Position numbers and translations under genes: made by a program
Notes under the pieces: model-generated
Seen by the model: the letters and a program-made list of their open reading frames with translations, nothing else
Told to the model about the DNA's origin: nothing
The model's database searches: none
Source: Zancudomyces culisetae HAW-14-8
Taxonomy: Eukaryota > Fungi > Kickxellomycota
Length of the DNA: 64,000 bases
NCBI GenBank assembly: GCA_052426225.1
Contig: JBNJNM010000011.1
Location: 1,674,001 to 1,738,000, forward strand
Direction of reading: 5' to 3'
Shown here: positions 1-64,000 of the stretch, one piece after another
How the letters are laid out: the number at the start of each line of letters is the position of its first letter
Position numbering within the stretch: position 1 is the stretch's first letter

Positions 1-2
1 GC

Positions 3-2378
3 ATAACAGATGATCAGAAGCTCGAGTTATATGCGCCAAATGGTGACCCACAGGGTATCAATTTGAAAGTGATTCAAGGTGATGGGAATGTAGATGTATC
101 AGCAATAACCAAAAGCAAAAAGGGTAAAACTGGTAAAAATGAAAAGGGTGACAAGGGTGATAATAAAAAGCAAAATTGTACAAAGGACACACAGAACGGT
201 ACAGTGGAAATAGAATGCCAGGTAAAGGACTTTGAAGCTGTCGAATTTAAAAATGATAACAACAAGGAGACCAGAGTGGCGAATACGAATTTACTGATTC
301 GGGCGATGGATTGGTGCCCACAATCTGACGAAACATGCACGTCATTTTTGGCAGTTGGGGGCATCAAAAAAGAGGCAGAAGTTACTCAAATTAACGGTAG
401 ACCCTTTTCTGCGTTCAACCAACAATTATCGTTTTCTTCGGACGGAGATGGTACAAACAGGGGAATCTATCAGGACAATGTGATTCAGATATGGCAGTAT
501 AACGAAACGGCGTTGAGGTTACGCTTGGTTATAGTACATGATAGAGGCGCAGTTTGGGGTCTCAAGTGGTGTCCGCTTCGACCAAATAATAACCTAAGTG
601 ATTATTTCAGTATGCTAAGACTGTCAAAGCTGATTTTGGATAATACAAAAGTGACAAATAAATTGAAAAGGCAGGTTTCAGGGTTTGCGGAAACAAATGA
701 GATTTATAAATCGAATAAATACAAACATATAGGAATACTGGCAGCGATGTTTGGTGATGGAACTGCAGCGGTGTTTGTAGTTCCGCACCCAAATACCATT
801 TCTACAGACAAGCAAACAGCTGAGTATATAAATATGCCAGTTTTGCTTATGGATATCAGAATGCCTGGAACTACTATTATGAAGTTGGAATGGCTTGGGT
901 GCGATCGAATTGTAACGTTTGGGTACAATGGATCCATGGCAATTTGGAGTGTTTCTAGTCACGTTTATAATTGCACCAAAGACCTAGATTTAGTTGAAGC
1001 TATACCTCCACACAATTCTCAGAGAGCATCACCTGCAGTTCCTCAGCTTTATACATCCACAACTTGTAAAACCATTTTGTCATCGAGCGCTCTTCCACCT
1101 ACAGCTTTGGTAAAAAAACTGTCACATGAAGATCTTTTACAGTTATATTTTGCCAAGGATTTAAATAGCAGTGAAGCCGCAACGGAAAAAAATAAAGAAA
1201 AGAGTTTGAAAAAACCAAAGTTAAATGCGACTAGGCATGAAATACTACAATTATTAAAGACCAGCATTAAGGGGCCAGTTGGAATTTTCCCATTGGAGAG
1301 GGCGCATTTCTTGGTTGGAACGACAGAGGGGGATGTAAATTTACTCGCCTTAGACCTACAGTCAACTAGCAAACCAACGCAGCAGTATCTTGTAAGTGCT
1401 GGTCTGGACTACCGGTATGCAGTCAGCTGGACTAGAGGAGGACAGATGGCATTGCTTTCTGACCCATATCATGAGCTTAGAGCTGGACCAACAATTCTGA
1501 TCCCTGGGATTTACGAGCTGTATGATACTATTAGACGGCAAGAAAGTCCCACACTAAACTACCTTCGTGATCGTGATGAAAAAAAGACAGAAAATCCGAC
1601 GTATATATTTGGGATTGCACCATTTATTAAATCGATTGATTCTACTAAATGTGCAGCAACTGAACTTCATGTATCAATCTCAAGATATGGTAAATACTTG
1701 CCACATCAACAGCAAAAGAATACTGATGCAGCTACTGGTTCTACAACAAAAATTGTGAAAACGAATAACTCAAAAACCGATATTTCAAAGGAGGATGTCG
1801 ATGACCAAGTTGCACTGATCATTGAGGAAATGGAAAGAATGGGAAATTCTACAGGCAACAAAAGTATTGGCAATACTCAAGCGAATTCATCTACAATCGA
1901 CAACACTGATAACACAAGCGCCCAAGCCGGCCTTGTAAACATATTAATGGCAACAACTACATGGTTTGCGCAACACAGGTCGTATTTAACCGATATAGCA
2001 ACCAGCGAATTCCACCAAATTGCAAGTTCGACAGCTGCTGATGGATCAGTAATTCTTTCCGACACTAATTTCCCCTTGTCTCCGAATTTCCCCAAACATA
2101 AGGCCCACGACACTGTCTACAACAATACTTTGTATACCCTAGAGTATCACCCAGACGAGAACACCTTCGTATACCAGGAACAGAAGCGGTATACAAGCCC
2201 CTCGGCTGCTGGTATAGGTGCCAGTGGGATCAAAAAAGAGTATGATAATGACGGCGTATTATATGACTATCGAGTTTCAATCAACTGCTCTGCTTGGCAC
2301 AGTTCGTTAGGCTCTTGTCATTTATTAGCCTCTGGTTCTAGTTCTGGTTTACTAAGAGTAGATAATTTGGATTATTGA
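3..2378 (+). CDS. WD40/beta-propeller protein, TFIIIC subunit Tfc6 (tau91/GTF3C2)-like; 5' end lies outside the window
   Basis: The frame is open from position 3 (ITDDQKLELYAPNG...), so the track start at 63 is not the true start. WD-like motifs: AMDWCP, VWGLKWCP, GILAAMFGDG, SSTAADGSV. The C-terminus WHSSLGSCHLLASGSSSGLLRVDNL resembles the end of fungal Tfc6. Confidence 0.65.
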   Translation: MTDDQKLELYAPNGDPQGINLKVIQGDGNVDVSAITKSKKGKTGKNEKGDKGDNKKQNCTKDTQNGTVEIECQVKDFEAVEFKNDNNKETRVANTNLLIRAMDWCPQSDETCTSFLAVGGIKKEAEVTQINGRPFSAFNQQLSFSSDGDGTNRGIYQDNVIQIWQYNETALRLRLVIVHDRGAVWGLKWCPLRPNNNLSDYFSMLRLSKLILDNTKVTNKLKRQVSGFAETNEIYKSNKYKHIGILAAMFGDGTAAVFVVPHPNTISTDKQTAEYINMPVLLMDIRMPGTTIMKLEWLGCDRIVTFGYNGSMAIWSVSSHVYNCTKDLDLVEAIPPHNSQRASPAVPQLYTSTTCKTILSSSALPPTALVKKLSHEDLLQLYFAKDLNSSEAATEKNKEKSLKKPKLNATRHEILQLLKTSIKGPVGIFPLERAHFLVGTTEGDVNLLALDLQSTSKPTQQYLVSAGLDYRYAVSWTRGGQMALLSDPYHELRAGPTILIPGIYELYDTIRRQESPTLNYLRDRDEKKTENPTYIFGIAPFIKSIDSTKCAATELHVSISRYGKYLPHQQQKNTDAATGSTTKIVKTNNSKTDISKEDVDDQVALIIEEMERMGNSTGNKSIGNTQANSSTIDNTDNTSAQAGLVNILMATTTWFAQHRSYLTDIATSEFHQIASSTAADGSVILSDTNFPLSPNFPKHKAHDTVYNNTLYTLEYHPDENTFVYQEQKRYTSPSAAGIGASGIKKEYDNDGVLYDYRVSINCSAWHSSLGSCHLLASGSSSGLLRVDNLDY

Positions 2379-2723
2379 TATGGTGTGTACATTTTTATAT
2401 TCGCTTTTGTATTTTAGTTTGAATGTTTTCAAATTTTGGCTTTACAAATTGAATCATATTATAGGTATAATGTTACTTTAATTACGTGGGAAAGGCGTGT
2501 TTATTCTTGTCCGCAAAAATAAACTCTCGATTTATCCCTTTTCGTTTTGTTTATTTTCGCAATAGTAAAATTTAATGTATACTTTAAAGTCCAAGTTAAC
2601 TATACCTTCAACTCCAACAGTAGTGGTAATAAGCAAGAACGAATATACAACTACCTACTACCCTGAAAAAAACATAGTATTCTATTCGGAAAGCACTAGT
2701 GATTCAACTAATATAATTAAACG

Positions 2724-5159
2724 ATGAAAGAAAAAAACGACACTCAATTCCAGGCAACCATTTTGGAATTTTTAGAAGCCCTACCCACACCAGTCATACA
2801 AAAGCTATACTTAGAACCTGCAGTGTGTTTGGCCATATTCAGGTAACGTTTCTTTTTTACATATATTTCATTCACCACATTTAGTTTGCTGTGTTGTTTT
2901 GTGATTTTCTAGAATTTATGAAATGTTTTATAACAAAATCTTTAGTTTGATACCAACCCTCTTTTTCTACCCTCCTCTTCCAAATGTCAAGGATAGGGGA
3001 TGGTGAGTTTGTTTGCTTGTTTTGTTTTTGTTTTACCATTTTCATATAAAAGCGACTTAACAAGACGAGAATTAATGACAATAGGTTGCTACCAACAATT
3101 TCCAAGCAGATTATAATGTCGATTTTGTATATCAAAAAGGCGATTTCTACAACAGATGTGATGGTCTGGCGTAAACAGATACAAGAGTAAGAAAAGAATA
3201 GCCAAATTTTGTACTATTTTGAACCGTTGTATAACATAATCACCCAAAAATCTTGTAAATATAGAGAAAATGATAACTTTATTGTGTCTTGCACCAAACG
3301 ATTACGAAAATTGCACATTATCACCGATTCCTCAGAGCAGATTTATTTAAATGATGATTTTCGCGAGCATTTTATCATGGGATTAACTGGAGGGTAAATA
3401 GTAAACTTTTCTACAAGAAATACTTGATACATGTCCGGTACTAGCTATACAAAAACCAATAATGTAATTAAAATAGATCCAGCAGAGACAAGTTTTCAAA
3501 AGTAGATAAGGATCCAGAGATTTCAGTTGGTGCATTAGATAGGTATACTACCGAAAAATGGGAGGCAAGTGTTTATTCATGTATTCATATATGCATTAGT
3601 GAAGCTATTTGCTAGCTATACCAACACATATCAATAATGTTCTTAATAACAATACTTATAATCTCATGGGTATAGTCGATTTTACACTACATGGTGGGGA
3701 CAAAAACCGAAAAGTATAAGCCAGGTTCAAAAGTGTTAAAACTATTAGAAAGAGCTAACTTGATGAAATATAGTGGTAGCAAAGGGCAATACATCATAAC
3801 AAGCCAAGGCTTTCAATTCTTGCTACAGGATTTATGTTCGCAGATATGGACGATTCTATTACAGTATTTGTCAAATATACAAAACGATGATGGTAACCAT
3901 GGCAGCAGTGGTGCTTCCGACAGCAACGTCAACAACAGTGACGTTACTCATATGAGAATAGAACGAGTAATGAAAGTATTTTTTCAATTTGGAAGCCTGA
4001 AGTTTGGAAAAGTGTATAAACTAGCCAATACAACATATGACCAAATAGAGGCAAAAACTCTGAAGGATTTGAACGAATTGGGCTTTGTTTACTATTGTAA
4101 GAGTGGTAGGAGTGATAGTATTGAGTTTATTCCCACCAGATTAATTTGTATATTAACAGGCGCTTCGGTGTCCAGTATAAACACAACAATATCATTGCTG
4201 AGTAGCTCAAAGACAACTAGTTTCAATGACTATTCCGGTGTTGTATCTGGTGGAAATGCAGGTGCCGATGGGAGTAATATGGGTACGCTAGCTAAAACGG
4301 GTGGCTCTGGGAATGAAGAAGACAATGGTGGTGCTTCTGACCCTGGGTTTATAATTGTAGAAACCAACTATCGCTTGTACGCTTATACAGGTAAAGACAA
4401 AAACAATTTTCTATGCTCCTATGTTGTGGTGGACCATACCTGAAAGCCATTTGGTTTTACTTTTTTTTTAAAAAAAAAATGAATGGTGGAATAGATTCGA
4501 TTTTGCAAATTTCAATTTTGAGCTTATTTGTGCAGCTAACAAGACGGTTCACCAACCTGGTGACAGGAATTATCACTAGAGAAAGTATTAAAAGGGCACT
4601 GAGGAATGGAATCACTTCAGAACAGGTAACATTATCTAACTTTTTTTTTTTTACTTGACCGATTGAAGCATATTTAAAACGAATACTAGAGAATAAGTAC
4701 TTGTAAAATAGATCGTCACATATTTGACCATGTATGCGCATCCCATAATGAAAACAAATACTCCGCCAATTCCCATATCAGTTACTGATCAAATAAGATT
4801 ATGGGAACTTGAAAAGAACAGACTGGTCCCAACATCAGGTATGCTATTTAAAACACATCTGCATTCACCACAATTCGTTTTCATTTTTGTATTTGTTTGT
4901 ATGTTTATTTATGCATTTATTATTAATGAGATACAATTGTACAAAATGTTTACTGTAAAACACCTATTAACAAAAAATAGCATACTTGTACCACGAGTTC
5001 AGCAGGCAACAAGACTTTGATAGTGCTTACAAATATGCAGAGCAACTGGGTGCTGTATGCTGGGTTAATCCTAAGAAAAGGGTTATGGCAATCAATAGCG
5101 AAAATCATGATTTGGTGAAAGATTTTGTTAAAAAGCGGATGACTAGCATGAGGCGATAG
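2724..5159 (+). CDS. TFB2: TFIIH subunit Tfb2/p52, 8 exons (2724-2842, 3085-3186, 3265-3393, 3477-3564, 3676-4390, 4495-4625, 4712-4838, 4981-5159)
   Basis: The spliced frame gives KLYLEPAVCLAIFRLLP, EKWESILHYMVGT, ITSQGFQFLLQD, GFIIVETNYRLYAYT, ITRESIKRALRNGITSEQ and VTDQIRLWELEKNRL, all Tfb2 motifs. Intron phases are consistent. Confidence 0.93.
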
Positions 5160-5706
5160 CTGTTCTCCATGCCCCCATTTCTTCCTTTCATTTTTTTTTG
5201 TTTTGCTCTCCACACCCTCCTTAAAAATATATTTCTTGCTTAACCATGAATATCACCATGTTATAATAAAACTGTATATCTTTTCTTGTTTTTTTGCTTT
5301 TGATTTGGTTTGATAGAATGGTGTTGAGAGGGTTGATTGATAAAAAATCATCTGTTAGCTCTAAAAAAGAAATCAGTTAAAGCAAACATGATTAGCCAAC
5401 AATGCATGCCAGTTTGTGGATATTTCTATTTTTTTTCCAATCCGTGGTACTTTTTGACTAATCCAATGGAAAATGTATTTTGGACAACTTTTAAAAGCTA
5501 TTCACCAGTACATCATCGGATTAATAGTAAACAAATATATCAGCCTAGTAATAAATATACAAATATATGTCAAAGAAGTCGAAATTAGGTGAAAAAGACA
5601 AGAAAACAGGGTAAAGGTACAATCGTAGGACACAGGGTATGACACAAAAGTCTAAAAAGGTCGCAGAGTAATAAAATATATATAACAGTGGACAGATCCC
5701 TGGGCC

Positions 5707-8700
5707 ATGAAACGCTCAAAGTCGTTTAAAACGCCATTTAAAAAAAATCCGATATCAGATCCGATATTAATCAGCCCACAAACATCATTAGATACGGTGA
5801 ATACAGGGGTTTTGAAGGCGTTGACAAATAAAATATCATTCGATGATTTAGAAGACAGTTTCCAAGAAAAGCCAGCAAGTAAATTAATTAAAAGTGGCAA
5901 CCACAAGTATACTGCTTTTCGGTCGAAAAATGGCGTCGCTGAATCAAAAGCAGCGTATTCGAGTTTTGTAACCGCTTCGCAAGTACACTTGACGAAAAGC
6001 GATGAAAATGGCGACAAAGATCCCAAGAGTAATGCACACGACGGGTTGAAGGGAGCTAGGATTAATGATAGGATTTTTAAACATAATAAGAAAGAACAAG
6101 TGATTGAAATTTCAGATTCCAACAGCAGTGGTAATGAGATGGAAGAAAAAATAACAGAAATTCTTGAATCCCTCCAACTCGAGAAAAGAGCAGCTCGAGT
6201 CAAAAAAGGGGAAGAGTGGAAACTGGATACTAAACAAACAAAGTTGGCAAAACTTGATATCAGTCGTCCACTATTGATAGTGGCTGGTGCTGGATCAGGG
6301 AAAACATCAACATTGTGTGCCAGGGTCAAGTATTTAGTGAAAATGGGTGTACAACCAAATAAAATATTGGTGCTGACATTTTCAAACAAGGCGGCTGGAG
6401 AATTAAAACAGCGAATTGAGATGGATGCGAAAAACACAGATACAATGCCGCATCAGGGTGTGAATACCACCAATGTAACACCTCTGAAACCCATCATATC
6501 TACATTTCACGCGTTTTGCTATCAACTGGTTTTTCGATACTACGAAGTACTGGGGTTTAAAACCAAACCAATGGTGATATCGACAAAGGCACAGAGTATA
6601 AAGGCGTTGGAGAGAGGCATTTATCGGATATACAATCTAAAACTACTGCGGTTGTTTGAAAAGGAGCTCGCCAGGGTAGATGTAAAACTACCAAAACTCG
6701 AAAAGCTGGTTACAGTTACTGAAAAGAATGATGCAAAAGTAGTAAAAGGCAAAGAAGTGAAGCAAGAACAGACTGAGCAGAGCCTAGTAAATCAGTTGTG
6801 GAAACAGATAGAGAAAGCGACAAAAATTAAAATAGATACCAATCTGGTAAAAACCGATAAGGAGCTATTTGAAAAGCACATAGAAATGTACATGGAATTT
6901 ACGAGGCGAGCACACAGGCCAATCGACAACCTAGACCAGTCAAAACTGAGTAAAATGTACGATTTTGTGCAAAAGGCTAGGGCAAAGGGACAGAAAGCAA
7001 ACGAGTTTCTTGAAGACCAAAAGCAGTGGATGGAGAGCTATCAATGGGGCAAAAGAAGCTTGGGGTTGGTGGATTTTGACGACATGTTGAGTTATGGAAA
7101 TCAACTTTTGGAGGTCAAGGGTATCCTGAAGAAAGTATGCAAGCAAATGGAATACATGCTGGTGGATGAGTTTCAAGATTTAAACAAGTTGCAAATGCAG
7201 ATCATCATGGCACTGCAAAAATCAAAAGGGAATGTCACTGTTGTCGGGGATGAAAGACAAAGTATATATGGATTTCGTGGGGCTGCGCCTGATCACAATT
7301 TTCAAGTGTTTTTGGACCATTTTGTTGATGGAAACGATGTTGGAATCAGCAACAACAAGCCAGTAAAACCACTACTGGCGTTTTACAAGAAAAAAGGAAT
7401 AAAAGAGTCTTCGTTCCAGAGCCTTGATACTAACTATCGGTCAAAAGCATTATTGGTGGATCTGGGAAACCTGGTTATGGACACAACAAATCTAGACAAC
7501 AAATTGCTGTCTCGATTAAGAGTGAGTGTTACAGCATCGCCAGAAAACAAGACTAACGACAGAGATACCAATAGCGCATTCTTATGGAGGTTCAGGGATG
7601 AGTTTCAAGAGGCAGATTCCATTGCTAGATGCGTTAAACATTTGATTACCAAAGGAGGATACCGAGGAGGAGAAATAGCGATATTAATGAGAAATCTGCG
7701 ATTTGGTCCACTCATCCTAACAAAAAATTTGCAGAATGCGTTGGCACTACAGGGGATAAAATACGTTGTACGCGGTGGTCAGTCACTTGTATCATCCAGA
7801 AAATGGCTTGGACTGGCCAACTACTTGCGCGCGGTGTGTTTGAAAGAAGACTCGGAGGCCATGAAGTCGTGTATTGAGGATTTTGTAGCTGGTGTTGGGC
7901 CAGCCACACTGAAAAGGATTAGCGACCTTGAGGGATCAGTGGCAAAGGAATTTTTCACAAATGAGAGGTCTGCTGAAGACTCCCGACCTGTGATTGTGGG
8001 ATTTGAGCAATGTCTGGATTTTGCGATCAAGACATCGGTTGTCAAGGGTAAAACTAGGCAGTCATTGCAAGAGTTTCTTGAGCAGGTATATAATCTTCGC
8101 GGGCAAATTGGCAAATCATCATTATCTGAGTTTATTTGCTCTGTTTATGATACAATCAAACCTTTCTATATTATCCCCACTACTGAGCGCAACGACAACA
8201 GTAATGATAATAATAATAGTGCTAAAAAAGACGAGAATTTATCCGCAGAAATACAAAACCTCGATTTCCACAAAGACTTCTTGGTTTCCATCTTGAAGGG
8301 TTTCTCGACATTTACCGCAGACTCTAGTCATCCTGATCAATCTTTGTCGGAAAATGTAGAAAATACTGACGAGTATCACTTCAACTGTGTCAGTATCGAC
8401 TCTACATCCATAGCCACTAGACCAGTTATTCTATCTTTTGTTGCACACTTGAGTATGCTTTCCGACTCTTCTCTGACCAACGATATTGGACCGCCTGATC
8501 AATCTGACAGCCAAAGCGGCACATCAAATGTTCACAATGATGCCAGAGATACTGTGATAATTTCCACAATTCACCAGGCCAAGGGACTTGAATGGCCTGT
8601 TGTTTTTTTACCACTTTTTATAGAATCATTAATTCCCAGACTGCCCACACAGGCATCTCTCCAGCTGTCCAATGACCCATACCAAAACACGAACCCAGAT

Positions 8701-9051
8701 ATAATTAAGGCCAAACTACACCACCATTTTGAAGAAGAGAAAAGACTGGCGTATGTGGCTATTACCAGAGCTAAGGAGAAAGTCTTCATCAGCTATCCAC
8801 ACACTACCAAAGATGCGTGTTTCTTGCCCAGATCTGGCTTTGGTTTTGGTTTTAGAAACGGAAATCCAGTGTTTGCTTCGAGCAAAGCGGTGGTGGATTT
8901 CGATTATTATGAGGACGTCTTGTGCGGAAATGATGGTGCTGAGCCTTTTAGTTTGAATCATACAATCTTGTCGAGATTTATTCCGCAAAATTTGCGGGCT
9001 AATGGAGGAAAGATTTCAGAGTATGGTGACCTTCATTTTGTAAAATTTTAG
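5707..9051 (+). CDS. SRS2: SF1A UvrD/PcrA-family ATP-dependent DNA helicase, probable Srs2 orthologue (intronless, 1114 aa)
   Basis: All SF1 motifs are present: AGAGSGKT, LVLTFSNKAA, STFHAF, DFDDML, LVDEFQD, VVGDERQSIYGFRGA, NYRS, STIHQAKGLEWPVVF, EEKRLAYVAITRAKE. Confidence 0.85.
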   Translation: MKRSKSFKTPFKKNPISDPILISPQTSLDTVNTGVLKALTNKISFDDLEDSFQEKPASKLIKSGNHKYTAFRSKNGVAESKAAYSSFVTASQVHLTKSDENGDKDPKSNAHDGLKGARINDRIFKHNKKEQVIEISDSNSSGNEMEEKITEILESLQLEKRAARVKKGEEWKLDTKQTKLAKLDISRPLLIVAGAGSGKTSTLCARVKYLVKMGVQPNKILVLTFSNKAAGELKQRIEMDAKNTDTMPHQGVNTTNVTPLKPIISTFHAFCYQLVFRYYEVLGFKTKPMVISTKAQSIKALERGIYRIYNLKLLRLFEKELARVDVKLPKLEKLVTVTEKNDAKVVKGKEVKQEQTEQSLVNQLWKQIEKATKIKIDTNLVKTDKELFEKHIEMYMEFTRRAHRPIDNLDQSKLSKMYDFVQKARAKGQKANEFLEDQKQWMESYQWGKRSLGLVDFDDMLSYGNQLLEVKGILKKVCKQMEYMLVDEFQDLNKLQMQIIMALQKSKGNVTVVGDERQSIYGFRGAAPDHNFQVFLDHFVDGNDVGISNNKPVKPLLAFYKKKGIKESSFQSLDTNYRSKALLVDLGNLVMDTTNLDNKLLSRLRVSVTASPENKTNDRDTNSAFLWRFRDEFQEADSIARCVKHLITKGGYRGGEIAILMRNLRFGPLILTKNLQNALALQGIKYVVRGGQSLVSSRKWLGLANYLRAVCLKEDSEAMKSCIEDFVAGVGPATLKRISDLEGSVAKEFFTNERSAEDSRPVIVGFEQCLDFAIKTSVVKGKTRQSLQEFLEQVYNLRGQIGKSSLSEFICSVYDTIKPFYIIPTTERNDNSNDNNNSAKKDENLSAEIQNLDFHKDFLVSILKGFSTFTADSSHPDQSLSENVENTDEYHFNCVSIDSTSIATRPVILSFVAHLSMLSDSSLTNDIGPPDQSDSQSGTSNVHNDARDTVIISTIHQAKGLEWPVVFLPLFIESLIPRLPTQASLQLSNDPYQNTNPDIIKAKLHHHFEEEKRLAYVAITRAKEKVFISYPHTTKDACFLPRSGFGFGFRNGNPVFASSKAVVDFDYYEDVLCGNDGAEPFSLNHTILSRFIPQNLRANGGKISEYGDLHFVKF

Positions 9052-9763
9052 CTTTTTCTTGCTTTATCTTTTCTTTTTTTTGCCTGATTTTGCCTGTTAT
9101 AAACTATTATCACCTATATCGGTATCCACTGACACTTATGTATCTTATACTATTTTCAAACCGATGTATTTTGATGCGTTGAAAGCTAACCAACGCCAGT
9201 GGGTACAATTATTTGCTTGTATACTAGTATGTCTGGAGAAAGCGTGGAAAGTAGAATGAATAATATTAGCCTGTTCTTATCTACCTGGCTACAACCTGGT
9301 TTTTTCATTCCCTCTCTCTTTCTATTTCTATTTCTATTTCCATTTCTCTCCCTCTTCCTTTCTACTCAAAGTTGGTCTACTAGCTTACATGTTCAGCTCT
9401 GAACTTTTTTCTGTATGTACATATTTTTGATATGATTCTGGTAAGTCGGTTGCGGCTGATTTGTGCTTGAAACTCCAATATTTAGCCAGTAGGCTTTCCA
9501 ATTATTTTTTCACTACTTTTTTTTACTAGCTGATCATTGGCCTGCTATTTGGTCCTTTTTTTGGCTGTGTCTATAGTTGTTATCCAACCTAAATTGTTAT
9601 AAAAAAAGAAAAGCTTACATTGGCAGCGCGCAAATTCTCCAAAAGAAAAAAAAAATACTGCAAATAATCTCCAAAAATTACGTTTATAAACATATTTGAA
9701 TATCCGCCCTTCTCCGATTTTCAACTCTTTTCAAAGCTAAACAGTCAACTTATTTTGTTTCAG

Positions 9764-9835
9764 GTAGAGCTCAAGCTTTTTGATTATTTTATACTAGTTT
9801 AAAATATATCAAAACTAATCATTAACGAAATATAG
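9764..9835 (+). other. Possible 5'-UTR intron of the 6-phosphogluconolactonase gene
   Basis: CAG|GTAGAG donor, ACTAAT branch-like motif near 9814, and a TATAG acceptor matching the local consensus, ending 39 nt before the ATG. Confidence 0.4.
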
Positions 9836-9874
9836 ATCTTACACAAGTTTATAGCTAACAAAAAAAAGAACAAA

Positions 9875-10666
9875 ATGCGGTCTAGAAAGGTTTACTCGCT
9901 TGAAAAATCAAAGATTTCAGAGTCGGTATGCGATTTGCTGGAGAAGCTCTCAGCAGCAGCTATTAAAAAGTCTGGTCATTTTATGGTTGCATTCTCTGGT
10001 GGCTCATTACCCGAAATAGTAGCTCAAGGGTTGGTAAATCCAGAGAAAAAGCGCGATATAGATTTTACTAAATGGTGGATCTTTTTCTCCGATGAACGTT
10101 GTGTTCCACATTCGAGCCCAGATTCCAACTATAATCTAGTCAAGACATCGATACTAGACAAACTATATCAGCTCAATAAAGACACTAAAAATTATATACC
10201 CAAGGAGCAAGTGATTAAAATCAACTCAAAGCTTGTACACGATGCGGAGCTGGCAGCCGATGATTACAATTCACAATTGGTCAAGGCATTTGCCTCTAGA
10301 GAAACTGTCAGGTATCCTGTATTTGATTGTATTTTGCTGGGTGTAGGTCCAGACGGTCACACTTGCTCGTTGTTCCCACACATGCCACAGTTAAACGTCA
10401 CCGATATCTGGGTTACTTATATCAACAACTCTCCGAAACCACCAAGCAGTAGAATTACCCTGACTTTGCCTGTGGTCAATGATGCCCACAATGTGGTCTT
10501 TGTCGCCACTGGAGCTAGCAAGGATACAATTATGGATAGCATATTGAACAAAAATGATAAAACTCTACCCTCGACCAATGTCAACCCTGTTAGGGGCGAA
10601 TTGTTTTGGTTCTTGGATAAAGATGCAGCCAAACTTGTTAACCCTAACATCATTAGCCAGCTTTAA
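9875..10666 (+). CDS. 6-phosphogluconolactonase (SOL/PGLS family)
   Basis: Motifs VAFSGGSLP, IFFSDERCVP, FDCILLGVGPDGHTCSLFP, NSPKPPSSRITLTLPV, WFLDKDAA. Confidence 0.95.
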   Translation: MRSRKVYSLEKSKISESVCDLLEKLSAAAIKKSGHFMVAFSGGSLPEIVAQGLVNPEKKRDIDFTKWWIFFSDERCVPHSSPDSNYNLVKTSILDKLYQLNKDTKNYIPKEQVIKINSKLVHDAELAADDYNSQLVKAFASRETVRYPVFDCILLGVGPDGHTCSLFPHMPQLNVTDIWVTYINNSPKPPSSRITLTLPVVNDAHNVVFVATGASKDTIMDSILNKNDKTLPSTNVNPVRGELFWFLDKDAAKLVNPNIISQL

Positions 10667-11064
10667 TTGGTGTTGATTTTTCTTTTCTTTTTTTTTATTT
10701 CGCTTTGTTAGAGAGTGTGTGTGGAGGGAGATAATGGTTGTCGCTCCGCCGAATATACATTGGCTACTATCAATTTTTTTAAATAAACATAAATAAACCA
10801 AAATAACGGCTATGGCTGAATTAAGATTTTACAATCAATGGAATGGTGTTTTTAAATGCATAAATGAACCAACCAAACCTGCAAACATCTAACTGATCTT
10901 GGCTCTAGTATTGATTAGGTGTGTATTATCGATGTATATCACTTAAAACACATACAAAATCTAAAATAACAATTTAAAAAAGATTAATCCTAGTAGTACA
11001 CACCCACAACAAAATCATTCAGTATTGACGATGAGCAAAAAAAAATTAAATCTATTTTTAAAAA

Positions 11065-11136
11065 AGGTCCTACCGAGAGTCGAACTCGGGCTACTGGATT
11101 CAAAGTCCAATGTCATGACCGTTAGACCATAGGACC
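11065..11136 (-). tRNA. tRNA-Gln (anticodon UUG), intronless
   Basis: Reverse complement GGTCCTATGGTCTAACGGTCATGACATTGGACTTTGAATCCAGTAGCCCGAGTTCGACTCTCGGTAGGACCT folds as a cloverleaf: acceptor GGTCCTA/TAGGACC, anticodon loop CT-TTG-AA, T-loop GTTCGAC. It is followed by a T-run Pol III terminator. Confidence 0.95.
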
Positions 11137-13763
11137 AACTGAAAAATTTTAACTTTATAATATTATATGCAAAACAGTGTTTTATTTATTATATGTAGAA
11201 TGTTTTTTTTGTATTATTGATATTATTGATTTAGGTATTTAATCAACATAGAATAAAGCACTTATATACGAGTTTTGATTATGTTAAATTAAAATAATTG
11301 ACAGTATACTACTGATTCAATCACATTCTACAATGCACAGATTAGGTACAAATAGCGAATGTAGCCTTTTAAATGGAATTCTTAAAAATATTTAGATATA
11401 AATACTGAGACCAGGCATGCTTGAATTCAGCAAAGTTGAAGAATTGCAACTATTACAAGTTCAGTTGTAAAAAAATAAAAGAAGTATGTGTCTTAATTAA
11501 CAGCAGAGGCTTTGAAACTGCTTTTTTTTTAAACCTCATTCAAATGAATATCAATGAGTGACATAACCTTTGTTGGTCGCACTTTACAAAAAAATTAACT
11601 AAAAAAAACAAATTTTAGGAGTTATACCGTCTCCACTTAGATGTAATGAAATAGTGCTTTTACACAGGTACAGGTATATGTATTGATACTCAGGTAGTCG
11701 TTAGTGTTGCAGAGCTATATCTTGAAGTTTTTACAAATAAAAATGAAATGCAATTATAACAAGGAAAAGTAAAGTATGAGAAATCAAATGCGAAAACTTG
11801 CTCGACTCTTCACGCTTGCCATCTCATTGAGAAACTACAAGTTTGATTGGAATAATGATGTTTGTGTAAATCAGTGTAATAAACCCGGAAACTTGGGTCT
11901 AAATCCATCAATATGTCGTCAGTAGTCTCTTATTTAGACACTGTTTTTTTTTTCTACTGCCTACTCTGGAATGATTCTACTTGGTATTTTTCTGTGAGAT
12001 TGAGACAATCACTTTTGTTTAGAAAAAAAATTTAGTTAATAAAATTTAAAACCAGCACAAAATTAAAAAAAAACCAACAATCGAGTATAATATAATTCTA
12101 ATAAGTGTGGAGAAAGAGATTTAGAAAGAGGCGGGTATGTAGACGAAAAAGTGAGTAATATATAACAATATTTTTAGGTGAAGGCAAGGGGGAGGGGGGG
12201 GAAGGGGAAGGGGAAGAGTGACTAAATTCTGGAACTGAAAAAAGCTATGCAAAGTCTAGAATAGAAATTAACATGACTAAATAGTGCTAAAAAAGAAGAA
12301 AAAAAACTTGCTTTAAGACCTATAATTCAAAACATCTTGAAATGTTTAAAACAAATACATTAAAGAACATCGGTTCTACTTGATGTAATATAATGTATAT
12401 TTTTTTGTGGTGTGGTGGTGCTTTTTAAAGTATTCAAAAACCATAAAATATATTTACAAATTCCAAGGAAAAACAACAGGCCCGAGGAATTAAAGTAGGA
12501 ATAGAATCATAGGATTTGGTAAATACACCCACTAGTATCGCTTTTGTCCTCGTGATGTGGGTATGGATATGGATATTGATATTGATATTAATGTACTAGA
12601 AGAGTAAAAAAAAAAGGATTAATAAATCCATGTAAAAGGGGTAAAACTCCAACAAGAATGAATAAAACATCAATAATTGTGAAATATTAGCATTTTTAAA
12701 TACACCTTTTTTATTAGCATACTGCTGTTATTACTATGAATCATACGTTGGGTGTTATTAATAACAACATTGAGATTTTGAGTTCTTTTAATATGTACTT
12801 TGCTACTTTGAACGAAAATAAAGAAAAAATAAAAGGAATTGTGAAAAGACATTGGTGTTTTTGTTTAGAGTGTTGGAGAAACTATTTCAAAAGCGCTATT
12901 TTTATCATTTACCAAAAATGTACTGATGAATGGGGAGGAAATCAGATAGGTTCGGAAAGAAAACCACCCCTTCCCCTTTCTCCTCCCCTTCATCTTCCCC
13001 TCCTCCTTCTGCTCCTCCATTATCATTATTACTCCCTACTTTTATCTTTGTTTTTTTTTTCCAGAGTTTATAGTTGGTTGAGATCTGTTCAATTAATAGC
13101 AAAACAAATTATTATCACTAGGGAAAAGCGTAGTTGAATATTATAATGGCGTGGAGTTGAGGTGGTAAAAGTTGTTTTGAAAAAGACGATTCTAATTGGA
13201 GAAAATAGAAAAAAAAAGATATTGCTGGTGTCTGTGAAAAATAAAAGACTTTGCGTTTGAGTGTTGAGTATTTATGCAAGAAACTGGAGGAATGGGTGAG
13301 TATATGGGTGCCAATACTAGTACTGTTACTGATATTGATACTGATTTTGATTTTGATGTGCAAATAGGTGTAGATGTGGATGTGGATGTGGATATTAGTT
13401 TATTAATAGGATATTGTAGACGAGAATAAAAGGACTTTAATTCCAATTTGTATAACTGATCCTAAAAGTTCCTGTTTCCATTGTATACATTAAAAAAGTA
13501 GAATAAATAAATATTAACCAAATAGTGTATATTGAAGCTGAGAAAGAATATCCTACAATTTTTATCGATTAAAAATACTAATAGAACAGAGGGAAAAGGA
13601 AAAAAGCAAGAGCAAAAAATACCACTCTACTAGATAATTTAAAAAAGAAAAGCTATATTGTATCAACAAGTTTAAAATAATAGTTATAATAAGAATAAGA
13701 GTAAGAGTAAGAACACGCTAGAATCTTACTAAACAAAAAAAAAACAGAACAGAACAGAACAAA

Positions 13764-14909
13764 ATGAACAAGTACGAGGGGAAAAGAGTGTTTACTTCAC
13801 TAAATAAAAAATCAACAACCAAAAAAGAGCTAGCTACCATAGCAACAGCTACATTTGTTGTGGCTCTGCTACTAGTATTTGCAAAAATAACTAGCAGTGG
13901 CGACCACCACGGAGCAATTTTTGGTCGAAGGAGGGGCGGCGGTGTGCGAGATGCATTCGATATAGAAAAATACTCCAAACTCCGAAAGAGCAATGAATAT
14001 AGTCGATTCGAACACATAGTTTCGTTTGGTGACGCAGCTTCAGATATAGGCAACTATTTGCGAATTTCAAGACAAGTCAAGGCGGCACTAGCAGGCCGGG
14101 TAGGAGCAACAGTAATGGAAGCTGGAAAGGGAGTAAATGGAGAGCAAATTAGTGCAAAGAACTACAATAAAGGACGGTTTAGTGAAGCAAAGATATGGAT
14201 AGATCATCTTTCAGATGCATTTGGGGCAAAGATAATCAGTTATGCTACTGGATATTCAACAGTCAATCGAGAGTGGATAATAAATGGTGGTAAAGGATAC
14301 ATTCCAGGGTTACGACAACAGGTAGAAGCATATGTATCACAAGCAGTACTAAACCCACTTTCATCAAACACAACATTATATACAGTATGGGCGGGTGCAA
14401 ATGATTTGGCAGGGATTTCAATTCCAGAATGGCACAAGAAGAAACCACACTATACAATCAAAAATGTGTTGAATGATATGATCGAAAGTGTGCAGATATT
14501 GATAGACCATCCAAATGTTCGTGCAAAAAATATTTTGTTTCTATCTGTGATTCCCGCAGATATATCGCCATTTATTTTAAACTTACCACAAGACGTCAAA
14601 CAGGTTGTACAACACAATACCAATACACTCAATGCATACTACCCAATTGCACTGGGCCCATTGATGGTAAACGACAAGATTAAGTTTAGGTTTTATGATG
14701 CCTACGGGTTTTTGACCAAGATGGCAGATAGCCACAAGAAATACAACCTGCTGTCACCAACTCTACCATGTATCTTGAGCCCTAGTCGAAAATGTAACAA
14801 TCCACACGAGTTCTTTTGGTATGACCAGTCACATATTGGAAGCACTACGCACCTACACATGGCCATTGATATAATTCAAAAGGAATTCCCAGAAGCTGTT
14901 GTTGGATAA
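13764..14909 (+). CDS. GDSL/SGNH lipase-acylhydrolase family protein with N-terminal membrane anchor; catalytic Ser apparently replaced by Ala
   Basis: Block I FGDAASDIGN, GRFS, block III WAGAND, block V WYDQSH. Hydrophobic segment LATIATATFVVALLLVFA. Confidence 0.85.
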   Translation: MNKYEGKRVFTSLNKKSTTKKELATIATATFVVALLLVFAKITSSGDHHGAIFGRRRGGGVRDAFDIEKYSKLRKSNEYSRFEHIVSFGDAASDIGNYLRISRQVKAALAGRVGATVMEAGKGVNGEQISAKNYNKGRFSEAKIWIDHLSDAFGAKIISYATGYSTVNREWIINGGKGYIPGLRQQVEAYVSQAVLNPLSSNTTLYTVWAGANDLAGISIPEWHKKKPHYTIKNVLNDMIESVQILIDHPNVRAKNILFLSVIPADISPFILNLPQDVKQVVQHNTNTLNAYYPIALGPLMVNDKIKFRFYDAYGFLTKMADSHKKYNLLSPTLPCILSPSRKCNNPHEFFWYDQSHIGSTTHLHMAIDIIQKEFPEAVVG

Positions 14910-15584
14910 AGTTTATTTTGAGGGATATTATGAATATATGAAATCGGGTTATTAAAACTATTATATTTTTAAAAGTACTACTATATTATTATTCTTCTTC
15001 TTCTTCATCTTCTTATTCTTATTGTTCTTGATTTCGTTCATGTTGAAAATCTGTTTTATTACCATTACAGAATTTTTTTAAAATAATAAATAATTAATAT
15101 AAAAAAATATCATGCTATTTTTTGTTTATCCAGAAAATGGTATATTATCATGTACAACGGTTAGGAAGAAGGGAAATAAGGATGGATATCAGATTAATGG
15201 TTCTTTTTTCAACATATTTTCTACATTATGTAACTTTGCGTGTATGTATATATTCATAATAGGACTGGGGGGGGGGGGGGGTTGTTTAGAAAAATAACAT
15301 AAATACTCTAGTCTTTAAACTTGATTTCCATTTGTTATTACCTTGAAAATAAAAAATAAAAATAAAAAAAATTTTTTTTTTATTTAATCCTATTAGCGGA
15401 AAATGAAATTATAATTTAAAAAAATGCTATAATAATGTATAGTAAACTGTGCAATGATATAAATGCTAAAATATAATATATTGAACTTTTTTTATTATCA
15501 CACTTGAGAATTAAGTATATGATAAATATATATTGTATCAAAGATAGAAATTCGTAATAGAAAAAAATAAAAAATCTGGAGGTA

Positions 15585-17352
15585 ATGGACGGATATAAAA
15601 AACGGGAATTCATTCCCTTGGTTAAACCACATCAGGCTCAAGATACAACGATAGAAACTGGCTTTAACAATCAGCATAAATTGAAATGCAGTAATACCAA
15701 TAATGGCAAGTGCGGTGGTTGTGATAATGTGCAGTGTAATGGAAATGAATCCTGTTGTAAAGAATCTGCCGCCGAAAATGGCTGTGGCTGTGACCGTGAC
15801 TGTAGCTGCGACAATGATATTGATGTTGATATTGATAGTGATGGTGATAAAGGCGAATACGACGGGTATAAAAAAGTTACCAGTTTTTCGATAATGACAT
15901 ATAATGTAAGTAGTATATTTGATATCAAATAAATGCTCTGGGAGGGAGAGAAAGAACGAGGGTTTGTAAAAAAAAAAATGAACCGAAACGAAATGAAATA
16001 AAAAATAAAATAAAAAATAAAATAAAACAAAATAGATACTAAATCAAAAGAATATTCATCGGCACATGTTTCCATATGCAAGTTCAAAGGCATTAAAGTT
16101 GAAACATCGAAAGAAACGGTTAATAGGGGAGTTGAAACACTGGAATAGTGATATTGTGGCATTACAAGAGCTGAATTGGGAGCTTTTACATGGGGATGGG
16201 GAGTTTCAGAATTCGTTATTGCTTTCACCACCTAGTAGAACTGGGAGAGGAGGAGGAGGGGAATGTGGGAGCAGTGCAGGGAGTATGAGTGGGGTGTATG
16301 GATGGGAGTATTTGAAGAGTGAGTATAAGAGTCATGGAGTAGGAATATTGTATAAACGGAAAAAATTTAGGGTGGCTAAAGTAGAAAGAATAAATTTGAA
16401 CATTCCACAGCAAGACATAGAAGAAATGAACAGTTTAACACATAAAGATGAAGAATATCATACAGATAATGTGGCATTGATAGTAGTTTTGGAATTAATC
16501 AAGGATGGAACCAAAAAGGAAATAACAATGGAAACAAAACAAAAAGAACTGGAACATGAACTTGAAAACAAAAAAAGAGCAGGAGTAATAGTGGCAACAA
16601 CGCATTTATTTTGGCGGCCAGAGGCGGCGTATATTAGATTACACCAGACAATGAAAATAATGAACAGGCTAAAAGCGCTACAGAGTGAGGGGGAGGAAGG
16701 AGATTGGGGGAGGTATAAAGGGTTTCAAGTGGTACTTACGGGAGACTTCAATACAACACCGGATGATACGTTGTATACGATATTGACGGAACCAAATAGC
16801 TATATCAATCGACAACAGCATAATCTGAGTGATGAGCAAATCACACAGTTGTTGCCAGTGAAGTATGTGGATAGTGATAGTGGAGAATTGGTGGAATGTG
16901 AAAGTGCGGATATTCGGCGGTATAGTCAAGACAGTGAACAGTTGGCGGAAAAGCTGGAGATAGCAGAGAAGGAGTTGGAGCAAGATTATAAACATATCCA
17001 TGATATTTTGGAGAAATATACAAAGGAGTATGGGGGACAAGGGTACTGGTTTGACAGTATGTATGGGAAATATGCATTATACGATCCGACGTATTTGCAG
17101 ACACAAATAAGATATCCAGATGGATGTTATGAACCAAAATATACAAACTATACAAACTGGAAAGGTACATTGGATTATATTTTGGTAAAGCGGAATACGA
17201 ACGAAGAAAGAGAATATGATTACAAGACAGAAAAGATTTTATCGCTACCAAGTGAAAAGTATTTGAAACCAGGATTGCCTAATGAACAGTTCGGAAGTGA
17301 CCATATGAGTTTGGTAGGAGTTATAGGAGTATATAAAGAAAGAAAAAACTAG
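15585..17352 (+). CDS. EEP-family (CCR4/Ngl/Angel-like) RNA exonuclease/phosphatase, 2 exons (15585-15905, 16037-17352)
   Basis: Splicing at GTAAGT...AATAG joins FSIMTYN to ILNQKNIHRHMFPY. Also present: DIVALQE, VATTHLFWRP, LTGDFNTTP, YTNYTNWKGTLDYI, GSDHMSL. Confidence 0.9.
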
Positions 17353-17375
17353 AAACAAGAAGAGGAAAAAAAGGA

Positions 17376-19604
17376 TTATTGAGTAATAAAGGAAAGATCA
17401 CTTTTGCCATCACTAGAAATACTAAGAATACTGCTTGGATTGCTAATAGTAGTATTTGAGTTTGAGTTTGAGTTTGAGTTTGGTATGGAAAATTGGGTAG
17501 GAGTATCAGTTGAATGAGGATAATAGTTAGTAATAAAGGGATGGGAGATTGCTTCAAAGGGATCCATACGTTTTGAAGGGTCAAGTTGTAGTAGACGAGT
17601 AAGGAAATCAAGCAAGACAAGACGAGAACGAGACTCGATTTCAAGTTCGTGAGGTAGAAGAGAGTCCTTAAAGGGATGATTGAGAATTAGATCGGGAAGG
17701 TTGGAAAAGGCAAAATGATCAGTACCAACTAAAGAAGAAGTATTATTGGTGGTATTAGTATTATTGGTGGTATTAGTATTATTGGTGGTATTAGTATTAG
17801 TGTTATTGGTGGTATTGGTGGTATTGGTGGTGGTAGTAGAGGAGGAGGAGAAGGAGAAGGAGGGATCTAAGTTTAGGTTTGGATTTAGACTTGGGTTTAG
17901 GTTTGGATTTAGACTTGGATTTGGGTTTGGGTTTGGGTTTGGGTTTAAATTAGAGGCAGAGTATTCAAAAGGAGTTTTGAGTCTCCAGGAATCAAAACTA
18001 ATACGTTTGTAATAAACAGTAGCTTTTCTTGAAAGAGCCAAGACAGAGGTAGAAGGGACACCAAAGAACATAGTGATACGGCGGATCTGATCATATTCAG
18101 AAGTGCCAGGCAGTAGCGGCAGGCCCAGAAACAGTTCAGCGACAATGCAGCCTAGCGACCACATATCGATAGCAGCACCGTATTCCATTTCCAGGAGGAC
18201 TTCGGGGGCACGGTAGAAACGAGATTGGATGTAAGAGTATTTTGTTTTATCTTCAAAGCAGGCAGAACCAAAGTCGATGATTTTGACGGAAGGAAGTTGC
18301 AGGTGGCGCAACAAAATGTTTTCGGGCTTGAGGTCAGCATGGATGATTTTGGCTTGTTTTAAGACACACAGGCCATCGAGAATTTGACGAGTAAAGACAC
18401 GGATTAGGTTTGTTGATAGGCCGCGGTAGTTGTTTTGTTTGGTTAGTTCGTATAGATTGATGGACATTAATTCACTTACAATACACAAATGGTTACGAAA
18501 CATAAAGTGTTCTCGCATAACCAGGAAATGGTGCTGGTCAAAGCAATCGTATTCGTTGTTAAGCATATTCAGTACCTGCACTTCGACCATGCTTTGCAGA
18601 TAGTAAGCCTTTTCGTTTTTGACTACTTTGACTGCATACATGTCACCAGTGTCCAAATCTTCACATTTGACTACTTGGCCAAACGTTCCACTGCCTAGAC
18701 TCTCTAGAATGCGGTATTTCTCGCCTATAATATCATCAACATACAGAATATAGTCTGAATCCTCGTTGTCATATCCATCGTTTTGCACACCATCGCTCGG
18801 CTTGGTCAGAGCACGTCGCGGCCGCATTTCTTGTCGGTAGCTGAACTGTTCGTTGACTTGTTGGTACATCCGCACCAGCCCCATTGTAAGTCGCTTCGTT
18901 GGGTTTTCGTTATTATACACTTCCCGCTGCTCCTGCTCTTGCATTTCTCTAATTCGTCTCTCCCGTTCTCTACGCCTGTCCTCTCGCCTCCGAACCACAT
19001 TCCGTCGACTCTCACTCGCCATCCGCACAAACATTTCTCCCGTAATCACTCCCTTACCTCCTTTGTTTGTCATTTCCTGTACCACTCGATTCATCTGCTT
19101 CTGTAGTTCTTTTCTATCCACCTCTTCCCTTCCCTTTCCCCTTTCTCTTTCTCTTTCTCTTTCTCTTTCTCTTTCTGTTTCTGTTTCTGTTTCTCTTTCC
19201 CTTTCCTTCTCTACTCTCTCTTTAGTCTCCTTGATTTCTTCAATGAGCCCTTTTAATCCTCCCTTTTGTTTTTCAAACTTTTCTTCTATATTTCTTACTC
19301 TTTTATTTTCTTTTACATGATATTCAAATCCTGTATTTGCTGCTTCTTTTTTGAGTCTATCTTCAATTTCCATCCCTCCATTACCTCCTCCACTACATCC
19401 TCCACTACCTCCACCGATTATCCCCATCCTTACTCCTCCAAACTCTTCCTCCATCCTTCCTATTCCTCGTCTCTCCTTTTGTTGTTGCCCCATATCCATT
19501 CTATATTCGTATTTAGGTCCCATCATATATCTCCCCCTAATTATATCCTCAAGCGTACAATTCATCCCTTCCCCTCCCATGTCTATTCTATTCTCTAGTT
19601 CCAT
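17376..19604 (-). CDS. YAK1: DYRK-family protein kinase Yak1
   Basis: Motifs NDGYDNEDSDYILYV, LGSGTFGQVVKC, HADLKPENILL, IIDFGSAC, YSYIQSRFYRAPEV (YxY activation loop). Confidence 0.92.
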   Translation of the reverse strand: MELENRIDMGGEGMNCTLEDIIRGRYMMGPKYEYRMDMGQQQKERRGIGRMEEEFGGVRMGIIGGGSGGCSGGGNGGMEIEDRLKKEAANTGFEYHVKENKRVRNIEEKFEKQKGGLKGLIEEIKETKERVEKERERETETETERERERERERERGKGREEVDRKELQKQMNRVVQEMTNKGGKGVITGEMFVRMASESRRNVVRRREDRRRERERRIREMQEQEQREVYNNENPTKRLTMGLVRMYQQVNEQFSYRQEMRPRRALTKPSDGVQNDGYDNEDSDYILYVDDIIGEKYRILESLGSGTFGQVVKCEDLDTGDMYAVKVVKNEKAYYLQSMVEVQVLNMLNNEYDCFDQHHFLVMREHFMFRNHLCIVSELMSINLYELTKQNNYRGLSTNLIRVFTRQILDGLCVLKQAKIIHADLKPENILLRHLQLPSVKIIDFGSACFEDKTKYSYIQSRFYRAPEVLLEMEYGAAIDMWSLGCIVAELFLGLPLLPGTSEYDQIRRITMFFGVPSTSVLALSRKATVYYKRISFDSWRLKTPFEYSASNLNPNPNPNPNPSLNPNLNPSLNPNLNLDPSFSFSSSSTTTTNTTNTTNNTNTNTTNNTNTTNNTNTTNNTSSLVGTDHFAFSNLPDLILNHPFKDSLLPHELEIESRSRLVLLDFLTRLLQLDPSKRMDPFEAISHPFITNYYPHSTDTPTQFSIPNSNSNSNSNTTISNPSSILSISSDGKSDLSFITQ
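17742..17946. repeat. Coding microsatellites in Yak1: (TNTTNN)n and (NP/NL)n, including (TTTGGG)4
   Basis: Tandem 18-nt and 6-nt units are directly visible. Confidence 0.9.
19128..19206. repeat. Hexamer repeat (TCTCTT/TCTGTT)n encoding (ER)n/(ET)n in Yak1
   Basis: Directly visible tandem repeat. Confidence 0.9.
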
Positions 19605-22221
19605 TCTTTTCTTTATTTTTCTCTATTTTATATATTCAACCTGTTTCTCACTATATATTATACTTGTCCCTAGTATGATCTTTCTTTTTAATTAAATATT
19701 TCTCTATTATTTACACTCTTTACTCCCTCTTCTTATCCTCCTACTCTTTCTTGTTTTTTTTGTTTGTTCGTTTATAAGCTTATTTGTGCTGAAAAAAATT
19801 AATAGTTCAATTCAAATACAACTCGAAAAAATACCAATAGTTTCCCCTATTTCTTATTCTTCACTCTCCTCACTTTTGAATTTATTGTTTTCTTCTTCGA
19901 TTCTTAAGATTGTACACACAATTCGTTGTCTATTTTCAAATCTTATCACCTATGTGTGTATTTGTGTATATTTTTTTTTCGAAGCTAGTAATTTCCGTAC
20001 CTTAATTGTGGTGTTGAATTAATTCTCATTTTATCTCTACTCTTTCTCTTTTTCAATCCACCCCTTTTCTTTCTATACTTATATTCCTATTTCTATTTGT
20101 TGTATCTGTTTCAGCTTTCCTCTTGTTTTTTTTTTACTGCTAGTCTTCAAAAAGAAAAAGTATTTAAATTTGTCTTTTCTTTTTTACTGCTATTTTTCCT
20201 CCTTGTTGATTATTAATGTACAAAATGATAATGTGTAATAACAAAACAATTCTCTCTAAAATCACTCGAGTCCGCTTATCCTCTTTTATTTTTTCTTAAT
20301 ACTCTTTGTATTTCGATCGAAATTCTACTATTTTCACTAGATCGATTGTTTGTAATTTTCCTTTACCTAGTTCTTTTTATTCTACAATTTAAATGGTCAT
20401 GACATTTGAGAGAACTTTTTCGTCTGAGCATAGAAACCCTATTTACACTTCCAAGTCTATTCCTCGAGCTTGTGACCGTTTTTTTTTTAAAAAAGCCTTT
20501 ATCCCACTTGTCTTATCGGTGTACCTAGCTTCGAAATTCCTTTACTAAAACAGAATATGCAAGTTGTTGAAAAAAAAGCTTATTTTTTAATATAACAAGA
20601 GAATTGTCTAGTAATAAATTTTGTGAAGTATGGATTTTTTCCACTATTCATTCAATTTGCCGAATTTTTTTTTTTTTTACATGCCAATTTGAATATAATT
20701 GTTTTGAATTGTTGATTATTTTTATTCTAATTCACATTTATTTATAATATAATTTGGTTTGATTGTTTACGAAAATCCTAAAATTAGTTTTTAATTTTAT
20801 TTTTCAATTACTCATTTACATAAAAAATTTTTTTTCTTGTCTTGTTTTGTTACTAATATTGAAAATTAATACTAGATCCACCATGGAAATAAATAAAATA
20901 ATATAATATAATAAAAAACTAGCGCTAAAAGCTCAATGTTTTATTTCCGTCATTACTTGGAAATTCGTGATTTCAATGAATCAAACCTTTTATATATATA
21001 CATTTATATATATAATGGGATTTTTATTTTTATTTTTTACGTATAATTTTGTAATACCTGAACACTAGTATGTTATTTTTACATACTAGTAAAAGAAATG
21101 CTCTATTTTTTTTTGTTTATTTTTCCAGTGTAGTAGAAAAGAACTAGATACCAACAACGTGTACATGATACATGGTACATGTGTATTGGGAATACTGTTG
21201 AAGTGAATCACTGATATGTATAAAATTTGTATTACATTACATTTCTGCAATCTGAATGTATTTTTTTTTTATACCTTGTTTGTCATTTCTGTATCTATAA
21301 CTTATAGCTTGTAACATGGTATAAATGTTTAATCATTTACTTTTAAATATTGTTCCCCATACAAACAGTAAAATGAATATGTACACATATAAAGAATATA
21401 TATACTCCCCAAAGTCAAACCAAAGTTGGTAGAAATGACTTTTATTTTTGATTTGATGATCAATAATTTAAAATATTCCCAGGTTAGTGTAAAACTGGCA
21501 ATTTAGAATTCACATCACCACCCCACCACCCCACCCCCCATCACCCGCTTTATTCGGCTCTTAGTTTCTTTGATATGTACAATACATGAACTTGTAAAAC
21601 CAACACATTTACTTTGCTTTTGCTTTTGTATTTTGTATTTGTATTTTATTCAGATTTGATGGTATTAAAAGTATGATATAGCTATACTAGACTTCTTTTT
21701 TTACAAGAAAATAAAAGAAAGGGGATGTGACAAAATACAACGAGTGACAAGTAACCTTTATTTATAGCAGTTAAAGAATCATACAAACTTCTTTTTTTTT
21801 TCATCATAGTATTAGTCAGTTACCTGAATCAACAAGGTTCTAATGCTTGAACACCAAAAAAAAACAAGTTTAAATATTTTTTTCTTTATTTTTTTTTTTA
21901 CCAAAACATTTATCAGCATTTAATATCTACACTAGAATTTAGTGCTACAACTTTACTTTTACTTTTTCTTTTTCTTTTTCATGTTTATCTCTTTGGTAGT
22001 AGTATTTTTACATACTATTTAATCATATTTATATTCGAGATTCTTCAAGTACTGAATAAACAAAAGTATCGAGAAGCGGGAGGGAGGGGGGGGGGAGGGC
22101 AGAAGGGTAGGAAAAGAAGGACGGTAGTTTTAGTAGATAAAAATATTGAATAAAATAAATACAATCAATCAGTCTGTATATAACTGGGCCTAGTGAAACA
22201 TATCTATAATCTTTGAGGCTA

Positions 22222-22249
22222 CATTAATCATTAATCATTAATCATTAAT
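22222..22249. repeat. (CATTAAT)4 heptamer tandem repeat, intergenic
   Basis: cattaatcattaatcattaatcattaat. Confidence 0.85.
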
Positions 22250-24467
22250 TCTTGTTTTTTGTAAATGTACACTGTTTCTCATAAATACGAACATTAATAT
22301 TTCCAAATAGATGTAGAGTGTATTTACTAAAATATTTACCAACATATATAAGTAGTGATTACGCATTAAATTAATTTTAGATCAAACCAAGAATCTTTAC
22401 CATCTTACCAACTAAATGTAGTGCCAAGGAATAACAAGCCATAAAATAGGCAAAAAGAAAATGTAGAAAAATACAAACGTATTTTATTTTTTTACACAGC
22501 TAATATTATAAATCTATTTTGATTTCACATGATTTATGGAACGTTTCAATTTACTAGGTCAAATTGAAGTTTGAATAAGGAAAAAAAAATCCATCCATGA
22601 AAATTATTCACAGTTTTTAAATGTTATTGGTCAACACAGGTATAACCAAACTAAAATGAACAAAAAAAATGTAAAAAAGTGTAAAAAAAAAATGAGGGGA
22701 TGGAGGGGGGGGGAAAAACACGAAAAAATAAAACATTTCTTAATTATCCAAATTGTGTGTGTGTGTGTGTTTCTTTTTTCCAGTTTCTGTAAAAGGAAAA
22801 AAATAGAAAAAGAAAAAGGAAAAAAGAAAATCATATAAACTTGTAATCAGACAAAAAACATTCAAAAAAATCAACTTTGCTGCAATGCTAGTCTTATCGT
22901 TAGTGATGAAAACCAACCCTATTGTCATTAAGTTTTAACGTGAAGAATCGGATAATCTTTATTTGCACAAAGTGAAACTCGGAAACAAAAAAATATACAT
23001 AATATTCACACGTTCCTTTTTTATTTTTTCCTTCCCTTCTCCCCCTCTCCTGCTCCTCCAAGTTTTTTATAAAGGACGCCCAAGACCGAAACGTTACAAC
23101 AATGATTACCAAAAATTTAAAAATTAAAAAAAATAAAACACAAAACAAAACAAAATAAAACACAAAACGAAATAAGACGAAAATAATGGTAACAAAGAGT
23201 TTGTTAGCTGTGGGTTTAAAAGTTAATAAAGAAAAAATATTAGGTTTCAGTAAAAAAAAATAAAAATAGTAAAAAACACGCAAGAAAAATTTTATTAATT
23301 CTTTTTTTTCTAAAAGCATTTTTTTTCCCGGAAAACCTGCCATTTATTTATTTGTTTTATGTAATAATAAAAATGCGAGTTACAAAAATATTTTGAACTA
23401 GGCGAAATAAAAAAAAGGGCGTTAGGAAATGTTACAGGTTGTACATACATATGTACTTTCATATATAATATATCGTGATAATGAGTTCAGGTAGTTGAGA
23501 TTCGAAAAACCTGAAAATGGGCTTATAGACAATGAGCACGTGAGCAGGTTAATTTAATGTCCATAAAGCGCGTAGATTTATTTTTGCGTAATTAATTTTA
23601 TCGTTATTATTTTTTTAGTGGTGAAAAGGGGTTAAAAAAAATCTCCGAGTAATGAAATCACAAGTGGTAAATAGAACGCTATTATTTATATTTTTTAGCT
23701 TTTTTTAGTATTAACTTGAATAATATTTAGAAAAATAATAGTAGAGCAAGTAAAAGAGTGGAAAAGAATTAATGCAAAAGATTAAAAAAAAGCAGAAATA
23801 CGTAATAATGGGTAAATAAAAAGATTAATAGGTGATGGATGAAAAAAGAACAAATTGGTGAGTCTAAGTTTGGGATTTGTGGTTAGTTCAGGTTTACTTT
23901 GATTTAAAGTTTGTTTTTATTTTTTGGTCATGCGAAACAAAAAAAAATTGTAATAAAAGAAATTGGTTGGTGATTTCAATGTGAATAGTTCGTGTATTAA
24001 TTTTTTATTTTTGCTAGTAAATGATAAAGAAATTAAAAAAAAACTGGTATTATTATAGAAAAACGAAAAAGGTTGAACAAACAAGAAAGAAAAAAAACAA
24101 TTATAATTAGGTAATCAGAAAAGAAATCAAGTTGTACTAATAAAAATTGTTTTGATAAAAAAGGGTATGAAAAAAAAAATAGTGTAATGTAGTAAAGGGG
24201 ATAAAAAAAAAAGCAAAAGGTTATAAAAAAAAGAAAAAAAGATGCGAAAATAAAATCCAAAATTATTTTTAATTCCAAAATTCGGTTTATACTTTTTAAT
24301 TTTCAAAGAAGAAAAAATTAGTAATTTTTTTTTTGAGTAATTAATCATAATAATACTCGGGCTATTAATGAAATAAAAAATAAAAAAATAAACCAACAGG
24401 ATAGATCAGTTAGTATATAAGCGATATATAATAATATATCACAAGGGCAAAAGCGGATTTGCAAGGA

Positions 24468-26729
24468 ATGGAATCAGGGTATGAATTTGATTACGATCAG
24501 CTGAATTTTAAGTTTGACGACGAGGAAATGGAATCGTATTTCAGGCTCAAAGAAGAATTGAAGCTCAACAGATATGTGAGTGATACAATGTTTGGGGCAA
24601 ACCAGAGCCCAAATCAAAACGCCACGGTAACACCAACAAGAACAACAACACCAGCAGCAGCAGCAGGAACGACTGCAACAGTCACACCAACAAGAACAAC
24701 AGCAGCAGTAGCATCGGCAGAGGTAGGGGTAGGGGAGCAGTTAAATAAGGCATCAACTACGCAAGAACAAGGTATCAAGGTTAAAAAACGCGGAAGACCT
24801 AGAAAGACTGAAGGGGAAGGAAGTGGGAGTAATAATACGGATAATCGAAAGAAAGTCAAGACTGCGGATGATAATAGAACGTTAATACAGCGATTAATGG
24901 ATTTAAATAACAAGAGCATCAAAGAAGCGAAAAAAAGAGAAAAAAAGAGACAAAAACAAAATCAGGCACAATTACAATTACAGTTACAATCACAGGCGCA
25001 AGGTGGGACGGACGAAGAGCAACCAAAGAGAAAGCCGGGGCGACCAGCAAAGGGCGAGAGAATTGATTTTGGGGATGCACCGGATGGAGCGAGTTTATTT
25101 GAGCTTCTTACAAAGAACGCCAATTTGGATATTAAAAAGACGGGAGTGGAGGAGGGAAAGAAGAGACCAGTGGGAAGGCCACGAAAAGTGAGTAATGTAG
25201 AAGGAACGGGAGAACCAGTAGTAAAACGACGGGTAGGAAGGCCATCGAAACGGTCATTAGAAAACGAACAAGGCAAGAGTAGTGGTGATGGTAATGGTAA
25301 TGGTAATGATAATGGTAGTAGCCAAGGTAGCCAGGGAGGTGAAGGTAGTGCTAGAAAGCCAGGTAGACCGAAAAAAACAGATAAAGACACTAGTAGTATA
25401 AGCGACGCAAACAAATTAATAGCAAGAGGACTTGGACAACAGATTTTTAGTAGCAGTGGAGGAGTATTGGGAAGCGCAAACAGAACAAATGGAATATTTG
25501 GTAGTGGACCAGGTATGAATATAGGACTTAGTATTGGAACCACCGAAAGCGGACGAGCTGCACTGTTTGGAGGCGGATTTGGTACAGGCGGACCAACATT
25601 AGTGGAAAAGAAACGGCCGGTTGGAAGGCCTAGAAAGAGTGAGGTGCAAGGTGAGAAGAAAAAGAATGATAAAGAACCAACATTGGCATCAGCATTGGGG
25701 TTAGAGAGTGCAGATGGTGTTAGTAATAGTAATAGTAATAGTGACAGTAATAGTAATACTACCAAGCCAGTTAGTCAGCCAGTACACAGAGGTCGTGGTC
25801 GACCAAGAAAAGATCAACAAGCACAAGCACAAGCACAAGCACAAGCACAGACACAAACACAAGCACAAACACAGGTGAGCGATGGTAATGAAAATTCAAA
25901 ACTCAAAATCGATTTCATGATATCCACAATAAGTCCAAAACGGCCAGTTGGTAGACCAAAGAAACAAGCTCCAAAAGAAATGCAGGAAGATGTAAGTTTA
26001 ATTCAACAATTTAATAACGATGTACTGACAAGGAAACAAAAAGGACAGTCATTGGTGGAAGCTGGAAGTGGGAAAAAGTCACGTGGACGACCCAGGAAAT
26101 CAGAAATCAACGAGGATGTTCCATTATCAACGTTTGCAAATGCTGAATCGTTTGGTAAACATTCAATAAAGGCAGGAATGGCAGAGAATAAGGGGGAAGG
26201 AAATGGTATTGTTAAAAAACGAGGGAGAAAACCTAAAGCCCTTGTGATACAACAGCAGCAATTACAACAGCAGCAATTACAGCAACAGCAACAACAACAA
26301 CAACAACAAGTTCAGCCACAGCAGCAGCAACAACATTTACAACAACAAGCTCAGCATCAACAAGCTCAGCAGCAAGCACAACAACAACATTTACACCAAC
26401 AACACCAACAACAACAACAGCAACACCTAACACAACAACAGTATCAGCAATATCAACAACATCAACAACAGCAACAACAACAACGAATGATGGCAAGAGA
26501 AAGAGGAAATAATAATCCCAACATGATACCAGCAATGTTAGTAACAGAACCACGGATTCTTATGGGAAACAACAACATTATGCGTAACAACGGATACTTC
26601 AACAACAACCGGACAACTGGATTTATTCTAGAAAATAGTTTGTCGAGTTTGTTGCAAGTACACAATAACCGACAGATAAATCCATCAATGTTACAAGATA
26701 GTTTAAATCCTCGAACTTTTTCTGACTAA
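24468..26729 (+). CDS. Multi-AT-hook, largely disordered nuclear protein with C-terminal polyQ tract
   Basis: First ATG at 24468. Nine GRP-core AT-hooks (KKRGRPRK, RKPGRPAK, RPVGRPRK, RRVGRPSK, RKPGRPKK, RPVGRPRK, RGRGRPRK, RPVGRPKK, KSRGRPRK) plus a degenerate KKRGRKPK. Confidence 0.85.
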   Translation: MESGYEFDYDQLNFKFDDEEMESYFRLKEELKLNRYVSDTMFGANQSPNQNATVTPTRTTTPAAAAGTTATVTPTRTTAAVASAEVGVGEQLNKASTTQEQGIKVKKRGRPRKTEGEGSGSNNTDNRKKVKTADDNRTLIQRLMDLNNKSIKEAKKREKKRQKQNQAQLQLQLQSQAQGGTDEEQPKRKPGRPAKGERIDFGDAPDGASLFELLTKNANLDIKKTGVEEGKKRPVGRPRKVSNVEGTGEPVVKRRVGRPSKRSLENEQGKSSGDGNGNGNDNGSSQGSQGGEGSARKPGRPKKTDKDTSSISDANKLIARGLGQQIFSSSGGVLGSANRTNGIFGSGPGMNIGLSIGTTESGRAALFGGGFGTGGPTLVEKKRPVGRPRKSEVQGEKKKNDKEPTLASALGLESADGVSNSNSNSDSNSNTTKPVSQPVHRGRGRPRKDQQAQAQAQAQAQTQTQAQTQVSDGNENSKLKIDFMISTISPKRPVGRPKKQAPKEMQEDVSLIQQFNNDVLTRKQKGQSLVEAGSGKKSRGRPRKSEINEDVPLSTFANAESFGKHSIKAGMAENKGEGNGIVKKRGRKPKALVIQQQQLQQQQLQQQQQQQQQQVQPQQQQQHLQQQAQHQQAQQQAQQQHLHQQHQQQQQQHLTQQQYQQYQQHQQQQQQQRMMARERGNNNPNMIPAMLVTEPRILMGNNNIMRNNGYFNNNRTTGFILENSLSSLLQVHNNRQINPSMLQDSLNPRTFSD
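26250..26483 (+). repeat. CAA/CAG-rich polyglutamine tract
   Basis: Directly visible in the AT-hook gene. Confidence 0.9.
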
Positions 26730-26753
26730 TAAAAACTAATTATTTTTATATTT

Positions 26754-28470
26754 TTAAAATGAATTGGTTTGTGTTGATGAATAACTAGTCGATAATTTAT
26801 ACAACAGTTGGAAAATCAACTTGCGATATGTCACGTCCTCTCCAACAATCGCCGAAAATGTTGTGTCCTGTAATGCTCCTGGCAAGTTGTTGCTCAAGTA
26901 CTGTCTAGCACTCGCGTCATCTGCCAGCCGCAGGTAGCATTTCACCACACTCTTGAGCAGCCGCACCGATTGGTTTTCTACCATTTGCTGGATCACGCTG
27001 TTCAGTATACTGGCTACTGTCTTGAGCCGTTTTGGATGTGATGTTACATAATGGAACCCTCCAGGGTCTGCAATGATTTTTTGGAATATAAATGTTGCTA
27101 TCTATTTATGTTTTTTTATTTAATCTTTTTCTTTTTTTTATCGGTACTTTTACTTTTTGTTAATATTAATCACGTTTATAACTTACCACTTTACATAATT
27201 CACTTCCAATATCCATAATCTTTAAACATAATGGCAAAAACTCGGTACTGAAGAAAAAGTTGATCACTTCTGGATTGTCGTGCTATCATTATTAACTCTT
27301 TGTTCATTATCAATTTCTCTTTTTCTTTTTCTTTATCTTCTTTACCTTTACTAATGCTCCAATAACTCCCAAACTTGTCAATCGAAGGTTATCGTATGGT
27401 TTGGTTTGATTAGTCGTACTCAAAAACGGATATAACAATTGTGGAATATTTGCTATTTTTATAATTTATTTTTAATTTTATTCCCATTCTTATTCTTATT
27501 CTTATTCCTATTCTTATTCCTATTCTTATTTTTACCTTTTAAAAACAACATTCGCGTTTGTTCATGTGTCGCTATCATTTGCAATAATGCCAGTGCATTG
27601 CATACTCGATTCGACTGTAATACTGTTAGTACTGGTGGATTGATAAGTGGATACACTGCTATCACTTCTTGGTACAATATCGCCATCACTCCTATTACAT
27701 TTATTAACCCAATAACCCCCCCCGCCCAAAAAAAATTAATACTGTTTTCTCTTTTATCGTTTTTTCTTTTTCTTTCTTTCTTTTTCTTTTCACTTACCAT
27801 AAGAATTCCATAATCCTAATGCCAAATCTGCATGTTGATCACGTCGCTTACTTAGCTCTGCCAATGCAAATTCTCGTGTATTTTGATTAAAAAGTCCCAA
27901 AATATAGTAGTATATACTATCTGGATCTATTGCATTCACATTGCTTCCACCCCCGCTTGTTGCTGTTACTACATTCCCCCCTCCCATCACCCCTACTCCA
28001 CTTCCACCTCCCCCACCACCTCCTCCACCTCCACCACTTCCACTCACTCCTCCGAACCCCATTGAGTTTCCATTATTAATGAGCCCTGCTACTGTGTTGA
28101 AATTCATCGTCCCCCCTCCTGTTCCCCCACCTACGCCCATCCCTACGCCTCCCATCAGATTACCCTGCTGCTGCTGTTGCTGTTGCTGCTGTAATTGCTG
28201 TTGATTAACCATTCCGACCCCTGTCTGGTGCCCACCATACATTCCTTGTGCATATTGTGGCGGAAGATTATGGACTCCTGCACCACCACCTGCCCCCATC
28301 CCCATACCTACACTCATTCCCATCCCTCTAGGCCCCTGTTGTTGTTGTGATTGCTCAACCGCCATCTGCTGTTGTTGTTGTTGCTGCTGCTGTTGTTGTT
28401 GTTGTTGTTGTTGTTGTTGTCGAGTATAATTCTGTGAACCAAATCCCGTTGGTCTTTGTAGGATTGACAT
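26754..28470 (-). CDS. RCD1: CCR4-NOT subunit Rcd1/Caf40/CNOT9 with Q/G-rich N-terminal extension, 5 exons (28470-27798, 27691-27536, 27452-27346, 27282-27187, 27101-26754)
   Basis: The spliced product contains [63 protein letters not shown] and [13 protein letters not shown]. Confidence 0.93.
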
Positions 28471-30570
28471 TGTCACCCTCCCCTTTTTTATATTAGTTTT
28501 CTGAACTTGTTTATTGCAAAGCTTTTGTTTCTTCTTGATTGGAAATCTGGCCTATCGATTTAATCTAATCCAAGATTTGTATTACCGTAAATTCTTTAAT
28601 CTTTTTATTGTTTTTGATGCCCTCCTTCTCTTTCACAATGTTTCCTTTTCGTTTATCTAGTAAATAAAAATGCTATTTTATTAAATACGTTTACTTTTTT
28701 TTTTTTGTGTGCTGACTATACTTTTATTTTTATTTAAAGTACAATTTACAATTTACAATATATTTAATATTATTTACTAAATAAAGCAGGCTTCTGGAAA
28801 CAAAATTGGTATACGTATTTCAATTTGTAATTTTAGACTATATTTTCATTTTTATTTTCTTTATTTTTATTATTATTATTATTGTCGCATTTTTATCGTT
28901 TTTATTTCCTTTATCATTATTCAAAAAAAAATAATTAATTTTTAAAAATCAAAATAATTCAAGTAAAATAGAGTATAAAGGTATGAATGAATCCTCACTT
29001 GGGTAAAGCCCTTTTTTGGATTTATCTTATTTTAAATATTAGCTTACAGTTCTTAAATATAGGTATATACATGTATTTACTTTATAACCAATTTGGAGGT
29101 GTACATACAAGAGACATATTTCATAGCTGAAACTCAATGATAGCTAGAAAATGTCATGTCTTTTTCTTTTTTTTTTAAAAAAAAGATGAAATAAAAGAAA
29201 AAACTAGTGGGTTATCCCACTTAACTTTATACTTGGATCCATTCAAATTAGTTTAGTACTTATAACATACATCAATATTCCATATATCTTTTCTGTTTTT
29301 TTTCCCCCGCCTTTTGTAGTGAAAAAGATATTCCTACATCATCACATTTCTTCCTTCCTTCGCACTTTTTTATATATACTTTACGGTAAAAGATGTATAT
29401 ATCTTTATTTTTAAAATAAAGAAACAGTACAAAACGAAATAAAACGAAATGAAACGAAATGATGAGATGAGATATGAAATAAGTCGTAACTCATGGGACG
29501 GGTATGGTCAAATACAAAAACACATGAACAAATCCACGTGAATTGATAAAAAAAAAACACCGCAAGTTTTGCAGAACTATTTCCGTTGTGTGTATGAACT
29601 TTGACATTATTTTCCTTTTCCTTTTCCTTTTCCTTTTCTCTATATTTTTAAAACTCATTATAAACCTTGCAAAAGTAAAGGGAACAAACCAAGCAAGACA
29701 GTGTGACCGCTACTCTTTTATTATTATTATTATTATTATTATTGCAATGGTTTTATATTTACAATTTTGAGCATGAGTATGCCATTTTAGTGTAGTAAAG
29801 TACAGATCAGATGAAACAAAATGCAACATCCTGATATAGTATAATAGAATGGGTTGTGACCCTTTAATCAGTTTATTTACAGATGATACATTTTGTTATT
29901 TTGCTTAATACCATTTCTTGACTATTTTTAGTGCCTTTATTTATATTAGCTAACTGAAAAAAAAACTAAAAAACTAAAAAACTAAAAAAAGCTCAGAAAT
30001 TTCTAGGGCTCATTAATTTTTACCATATCCTCTTGTTTCCTTTTCCTTTTCCTTTTCCTTTGTTTTGTTTCCTCCCCCCCCCCCCCCCCCCCCCCTTCAT
30101 CACGATGCGACTCGGAAATTATTTAATTTTCATGTTGGGGGGGGGGAAGAAGCAAGGAAGGGGAAAGCTTATGAAAATACAGAGAGATGGTTGCGAAATT
30201 ATTTAGTCTCTTCATTTTCCCTCTCCGCTTCTCCCCTAAAAAAAAAAGTATTCAGATTATTTTGTTTCAAATAAATGAATGAAGGAATAATGAGGCACAC
30301 ACACTAATTTTTTTTAATACGTTTAAATGTATTTATTTTTTTAAAAAAAGGGAGCTGTAGTGTAAAAGATTAAAATAATATATACACAAGCCAAAGATTT
30401 CATACATTTACTTTTCCTCCCCCATTCCACCCCATTCCACTATACTATATACATAAATCTATTTTTATTACAATAATAAAGTATATTATAATATTTAACT
30501 TTGCATAGAATTCATAAATAATCAAAACGAGTAAAAAAAATAAATAAAAATAAAAAAAAGAGGTGACAAA

Positions 30571-33136
30571 ATGTATGAAGAATACGACGAAAGTTGCTGT
30601 GCGATTGAGCGAGAAGTTCGCAAACGAGTGGTCATAATGGAGAAAATGGCCAAGGAACGGCAACAGGAAGAACAAGAACGTGAACAAGCTGGTGAATATG
30701 GATCCCCCAACCACAACTATAACGGCAACCATGACGAGCATCCAGGTTGGGATTTGCAACAGGCACATTTGGCTATTTCTATCCGTAGTGTTGAAAAGAT
30801 TGTGGCAAACGGATCCACGTTTGTTACCTATAGAATTGAATTTGGTGTAAGTACTCTGTTGTATTATCCTATTTCTCTTTTCTTTTCTTCTTTCCTCTCC
30901 CTTCTCTCTCTTTGTTTTTTTTTGATGAGGGAGGGGTGTATTTTGCGGAAACAGTAATCTTAATTGTTTTGTTTTATAGAGATACGAAGTAAAGAGAAGG
31001 TATTCAGAATTCGAATCGCTACGTAAAGTGCTCTGTAGAATATACCCAACTCTGTTGGTACCAGTGTTACCAGAAAAGCATACTATAGGTATTGTATTAT
31101 TTTAGTCTAAATTAGTTAAACCGAGATATGCTATAAATGGATACTGTAATAATATCTGTATAATTTATGCCTACATATAGTTCAATATGCTACAGGAAGG
31201 AGTAAAATGGTAGAGGATAAGGGCGTTGTGGAAAAGAGAAAGAGAATGCTGGGTAGGTTCTTGAGTAGGATTGCAGAACATCCAATACTGAGCAGCGAGC
31301 ACATATTTCATCGGTTTTTGGAAAATGGTGTTGCATGGGTAAGATACAAAAAAAAAATAGAGAGAGAAAGAGAGAGAGAGATCTTGTATAGTGCTAATTG
31401 CATTATTTTGATTATATTGTTTATTAACTAAAATATTCAATAAGAACAAGAAACAAAACAAAACAAAACAATACTTTACTTGATAAATAGAATGAGGTAT
31501 TGAACTCACCATTAATTCTAAGCTTGCCAGATAATCCATTATATTCGTCACCATCCAAGGGAGTAGGGTCGTCTGTGGCAGCAGATCCTGCTCAAGCAGT
31601 TACGGGTGGGCTGAATGCACTACCCAAAATTGCAGCGGTAAATAAATTTGCGGCAGATGTACCAATACCCAATGCGCTGGTTCCATTGGCCAACCAGGAG
31701 GTGCGATGGGTGGCGTGTAAACTCTTTACAAACAAATTTATGAATATTTGGTCGACCAAGATTGAACCTACTCAAAAAAAATTGAATAAGCGATTTGAAG
31801 GTAAGGTTAAAAAAAAAAGAAAGAAAAAAGGGGAGAGGGGGAGGGGGAAGGGGAAGGGGAAGGCAAATATAGATAGCATAGTTGTTTTATAGATGTTGAC
31901 AAGTGATATTGTAAAATGAAAATAGAACTGGCAGATGGTTATACAGAGCTTGGTGGACTATTAAATGGTATTAGCCTTGAAGAGGGGGGAGATATATCAC
32001 GAGGAATAGAGTATGCAGGACAAGCTGTGGATGGGATGTATACGGCAATGAACCAAATGAAAACAGACATTGAAGGAGAGTACATGGAGTACGTGCACGA
32101 GTACGCATTGTTTGGAACAGCGGTGAATCAGGTATTGGGGTACCGAACGATAAAGAACATACAACTAGAAAAGACGATAGAAAAACTAAAGACAAAAAAG
32201 GGCGAGTTGGAAAGTCTTTTGGCAGAGGAAAAGGAGTCGAGGCGCGAAAACGATCAAGGCAAGTACAGGGATGATGACAGATCTGAGTATACAGTAGGAT
32301 CACCAATGGTTGAGGAGCAGACTCAATCCGATATTGAAAGCGAGCCTGAAATACCAGAGGAAGGCAGAGTCATAAGCAGGATCAGCAGCGAGTATCCTGT
32401 CGCCTCACATCGAAAATCGATGGATAGTGTTGACAATATCGATGAAATTATGTCACAATTCCATCTCGAACAGTCGGCAATGTGGAGTGAGGGAACTCCA
32501 CGGGCACTTCCACAACAGTACAATCCAAGGTCAGATAATAAGATGACTAGGAAAGCGCGATCAAGCAACTATAACGTTTCTGCAACAACAACAACAACAA
32601 CGAAAACAACAACAACGAAAACGAAAACAGCTAATGCTCGACAAAATGGTACTACAACAACAGGAACAACAACAGGAACAACAAGACCAAATTTAGTGGC
32701 ACGACGTACAATATCGTCGCACCCGATGAAAGGTACACAATCCGAACCGACACCTGGGAAACGCAGGGATAGTTTAGAAAGAACGACCGGCAACGAATCA
32801 CTAATTACACCAGTAAAATCACTGTTGAGCAACTCGATACTAAACCGATTTGGGTTTTCACTGGGCCGACAAACGACGATGAATGAACAAGAAAGACATG
32901 CACGTATTGAGGAGATAACGGCAAAGATTACAGAGTACGAACGAGTGTATGAGATGTTGCGAGATGATTTGGCGATTATTGATGAGAGTACGCAGGAGGA
33001 TTTGGATAGGTATCAATTGAGTAAAGTTCGAGATTTCAAGTACATGTTATTGTGTTTATCGAAGGAACATATTCATTGTAATGCAGTTTCGTTGGATGGA
33101 TGGAAAGTTACATTGAATTATTTAAATTCTTTATGA
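30571..33136 (+). CDS. PX-BAR sorting nexin, Snx41/Atg20 family, 5 exons (30571-30846, 30980-31088, 31181-31338, 31491-31800, 31926-33136)
   Basis: PX motifs [51 protein letters not shown] and FHRFLE, followed by BAR-like helices with a low-complexity insert. Confidence 0.88.
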
Positions 33137-33160
33137 AGAATCTTAAAAAAAAAAAGAGAG

Positions 33161-33190
33161 AGAGGTGAGGAGAGGTGAGGAGAGGTGAGG
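33161..33190. repeat. (AGAGGTGAGG)3 in the 90-bp gap between convergent genes
   Basis: Directly visible tandem repeat. Confidence 0.85.
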
Positions 33191-33226
33191 AAAGAAATAA
33201 TGACGAGTATATAAATATTTTATTAC

Positions 33227-35797
33227 TTAAAAACTTTTATCATAGTATTTAAACATAGAAAAACTAGATGATCTCTTTGGCTTTATAGTGTTGGTCTCCA
33301 AACCCAAATCGGTATGATCCTTATTGGAAATAGTATTTGTATTTTTAATTGTTGGGTTTGAAAGATGGTCGTCACTATACAAGTCGGCGGGGTTGTGAGT
33401 TTGGATGTTGTTTAGGTTTGGAATTTCATCTTGCAAATAAAACATTCCAGTTTTATTATTACTATTATTACTATTGTTGTTGTTGTTGTTGTTGGGATTA
33501 TTTAGATTGATATTTTCAGTTGGATTCATTCGCTTAGTATTCCGGAGTCTCATACTTGGCAGTTGATATATTTCATTATAATCATCATTATAATCATCAT
33601 CATCTCGTTGAAGCTTATTCTCGACTCTTTGCAAGTTATGAATAATACTTTTTACCTGATTTGTTAGCATCTCCTTGTCCAGCACCAATTGGTTTATCTT
33701 TAACATACTTGTTTTGTTTTCATTTAGCGCTTCACCAAGTTGTTGCTTGTATTCATTTTTCGACATTTCCAACGCTTTATTCAGATACTTTAGTCCCTCA
33801 AATTCCCCTTTAAGCCGATTATTCTCCACTATTTGCTCCTTTTCGCGCAGTTTTACCATCTCTATATTCGTGGAAAGTGTGGAGTTCTCTGTCTTTAACC
33901 TATTAATCTCTCCAATATGCTGCTCCTCGCATAGTTTTGAATGACCAGCCAACAACTCCTGCATATTTTTCAGTGCCTGCTCCTGATCCGCCACTTTCTT
34001 ATCCAACATTTCCCTCTCAAACCTTGACTGCTTATTATTCACTACCTTATTATACGACGTTAGCAATGAATTGTACATGTTTTTAAGCATTTGAAACTCG
34101 CGCTTCAGTTCCTGTATATAATCTCTGTATCCTTCGTTTTCTTTTTTCAACTCTGTCACTTTTCCTACACTTATCGATTTCGTTAACTCTTCCAGCTCTC
34201 CAACTCTTGTTGTTAGTCGTCCAATTAACTCGCTCTCTTTGTCCAACTTACTCGCTCCAACTCCCTCTTCTTGCTTGGGCATTGCTACGCCTTTGCTGTC
34301 TTGTTTCAATGTTTGTTCAGCTAGCTTAACGCGCTCATATTTCAGTTGCTCGTCAACTTGTCGATACAAACTCTGAAGGTTACTAAGCTCCTGTTTTGTC
34401 ACTTGCAGTTCGCTATCTAGTGTCTTGTTCTTTTCTCTCAACTCAAACTCAACTCGTGTCTGCCCAGCCTCTAAATAAACATTCTTGATTTGCATCATCA
34501 CTGTTCGTATCTCTTTCAACTCCTTTTTGATATTGTTTATCTCTTCACTTTCTCCCGTATAATACATCTTTTCTTTAATCATTCTCTCCAAGCTTTGTGT
34601 CAGTGTCAATATTCTAAACTCCATGTTCTTCACCAACAAATTCACGTTCTCTTTAATTTCTTGGAAACTAGGTTGTATATTATCCATACTCGTATAAGTA
34701 CTCTCTACCACATTGTTTTCACCCTTTCCACTGCCGCCATCAGCAACTACTGTACCACCAAACGACCCTTTTTTCCCCTCTCCACCCCCACTTTCCTTAG
34801 CCAAATCCCTCTTCAGATTCTCTATTTGCTCTCTACATTCTGTCAACTTTCTTCTCAAAGTATCTTTTTCATCTTCATATGCTGCTGCTATCTCCTTTTT
34901 TTCTTTCTCTACATCATCCGCATACTCCTGAACATACTCTAACTGGTCATGGAGTCGTTTCTCCCTAGCTTCCACTGTTTCTTGACTAGATCCACCACCA
35001 CCACCAGCCGCATATTTTTTGTTTTTTGCTTCATCTCTTCTTATTTGGTTATTCAGGCTTAATATCTCAATATCTCGCGCCTCTAGCTGTCTCTGGTTTA
35101 ACTCTATTTCATTAACAAAATCCGTATGCTTGGCTTTCAACACCTCTACCTCCTCCTGCAAACTATTTATCCTCGCTTGTTGCACCGTAAGCAAATCAAG
35201 ATTCTTGAACTCCTTTCTACTTTGCTCAACTTTTTTTGTATTTTCGAGTAATCGAAGCATTTCGTTGTTTCCTTCAAGCCATCCTACCTTCAATTTAATC
35301 CTTGTTCCCCCATATTTGATTCTTTCATTAATAACCCTCCGTTCATCCTCCATTTGATTTATACTCGCCTTCAAATTTTCTTTTAACTGTGTGTTGTTGA
35401 TAAGTAATATCTCGCACCTTCTCTCGACCTCTTTGATATCCTTTTTGTGTGTAAATTTCGTCTGTTCTAGATCATGATTCGCTTGCAACACCTGCGCCCG
35501 CAACTGATTGTTATCGTTGCGTAAATTCACCAGGTTTTTTTTGTGTATACTATTTTCAGCCAAAAGTACACCCATTTCTTTTTTAGCTCTGGAATTTTCA
35601 TTTTGTGCATCTTGGAGCTTTTTCATGCTTAATTCCAAGTCTTGTAGTATTGCATTTACCAACGGAACACAGTTTTTTGCTAGTGGATAGCTATATCCCA
35701 AATGTGCCAACTTTGTGCTTAGCACTCTAAATTCTTGATTTCCCATGTCATTTACATTAAAGTACTCGCTTTCCTTGGTTTGTTCTCGGCCAAACAT
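33227..35797 (-). CDS. CEP135: Long coiled-coil protein, CEP135/Bld10 (centriolar cartwheel/pinhead protein) homologue, intronless, 856 aa
   Basis: The N-terminus KLAHLGYSYPLAKNCVPLVNAILQDL...LRNDNNQL aligns without gaps to the CEP135 N-terminus as I recall it (RLDQLGYRQTLTVECLPLVEKLFSDL...LSRENNEL). A second block DLLTVQQARINSLQEEV...LEARDIEILSL matches DLLQVADNRIQELQQEV...IELREREIERL. Confidence 0.78.
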   Translation of the reverse strand: MFGREQTKESEYFNVNDMGNQEFRVLSTKLAHLGYSYPLAKNCVPLVNAILQDLELSMKKLQDAQNENSRAKKEMGVLLAENSIHKKNLVNLRNDNNQLRAQVLQANHDLEQTKFTHKKDIKEVERRCEILLINNTQLKENLKASINQMEDERRVINERIKYGGTRIKLKVGWLEGNNEMLRLLENTKKVEQSRKEFKNLDLLTVQQARINSLQEEVEVLKAKHTDFVNEIELNQRQLEARDIEILSLNNQIRRDEAKNKKYAAGGGGGSSQETVEAREKRLHDQLEYVQEYADDVEKEKKEIAAAYEDEKDTLRRKLTECREQIENLKRDLAKESGGGEGKKGSFGGTVVADGGSGKGENNVVESTYTSMDNIQPSFQEIKENVNLLVKNMEFRILTLTQSLERMIKEKMYYTGESEEINNIKKELKEIRTVMMQIKNVYLEAGQTRVEFELREKNKTLDSELQVTKQELSNLQSLYRQVDEQLKYERVKLAEQTLKQDSKGVAMPKQEEGVGASKLDKESELIGRLTTRVGELEELTKSISVGKVTELKKENEGYRDYIQELKREFQMLKNMYNSLLTSYNKVVNNKQSRFEREMLDKKVADQEQALKNMQELLAGHSKLCEEQHIGEINRLKTENSTLSTNIEMVKLREKEQIVENNRLKGEFEGLKYLNKALEMSKNEYKQQLGEALNENKTSMLKINQLVLDKEMLTNQVKSIIHNLQRVENKLQRDDDDYNDDYNEIYQLPSMRLRNTKRMNPTENINLNNPNNNNNNNSNNSNNKTGMFYLQDEIPNLNNIQTHNPADLYSDDHLSNPTIKNTNTISNKDHTDLGLETNTIKPKRSSSFSMFKYYDKSF

Positions 35798-38700
35798 TTT
35801 TCTTTTCTTTTCTCGTCCAAAGTTGTCTTGCCGTCTTTTCCCCCCCTTCTTATTCGTAGGTCTCGCTTATGATTTTATTACAGTAGTTGTAATTGCTATT
35901 ATACAATTCTTGTATTTCTAATTCTCCTCCTTCCCCTTTTTTTTTAATATTTCTGTTGAGAATGCAGGATTAATTACCTCCGTTTATCAATATTAGTGAT
36001 TGAAAGTAATTCGAAAAAAATATCTTTGCTCCACTCTACTACTACCCAAACAATCTATGTTTCTTTTTACTTGAAATATAAGCCTTAAACATTACATTTA
36101 CCTTAATGTAGGTATCGATGTAACGAGTACTTGTTTTTTTGCTTGTTTTTTAGTATTTATTACAATAAAATTAAAAATGGTTGATTTGGTAAAATAATGA
36201 AAAAAATCAAAAACTGGGTTTTATTGAATTGAGAACTAAAGAAGTGTCACTTTAAAAAAAATCAGTGTAACCTTATTATTTTCGCCAGGTTTTTCTTTTC
36301 TACTACTGGCCAAAAATATTTGTTGACATTTTATGTCTAGATAGTCTATTGGCTTTTTCGCGTAATTTTCATTTATCCAATTTGTTTCTAGCGAATAAAA
36401 TGTGCTTACTACGTTTTTTTTCGCGAAGTGATGTGTTTACTTTGTTTAAAGAACAGGCATTAGTAAAAGTAAAAGTAAAAATATAGAACCACTCATAGAT
36501 GCTTATAGTTGGAATATCTAGGTGTCTCAGTATATAAGATTCATTTATATACTACATAACTTTATTACAATATATATCAAACGGCGTTCATCCTGTCTTG
36601 CTAAACCTATCCACCAATCTTTGGTTGAAAAAGTCAGCCTATCCAAGCTATAATATGTGTGATATAATCTAGCTTATGATAATCATGTTCTTGTTGGTAT
36701 ACACATATCATTACTTTTTAAAATGGGCAAACAGTTTCAACTTAACAGCCGCCATTAAAGTAGATTCTTGTCATTAGGTATAGTGAATATAACTCTATTA
36801 TTGTAATTGTTATTGTACTGTTATTGTTATTGAAAACACTATCTCTTACACCTGAGGAAGCGGACCTTTACACACATCACACTTCCTCTCTTCCTTTGCT
36901 CAATCAATGCCAATAAATAATAATGGCATGATATTCATTTGACATTTTTCCAAGCTCCTCCATAAAATATTATTATTGCGGAGAGGTAGACTAGTAAATA
37001 AAACTTTTTGGTTCGACCATTGAAAATGCGCCAAGAACGCCATTAAAAAACTATTAAAAAGAAATACATACATACAAGCTGGGGTCTACACAACTATTAG
37101 TGGTCTCCGATGGTCTTTTTTCTTTCTCTTGTAACATGGCCATATGTATATGAATGGGTTATACTTTATCTTCTTGGATGTCAGAATTCCCTCCGCCCCT
37201 CCTTAGCCCCATTATCATAAGCCACTTTATCTGGCATATTCCAGGTATCCAACCTAATTTGAAATGTTATAAATCTCTTGCCCATAAAATAAAGAGACAA
37301 TTATCCAGGTAACAGACTAGAGATTTTTTTCTCCATATTTTATCCTTGATTTTTGTACCAAAAAAAAAACTATTTTCTTTTCTATCCCTCAGAACTTGAG
37401 TATCTTTTAGAATCTGGAATATATTATTTATTAGAAAAAAGGGTGATAGAAAAGCTTGATCCTGTATTCCTTTGTCATTATTGCTGCTTGATTTTTTTTT
37501 CCCAACCTTTTATTTCCCAGTCCTATCCCTCCCCTCCCCTCCTCTCATCTTTTTCCCTTTTTTCCCTTTTTTCCCTTTTTTCCCTTTTTTCCCTTTCCCT
37601 AACATTCACTTTACAAATGTTGTTGTTTTCAACATTTTCCATCAAAATATGCTAGAGGTTAACAAGTTATTAAAACAAAAAACAAAAATTTCATCAATGG
37701 AATAAATATGCTAGAGAAACTCAGTAAAAGTTGCAACTTTTTATTTTCAATTCAATTCACAAGCCGCACATCTTGTAAATCACAAAATATGTCGTTTTTC
37801 AGCTTGATACCTTGTTTTTTTATTTTATTGAAAAAAAAGGTTTCCATTAACACGTTCTCAATTCATTAAAACCACAGTGGCTAATTCTGATAATTTGATT
37901 TAGATTAATATATTCAATCATTGAAAATGTATATTAAGGTTTATTGAATATTAAAATAATTTTCCATTTCTTGGCTTTATTTACATGTCCATTTATTTTT
38001 TTACCCGACAAACCTGGGTAATACCAAAGAAAAAATCTATTTATTTACATAAATTCAATGAAAAAAAAGGTGGGGTATATTCTAGATTGAAAGGGAATCA
38101 ACTTAAAAATACAAAATATGACCCATTCTGTATACTCTTTTTAACCAGCGAATAAACTAGTTGAGAATATTCTATTGTACACATTACTTCAAGGCAAAGT
38201 AAAAAAAAAGAAAAAAGATTCAAGGTTATTGGATTAGTCTAATTAATCCCAACTGGGGACCATTTAATCTCAACTAAGCCCTTTTTTTTTTTCTTTCTTC
38301 TCGTCATACTTGGAATAATGTGTGGATATCATAATGGAATTTTGTGAACAGCTATTATACATATATATATATTATTTTTTTTTAAACATGTGAATTTCTT
38401 TTTTTTCTTTTTCATTTCTACTTGTACTTTTAGTGTCACAATACCTAGTTTTTTGAATTTACAAAAGTTTAACTAGAACTTTTTATTTTGAATGCTTTAT
38501 TAAATGCTTCAGTCCTTTATATAGGTTAAGTTTTGTATATGTACAATTACTCTTTCATTTCTTTGTTTTTATTTCTATTTTTGTTATTGTTTTTGTGTTA
38601 GAGGTGGATTAAAACCAATCTTTTTAAGCTGCGACTTTAGCATTACTAATAGTAACAAGAAAAGGAAGAACCCAAACAACAATATCGGACTTTTACGTAT

Positions 38701-39463
38701 CGAAAAAAGGAAAGGAAAAAAAAGAAGAGAATAGAATAGAAAAGAAAAGAAAAGTGGAAGTGGAAGTGGAGGTTTTAGTAGAGCAAAATTGGTCAAAGAC
38801 TTGATTCACTAAACAAATTTATTTTCTTCTTACAAAATTTTATATCATAAACACAAATATATTGAAATATACATACCCTAAGATACAGTTAGTGTCTAAA
38901 AACAAAATTAATACGATATACCAGCGTCTTGTCATATACAACACATTCGGTCTGAGCTGCGATAAAAGTCAAACAATTACTAAATACGGCTATTTCCTGG
39001 GTACTAATCGAGTGTAACTAGATACTATTAATCGGTATTTGTCAAAGGAACGTAGCATTAAAAAAAAAATCAAAATAGAGAAACGGAAAAGAAAGGCAAA
39101 AAAAAACGAAAAGGAAAAGACTAGAAAGGAAAGCAAAAGACACATTATTAGAGGTCAAAAAATAAAAATAAACACGGATACACTCAAACCAATAATATGG
39201 TACATCCGATCCTTTCAAATAAAGTTAAAACTCGAGAATATAATCTAAACATTACATAAATATCCTGCTTTGAAATTACTCAAATTTGTAATAGGAAAAC
39301 CAGTGGGAAACGAATAAACAAAGCTGATTTTTATGTAGTGCCAATTACCAAAAATCAAAACCAACAAAGTTTTTTTTAAAAAAAAAACGGGTTAAAAAGA
39401 AATAAAAGAGTATTTAAAAGGGAGGGAAAAGGGAGGGTAGGGGGAGAAACAAAAGAAAAAAAA

Positions 39464-41668
39464 ATGGAAAATATGTTTATTGAAGAGACAAAAAAAATAG
39501 ATATTCGCAAAGATAATAAAAGCGAACGATATCAAGAAACTTTAGAAAGTTTTAAAAATCAGACTAGTAAAAATCAACAGGGTTCCGAAATAAATAGTAC
39601 AGGAACCACAGAAGATGTAGAAAGAAGCCATACAGATTTCAAAAATGCTCTAGACAACCATTTTAGAATCAACACGTTTCTCGGGTCAACTGGGTTTTTA
39701 GAGTATAATATAAAAACCGGTATGGTTGACTTGAAGAACAAAAATGAAGCGGGGGTTGAAGGTGCGCCCGGCAAGAACGGAGAGCGGATCCCAGACAAAA
39801 GTATACCAGCAATTGAACCAAATATACCAGAAACAGTGTCAAAGCGAAAGGAAAAAAAGAAAATTACTGACTTTTATTTGGGACGTATTGTGGGAGAGGG
39901 ATCCTTTTCACAAGTATTTGAAGCTACAGAAATAGCGAGCAACAAGGTATATGCCGCAAAAGTGATAGACAAACGACAGATTGTAAAAGTACAAATGGCA
40001 AAATACATCAGAATCGAACAAGAGGCGCTGGAGAGACTGGATCACCCATTAATTATAAAGTTAAATTATACAATACAGGATCCGCTAAAGGTGTATTTTA
40101 TTTTGGAAATGGTAGAAAACGGAGATTTGTTATCGCACATCAGAAGAGAAGGAAAGCTAAATGAGGATAAAGCAAGGTTTTATCTTGCACAGCTGGTGTT
40201 GGCAATAGAGTATATGCATAAAAATAATGTTGTACATAGAGATTTAAAACCAGAAAATATATTGGTTAGAGAAGATGGCCGTATATTGGTTACGGATTTT
40301 GGATCGTGTAAACTAATAGATAAAGCTGGCGAGGAAGAAAGTGTAGCGAGAAAAGGATCGTTTGTTGGAACGCCTGAATATGTGACACCAGAGTTGTTGG
40401 AGAGTAGGCAGACAGGGAAGGAGGCAGATTACTGGGCATTGGGATGTGTAGCGTACTATCTAATGACAGGAAGGCATCCATTCAAAGGTGTAGATGTACA
40501 TGCTACGTATGAAAAAATAACAAATTTAAACTATGAGATTCCCAGAGGTTTGTCTATACAAGCAGTCAGGTTCATTCATTTGTTACTTTCAACGCCTGCA
40601 TCAAAGCGGCTGGGTTCGTCTAGTCATTTGGGAATAGGAGAAATAAAAAGCCACGAGTTTTTCAAAAAAGTGGACTGGAAAATGATAAACAATGTAGTTT
40701 ATGGTATATTAAACAGTCCTATTAACCGAATAACCGAGAAAAAAGTTGGTGTTTCCTCAATGGGTGTAGAAAATGTGGCGGATAGGAATACTTTTAACAA
40801 CCCGAACCGCCAGAAATCGCCAATGATTCCACCCAGATCAAAAAAAATAGCGGGAAAATATGTACCAATGAGTGAATCGAAACCGCGAGCTGTGTTAACA
40901 AACAAGGTCTACAAAAACAATGGTGAAAAATCATCACATGTCAACTATGCTCATGAGTATAATGGGGATGATGAGAGTGAAGCTGAAAAAGTTAGAATCA
41001 AGCTGAGAAGAAGTAGGGCCTACAGTAGTGATAAACAGCGATACATTAAGCCAAACAGGCCATCGAAAAATATGAGTTTTGGAGGCAGCAGAATGGATCT
41101 AGGAAATCCTATCACTCCTCTCACAAGCGAAAGAGCCGTGCTAAATATCCGAGTAAAAGGCGATTTATCGTATGAAGACCTGCTGCTTAATGTTAATAAA
41201 GATAATGGTTATAACTTTCAGCAACCACTGCAACAACAGCGACTACAGAAACCACGCAAACTGTATCAACCAAAACAAAACCAACAATATCAACAGCGGC
41301 GTGCTTCTCGCTTTCAACATGAAACAAAAGAGCCTTTTATTGGTGATGGTGATAGCGATAGCGATAGTGATAATGATAATGATAATGAGGAAGATAACTA
41401 TAGGAAATACAGAGCCAGGAATACTAGATCTGGTAGATATAGAAAGAAAGGGGCGGTTGGAGGTGGTGGAGCGAACACTTCTCTTGGTGGTGGCAGGAAT
41501 AAAAATGAGTATATTATTGAGTATCAAATGCCGGTTAAGCCCAGCTATTACTTTCAGAACCATAACACCGAGGCAATGATTAGTCGACCCAGAGTGATTA
41601 GACGTAAAGGAGTCGTGGAGCGAGGGGTTTCAAGTATACGTTCAATTCTTTGCTGTTGTAAGCACTGA
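39464..41668 (+). CDS. AGC kinase, PDK1/Pkh/Ksg1-like, no recognisable PH domain, ends in CCCKH
   Basis: Motifs DFYLGRIVGEGSFSQV, YAAKVIDKRQI, HRDLKPENIL, TDFGSCK, RKGSFVGTPEYVTPELL, ADYWALGC. Confidence 0.88.
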   Translation: MENMFIEETKKIDIRKDNKSERYQETLESFKNQTSKNQQGSEINSTGTTEDVERSHTDFKNALDNHFRINTFLGSTGFLEYNIKTGMVDLKNKNEAGVEGAPGKNGERIPDKSIPAIEPNIPETVSKRKEKKKITDFYLGRIVGEGSFSQVFEATEIASNKVYAAKVIDKRQIVKVQMAKYIRIEQEALERLDHPLIIKLNYTIQDPLKVYFILEMVENGDLLSHIRREGKLNEDKARFYLAQLVLAIEYMHKNNVVHRDLKPENILVREDGRILVTDFGSCKLIDKAGEEESVARKGSFVGTPEYVTPELLESRQTGKEADYWALGCVAYYLMTGRHPFKGVDVHATYEKITNLNYEIPRGLSIQAVRFIHLLLSTPASKRLGSSSHLGIGEIKSHEFFKKVDWKMINNVVYGILNSPINRITEKKVGVSSMGVENVADRNTFNNPNRQKSPMIPPRSKKIAGKYVPMSESKPRAVLTNKVYKNNGEKSSHVNYAHEYNGDDESEAEKVRIKLRRSRAYSSDKQRYIKPNRPSKNMSFGGSRMDLGNPITPLTSERAVLNIRVKGDLSYEDLLLNVNKDNGYNFQQPLQQQRLQKPRKLYQPKQNQQYQQRRASRFQHETKEPFIGDGDSDSDSDNDNDNEEDNYRKYRARNTRSGRYRKKGAVGGGGANTSLGGGRNKNEYIIEYQMPVKPSYYFQNHNTEAMISRPRVIRRKGVVERGVSSIRSILCCCKH

Positions 41669-41933
41669 TAAAGGTTAGTTGCATTTGTGTGCTTGAAGTG
41701 AAAGGGTGGGAGTTGATTTACCATGTCCATAAAATTTTCATATATAGTTTTGTGTTGTTGTTTATACACACGAAAAGAGTAAAAGGCTATATTATATGTA
41801 TACATTATACACTATATTTGTACTTATTGGTTAATTGATATATTAGCATTTTATTTGTAGAAAACACCAATAATTTAAATTTTGTAAATATTAACTCTAA
41901 TAAAATAATTAAGCAATGATATTGGTGAGTCTA

Positions 41934-44900
41934 TTAAATATTGGTGTTGCCATCAGCACCACTAACGCTAACATTCGTGTTTGCACTAGCATTGGGACTA
42001 GGATTGGGACTAGTATTAGCACTGACATTAGGACTAGGACTAGCACTACCACTACTGGTAATACCAAATAATGAGGGATTAATCGATTTAGAGGGAATTC
42101 TAGAATTTCTATACGGCCTAGAATGGTCGACGTTAGGTCTGCGAGAAAAAGGAGACGAGGCGTTTCCAACACTTGACCTAGCAAAACTCACCACATCATT
42201 AATCAAGTCTATATTTGCAGGCGGTGAAGCAGTGGATAGTGAAGTAGAATGCCTCATCCCACCCCCAAGAGTGCCTCTATGTAGCGAATGTGAAAATCTA
42301 CCACCAACACCATAGTTCATCGACCGTGGTGTATTATCTACTGGGTTTGTATCGCCACTATTATTGCTATTACTATTAATATTACTGTTACCACCTCCTC
42401 CCATACCAAAGCTTTGTAACAATGAATATTTGCTTTTACTGGCTTTTTGCGCTGTATTGGGTTGTGAGTCACGTGGCATAAATTTGTAGGAAGTATTGGA
42501 ATTGGGATTGGAATTGGAATTGTGACTAGAAGTACTGGCACACGACAAGACAATTCTGCTGATTTCTCCAGGAAGTTCTACTTTAATAAGTCCAGCTTTG
42601 TTTAGCTCATGTACAAAGGAGCCCAACTTATGTAGTTCACCTGAAGCTGTTGATCGGTCGTCCTCAAAATCCGCACACTTCATCCGCGCCTTTACCAGTG
42701 CATTCTCGGTTTGTTGTAACTCATGATCCAGTTTTTCACACTTCTCCACAGCGGCCTTGCGTTCCATTTCTACTGACTTTACAAGCATCCGAAGCTGTCC
42801 AACATACCCATCCAATTCTGCCTTTTCTAACTTGACCTGGGCCAATTGATCCAAAAGAATGCTGTGTTCGGTACGCAAATCGGCAAGAGCATGGAGACTG
42901 GTGTCCGCAGTCACTCGAGCATTGTGTAGCTGCTGAACCAACGTGTCAACTTCGCTCTTGTGCAACCCAGGAGGCTCACTCCTTGCGCCTGGACCTGTGT
43001 CGTCACGATGTCGGTGGCTGGGCAGATAATCCTCATGGCTGGAATTCGTCCTAACGCTTTGGCTCATAGGTGAGGCTTTTCCGGAATGCGACGGGCTTTG
43101 CTTTTCGTGTGATGTCTTGGCACTATCCTTTCTGTTTTTTCGCATTTTAGTTTCAACACTCTCGCTCGAATCGGTGGTGCTGGTATCAGAATTGCTGATT
43201 CTGCGCGTCGAATCAAACCCAGACAGTGCCAAAAAATCAAAACCAATCATCGAATCGGATGTTTCACCCTGAGCCACCGCCTGGTGTTGTTCCTGCTGTC
43301 TTGCCTGCATTTCCGTCAACCATCCACGTGCCTCTGCACTAGGCGTTCCTGTTTTCGACGCACCTGGCTGTTTTGGATAAGCACCTGGTTCACGTCTCCC
43401 AAACCCAAGAAGATTCATAATGGCCTTATTTATATTCACTTGATCTTTCTTGTACTTTCCTATACTGCTTTTGTTGGAATCCTTTCTCGTTTCTGCAGCG
43501 CGTTTATTATTATTCTTCAAGTTATAGACATCTGCAAGCTCATCCAATTTTGCCCTTGTCACAATATTACTAAGTAAGCTCGCTTCACTTAGAATATAAC
43601 TGGGCTGGTCAAGCTCATTATTTGCATCATAAAGTCCACTCGCAAGTATGTTCATCAGTCCCTCAAATTCGTCCTCAGTTACAATTCGCTCCTCATTCCT
43701 TTTCAGCAGCGTTATTCCTACTCGGATTATTGTTTCCGTGGCACCTTCGTATAACGCAATATCGATAATTCGCAGCACAAGCCCTAGTGGGAGTGCATAT
43801 GCAAAAAGCGATAAAAACCACGATGCCGCATACATCGCTGGATGTATTCCATGTGCATGCAAATGTTTGCATACTTCAGGAACCACTTGAGACGCCAGCT
43901 CGTTAAATTGGTATAGCCGCAAATGAAGTCCATCCATATTCTCTGTAAACATTCTCCTCATATCGTACGTCTCCATCAACTGTACCAGTACACAAAACGC
44001 CTCACATTCTCCCATATTCAACATTAGCGGTCCAATTACAAATCCTAGTCCCTGACAATATCCTACTTCTGCGTCATACAACGAATATGCCTTTAAAATA
44101 TTAAACAATCGTTTCTGCCCCTCTCCTGTTGTATCCTTAAACACTGTAATACATGGAAATGTTCGAGATAAATCCCGTTGTATTGTTCTTTCATGCGGCG
44201 AGTGTTCCTTCACTAGTTGCGAGTACATTGTCTGTAAAAATGTTGAGCGCCCTTTAGCCAACACCTGCCAAACCACCCCCCTTATTTTTTCGGGTATCCC
44301 AGATCTGATCTTTGATGTCAGCAAATGTGGTGTTTTATTTTTGATGCCATCTATATCTTTAATTACACTCCCCCAAAACCCTCCCTCTTGCTCCTGTTTC
44401 AGATTTTCCTCCCAGTTTTGTGTTATTTCATCAATATCTTTCATGGATTTTGCTTGTATTATGAAATCGGGTATTTTATTTTCACCATATCCTTGAAAAT
44501 CTGCATCTGCATCAGAGTCAGTTACATTGTTTTTCTGTCTTTGCTTTCTATTGCCATTGCTCTTATCATATACTTCGTTTTCTTTTGACATTCTTTTTTG
44601 GTTGTTCCACTCCCTAACCTTATACCCACTTAGAACGTCATCCTTGTCATCAATCAAATCTAGGCCTGTTTCTCTGCTTTCTTCATCCCTACTCTCACTG
44701 TCTCGCCTGTTTTTCTTGATTTTCTTGGAGTTTTTCCTCCTTGATACCGATTTTCCCGTTATGTGACTATTATTACTTATATTTTTGTTTCCCATAAGCG
44801 AATCTAGTGTCTCTTTATTTGTTTTCAACTTGTTTTTTTCTATTATAACTGCTTTTGGATCCATATTTAACATTGCATTAGCCAATTCTACTCGAGCAAG

Positions 44901-45230
44901 AACAAAATCTACATCATTCTCCTCCTTATCAGTATCCTCTACATTTATAAATGTTTATTCATGTTTACAACCTCTCCCTTTCCTTTTTGCAAATAAAAAA
45001 TATTTTTAATGCAATTAGATATGTACTAACTGTTATATACCTTTTTCATCAGTCATTAATTCCTCACTTTCGCTATATTCAGACCCTGTTTCGCTCTCTT
45101 CCAATCCCTCGTCGCTACTATAGGTCTGACCTCCAGCTACGCTGATGCTGTCTGAATCTGTATCGAATTCCTTTTTCAGTGAAGTTTCGATTCCTTCTTT
45201 TGTTCCATTTTCCTTTGTGTGTTTAACCAT
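41934..45230 (-). CDS. TBC-domain Rab GTPase-activating protein (EVI5/Gyp5-like) with coiled-coil tail, 2 exons (45230-45041, 44938-41934)
   Basis: Motifs IRSGIPEKIRGVVWQ, IQRDLSRTFP (Arg finger), YDAEVGYCQGLGF (Gln finger), MYAASWFLSLF. An in-phase GT-AG intron links the upstream ATG exon. Confidence 0.9.
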
Positions 45231-47175
45231 TATCTTCTACTAGCCTTTTTTAGTGCTTTTATAAACAGTATTATTCAGAATTGTACTCTTTTCAGTTATC
45301 ACGTTGGTCCAATTTACAGTAATGTTGATTTACCCGTACAATATATAGTCCCATCAATCAAAAATATATAAATAGATATATACAAATGTATTGTTTTTAG
45401 TACCTAATTTTGATTTATGTTACAAAACCCTAAACCCAATTGCAAATATTTTAATGTACTTCTACTTGAATAGTCCAGGTATCATTCCTATCCTTGTTTT
45501 TGAATCATGTACTATTTACAAATACGATAGCAGTTTGGTTTTGATGAATGGTATAATATATATTTTAGAGTTGGTAAACCGTATTATTAATTCAAGCTAA
45601 TTTCATAATTTTTTTGATTCTATCAACTTTATGCCCATTTAGCAGCAATGCCTATTAATATTAATATTATTAATTTTTTCATTACTAAATAAATGTTTAA
45701 ATGTTTTTCTAAATTTAGGCCAGGATTAGTTTGAGATAATCTAAAAGTAACAGAGCTTTCAAAAAAAAAATCCACAAACTGGATAAGTGGAATCCGATAA
45801 ACAGGTTGTTAAAAACTTTTATTGTATTCTCCTGTCCTCTCCCTCCTCCTTCTCCTCTCTCCCACACTCTCCTTCGAGACAAACAAATGTCTATTTTTCT
45901 GTTTTTATGGTTCGAGCCTAAATTTCAGCGCTTCAAGGCAGCAAAAAAGCAAAAAAAAAGGCAACACTTTGGTTATACGGTGCACTAAATTTCCCCTCTT
46001 CCTTTCTATGTCTTTGTTTAACTGGTGTTTCTTACATACTATTTGCCAATGGCTTGCCGTGTTTCGGATGTATGGGTGGTAGCTTTCGACTATATTTACA
46101 AACAAACCAGTCCTCCCTTCCCCTTTGGTTTTGCTGAATTCACTTTAATCTTATTCGTGGTTTATTTTGTAATCTGTTTCTAAGGATCCATTCAAATGCT
46201 AGCTTGTTTGAAAACTTTAAAGCATTTGTTAGCTAATTGGCATAAATAATTGGGGGTCCTTTATTCTTTTTCTATTGTGTGACCAGATTTTTGCAAGCTA
46301 GTTTGAAAAATTCACTACGGAATATTGCATTCAAGTTAATTGCAAGCCTTTTGGTGCAATAAAATAGCATTAGCAAATATTCGCACAAAAAAAGAAAGGA
46401 GGTACACAACATGCATCAGTTTGATAAGGTAACGATGGTGAATCTGTTGTTAATACTACATAGCAAAGTAAGGAGAACGCAAAACGGTTACCCAATACTA
46501 CACATCATCGGTGAAGACCTACATAAAAAGCGTCAAAAATTTTTGACCACAACCATGAGACTCTTTCAATTTGTAGAAGTATACGCTGAAAACCGCTGCA
46601 CCCTTACCAACATGTCGTACATTACCTGTAACAATATGCACTTTGTTAGCTGTTTACCATGACCTACCTTCTGTATATACAATATCAAGTCTGCTTCAGC
46701 ATTTTTTTGTTTTTGCCGGTTGAAGATTAAATGGCAGAGCGAGGTTTATTTACAGATTATTGCGTATTTATTTACCGTAATATGTTTTAGTTTTCAGTTT
46801 CTTTCTTCATTAGCTTAACAGTCCTCTGCCCTCTCCCCCCCCCCCCCAAAGGGACACATTAGATAAATTAGGGTGTAATTTGATGTATAGCTTTACCACG
46901 GGATGTAAAATACCAAGATGCTCCGCATAAAAGTTAAACACAACGTACTAGTTACCCAAGTATTTAACGTAATACGTACTTTGAATGCCCATTCTGAGTA
47001 TTCGTATACTCAGAGCTCCGATAATCCAAGTATAAAATCTGTGTACGGGCATATCTTAACCAAAACTGTAAAACTCGATAAATAGCTTCGTGTTTCGCTA
47101 AATATTGGCAGCTACAGACACCAAGAATACCTGATTTTCAGATTATTTTATCTTTATTTTCCCACTACACGTCTG

Positions 47176-48228
47176 ATGAACCTCATGTATTACCTACAAT
47201 ATCTAAAATACCCATTTTTTCCCGCTCTGATCATTCTGATGAGTTGTATCCCATGGTATGCCACATACTGTGAAGCCCGGAAAACCCCCAGAGGTATGAA
47301 CACAACAAGAGCTATGGTTAAAAGGATCAAAAATGGCGATGTGGCGGACATCAGTAAACTTCCATTTATGGTAGGTTTATATACTTCTTTGAAAGCAGAA
47401 GGTGGTATAGAAACCTTTGGTGTGTGTGGAGGATCAATAATATCTGAAAAACACATTTTAACGGCAGCACACTGTTTCAAAAAAAAGTCAGGCATGGTGG
47501 TCGAACCCAGCCAAGTAAAGGTGCTCCTTGGTAGCAATATCTTTCTTGAATGCAAAAAATTTGCGATCACAAATATAATTCCTCACGAAAAGTATGACTA
47601 TATGTTAGAAAACGATAGTCGCAATTTTGGCTATGATTTGGCAATAGTAGAGATCGATAACAAAGAGTATCGGAACATGATATCCAAGAAAATCAATATA
47701 ATGGCGGGAGATCCCAATTATTCAGAACCACTGGAGATAGCCGGATGGGGTGCAGTAAGAAGAACATCTGATAGTACTGGTACCTCCAAGAGAGTCTTAA
47801 CAAAGGGTACAGTTCAGTTAAAACACATAAAAGATATTTCCAGCGAGCAGGGCTTTGTTACTACGAAAAGTGACAGTGACTTTGAAAATGAATATTTGAG
47901 TGGAAATAAAGCAGAGTTGGGTGACTCGGGAGGTCCTCTCTATGCTTCCAATGATGGATTTTTGCTTGTAGGCATAACAGTTGGATATACAACGTATCTA
48001 TCTTCGAAAACACACCCAAGCGATACGGAGAAAAATATTGATGTTGCCTCGTATGTTTCCATGAAAAAGCATATTAAGTGGATTACAAAAAAAACAGGCT
48101 TATCAGAGAATTATCTCTATAAAGGACCGACTGGTGTGGGTTCTCCAACTAAACCTAACTGTGACAGCCATTTAGGAATTGGATATACCTTGGCTTATAT
48201 AGTATGTTTTATAGGCTTTCTAAGGTGA
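47176..48228 (+). CDS. Secreted chymotrypsin-fold (S1) serine protease with hydrophobic C-terminus (GPI/TM-like)
   Basis: Hydrophobic N-terminus, activation site KR|IKNG, CGGSII, LTAAHC, YDLA, AGWG, GDSGGPL. C-terminal LGIGYTLAYIVCFIGFLR. Confidence 0.88.
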   Translation: MNLMYYLQYLKYPFFPALIILMSCIPWYATYCEARKTPRGMNTTRAMVKRIKNGDVADISKLPFMVGLYTSLKAEGGIETFGVCGGSIISEKHILTAAHCFKKKSGMVVEPSQVKVLLGSNIFLECKKFAITNIIPHEKYDYMLENDSRNFGYDLAIVEIDNKEYRNMISKKINIMAGDPNYSEPLEIAGWGAVRRTSDSTGTSKRVLTKGTVQLKHIKDISSEQGFVTTKSDSDFENEYLSGNKAELGDSGGPLYASNDGFLLVGITVGYTTYLSSKTHPSDTEKNIDVASYVSMKKHIKWITKKTGLSENYLYKGPTGVGSPTKPNCDSHLGIGYTLAYIVCFIGFLR

Positions 48229-48558
48229 TTTTCTGACATGCTGATGTCCAACAAACACACAGATCCTCTTTTCTAGTGTATTTTGTCGCTTTTTTATATA
48301 AATAAATAAATATAAACACAGATAATAAGCTTGGCAAGGGAGAATACTGTCATCGGAAAACTGAATGACAGACAACGCTATGTGTAACTTGTTGACTAAG
48401 ATGGCATCCATCCCAAGTCTTGGTATCAGCAATAGTGATTCGTATTTGAGCTAAAAAAATCGAAGACGTTTTAAAAGTACAAATCCTAAAAAAAAAACCA
48501 AACTTATCATCGGCTCATAAACTCCAAACGCAACAGAGAATGTAGGCGTATGTATGGA

Positions 48559-50181
48559 TTATAAAGACGGGCTGCTATTTTTCAGGGTTTCCATTTTTTT
48601 GAAGGCATCAGCAACTCGGATTTTCTGCTGTTTTAACAACATCTTTCGTTTTTCACTCAGTGGAAGCCGGTGCATTCTTTTCAATTCTGTCTATATATTT
48701 TTTAATTTCGAGCTGCTTGTAAAGCCACGTAAAAGCAAAGTACATAATATTAGTATGAAAACGAAAAAAATAAAGAAAGCCAAATACCTCTCTACGCAGT
48801 TCTTCAAGCTCGCTTAGTTGCTGCTGCCGTGTGTCTTCATCAAGTGAAAGCTTATAATACCCGATGCCTCTCGTTCTTGAATCTATTCGATACGAATCAT
48901 GTGGATATGCTTTGTCTTAGACTTAGTTAAACACCAAAGAGTCTTTTGTAGTAATTAGTCTATAAATACTATCCTCTTTCTTACAGTAGCTCCAAACTAA
49001 GCAAAGAAACAATTAGCAAATTGTAATGAAATATTAAATAGATAATTAAGCATTACTTACCATCAAGGGAGTAATGGGAATTTACTGCGTTAACTTCGTT
49101 CATGGCGCGCTCTTCCCACCTTCTTCGTTCCTCTTCAACAGCCATATCCCCCGAAAAAAGCTCAGGTATTCCTTTGTCATTGGTATTTTGATCTTGTATA
49201 TATCTATGAGTGCATTGTTTTTTTTCCATTAAAAATTTGTCGGACAAAATCCATAGTTCGCAGCAAATGAAGAAATTACCTAGGAATTTGACTTTTTTTA
49301 ACCACCCTAGTTCTTCCAAATTCATCAATAAACTCTACCCATGGATCATCCTATTTATATACATATATATACATTTTTTTTTTGCAAAAGGTAAGAAATA
49401 AATACAATACTACCTATAAAAGTGCAGAACTTTTGAAGGAACCAACAATACTCTAGCCTTCAATATTATCCAAAAATCTTTTTTGCAGTTCTTTTTATGA
49501 AACACATACCTCATTTTCTGGAGTCTTTCCATTCCCTCTACTTTCTTTGTTGGATAATTTTGAATACACAGTTCGATCACCGTCTAATACATTTTGGACA
49601 GCTTTTCTTTCAAAATCGATCGAACTCTCATTTAGGATTTTTGACACTTCATGATCGTGGTCATTTATTAATATCTCACTACTTTGAAGTCGCTCGTAGA
49701 TTTTTGCTTTTCGTAGTAGTGCCGCTCTACTTTTTTCAGCTTCGGATCTATTCTTGGATTCAGTTTCGACATCTTTTAGGTCCTTATTTATTCTCTCTGA
49801 AATTCCCTTGTTTTTCTTGAATTCCTCTTTTCGTTTCTAAAGAACACAAGTTACATCATTATCACATGAAAATGCAAATATCCTTGAGTAATGATTTCTA
49901 ACAGAAAGTAGAAACATTAGAATCGTGATAAATGTTATACACCCACCTTTGCCTTATTGGTACTATTCAAGATTTCCCTATATCCTAGTTCCTTGTGTCT
50001 CTTTTTCGCATTTTCGAGCTCGAGTCGTAGATCCAAGCTCTATTTACCAATTAATCTGTTGTTAAAAGGATAAAAATAAACTGAAAAACACAGTTGTAAA
50101 AAGCAAACGCGTGTTATAATACATCCAGCTACAAGTGCATTAACTTACCACCGATGCCCCTATAGCAACTTTTTTAGGCAT
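48559..50181 (-). CDS. CCDC174/DUF4078-like nuclear protein, about 7 exons (50181-50149, 50039-49947, 49836-49510, 49350-49280, 49203-49061, 48915-48788, 48690-48559)
   Basis: Hand-spliced frame: MPKKVAIGASVSLDLRLELE, KNKGISER, SRAALLRKAKIYERL, WVEFIDEFGRTRVV, EEERRRWEE, RTRGIGYYKLSLDEDTRQQQLSELEELR. These blocks resemble CCDC174 as recalled, and intron phases are consistent. Confidence 0.75.
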
Positions 50182-50473
50182 TCGAGTACCAACTTTGTGA
50201 TTTTGAATTAATACATGCCAAATGCTGGCGCAAAATAAAAGTATCAAGTACTCAGCTCGCGTTGGCTTTTAGTGCAAATTTTGAGCTCGAGACCACCTGA
50301 TTTGTACCTGCTTGGATCATGTTCTAAATTTTACGTAATTTACTACGTTCTCACTCATAATATTGAAAAAAAAAATTTTTTTTTCAAATTAACGCAAAAC
50401 TGAATGCTCTTTAAAAAGAAAGGTGAAATAGATCAACTTCAAAGTACTAGGGCCTCAACAAACATAAATAAGA
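50182..50473. promoter_or_regulatory. Short bidirectional promoter between the CCDC174-like gene and NSA2, with an RRPE-like palindrome TTG-A10-T9-CAA (50363-50387)
   Basis: Head-to-head ATGs are 292 bp apart. The motif resembles the ribosome-biogenesis element TGAAAAATTTT. Confidence 0.5.
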
Positions 50474-51681
50474 ATGGTAAGCAAATCAAGTTATCCTAAC
50501 GTATATCAAACCACCGGAAGAAGAAATTATTCTTACTAATATCGAAACATATATATATTTAGCCACAAAACGAATACATTGAAGAATCGATCAAGAAGCA
50601 CGGAAGGAGGCTCGATCATGAGGAGAGAAAGTAAGTTACCTTGTGTTTGAGATATATTTCTTTTTTAATATCCGTTGTTTCTAGAATGGATAAAGGGTAG
50701 TTGGATACTATACCTATATATTTGCGTCATAATCTGAGGAAAAAAAATATTTAAAAAGCGTATTTCCAATTTAATAGACGGAAAAGAGAGGCGCGTGAGG
50801 TCCACAGAAGCGCAGCGTTTGCGCAAAAGGTGCATGGACTGAAGGCCAAGATGTATAATAAGCAGAGGAGAACAGAAAAGATTCAAATGAAGAAAACGTA
50901 AGTTGATGCTATACTACCCACATTCACCGATGATTTTAGACTGTATCTAGCACGGAATGAGCCAGAGTATAAAAAAAATGAATATATCCAAATAGAATCA
51001 AAATGCATGAGGAGAAAGATGTCAAACAAAAGACAAATACTGTGCCAGAGGGTGCTGTACCAGCATATCTTTTGGACCGTGAAGGCGAAAAGAGAGCCAA
51101 AGTTCTTAGCAACATGATCAAACAGAAGCGAAAGGAGAAGGCAGGAAAATGGGATGTTCCACTTCCTAAAGTTAGGGGAATTTCTGAGGAGGAGACATTT
51201 AAGGTTATAAAAACCGGAAAAAGAAAAAGTAAGCACTTTTTTGATATACCAGTCTAGCTGATTGTGTCGTTCTTTAGTATGTATATGAACAGTGTTAACT
51301 AGTATATGTGTAAATTTAATAATAGCAAAATCATGGAAGCGTATGGTTACAAAGGCGACATTTGTTGGTGAGGGATTCACAAGAAAACCACCAAAATACG
51401 AGCGATTCATTCGACCAATGGCACTTCGATACAAGAACGCAAATGTCACTCACCCCGAGCTTAAGGCCACATTCCAACTTCCTATCATTGGAGTCAAGAA
51501 AAACCCACAAAGCCCAATGTACACACAGCTTGGAGTTCTTACGAAGGGTACTGTCATTGAAGTCAATGTGAGCGAGCTAGGACTAGTAACTACTGGTGGT
51601 AAAGTTGTGTGGGGCAAATATGCCCAGATCACAAACAACCCCGAAAATGATGGTTGTATAAATGCTGTCCTTTTAGTTTAA
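50474..51681 (+). CDS. NSA2: Ribosome biogenesis protein Nsa2, 5 coding exons (50474-50476, 50563-50630, 50778-50897, 50996-51228, 51326-51681)
   Basis: Motifs [80 protein letters not shown]. The first coding exon is only the ATG. Confidence 0.96.
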
Positions 51682-51990
51682 TCCGCAGTCTTTGTCCTGC
51701 AGTTTTGTTTTGGTTTACTCTCCGCTCTGAACACAAGTATGAGTAGCTACTGTTTTTTTTACATATAATATCTTTTTCTTCATCAAATCGCTTATCCACT
51801 ACTAGATACATAACACCAGTTTATTAAACTATGATTAAGCAATTTTTTTTTAAAAAAAAAAACTTGTATAAATAAAGCAAGATTTTCTCGAAACTGGTGG
51901 AAATGAAACTGTGTCCAAAAGTAACTCAAAAGATCCGTTAAAATTGTCTATATTTATGTGTAAATCTTTTTTTTTGTCTCCAAAGATGTG

Positions 51991-53513
51991 CTAGTAGCCT
52001 AGTTCTTTCCTAGCCCTGTCTATGTCCTCGTTTAGACCGGTGAACTTCCCAGGATCATCACTAAGTTTGACGCAGCCAAACCCTCCGCACTCTACAAGTT
52101 TTATCACAATCTTTGTAGGCTCGCTTACAATATTGGAATCGGAGGCACGAGTGAAATCGTTTGTTAAAAATGTTCCAATTCCAAATGCACATTTTACGTT
52201 TTTTGATTCACAGTATTTTTTTAGGGAAATGGCTTTATCGGTATCTAGTCCGTCAGAAAATACTATGGTTTTGGTGCTGGGATCTATTTTCATTCCCGAA
52301 TAATGTGCTATTGCGGTATCCACAAATTTATATGGATCTCCAGAATCATGCCTTAGCCCGTTGTATTTGCTACTTAATTCATCATTAAAGTTTGTAAAAA
52401 ACGCGTGTATCCCAAATGTATCCGTTAGTGCTATTCCCAAATTTCCTCTAAATGTCTGGTACCATTTTTCCAGTGCCAAACTGTTTCCCTTTTCAAATGT
52501 CTTCTCAAGTGCTGCAATGCCCATAGTCCATTCGTGACCCACCGTCCCACTAACCGGTATTCCATATTTTTTTCCAAGATATACATTTGATGTTCCTGCG
52601 AACCTCCCTTCAACTTGGTTTTGCTCAATTGAAAACATGTTTGCTCCGCTTTCCTTTGACATCTCTGTTTTTTTACCCCTATGCGATATCTTTGCCAATT
52701 CCTCTACTACCATATCTTGTGTCTCATAGCTTCTTCGTCTTCGAGTTCCAAACTCAGAAAAGATACAGCCGCTTTTTATCAGCTCTAGGGCCTTTTCTCG
52801 TATTTTTTCGCGTTGTCCATCCATGTTCCAGTCAGTATCGACAAACCGGTAGAAGGCTTCAGATATTATTGATAGTATTGGCACCTCGTAAAGTATAATC
52901 TCGCTCCAAACTCCATTTATCTCTAGCTTTATTGAACCCAGATCCTTATCTGAAATTTCACCAGGGCTGCTTTTCTCTCTAACAAATTCAGCTATTACTT
53001 GGTCCTTTGGATAAAATCTAAATTCACAGAGATATTCTAGATAATCCTTTTTAAGGTATGGACAGTGTGTGCTGAGGAAGGCATGTTCATCAGGTTGTAG
53101 CTTCAGCTCCTTCATTTCTATAAGATATATTATACAAGATAAATTGTGTATCGAAGGTTATAGCTGATATACGAGTACCTTCAAAGCTGTCACCTCAACA
53201 AATTTCACAAAAAGATTCCACGCTCATCAAAAAGTCGTTATTTAACATACAGACATGTTTGTATGAAGATATAATAAAAACGAATCACATTTAAACCGGA
53301 TGTACATATTAGCTTAGAGTTTTGCGCTTGGGGTTTGGACGACTTACCATTTATTCTTTCCACAATCCATTTAAAGGCTAAATAAGTAAATTTTTGGCTA
53401 CTATCGCGATTTATAAATGCGTACTTTGCTGATACATGTGCATAGTGTTCTCGAACAGCGAACTGCATGCAAAGTTTGTATAAATCTTGATCTAATATTG
53501 ATTTAACCCCCAT
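51991..53513 (-). CDS. NPT1: Nicotinate phosphoribosyltransferase, 2 exons (53513-53348, 53117-51991)
   Basis: Motifs SILDQDLYKLCMQ, ILYEVPIL, SEFGTRRRRS, GTSNV, GTVGHEW, ALTDTFG, RHDSGDP, FGIGTFLTND, KLSDDPGK. Confidence 0.95.
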
Positions 53514-53865
53514 TTTCTGTGTTAATTTCAGTTTCTTACGCAATTGAAGCTGGTTTGGATAAGAATAAATCTAGATATATTTTCTAACAATATTTCAAAA
53601 TAAGGAAATTCCCTCTCCCGTTACCAGCCTTGCCAAAACCCTTTTTTTTCATGAGCAATAGCTGTTAAATCCCGTACTTTTTATTGGTGGAAATCAGAAC
53701 ACTTTGATCCATACTGATTTAAGAGCTGTTAAAAATAAGCAGGCCTAATGGAACAATTTTTCAAAAATCCATTTAACGTTCTATTACTCAAACCTAAAAA
53801 AACGAGCAATCTTAGCAGCAACATCTCAATTCGATATACGTTCTCAATAGAAACGCTGCTTTATA
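53514..53865. promoter_or_regulatory. Bidirectional promoter region NPT1/ASNSD1
   Basis: Divergent ATGs are 352 bp apart. Confidence 0.5.
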
Positions 53866-56778
53866 ATGTGTGGAATTCAACTATTTCTAGATATTAACCC
53901 TAGTGAGAGCAACTTGGAATATGGGTTGATAAAGGATAAAATAAAGCAGGCGAATCATAAAAGAGGTTTAGTATATTGATTAATTCATATATATCAGCTC
54001 ATTTAATAGAGATAATAAATAAGATTTGGTTTTTACCTATAGTTTTTTATATTTACTTAATCTGTTGATACTAGGACCCGATTTAAACGACTCGATGCGC
54101 AAAACCATCAAGCTCAACGATAATTTCAGTATCGATTTGGAATTCGCTGCAAACGTCTTATGTTTAAGGGGGGAACCAACGCGACAACCGTTTATCTGTG
54201 AAGAAACTGGAGATATACTATGTTGGAATGGTGAGATATTTGGAGGGCTTGAAGTAAGTGTTCATGGTGTGCACTGTTCAATCATTTTATTGATTTAACC
54301 ACACTTTTTTTTCATACAAGCACGATACTGTAGTACTAATTGAAACTAAGTACCGCAGAATTATGGACGACTACCAAGCGAGTACGGTGATATTATATCT
54401 AAATTATTAATCGGAATTCAAACTAGCTTTTATTTTAAAATAACTAAAGGTATCAAACGAACAGAACGATGGGCGTTGTCTATTTGATAAAATACGATCA
54501 GAATCTGACAATGGCAAAGGACTATTAGACATAATAAAAGAGATAAGAGGCCCATATGCATTCATTTACTACAATGTAAACTCCTTGACTACCTATACTT
54601 TATCAGAAAAATTATGATAGCAGCAACAAATTTACAACCAGCCAACATAAATAGGAAGATGAGAAGAGCGTATATTTTGGAAGGGACTGTTTAGGAAGAA
54701 GGTCTTTAATGATTCATGTGTCGGAGGACCAAACCAAAGTTATTTTGTCATCAACGGGCTTTGAGGGAAATAGCTCCGTGTTTTGGAAAGAGTTGGACGC
54801 GCCTCGCATCTATTGCTTAAAACTATCTGCGCTTTTGGATGATGTAAGGGCTGTACGGTATATTTTGAAAAACTTTTAAAATGCAATTCCGACTAATACT
54901 AACTCTTCTTGTCATCGGAATAGCACGATACTGTATACTCTAGAATAGAATGTATCAGCTGGGTTTATCCTGAAAATATTGATTGCAATGAAAAAAAGAT
55001 GGTAAGCTGCTTGTGGTAAGCACAATAATGCTATCAACTCATTACTAGTCAATACTATGCTATTTTAATCGCTTACAGGATATGCTTTACTTTAGTTTCT
55101 TAATGGAAAAAATAGATACTACCATTTCGAAGGGTCAGTACGATAGAAATAAACGGCGAACCAGAACAGGATTACGAAAACATCCGAGACATAGAAGAGT
55201 ATGTTACCTCCAGCGAAATGAAGAGTTATATAGACAAGCTACATACATGCCTAAGCAATGCAGTGAGAGTAAGAACGGAAACTAGTCTGCATTCTGGGTA
55301 AGTATACTCTAAGAATTCTTCACTGAATTGAATGTATTTAATACTACACTGCTTACAATTGTGGTTTTGGAATTAGATTCGGTGTTTTGTTTTCTGGTGG
55401 GCTGGATTGCACCGTTTTGGCAGCAATGATGGATAGCTTTCTTCCAAAGCACGAGCCTATAGAGCTCCTTAATGTTGCATTTGCCAATCCTCGAATATTA
55501 GACCTTAACCATGGCAAAGGAGTTTCAAAAAAACCATCATCGAAAGGTATGTTTTCTTGTTATATCCACTTGATATAATTCTAATGTGTTATTTTGTTAT
55601 TTTGGTCAGGATTTGCAATTAATGCTGTATTTAAATATCCACTGAATCTATATTGATACCGTTCATAATAGCGAGTAAACCAAATCAGCAAGAGACGTAT
55701 AATGTACCCGATAGAAAAACTGGGTTTGTAGGATTACATGAGCTAAGGAGCAAATTTCCGGATCGCGAGTGGCGCTGGGTTCAAATAGATGTGCCATACG
55801 ATGAAGTTTTGACTCATAGAAAAACCATCATTGATCTGTTGGGACCAAATTATACAGTGATGGATTTGGTAACAAAACATATCATTTTTTTGTACCATAA
55901 TACCAGCTCCAGTTGGACTAAACTTGGTGACTACCGCTAAACGAGCGCTATTTTCAACTGTTTTGTTTATTCACCTATTTTTATTATATAGAGTATAGCC
56001 ATGGCGTTGTGGTTTGCCGCTAGAGGTGAGGGTGTGATGGAAAACGGGACTGAGGTAAGCCTTAAACAACTTGTGTATACTGACTGTTATGAATTAATTG
56101 GGATTTAAACGTATCATTAGAAAGTTGAAAACTACAAAGCAAAAGCAAAAGTATTGATACTTGGAATGGGTGCGGACGAACAGTTTGGGGGTTATTCGAG
56201 ACACAGAGAAAGTTATAAGCAGGGCGGGTTATCCACTCTTGTTAAAGAGGTTTGTATATTTGATAACCTTTTCTACATAAAAAAAGTGATTGGCTGACTG
56301 CCAACACAAACAACAGGGGCAGTACCCCATCTTGTTTTCTTGCAAGTACCACTGGAATCCAATGAAAGAGTTTGTTTAATTTAATAGATCAAGTTTGATG
56401 TAGAAAGGATATCTTCGAGAAATTTAGGTAAGATTACCTCCTAGATATAAATTCGCAGTAATAAGATTAACATATTCTTTTCATATCACACTTAATTACC
56501 AACAAGGCCGAGATGACAGGATTATCTCTAGCCATGGTCGTGAAGCTAGGTTTCCATATTTGGACGAAAATGTTGTGGATTTTGTTTCGTCAATACCAAT
56601 TGAGTACAAAATGGACATGAGGTTACCTAGAGGTATAGGTGAGAAACTTTTGTTGCGCTTACTGGCACGCAATCTCGGGTTAACAAATACATCCACACAG
56701 CCTAAAAGGGCCATTCAGTTTGGAGCAAGGACAGCCAAAATGGAAACCGGCCGAGACAAGGGAAATGATTCGCTTTGA
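53866..56778 (+). CDS. ASNSD1: Asparagine synthetase domain-containing protein 1 (ASNSD1/YML096W-like), about 12 exons
   Basis: Motifs MCGI (Ntn Cys2), [102 protein letters not shown]. Confidence 0.92.
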
Positions 56779-57260
56779 TAGTTATAAATCATATTATTCT
56801 AGTTATGTGCATGTGCTCAACATTTATTATTCAATAGTGTTTTTACAGCGATATTTTGGAAGTAGTAATGAATTTAAAGCAGCTAATACACCCATATCAG
56901 TTTTTTACACACTGAATCTATTTCTTGGAGGGGGAGGAAGAAGATAAAAGACACTGGAATAAAATTAACTAGTGATTCAAATTTTTTCGTTGAAGAGTTG
57001 ATGAATAGAAACAGAGTTACCGGTTGTATATTATTTAATAACAACACAAACTACTTTGTAAAATTTAAAAATTACACTGAAAGATACTAAAATTGGTGAT
57101 AATGTTTTCAAGACTATCTTGTCACCCAAAAGATCCCTCCCTTCCCCCCTCCCACTAAACTCTTTTTACATGCCTATCGTACAAGTACAATGCATGTAGC
57201 TAGTATATTTTAGTCGAAATAACGCCTTTGTAATCAAATCCAGATTTACAGCATATCCAG

Positions 57261-58210
57261 TCAAATTAAAAGTTTCAAGAAGGCGTGAACCCAAGCATGG
57301 ATACCACCTGAACTGTTAGCCCAATGGTCTAAATTGCTGCAAAAATCATAAACAAGAATAGCACAATGGCCATCTAAACATCCAAGCAGATGCAACACTT
57401 GCAACGTCGTGCTGGAACTTGACCAAAGATTATACTCCAGTGATATTGTTGGCTTTGCGTTCATTATTGAGAGAGAAAAATGCACGCACGCAATAGGTAC
57501 TATCGGTTCTCTTCCTGTGGTATGGCATTCCCTTCCTGAATCAAAATCGCTAGCATAGATGTCGCAATCTAAAAATAACAAGTTTGTGGATACCAGGAAA
57601 AAAAATCCAATTTTGTCTCGTGCTGCCACAAGCTCTGCTTCTTGGTTGAGTGGTGTAAATACAATGCGTGGTGTTCGTAGTACTACTCACATAACTTCAG
57701 CAATCAGAAACCTTTTATCCTTTGCTTATTTATTTTGTGGTCTTTGAAACAAGGTGGCAAACTCTGTAAACCCCGGCCACTTCATCACACTTTCTAGTGA
57801 ATTTGAACCAAGTCTCAGTGTTGGTTCATCAAGCATAATAAGTTTGGAACCCGCTATTATTATTTGCACCACAGTTGCCACTCGCTTACCCTCATTACCC
57901 GAAACTCCTCGGATCAATCACCTCCAATAGGCGTATTGATCATTTTTATCAACTCCAACCTTCCAATACGGCCATTGTAGTTATCACTAATTATGAAAAG
58001 AGCGATGACCAGAGTTGACTCTTTTATTCGTTATATCGATATGTTTTATCATGTAACATCTCTATTCCACTGTACCTAAATGTGGTTGGCTCTTTAACAC
58101 TCTATCTTTGAGATGGAATATTTTTGACCAAATCTTGTTTAATATTCATTCAAATGAAATCATCACCTAACTCTATCAATCTAGCAGACCGTTCACCCAC
58201 GCGTACCATT
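57261..58210 (-). pseudogene. Decayed ABCG/White-type ABC transporter relic (boundaries approximate)
   Basis: Frameshifted fragments: NTPIGGD/IRGVSGNEGKRV (signature SGGERKRV), LIMLDEPTLRLGSNS (Walker B/D-loop), IVFT/TQPRS (H-loop TIHQPRS), then membrane-domain-like ARDKIGFFFLVSTNLLF. Stops and frameshifts lie between the fragments. Confidence 0.72.
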
Positions 58211-58430
58211 TTGACTATCTGGTCTGTACTCTTCCAACCAAAAATGATAATTTGCAGCGTTTAACGCAATGAACTGTGATGTTTTTATCCAATTTATAAG
58301 CAAGTTTTGTTTTTATAACTATATAATACAGCTTTGATATAATCTATAATAATACATATGGTATGTAACCTGAGAGTAAAAAATGGAAAATTCTATATAT
58401 GAGTATACAATTCATTAAAATAAAAGAAAT

Positions 58431-59411
58431 CTATTCGTTGTACGGGTTTTCTGAGAGCTGATCAGCTCTAACTTCATTTTCACGTTTATGGAAAGTCTTG
58501 GATACCCAACGCTTCAGGTTATACCACTCTCTATCATCCCGCAAGGTTCGTTTAATAATCGGGTCCGTAAAAAAAAAATACGCAAGCCCCAATTCTGCCA
58601 GTGTTGATGCTATAATTATAAGTGTATATATAACTCTTGGTACCCTATACCCGACAGCTTCAACGATTGCACTCAACGTAATAGCCAGTAACACTAAAAC
58701 AGGAATTATTGGATACCATAGGAGCCTGAAAAACATGCGCCGAATAACTGAGTTATTGTATCTATGGTTGAGTTCGGAAAACTGTGAACCCAGCTTTAAT
58801 CGACCCTCGATTGCGTCAACTGATGGGCTATGTCGCTTTGCGACAGTAATAAACAACATTATTAAAAATATGACTGACAAAATACTCCCAAATAAACCCA
58901 TCAAGTAATACGAAACTGTTACGGTTTGAAACCCAGTACCTGATGATAGGTAGAGATAGCCGCATCTGGTCAATAATTCTTTACCGCTTTTTCTGGCCAG
59001 TATAAATTGCAAAATCGACAGTCCAGAAACTACGGCTGCAAAAATATAATATCCTACTTCATACCGTTCGACATTTTTCCGATGATACCTGAATATCAGT
59101 AACAAGTGGAGTACAACCGCTATCTCCATATAAACTTGAAGTGTAGAAAAATACCCAAATATTATTTTCAAATCTCTACAAAATTTCGAGCTTCCGGTTA
59201 GGTTGAGTAGAATTAAGTATGCTCCCAGCCTACCAATACCTGCTAGCTGTGCTATGACTACTTGTCTAATTACTATTCTATTTACTGTTTTTCTATCTAT
59301 TAGAAGTAAAAGTAGATACCAACCAACTGTGGCTAGGCAGATACTGAATATTATCGATAAGTATATTGACCCGAGTACCCTTGCAACAGCACTTTGTTCC
59401 TCTAGTGCCAT
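58431..59411 (-). CDS. Seven-transmembrane GPCR-like protein (cAMP-receptor-like/Git3-like)
   Basis: About 7 hydrophobic helices, Cys before TM3 (KFC) and in ECL2 (TRCGY), RLLWYPII in TM6, FFTDP at the end of TM7. First ATG is at 59411. Confidence 0.65.
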   Translation of the reverse strand: MALEEQSAVARVLGSIYLSIIFSICLATVGWYLLLLLIDRKTVNRIVIRQVVIAQLAGIGRLGAYLILLNLTGSSKFCRDLKIIFGYFSTLQVYMEIAVVLHLLLIFRYHRKNVERYEVGYYIFAAVVSGLSILQFILARKSGKELLTRCGYLYLSSGTGFQTVTVSYYLMGLFGSILSVIFLIMLFITVAKRHSPSVDAIEGRLKLGSQFSELNHRYNNSVIRRMFFRLLWYPIIPVLVLLAITLSAIVEAVGYRVPRVIYTLIIIASTLAELGLAYFFFTDPIIKRTLRDDREWYNLKRWVSKTFHKRENEVRADQLSENPYNE

Positions 59412-60499
59412 ATTTTGCACATTATATCCTTTCTTTCTCTACTTTTTTTTCTTTTCTTTTCTATAAATTGGTTTGTTTTTTTCTATTTATTATCTTTCCT
59501 TGACGTTTCTACTATTATCGCTCATGATGTAGGCTTCGACTTTGATAATATACTGTTGTTCACTTTACAAGTATAAACTAACTCTAGGACAATTATTATT
59601 TTACGTGAATATAAAAACGTTTAAAAAGAAAGATAATGAACTGCTAGACAGTTACTGATAGTTCTCAAATACACATGTTTATCCTCTATTCTGGTTTTTT
59701 TAATTATCCTTTTTCGCAGGTTGTTGGTCTGTTCATTCTCAAGAGGATGTATTGGTTTACTATTGGCACTACACACAATTGCTTAGACATACGCGTACCA
59801 TCTACTAAAATAATCTCACTTTATTGGTATTTACAATATGAACACAAATTACAACCCCCCGCACATGTTTCTATGATCCACTAGTTGAGCGAAAGTATGT
59901 ATCGGATATTTTATCTTCGATTCGTCTTTAGCTTTGACCAATGGGTAAGTACATATTATTAGTTCGTTTTTTTTTTGTATAAGCAAGGAGAGTTATGTTA
60001 ATTGATGTATCGCAAAATAAAGCACATTTGCGCAAATACAGGCTTCTTATATACAGTCATATCCGTATCTAGCTTTGAATAGAACACGACCACAACCATA
60101 ACCATGACTAAAAGTAAACTTATGCTACATGCCTGGTTGCGTCCATCTGCTTTATTTTTTTTAAAACGGTGCACTTTCTGCAACCTATACCAGAATACTC
60201 GCTTTGAACAATATTGAAATATATTTCCGATGCAGAGGTTCTCTGGATACCTAGAATTTATATTTTAATACAGTTAAAGCTGTACTATACAAAGCCTAGC
60301 AATTAACAGGCTATTATTTCAGACATTTTTTTCTATGGAATTCCAGACTCATTTGTCGATTACTGTTTTTGCCATCCTTATAGCCTTATAACTTTATAAT
60401 GTGTAATCCAAGTGTGTTACCACTATATACTATTTTTTGCTTCTATTCCTTGCGCACATTCATACGCAAGCCTGTTTAAGCTTTTATCATTGTTTCCAG

Positions 60500-60531
<32 letters not shown>

Positions 60532-60545
60532 GTCTCATTCTCATT
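60500..60545. repeat. (CACTCT)n hexamer repeat, intergenic
   Basis: Directly visible tandem repeat. Confidence 0.85.
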
Positions 60546-62283
60546 GATTTCTCCTGTATTTTCTTTACCCATGCTACCTTAAACAAACCTCTCGAAAATT
60601 TTGCATCTATTCATCTCTTTTTATCATTATGTTACTTTCTAGACTTGCAAACGCCTCAGTGATTTTTCTAATGCTGCATTGAATCTTAATCTTTCATGAA
60701 TTGGTTTTTACCTACTCATTCCCATATGCGAATTTAAGAGTTTGATAAAAATTGTGCCAATGTACATTTTATAGGACCCTTCCAACTTTTACATTCGAAG
60801 TATCATATTTGGACTTAATTCATCAGCATTTTTGGTTATACAAACATCACATCACCTTCAAAAAAAATAGTAATTCATGACACGTATAAATTTACCCTCT
60901 GCTTCAGCGCTTTGATTTTTTAAACAACATTTCTACTAAAATATCTTTGGTTGACATTACTGTATTTCGGATAGTATGCGTGTGTTTTGGTGAGTGTCAT
61001 CTGCAAGCGGCGTAATCCATCCTGCGTGTTTGAATGAATGAAGTTTACCAATATGACGCTACGGTATGTAATATGATTCGTCCTATACTGCGATCGTGTA
61101 GTGTAAACCCGAATATCACGCCTCAAACAGTATTTTAATTTTACGCCAACATTAACATATAATAAGCATAATGTTTGGGTGCTCACTTTTTTTATTTTCT
61201 TATAGAGCATAAAAAATGGAACTCAGGTACTCAAAAATACTTATGATTCTAGTTTTACCATATCCGGTGGTACTCAAAGATAAATAAATTCTGCATTTAG
61301 CAAATTTAATGATAGCATATTCAGGTTTATAACGTGAGGTATATTGTGATTTGCATTGTACGAGATAACTTGTATATGATAAGCGATAGTAGAATGCTAA
61401 ACCTTTTTGCCACAAAACATTTTTTATGGGTAGATTTAATAGAATAATGACACAATTTAAAATCCTGGTCTTTGAAAACTGCCCTTTTTGAAGGAAAAGT
61501 TCCATAATAACAAGGCTCAATAAAGTAGATTGCCAGAAATGTAAAAATACGCTCTGTTATGGTCGTGACCAACTATTGCTGCCACTTATAAGCATATAAA
61601 AATTTGTCACGTTATTTTTGTTACCAAGTTGATGTCACAATCTCATAACAAAAATCAGCAATATCAAGTACTGAAGCGTGTTTATTGCCTTCAAATAAAT
61701 AATAAACCAGACCTATCATGAATGAAGCAGTCAAGTGTACACATCTAGAGTCAAAAGTACGTTTTTTGATGTCAATTCAGGTAACCTACTATGTAAAAAG
61801 TTATTTTGGCGGATTTTCATGGCATATCTTGTGTATTTGAGCAGTTTAGATTCATCATCTAGAACAAACTGAAAATCATTATAGTACACTAATAACAAAT
61901 TTTATGACTGGTATCACTAGAATTGAAAGGATACAGGTGTTACATTTGTACTGTCATACTATATGCGTAGTGCAGCCAGTTTATCTTTTTTACCAAAGTA
62001 AATGAATTTTGAATGTGAAAATAGTATCAATGAGAACGATGTATATTGCCACAAAACAGATTACTAGCCAACATGCTCATACCCAAAACCTGAAAGTATA
62101 GTCTTATATTAAATTTTAATATATACTCACTACTAATTTATGCTAGAAATATAATTCTGTACCCTCAAAAAAATATAAATACATGGTTCTGTTTCTAACA
62201 AATCCTTTGTAAAAAAGACAAACGCTTTGTACTGATACACAAGCAGAAGATAAGAGGTTTAAAAAAATATTAAAATACTAAAA

Positions 62284-63159
62284 ATGCTAACCACATCTGG
62301 AATATTGCATCTAACACTCGCTTCAATTCTCTTCAATAGCAAATATACAGCAGCTAACCATTTGACAACAGAAAATGTCAATGTATCTCAGTTAGAAAAT
62401 CATTCCGTGCATCCCGACAATATGTTTCCATTTATTCCACAAGTAACTAGTATTAGAGATGTAGCAGTAGAAATAATGGAAGAACAAGAGGAAGAACAAG
62501 AGGTTGACGAGTTTTTTGAGAATTTTAATGAGAATGACATGGTTGAAGAGGAAAGTATAGAAAAAATAATTGAAAATCTAGAAGGTATGGTACAAACTCA
62601 AGCAAACGTAAGCCAGCCAGATCTGATGCTGCAAACTATGGGGCATAATAATACAGAACAGGCGGGTGTGGCTCACTTAGATATGGGTCAGGTACCAACA
62701 AACCATACGAATGTAGATCTGGCCAATATATCCCAAGAAGACGGCATCCTCGGCGCAAACTTTACGCCCGAGTTAGTAGGTAAGTTAGAACTAGCATGCT
62801 AATATGCGCATTTGTTTTGTTATGGAGGGAGATCATCTAATTGATGTTTTTTGGACGTCTATGGGTTAACTCAGAAACCCGGATGTTCACAATACTACTT
62901 TTTTTCTAGTCATTATTTCGTATGTTTGTTGTTGCCTTTGAAAAACGCGATGTGGAAGTATACTAAAAAAAAACTATTAATACTGGTAGTTGGAGGAAAG
63001 TGCTCAGGTGTGATGTATTCTTGTGTTGGCCATGACCAACCGCAATATCTGCAGTGTAATTTCGATAGGTTTATTTTGATGGTATGCGGCCCAGGAACAG
63101 TATGTAGAAGCAATGGACAATATAGCGTATATTGCGGATACAGAGATTGTGAAGAATAA
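62284..63159 (+). CDS. Secreted protein with acidic stalk and C-terminal Cys-rich CBM19-like (putative chitin-binding) module, 2 exons (62284-62779, 62990-63159)
   Basis: Signal-like N-terminus and an E-rich middle. An in-phase GTAAGT...GTAG intron joins GGKCSGVMYSCVG..QYLQCNF...VCGPGTVC...YCGY. Confidence 0.65.
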
Positions 63160-63773
63160 AAAACGTTTCCAGTTATTTCTAGCACTTTTTTATATCACAA
63201 GTACCCAAAAAGAGTACGTGATGGTAGCACAAAAATATAAACGTTATTTTGGGGCATCTCACTTGCATCTGGTCGATGGTTAGTAGGATTGGGGGGTATA
63301 TTCTTTTTTATTATATCTATTTTACTAGATATATCAAGATTTGATTTACTTAATATCAGTAAAAAAAATACAAGTTTGTTACATTGCCATAAAAATGATA
63401 CTATTCCCTCATATTCAGTTTATAAAGTATTCAGTCATTTGTATCCACATTCCTTAATGCTGACGTGATGAATGTTTTGAGTGCTGTTTTTAGTAATAAA
63501 CTACGTTTAAAACGTGCAAACAATGGGAGGGTGTTTTTTATTCAAAGCCCATTTATGCATCTCCAAAAAGGGAGGAATCGTGTTTCTATAGTACCATAAA
63601 AACACTGTCAGTTCAAAGGAAAAAGAAAAGGCTTTCTGCCTTTTAAACACCGTTTTTTGGGGAGGAACGATGTCAATCTATTCAGTAAGCTATGTGGCAT
63701 GTACTTGGAAGTGCCTGAATGAGCTCAAATCGCAAATTAAAAACCAGATCCGAAAAGTTTGTAGTTTTTTCGG

Positions 63774-63998
63774 TTATGACATGACAACTGAGTGAATACC
63801 TGGATCTAATAACAGTTTCTTTCCATCTTCGAATATATCTACCAGTTTGTTATGATCTTCGATTGCATTTTCAAGCCTCCGCTTCAATTTTTCATTATCT
63901 TCGCGGTAAAAGTCATTGTCAATTAGTAGGCTCTTTATGGAGCATAGATAATATTCGCATTTTATACAGTGGTTGACCGGAGGGCCAGAGGATGCAAG
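63774..63998 (-). CDS. Probable 3' end of a gene running in from the right edge (coiled-coil-like)
   Basis: A 75-codon frame is open to the window edge: LASSGPPVNHCIKCEYYLCSIKSLLIDNDFYREDNEKLKRRLENAIEDHNKLVDIFEDGKKLLLDPGIHSVVMS*. Confidence 0.45.
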   Translation of the reverse strand, partial: LASSGPPVNHCIKCEYYLCSIKSLLIDNDFYREDNEKLKRRLENAIEDHNKLVDIFEDGKKLLLDPGIHSVVMS

Positions 63999-64000
63999 GG

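Follow-up and report, generated by a model that had tools for sequence, protein, structure and literature searches.

A complete CEP135-like gene in a non-flagellated fungus

The window analysed here, a 64,000-nucleotide stretch of the genome of Zancudomyces culisetae (Harpellales, Kickxellomycotina), a non-flagellated mosquito-gut fungus, carries on its reverse strand a complete open reading frame (ORF; 33227–35797) that starts with ATG, contains no internal stop and encodes 856 amino acids followed by a stop codon. The reading of the ORF, its orthologues in Kickxellomycotina and its homology to CEP135 mark it as a short CEP135/Bld10 orthologue. Proteins of this family lie at the proximal centriole wall, as the pinhead or A-link, and bind SAS-6 and CPAP. 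The original prediction of an intact, intronless gene holds for the ORF itself and is consistent with the evidence on introns, the single ORF and its orthologues being colinear between the start and a common C-terminal S-x-S-M motif. The public annotation of an older Z. culisetae assembly contains only a 429-aa fragment (OMH85447.1).

Alignment with the family and with animal CEP135 divides the protein into regions of unequal conservation (all coordinates on the reverse strand). An N-terminal CEP135-homology region (residues 20–309; 34871–35740), delimited by profile–profile alignment with hhalign, shuffle controls and a metazoan-only hidden Markov model (HMM), opens with a head (residues 20–60; 35618–35740) in which family-profile matches to solved structures and an AlphaFold2 model place a short helix, an LGYSYPL loop and the start of a long helix. 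L30, L33, Y35, L46, L51 and D53 of this head are invariant in the N-terminal family alignment, and the region further includes an invariant NNxLR (96–100), a basic HKKDIKEVERR (118–128), RDIEILSLN (241–249) and RLHDQLEYVQE (281–291). The CEP135-like motifs first noticed in the sequence lie where they had been placed (LGY at residues 33–35, PLV at 45–47, DL at 53–54 and NNxL at 96–99), as do two further blocks, DLLTVQQARINSLQEEV (201–217) and RLHDQLEYVQE; profile–profile alignment sets all three blocks in register with CEP135, and the N-terminal alignment, proposed to be gapless over about the first 135 residues, runs without a gap as far as about residue 165.

A variable middle (residues 310–576; 34070–34870), defined by columns of about 350–800 in the family alignment and by sequence reading, consists of coiled-coil stretches interrupted by G-rich linkers; it is weakly conserved even within Harpellales and occupies the place of the long central CEP135 rod. 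There follow a C-terminal CEP135-homology region (residues 577–733; 33599–34069), recognized by hhalign against the metazoan profile and bearing an SK(D/N)EYK block conserved across the family, and an N/D/S/T-rich tail (residues 734–856; 33230–33598), probably disordered to judge from its composition and the C-terminal alignment columns. The N/D-rich character noted for this tail amounts to 28 N and 11 D among 123 residues, and its short terminal S-x-S-M motif is common to the Coemansia and Linderina orthologues.

The AlphaFold2 model of the N-terminal part (mean pLDDT 87.8) shows a helix–loop–long helix arrangement, with helices at 15–32 and 41–162, and Foldseek ranks Tetrahymena CEP135 (PDB 9qzc, chain q) first among its structural matches, but at an E-value of 0.18 this fold match is below significance. 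By alignment, the basic stretch at residues 118–128 falls within the segment that corresponds to the crystallized microtubule-binding coiled coil. A parallel two-stranded, microtubule-binding dimer is a trait of the CEP135 family and is predicted here, where the monomer is modelled as one long helix.

Homology extends to both ends of CEP135

A profile of the family's N-terminal part, compared with the PDB, returned as its top three matches Tetrahymena CEP135 (9qzc_q, E = 7.2e-10), Bld10 (5fcm, 9.6e-7) and human CEP135 (7bji, 3.2e-4), with human CEP135 5fcn in fifth place (E = 0.035); the sequence alone, without a profile, already gave the 5fcm match at E = 1.3. In an hmmsearch of 5.8e9 proteins, the full family profile found a cnidarian CEP135 (P0029, E = 1.8e-23), confirmed as such by its own match to 7bji at 9e-35. 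Against an alignment of 13 metazoan CEP135 proteins (profile of 1288 columns), hhalign paired residues 20–309 with CEP135 3–300 at 99.8% probability (E = 7e-29, 280 columns) and a score of 189.8; 20 heptad-block shuffles scored 26.9 ± 5.8, at most 37.9, and the reversed profile 29.8. The C-terminal part matched metazoan columns 940–1103 with a score of 106.5 (E = 6e-12; 20 heptad-block shuffles, 42.2 ± 6.4, maximum 55.3; reversed profile, 59.9), a weaker match than the N-terminal one because identity is low (13%). Outside these two end regions, hhalign gave no match over shuffle level for CEP135 columns of about 300–940, and some 640 central-rod columns are missing from the Z. culisetae protein.

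Detection did not depend on fungal sequences in the query: among the 137 ORFs of the window, an HMM built from the metazoan alignment alone picked out this ORF as its sole significant match (local hmmsearch, 26.1 bits, E = 7.5e-7 at Z = 10,000; next best, E = 6.1). A whole-genome profile search with the metazoan alignment gave no match, the known ORF included; with a search so insensitive, a second CEP135 paralogue elsewhere in the genome is possible.

Several searches gave results of the kind that a generic coiled-coil protein, resembling CEP135 by compositional chance, would give. Pfam scans of the whole ORF and of its first 150 residues yielded sub-threshold coiled-coil noise only, a language-model look-alike search of the ESM Atlas with the N terminus recovered assorted generic coiled-coil families only, and a word-based homology search with the single protein, its candidates saturated, found no match. 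The Pfam result is uninformative, however, because true CEP135 proteins also give only noise in Pfam, which has no CEP135 model. The profile matches, by contrast, are specific and colinear and begin near the N terminus of both proteins; both end regions score 10 to 28 standard deviations over the heptad-shuffle controls, and PDB, hmmsearch and hhalign comparisons all return CEP135. We rejected chance resemblance as extremely improbable.

The protein thus has the colinear N-terminal head of about 300 residues with the first coiled coils, and the C-terminal rod segment, of a CEP135. It has no long uninterrupted central rod (856 aa versus a typical 1100–1650 aa), a feature typical of the family but not required for membership, as short paralogues and isoforms show. 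The family's habit of occurring together with centrioles and cilia is also broken in this genome, which is the point of interest of the case and no argument against homology. Judged by its sequence, the ORF is shown to be a divergent, shortened CEP135/Bld10 orthologue in a non-flagellated fungus, the identity first proposed for it. Its N-terminal region stands far above coiled-coil background, and of the two outcomes named in advance as contrary, the profiles do match CEP135 and the host is no flagellated fungus with a full cilium kit.

Comparison with characterized CEP135 proteins

With animal CEP135 (human 5fcn and 7bji, and the metazoan alignment), the fungal protein is colinear over CEP135 residues of about 3–300 and alignment columns 940–1103, sharing the G-Y loop, the NN motif, an RD-EI-RL-N block and a Q-x-(D/E)-Y-(L/V)-Q block, at about 19% identity in the aligned part. 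Animal CEP135 measures about 1140–1380 aa, against 856 aa without the central rod here. The shortening noted at first is real; what has been lost is the middle rod, and both CEP135 ends are kept. The N/D-rich tail, and a genome without detectable SAS-6 or cilium genes, also set the fungal case apart. With Chlamydomonas Bld10p, a protein of about 1640 aa that forms the cartwheel spoke tips, it shares the head motif L-x-x-L-G-Y-S-x-P-L ... L-V ... D-L (N-terminal peptide in 5fcm).

The best match among solved structures is Tetrahymena Bld10/CEP135 (Q22AS4; 9qzc chain q), with profile positions 6–124 aligned to chain residues 10–128. In contrast to the fungal setting, this protein sits on the triplet microtubules of a full centriole, together with POC1, TBC1D31 and WRAP73; its N-terminal part of about 360 residues forms the centriolar A-link on the A-microtubule, as a dimeric 'arrowhead' plus coiled coil, and binds WRAP73 (PMC12506977). 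A shorter Tetrahymena paralogue, Q24GZ2, is an example of a short CEP135 that has this same N-terminal part (PMC12506977). Human CEP135-mini, made up of the first 233 residues and a 16-aa tail, shows that an N-terminal part without the long rod occurs naturally; it represses centriole assembly in cells where full-length CEP135 is made as well, and the C-terminal region retained by the fungal protein is missing from it (PMC6724517).

Distribution and selection

Single-sequence searches returned about 18 relatives, nearly all from Kickxellomycotina, with one glomeromycotine and one blastoclad protein. Orthologues occur in Smittium, Spiromyces, Mycoemilia, Coemansia and Linderina; family members range from 545 to 933 aa, and UniRef names two of the orthologues CEP135. 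The N-terminal alignment has nine invariant positions, among them the G-Y and N-N pairs, which coincide with invariant positions of CEP135 itself. Between Coemansia orthologues we counted 23 synonymous and 9–10 non-synonymous differences (ω = 0.13–0.14), using a second Coemansia set because the pair Coemansia sp. RSA 2322 and C. thaxteri was too close for dN/dS (dS = 0.011). The selection test proposed for relatives of the gene thus shows that the close Coemansia copies are under purifying selection. The shortened protein, with its fast-evolving middle and low-complexity tail, could be read as a decaying, functionless relic of a flagellated ancestor on its way to loss, but an intact 856-codon ORF, intact orthologues in at least five kickxellomycete genera, the invariant positions and the low ω make such decay very unlikely.

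The glomeromycotine protein, from the arbuscular-mycorrhizal fungus Funneliformis mosseae, is a clear homologue of the CEP135 N terminus. To our knowledge, no centriole-like ring is known from this species, and retention of CEP135 is not tied to such a ring because this homologue lies outside the group for which a ring is reported.

CEP135 in flagellum-less fungi was missed by two published surveys. A 2018 review described a ring of nine microtubules inside the spindle pole body of Coemansia reversa, called its composition unknown, and reported no SAS-6, CPAP or CEP135 orthologue from the genome of that same fungus (PMC6070874). In a 2026 atlas that covered 184 fungal proteomes, with Z. culisetae, Smittium, Coemansia and Linderina among them, CEP135 still counts as restricted to flagellated fungi (PMC13358043, supplementary table). 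The literature that we searched contained no description of spindle-pole-body ultrastructure in Harpellales, and reported the ring for Coemansia only.

Centriole and cilium genes in the rest of the genome

The Z. culisetae genome encodes one dynein heavy chain, and its tubulins are confined to alpha, two beta and gamma forms; searches for delta and epsilon tubulin brought up neither. Profile searches of the genome gave no match for IFT57 or IFT46, nor for SAS-6_N, Sas6_CC, STIL_N, FOP_dimer or RTTN_N. PLK4 found no support: Plk4_PB1 had no match, and the POLO_box search yielded one gene only, of Plk1/Cdc5 type. These negatives, those for SAS-6, STIL and PLK4 in particular, carry little weight, because the genome search missed the CEP135 ORF too when given the metazoan CEP135 alignment. 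Exon-by-exon searching recovered a CPAP/SAS-4 G-box gene in two exons at C8:~1.634 Mb, whose best PDB matches are CPAP and Sas-4 (E = 1.4e-5), and a CFAP20 orthologue. Of the centriole kit for which a survey had been proposed, one G-box gene is therefore present, and SAS-6, delta and epsilon tubulin and IFT46/IFT57 went undetected at the sensitivity just described.

The CFAP20 orthologue might hint at a hidden flagellated stage, in which a centriole gene would be expected. CFAP20, however, is common in non-flagellated fungi (121 fungal proteins in the 2026 atlas, not flagellate-specific; PMC13358043), GAS8 searches gave only sub-threshold coiled-coil noise, and the single dynein heavy chain and the missing IFT46/IFT57 and delta/epsilon tubulin signals also speak against it. 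We give such a stage almost no credence, and the host is non-flagellated, as had been supposed.

A proposed role at the spindle pole body

We propose that the protein acts at the spindle pole body as a microtubule-binding dimer, probably with the CPAP/SAS-4-type G-box protein of the same genome, a role that we consider somewhat better than an even bet. It would form a parallel coiled-coil dimer there, its N-terminal part binding microtubules and bridging or anchoring them, with the G-box protein probably acting alongside it and with no detectable SAS-6 cartwheel, delta/epsilon tubulin or cilium machinery. With the central rod missing, any connection to a cartwheel has probably been lost, and the function of a rod-less CEP135 may have shifted. 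The protein would be a candidate structural component of a ring of nine singlet microtubules such as that of the C. reversa spindle pole body, and the wall-linker module of the centriole would have outlived both flagellum and cartwheel. Taken as a whole, a short CEP135 orthologue with this putative spindle-pole-body role is the best explanation of the data, with a probability of roughly 60%.

About half as probable is that a true CEP135 homologue has been repurposed as a general scaffold for minus-end anchoring or microtubule organization, with neither a centriole-like ring nor nine-fold structure, for example together with fungal anchoring machinery of the WDR8/WRAP73 type or on arrays of cytoplasmic microtubules. 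WRAP73 has fungal relatives that act at acentriolar spindle pole bodies. Such repurposing would fit the loss of the central rod, the F. mosseae homologue outside the group with a reported ring, the failure to detect SAS-6 and delta and epsilon tubulin, and WRAP73 binding by the Tetrahymena N-terminal part (PMC12506977). Against it, the genome has also kept the CPAP/SAS-4 G-box gene, which elsewhere serves the centriole wall, and conservation of the family is highest in the sole fungal group with a documented nine-microtubule ring (PMC6070874).

The proposed spindle-pole-body role admits a stronger form, which we offer tentatively and regard as rather doubtful: the nine-singlet ring may be a living, cartwheel-less centriole remnant whose wall is held by short CEP135 and the CPAP-type protein, with CEP135, not SAS-6, carrying the nine-fold spacing. 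If so, fungi would have moved from centriole to spindle pole body by way of a stage that survives today and is open to genetic dissection.

Implications

The replacement of the centriole by the spindle pole body in fungi is a long-standing puzzle, for which the Coemansia ring is the only structural intermediate. The failure of earlier surveys to register CEP135 here is a warning that absence calls based on BLAST or orthogroups are unreliable for coiled-coil centriole proteins. A divergent CEP135 across Kickxellomycotina and in at least one glomeromycete, accompanied in Z. culisetae by a CPAP-type G-box gene, supplies named, taggable candidates for ring components and opens the question to tests in fungi that can be cultured. 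As a natural minimal CEP135 that has kept its ends and lost its rod, the protein may also reveal which parts of the family bind or space microtubules without a SAS-6 cartwheel.

An intact reading frame with a CEP135-like N-terminus

Positions 33227–35797 of the window hold, on the minus strand, one open reading frame of 856 codons with an ATG start and no internal stops. The original prediction read its product as the centriolar protein CEP135/Bld10. The motifs it named, LGY (residues 33–35), PLV (45–47), DL (53–54) and NNxL (96–99), all lie where it placed them, as do the blocks DLLTVQQARINSLQEEV (201–217) and RLHDQLEYVQE (281–291). The tail (734–856) is N/D-rich, with 28 N and 11 D among 123 residues. 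The window DNA is eukaryotic, AT-rich (GC about 35%) and poor in introns, with genes for kinases, a UvrD/Srs2-type helicase and a RabGAP, among others. A neighbouring 406-aa frame (31916–33136, plus strand) converges on the CEP135 gene at a stop-to-stop distance of only 90 bp; its middle is Thr-rich and of low complexity, and its C-terminus resembles Vps5/BAR only weakly (19 bits, below the cut-off). Zancudomyces culisetae (Harpellales, Kickxellomycotina) is an obligate gut symbiont whose hosts are mosquito larvae, and this identity bears out the prediction of a non-flagellated organism.

When 1.84 billion representative proteins were searched exhaustively by phmmer with residues 1–340, the family numbered only 18 proteins (E ≤ 0.001), every match beginning at its own N-terminus and colinear with the query. 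OMH85447.1, a 429-aa Z. culisetae fragment, is 100% identical. Relatives come from Smittium (five species), Spiromyces, Mycoemilia, Coemansia (many species) and Linderina and, outside Kickxellomycotina, from Funneliformis mosseae (Glomeromycotina) and the blastoclad Paraphysoderma (one each); lengths are mostly 545–933 aa. The full-length family alignment is invariant at N96, N97, R100, R209, I210, L213, E244, L282, Q285 and Y288, and the N-terminal alignment adds L30, L33, Y35, L46, L51 and D53. The deposited models of Coemansia sp. RSA 2322 (P0008, locus L009; 916 aa) and C. thaxteri (P0024; 918 aa) carry a C-terminal extension of ~300 aa past a ~720-bp intron; because it aligns with no other family member, these models are probably CEP135 fused to a downstream gene.

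Profile evidence for CEP135 identity

Single-sequence searches gave weak evidence. Residues 1–150 gave no significant best match in the PDB, although Chlamydomonas Bld10 (5fcm) already took second place, aligned at the LGY head with E 1.3. Pfam, which lacks a CEP135 model, gave nothing for the frame, and true CEP135 proteins likewise return only coiled-coil noise. A profile of 145 positions of the family N-terminus, searched against all PDB sequences, matched 9qzc chain q best (E 7.2e-10, profile 6–124 against chain residues 10–128), a chain identified as Tetrahymena Bld10/CEP135 (PMC12506977). Next came 5fcm (9.6e-7) and human CEP135 (7bji, 3.2e-4), with human 5fcn fifth (E 0.035). Among 5.8 billion sequences, the full-length profile reached a 1219-aa cnidarian protein (E 1.8e-23) that is unambiguously CEP135, with 7bji among its matches (9.4e-35) and CEP135 relatives numbering about a thousand.

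Profile–profile comparison with 13 metazoan CEP135 sequences aligned residues 20–309 with CEP135 3–300 over 280 columns (probability 99.8%, E 7e-29), placing the three predicted blocks in register with their CEP135 counterparts. This N-terminal part scored 189.8, against 26.9 ± 5.8 (maximum 37.9) for 20 shuffles in 7-column blocks and 29.8 for a reversed profile. That the resemblance arose by chance, a reading for which the single-sequence searches would leave room, is unlikely beside these controls. Reciprocally, a metazoan-only CEP135 HMM scored this frame alone among 137 open frames of the window (26.1 bits; E 7.5e-7 as calculated for a 10,000-protein database). So low a score accounts for the failure of BLAST- and orthogroup-based surveys to find the gene. 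AlphaFold2 with the family alignment predicts a helix (15–32), a loop bearing the LGY motif and a long helix (41–162), at a mean pLDDT of 87.8; Foldseek ranked 9qzc_q first of 350,542 chains, at a non-significant E of 0.18. Searches of the PDB and of sequence databases, profile–profile comparison and the reciprocal HMM all support the predicted identity. At the level of sequence, we regard the profile evidence as decisive for a CEP135/Bld10 homologue, the single-sequence evidence being weak.

Both ends without the rod

Residues 577–733 aligned with columns 940–1103 of the 1288-column CEP135 profile (score 106.5, E 6e-12), against 42.2 ± 6.4 for shuffles (maximum 55.3) and 59.9 for the reversed profile. 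With identity at 13%, we grade this C-terminal homology as probable, not certain. Roughly 640 central profile columns found no match above background in the frame. Matching ends around an unmatched centre point to a CEP135 that has retained both ends and lost its middle rod. The place of the rod is taken by about 270 residues that evolve fast and include G-rich linkers; the N/D-rich tail follows, ending in a short S-x-S-M motif common to the Coemansia and Linderina orthologues.

Evolutionary constraint

Because Zancudomyces has no close sequenced relative for such a test, dN/dS was estimated in Coemansia. A first pair was too close for use (dS 0.011). Three further strains, all from a single Coemansia cluster, have CDS translations identical to the deposited proteins; their two informative pairs differ by 23 synonymous and 9–10 non-synonymous changes (dS 0.058–0.059, dN 0.007–0.008, omega 0.13–0.14), against a neutral expectation of about three non-synonymous changes per synonymous one. 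Moreover, no fewer than five kickxellomycete genera have the frame intact, and positions that are invariant in CEP135 itself are conserved in it. These three observations argue for a functional gene, and a decaying relic is unlikely.

Flagellar and centriolar gene content

We surveyed the Z. culisetae assembly (27.1 Mb, 25 contigs; the window is C11:1674001–1738000) by six-frame searches. One dynein heavy chain was found, inside a 5105-aa open frame. IFT57 and IFT46 gave zero matches, and GAS8 merely sub-threshold coiled-coil noise. Of the four tubulin loci, two encode beta, one alpha and one gamma; neither delta nor epsilon is among them. SAS-6_N, Sas6_CC, STIL_N, Plk4_PB1, FOP_dimer and RTTN_N also gave zero matches, and POLO_box matched only two boxes of Plk1/Cdc5 type in one 1178-aa open frame (C11:4109392–4109895; L007/L008). 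The metazoan CEP135 alignment found no candidate in the whole genome, while the same profile gave 26 bits by plain hmmsearch of the window frames; since the genome search missed the CEP135 frame itself, these centriole-family negatives, SAS-6 included, and its absence calls for other divergent coiled-coil families are weak.

A CPAP/SAS-4-type G-box (Tcp10_C repeats) was detected at ~1.634 Mb on C8, in two adjacent exons (28.2 and 15.1 bits) at the 3′ end of a minus-strand gene (C8:1634045–1634468; L001:1471–1659 and L001:1724–1894). Queried one by one, unjoined, the exons had as best PDB matches only G-box domains of CPAP or Sas-4 (E from 1.4e-5 to 3e-4). After CEP135, this appears to be the second gene for a centriole-wall protein in this non-flagellated fungus. 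Coiled-coil exons on the plus strand (C11:~2369500–2370850; L015:1022–2331), putatively CCDC77-like, were matched by no Pfam model; they would matter, if truly so, since CCDC77, as with CEP135, is reported to be a component of the centriolar A–C linker. A two-exon CFAP20/BUG22 orthologue lies about 142 kb past the window end (C11:1879984–1880498, minus strand; L014:2479–2718 and part of L014:2748–3308), with PF05018 scores of 66.5 and 40.2 bits and PDB matches all to CFAP20 (E 4e-15). Its presence is ordinary and carries little weight, because CFAP20 is common in non-flagellated fungi (PMC13358043). On these six-frame searches, a hidden flagellum, to which a CEP135 gene might otherwise belong, is unlikely.

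A possible linker at the spindle pole body

In Tetrahymena, CEP135 residues ~1–360 assemble as a coiled-coil dimer, arrowhead-shaped at its N-terminus. A major component of the A-link on the A-microtubule, the dimer binds WRAP73 and touches protofilaments A06/A07; for the C-terminal part, a reach as far as the pinhead and cartwheel has been proposed (PMC12506977). Of this protein the fungal one retains precisely the N-terminal module, together with a stretch of the C-terminal rod. We infer that it most likely acts, at a probability of about 55–60%, as a dimeric linker that binds microtubules at the spindle pole body. The CPAP-like protein would be its probable partner, in a structure that would already have lost its cilium, its triplets and its cartwheel; the obvious candidate for such a structure is the ring of nine singlets in Coemansia.

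The main rival is repurposing: CEP135 would now serve as a general scaffold that anchors microtubules, no ring being involved. The F. mosseae relative (CAG8547776.1, P0017; 309-aa model) matched the metazoan profile in hhalign with 98.8% probability (E 6e-17, 29% identity), and is nearer to animal CEP135 than its kickxellomycete counterparts. On this sequence evidence, a non-flagellated arbuscular-mycorrhizal fungus has a clear CEP135 N-terminal homologue, so retention extends beyond Kickxellomycotina. That spread gives repurposing more weight, and we consider it possible rather than probable. The observation itself is confirmed; for the function, a spindle-pole linker is the preferred candidate.

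A 2026 atlas covers 394 flagellar proteins in 184 fungal proteomes, among them those of Z. culisetae, at least five Harpellales, C. reversa, Linderina and Rhizophagus. In its supplementary table CEP135, counted in 16 fungal proteins, is classed as 'flagellated fungi specific' (PMC13358043). Within the literature covered, searches pairing Kickxellomycotina, Zoopagomycota, Coemansia or mycorrhiza with centriole or CEP135 gave no report of such a gene. All family members are labelled hypothetical protein at NCBI, and the sole earlier recognition we found comes from UniRef, where two orthologues (Mycoemilia A0A9W8DRZ4 and Coemansia A0A9W8G6Q9) are named 'Centrosomal protein of 135 kDa'. What appears to be new is a rod-less CEP135 retained in non-flagellated fungi, here in a genome with no detectable SAS-6. 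According to a 2018 review, a cylinder of unknown composition lies within the Coemansia reversa spindle pole body; it has nine microtubules and is 'reminiscent of a centriole' (PMC6070874). With genes now named, this stated question about a centriole-like spindle pole body becomes open to experiment.
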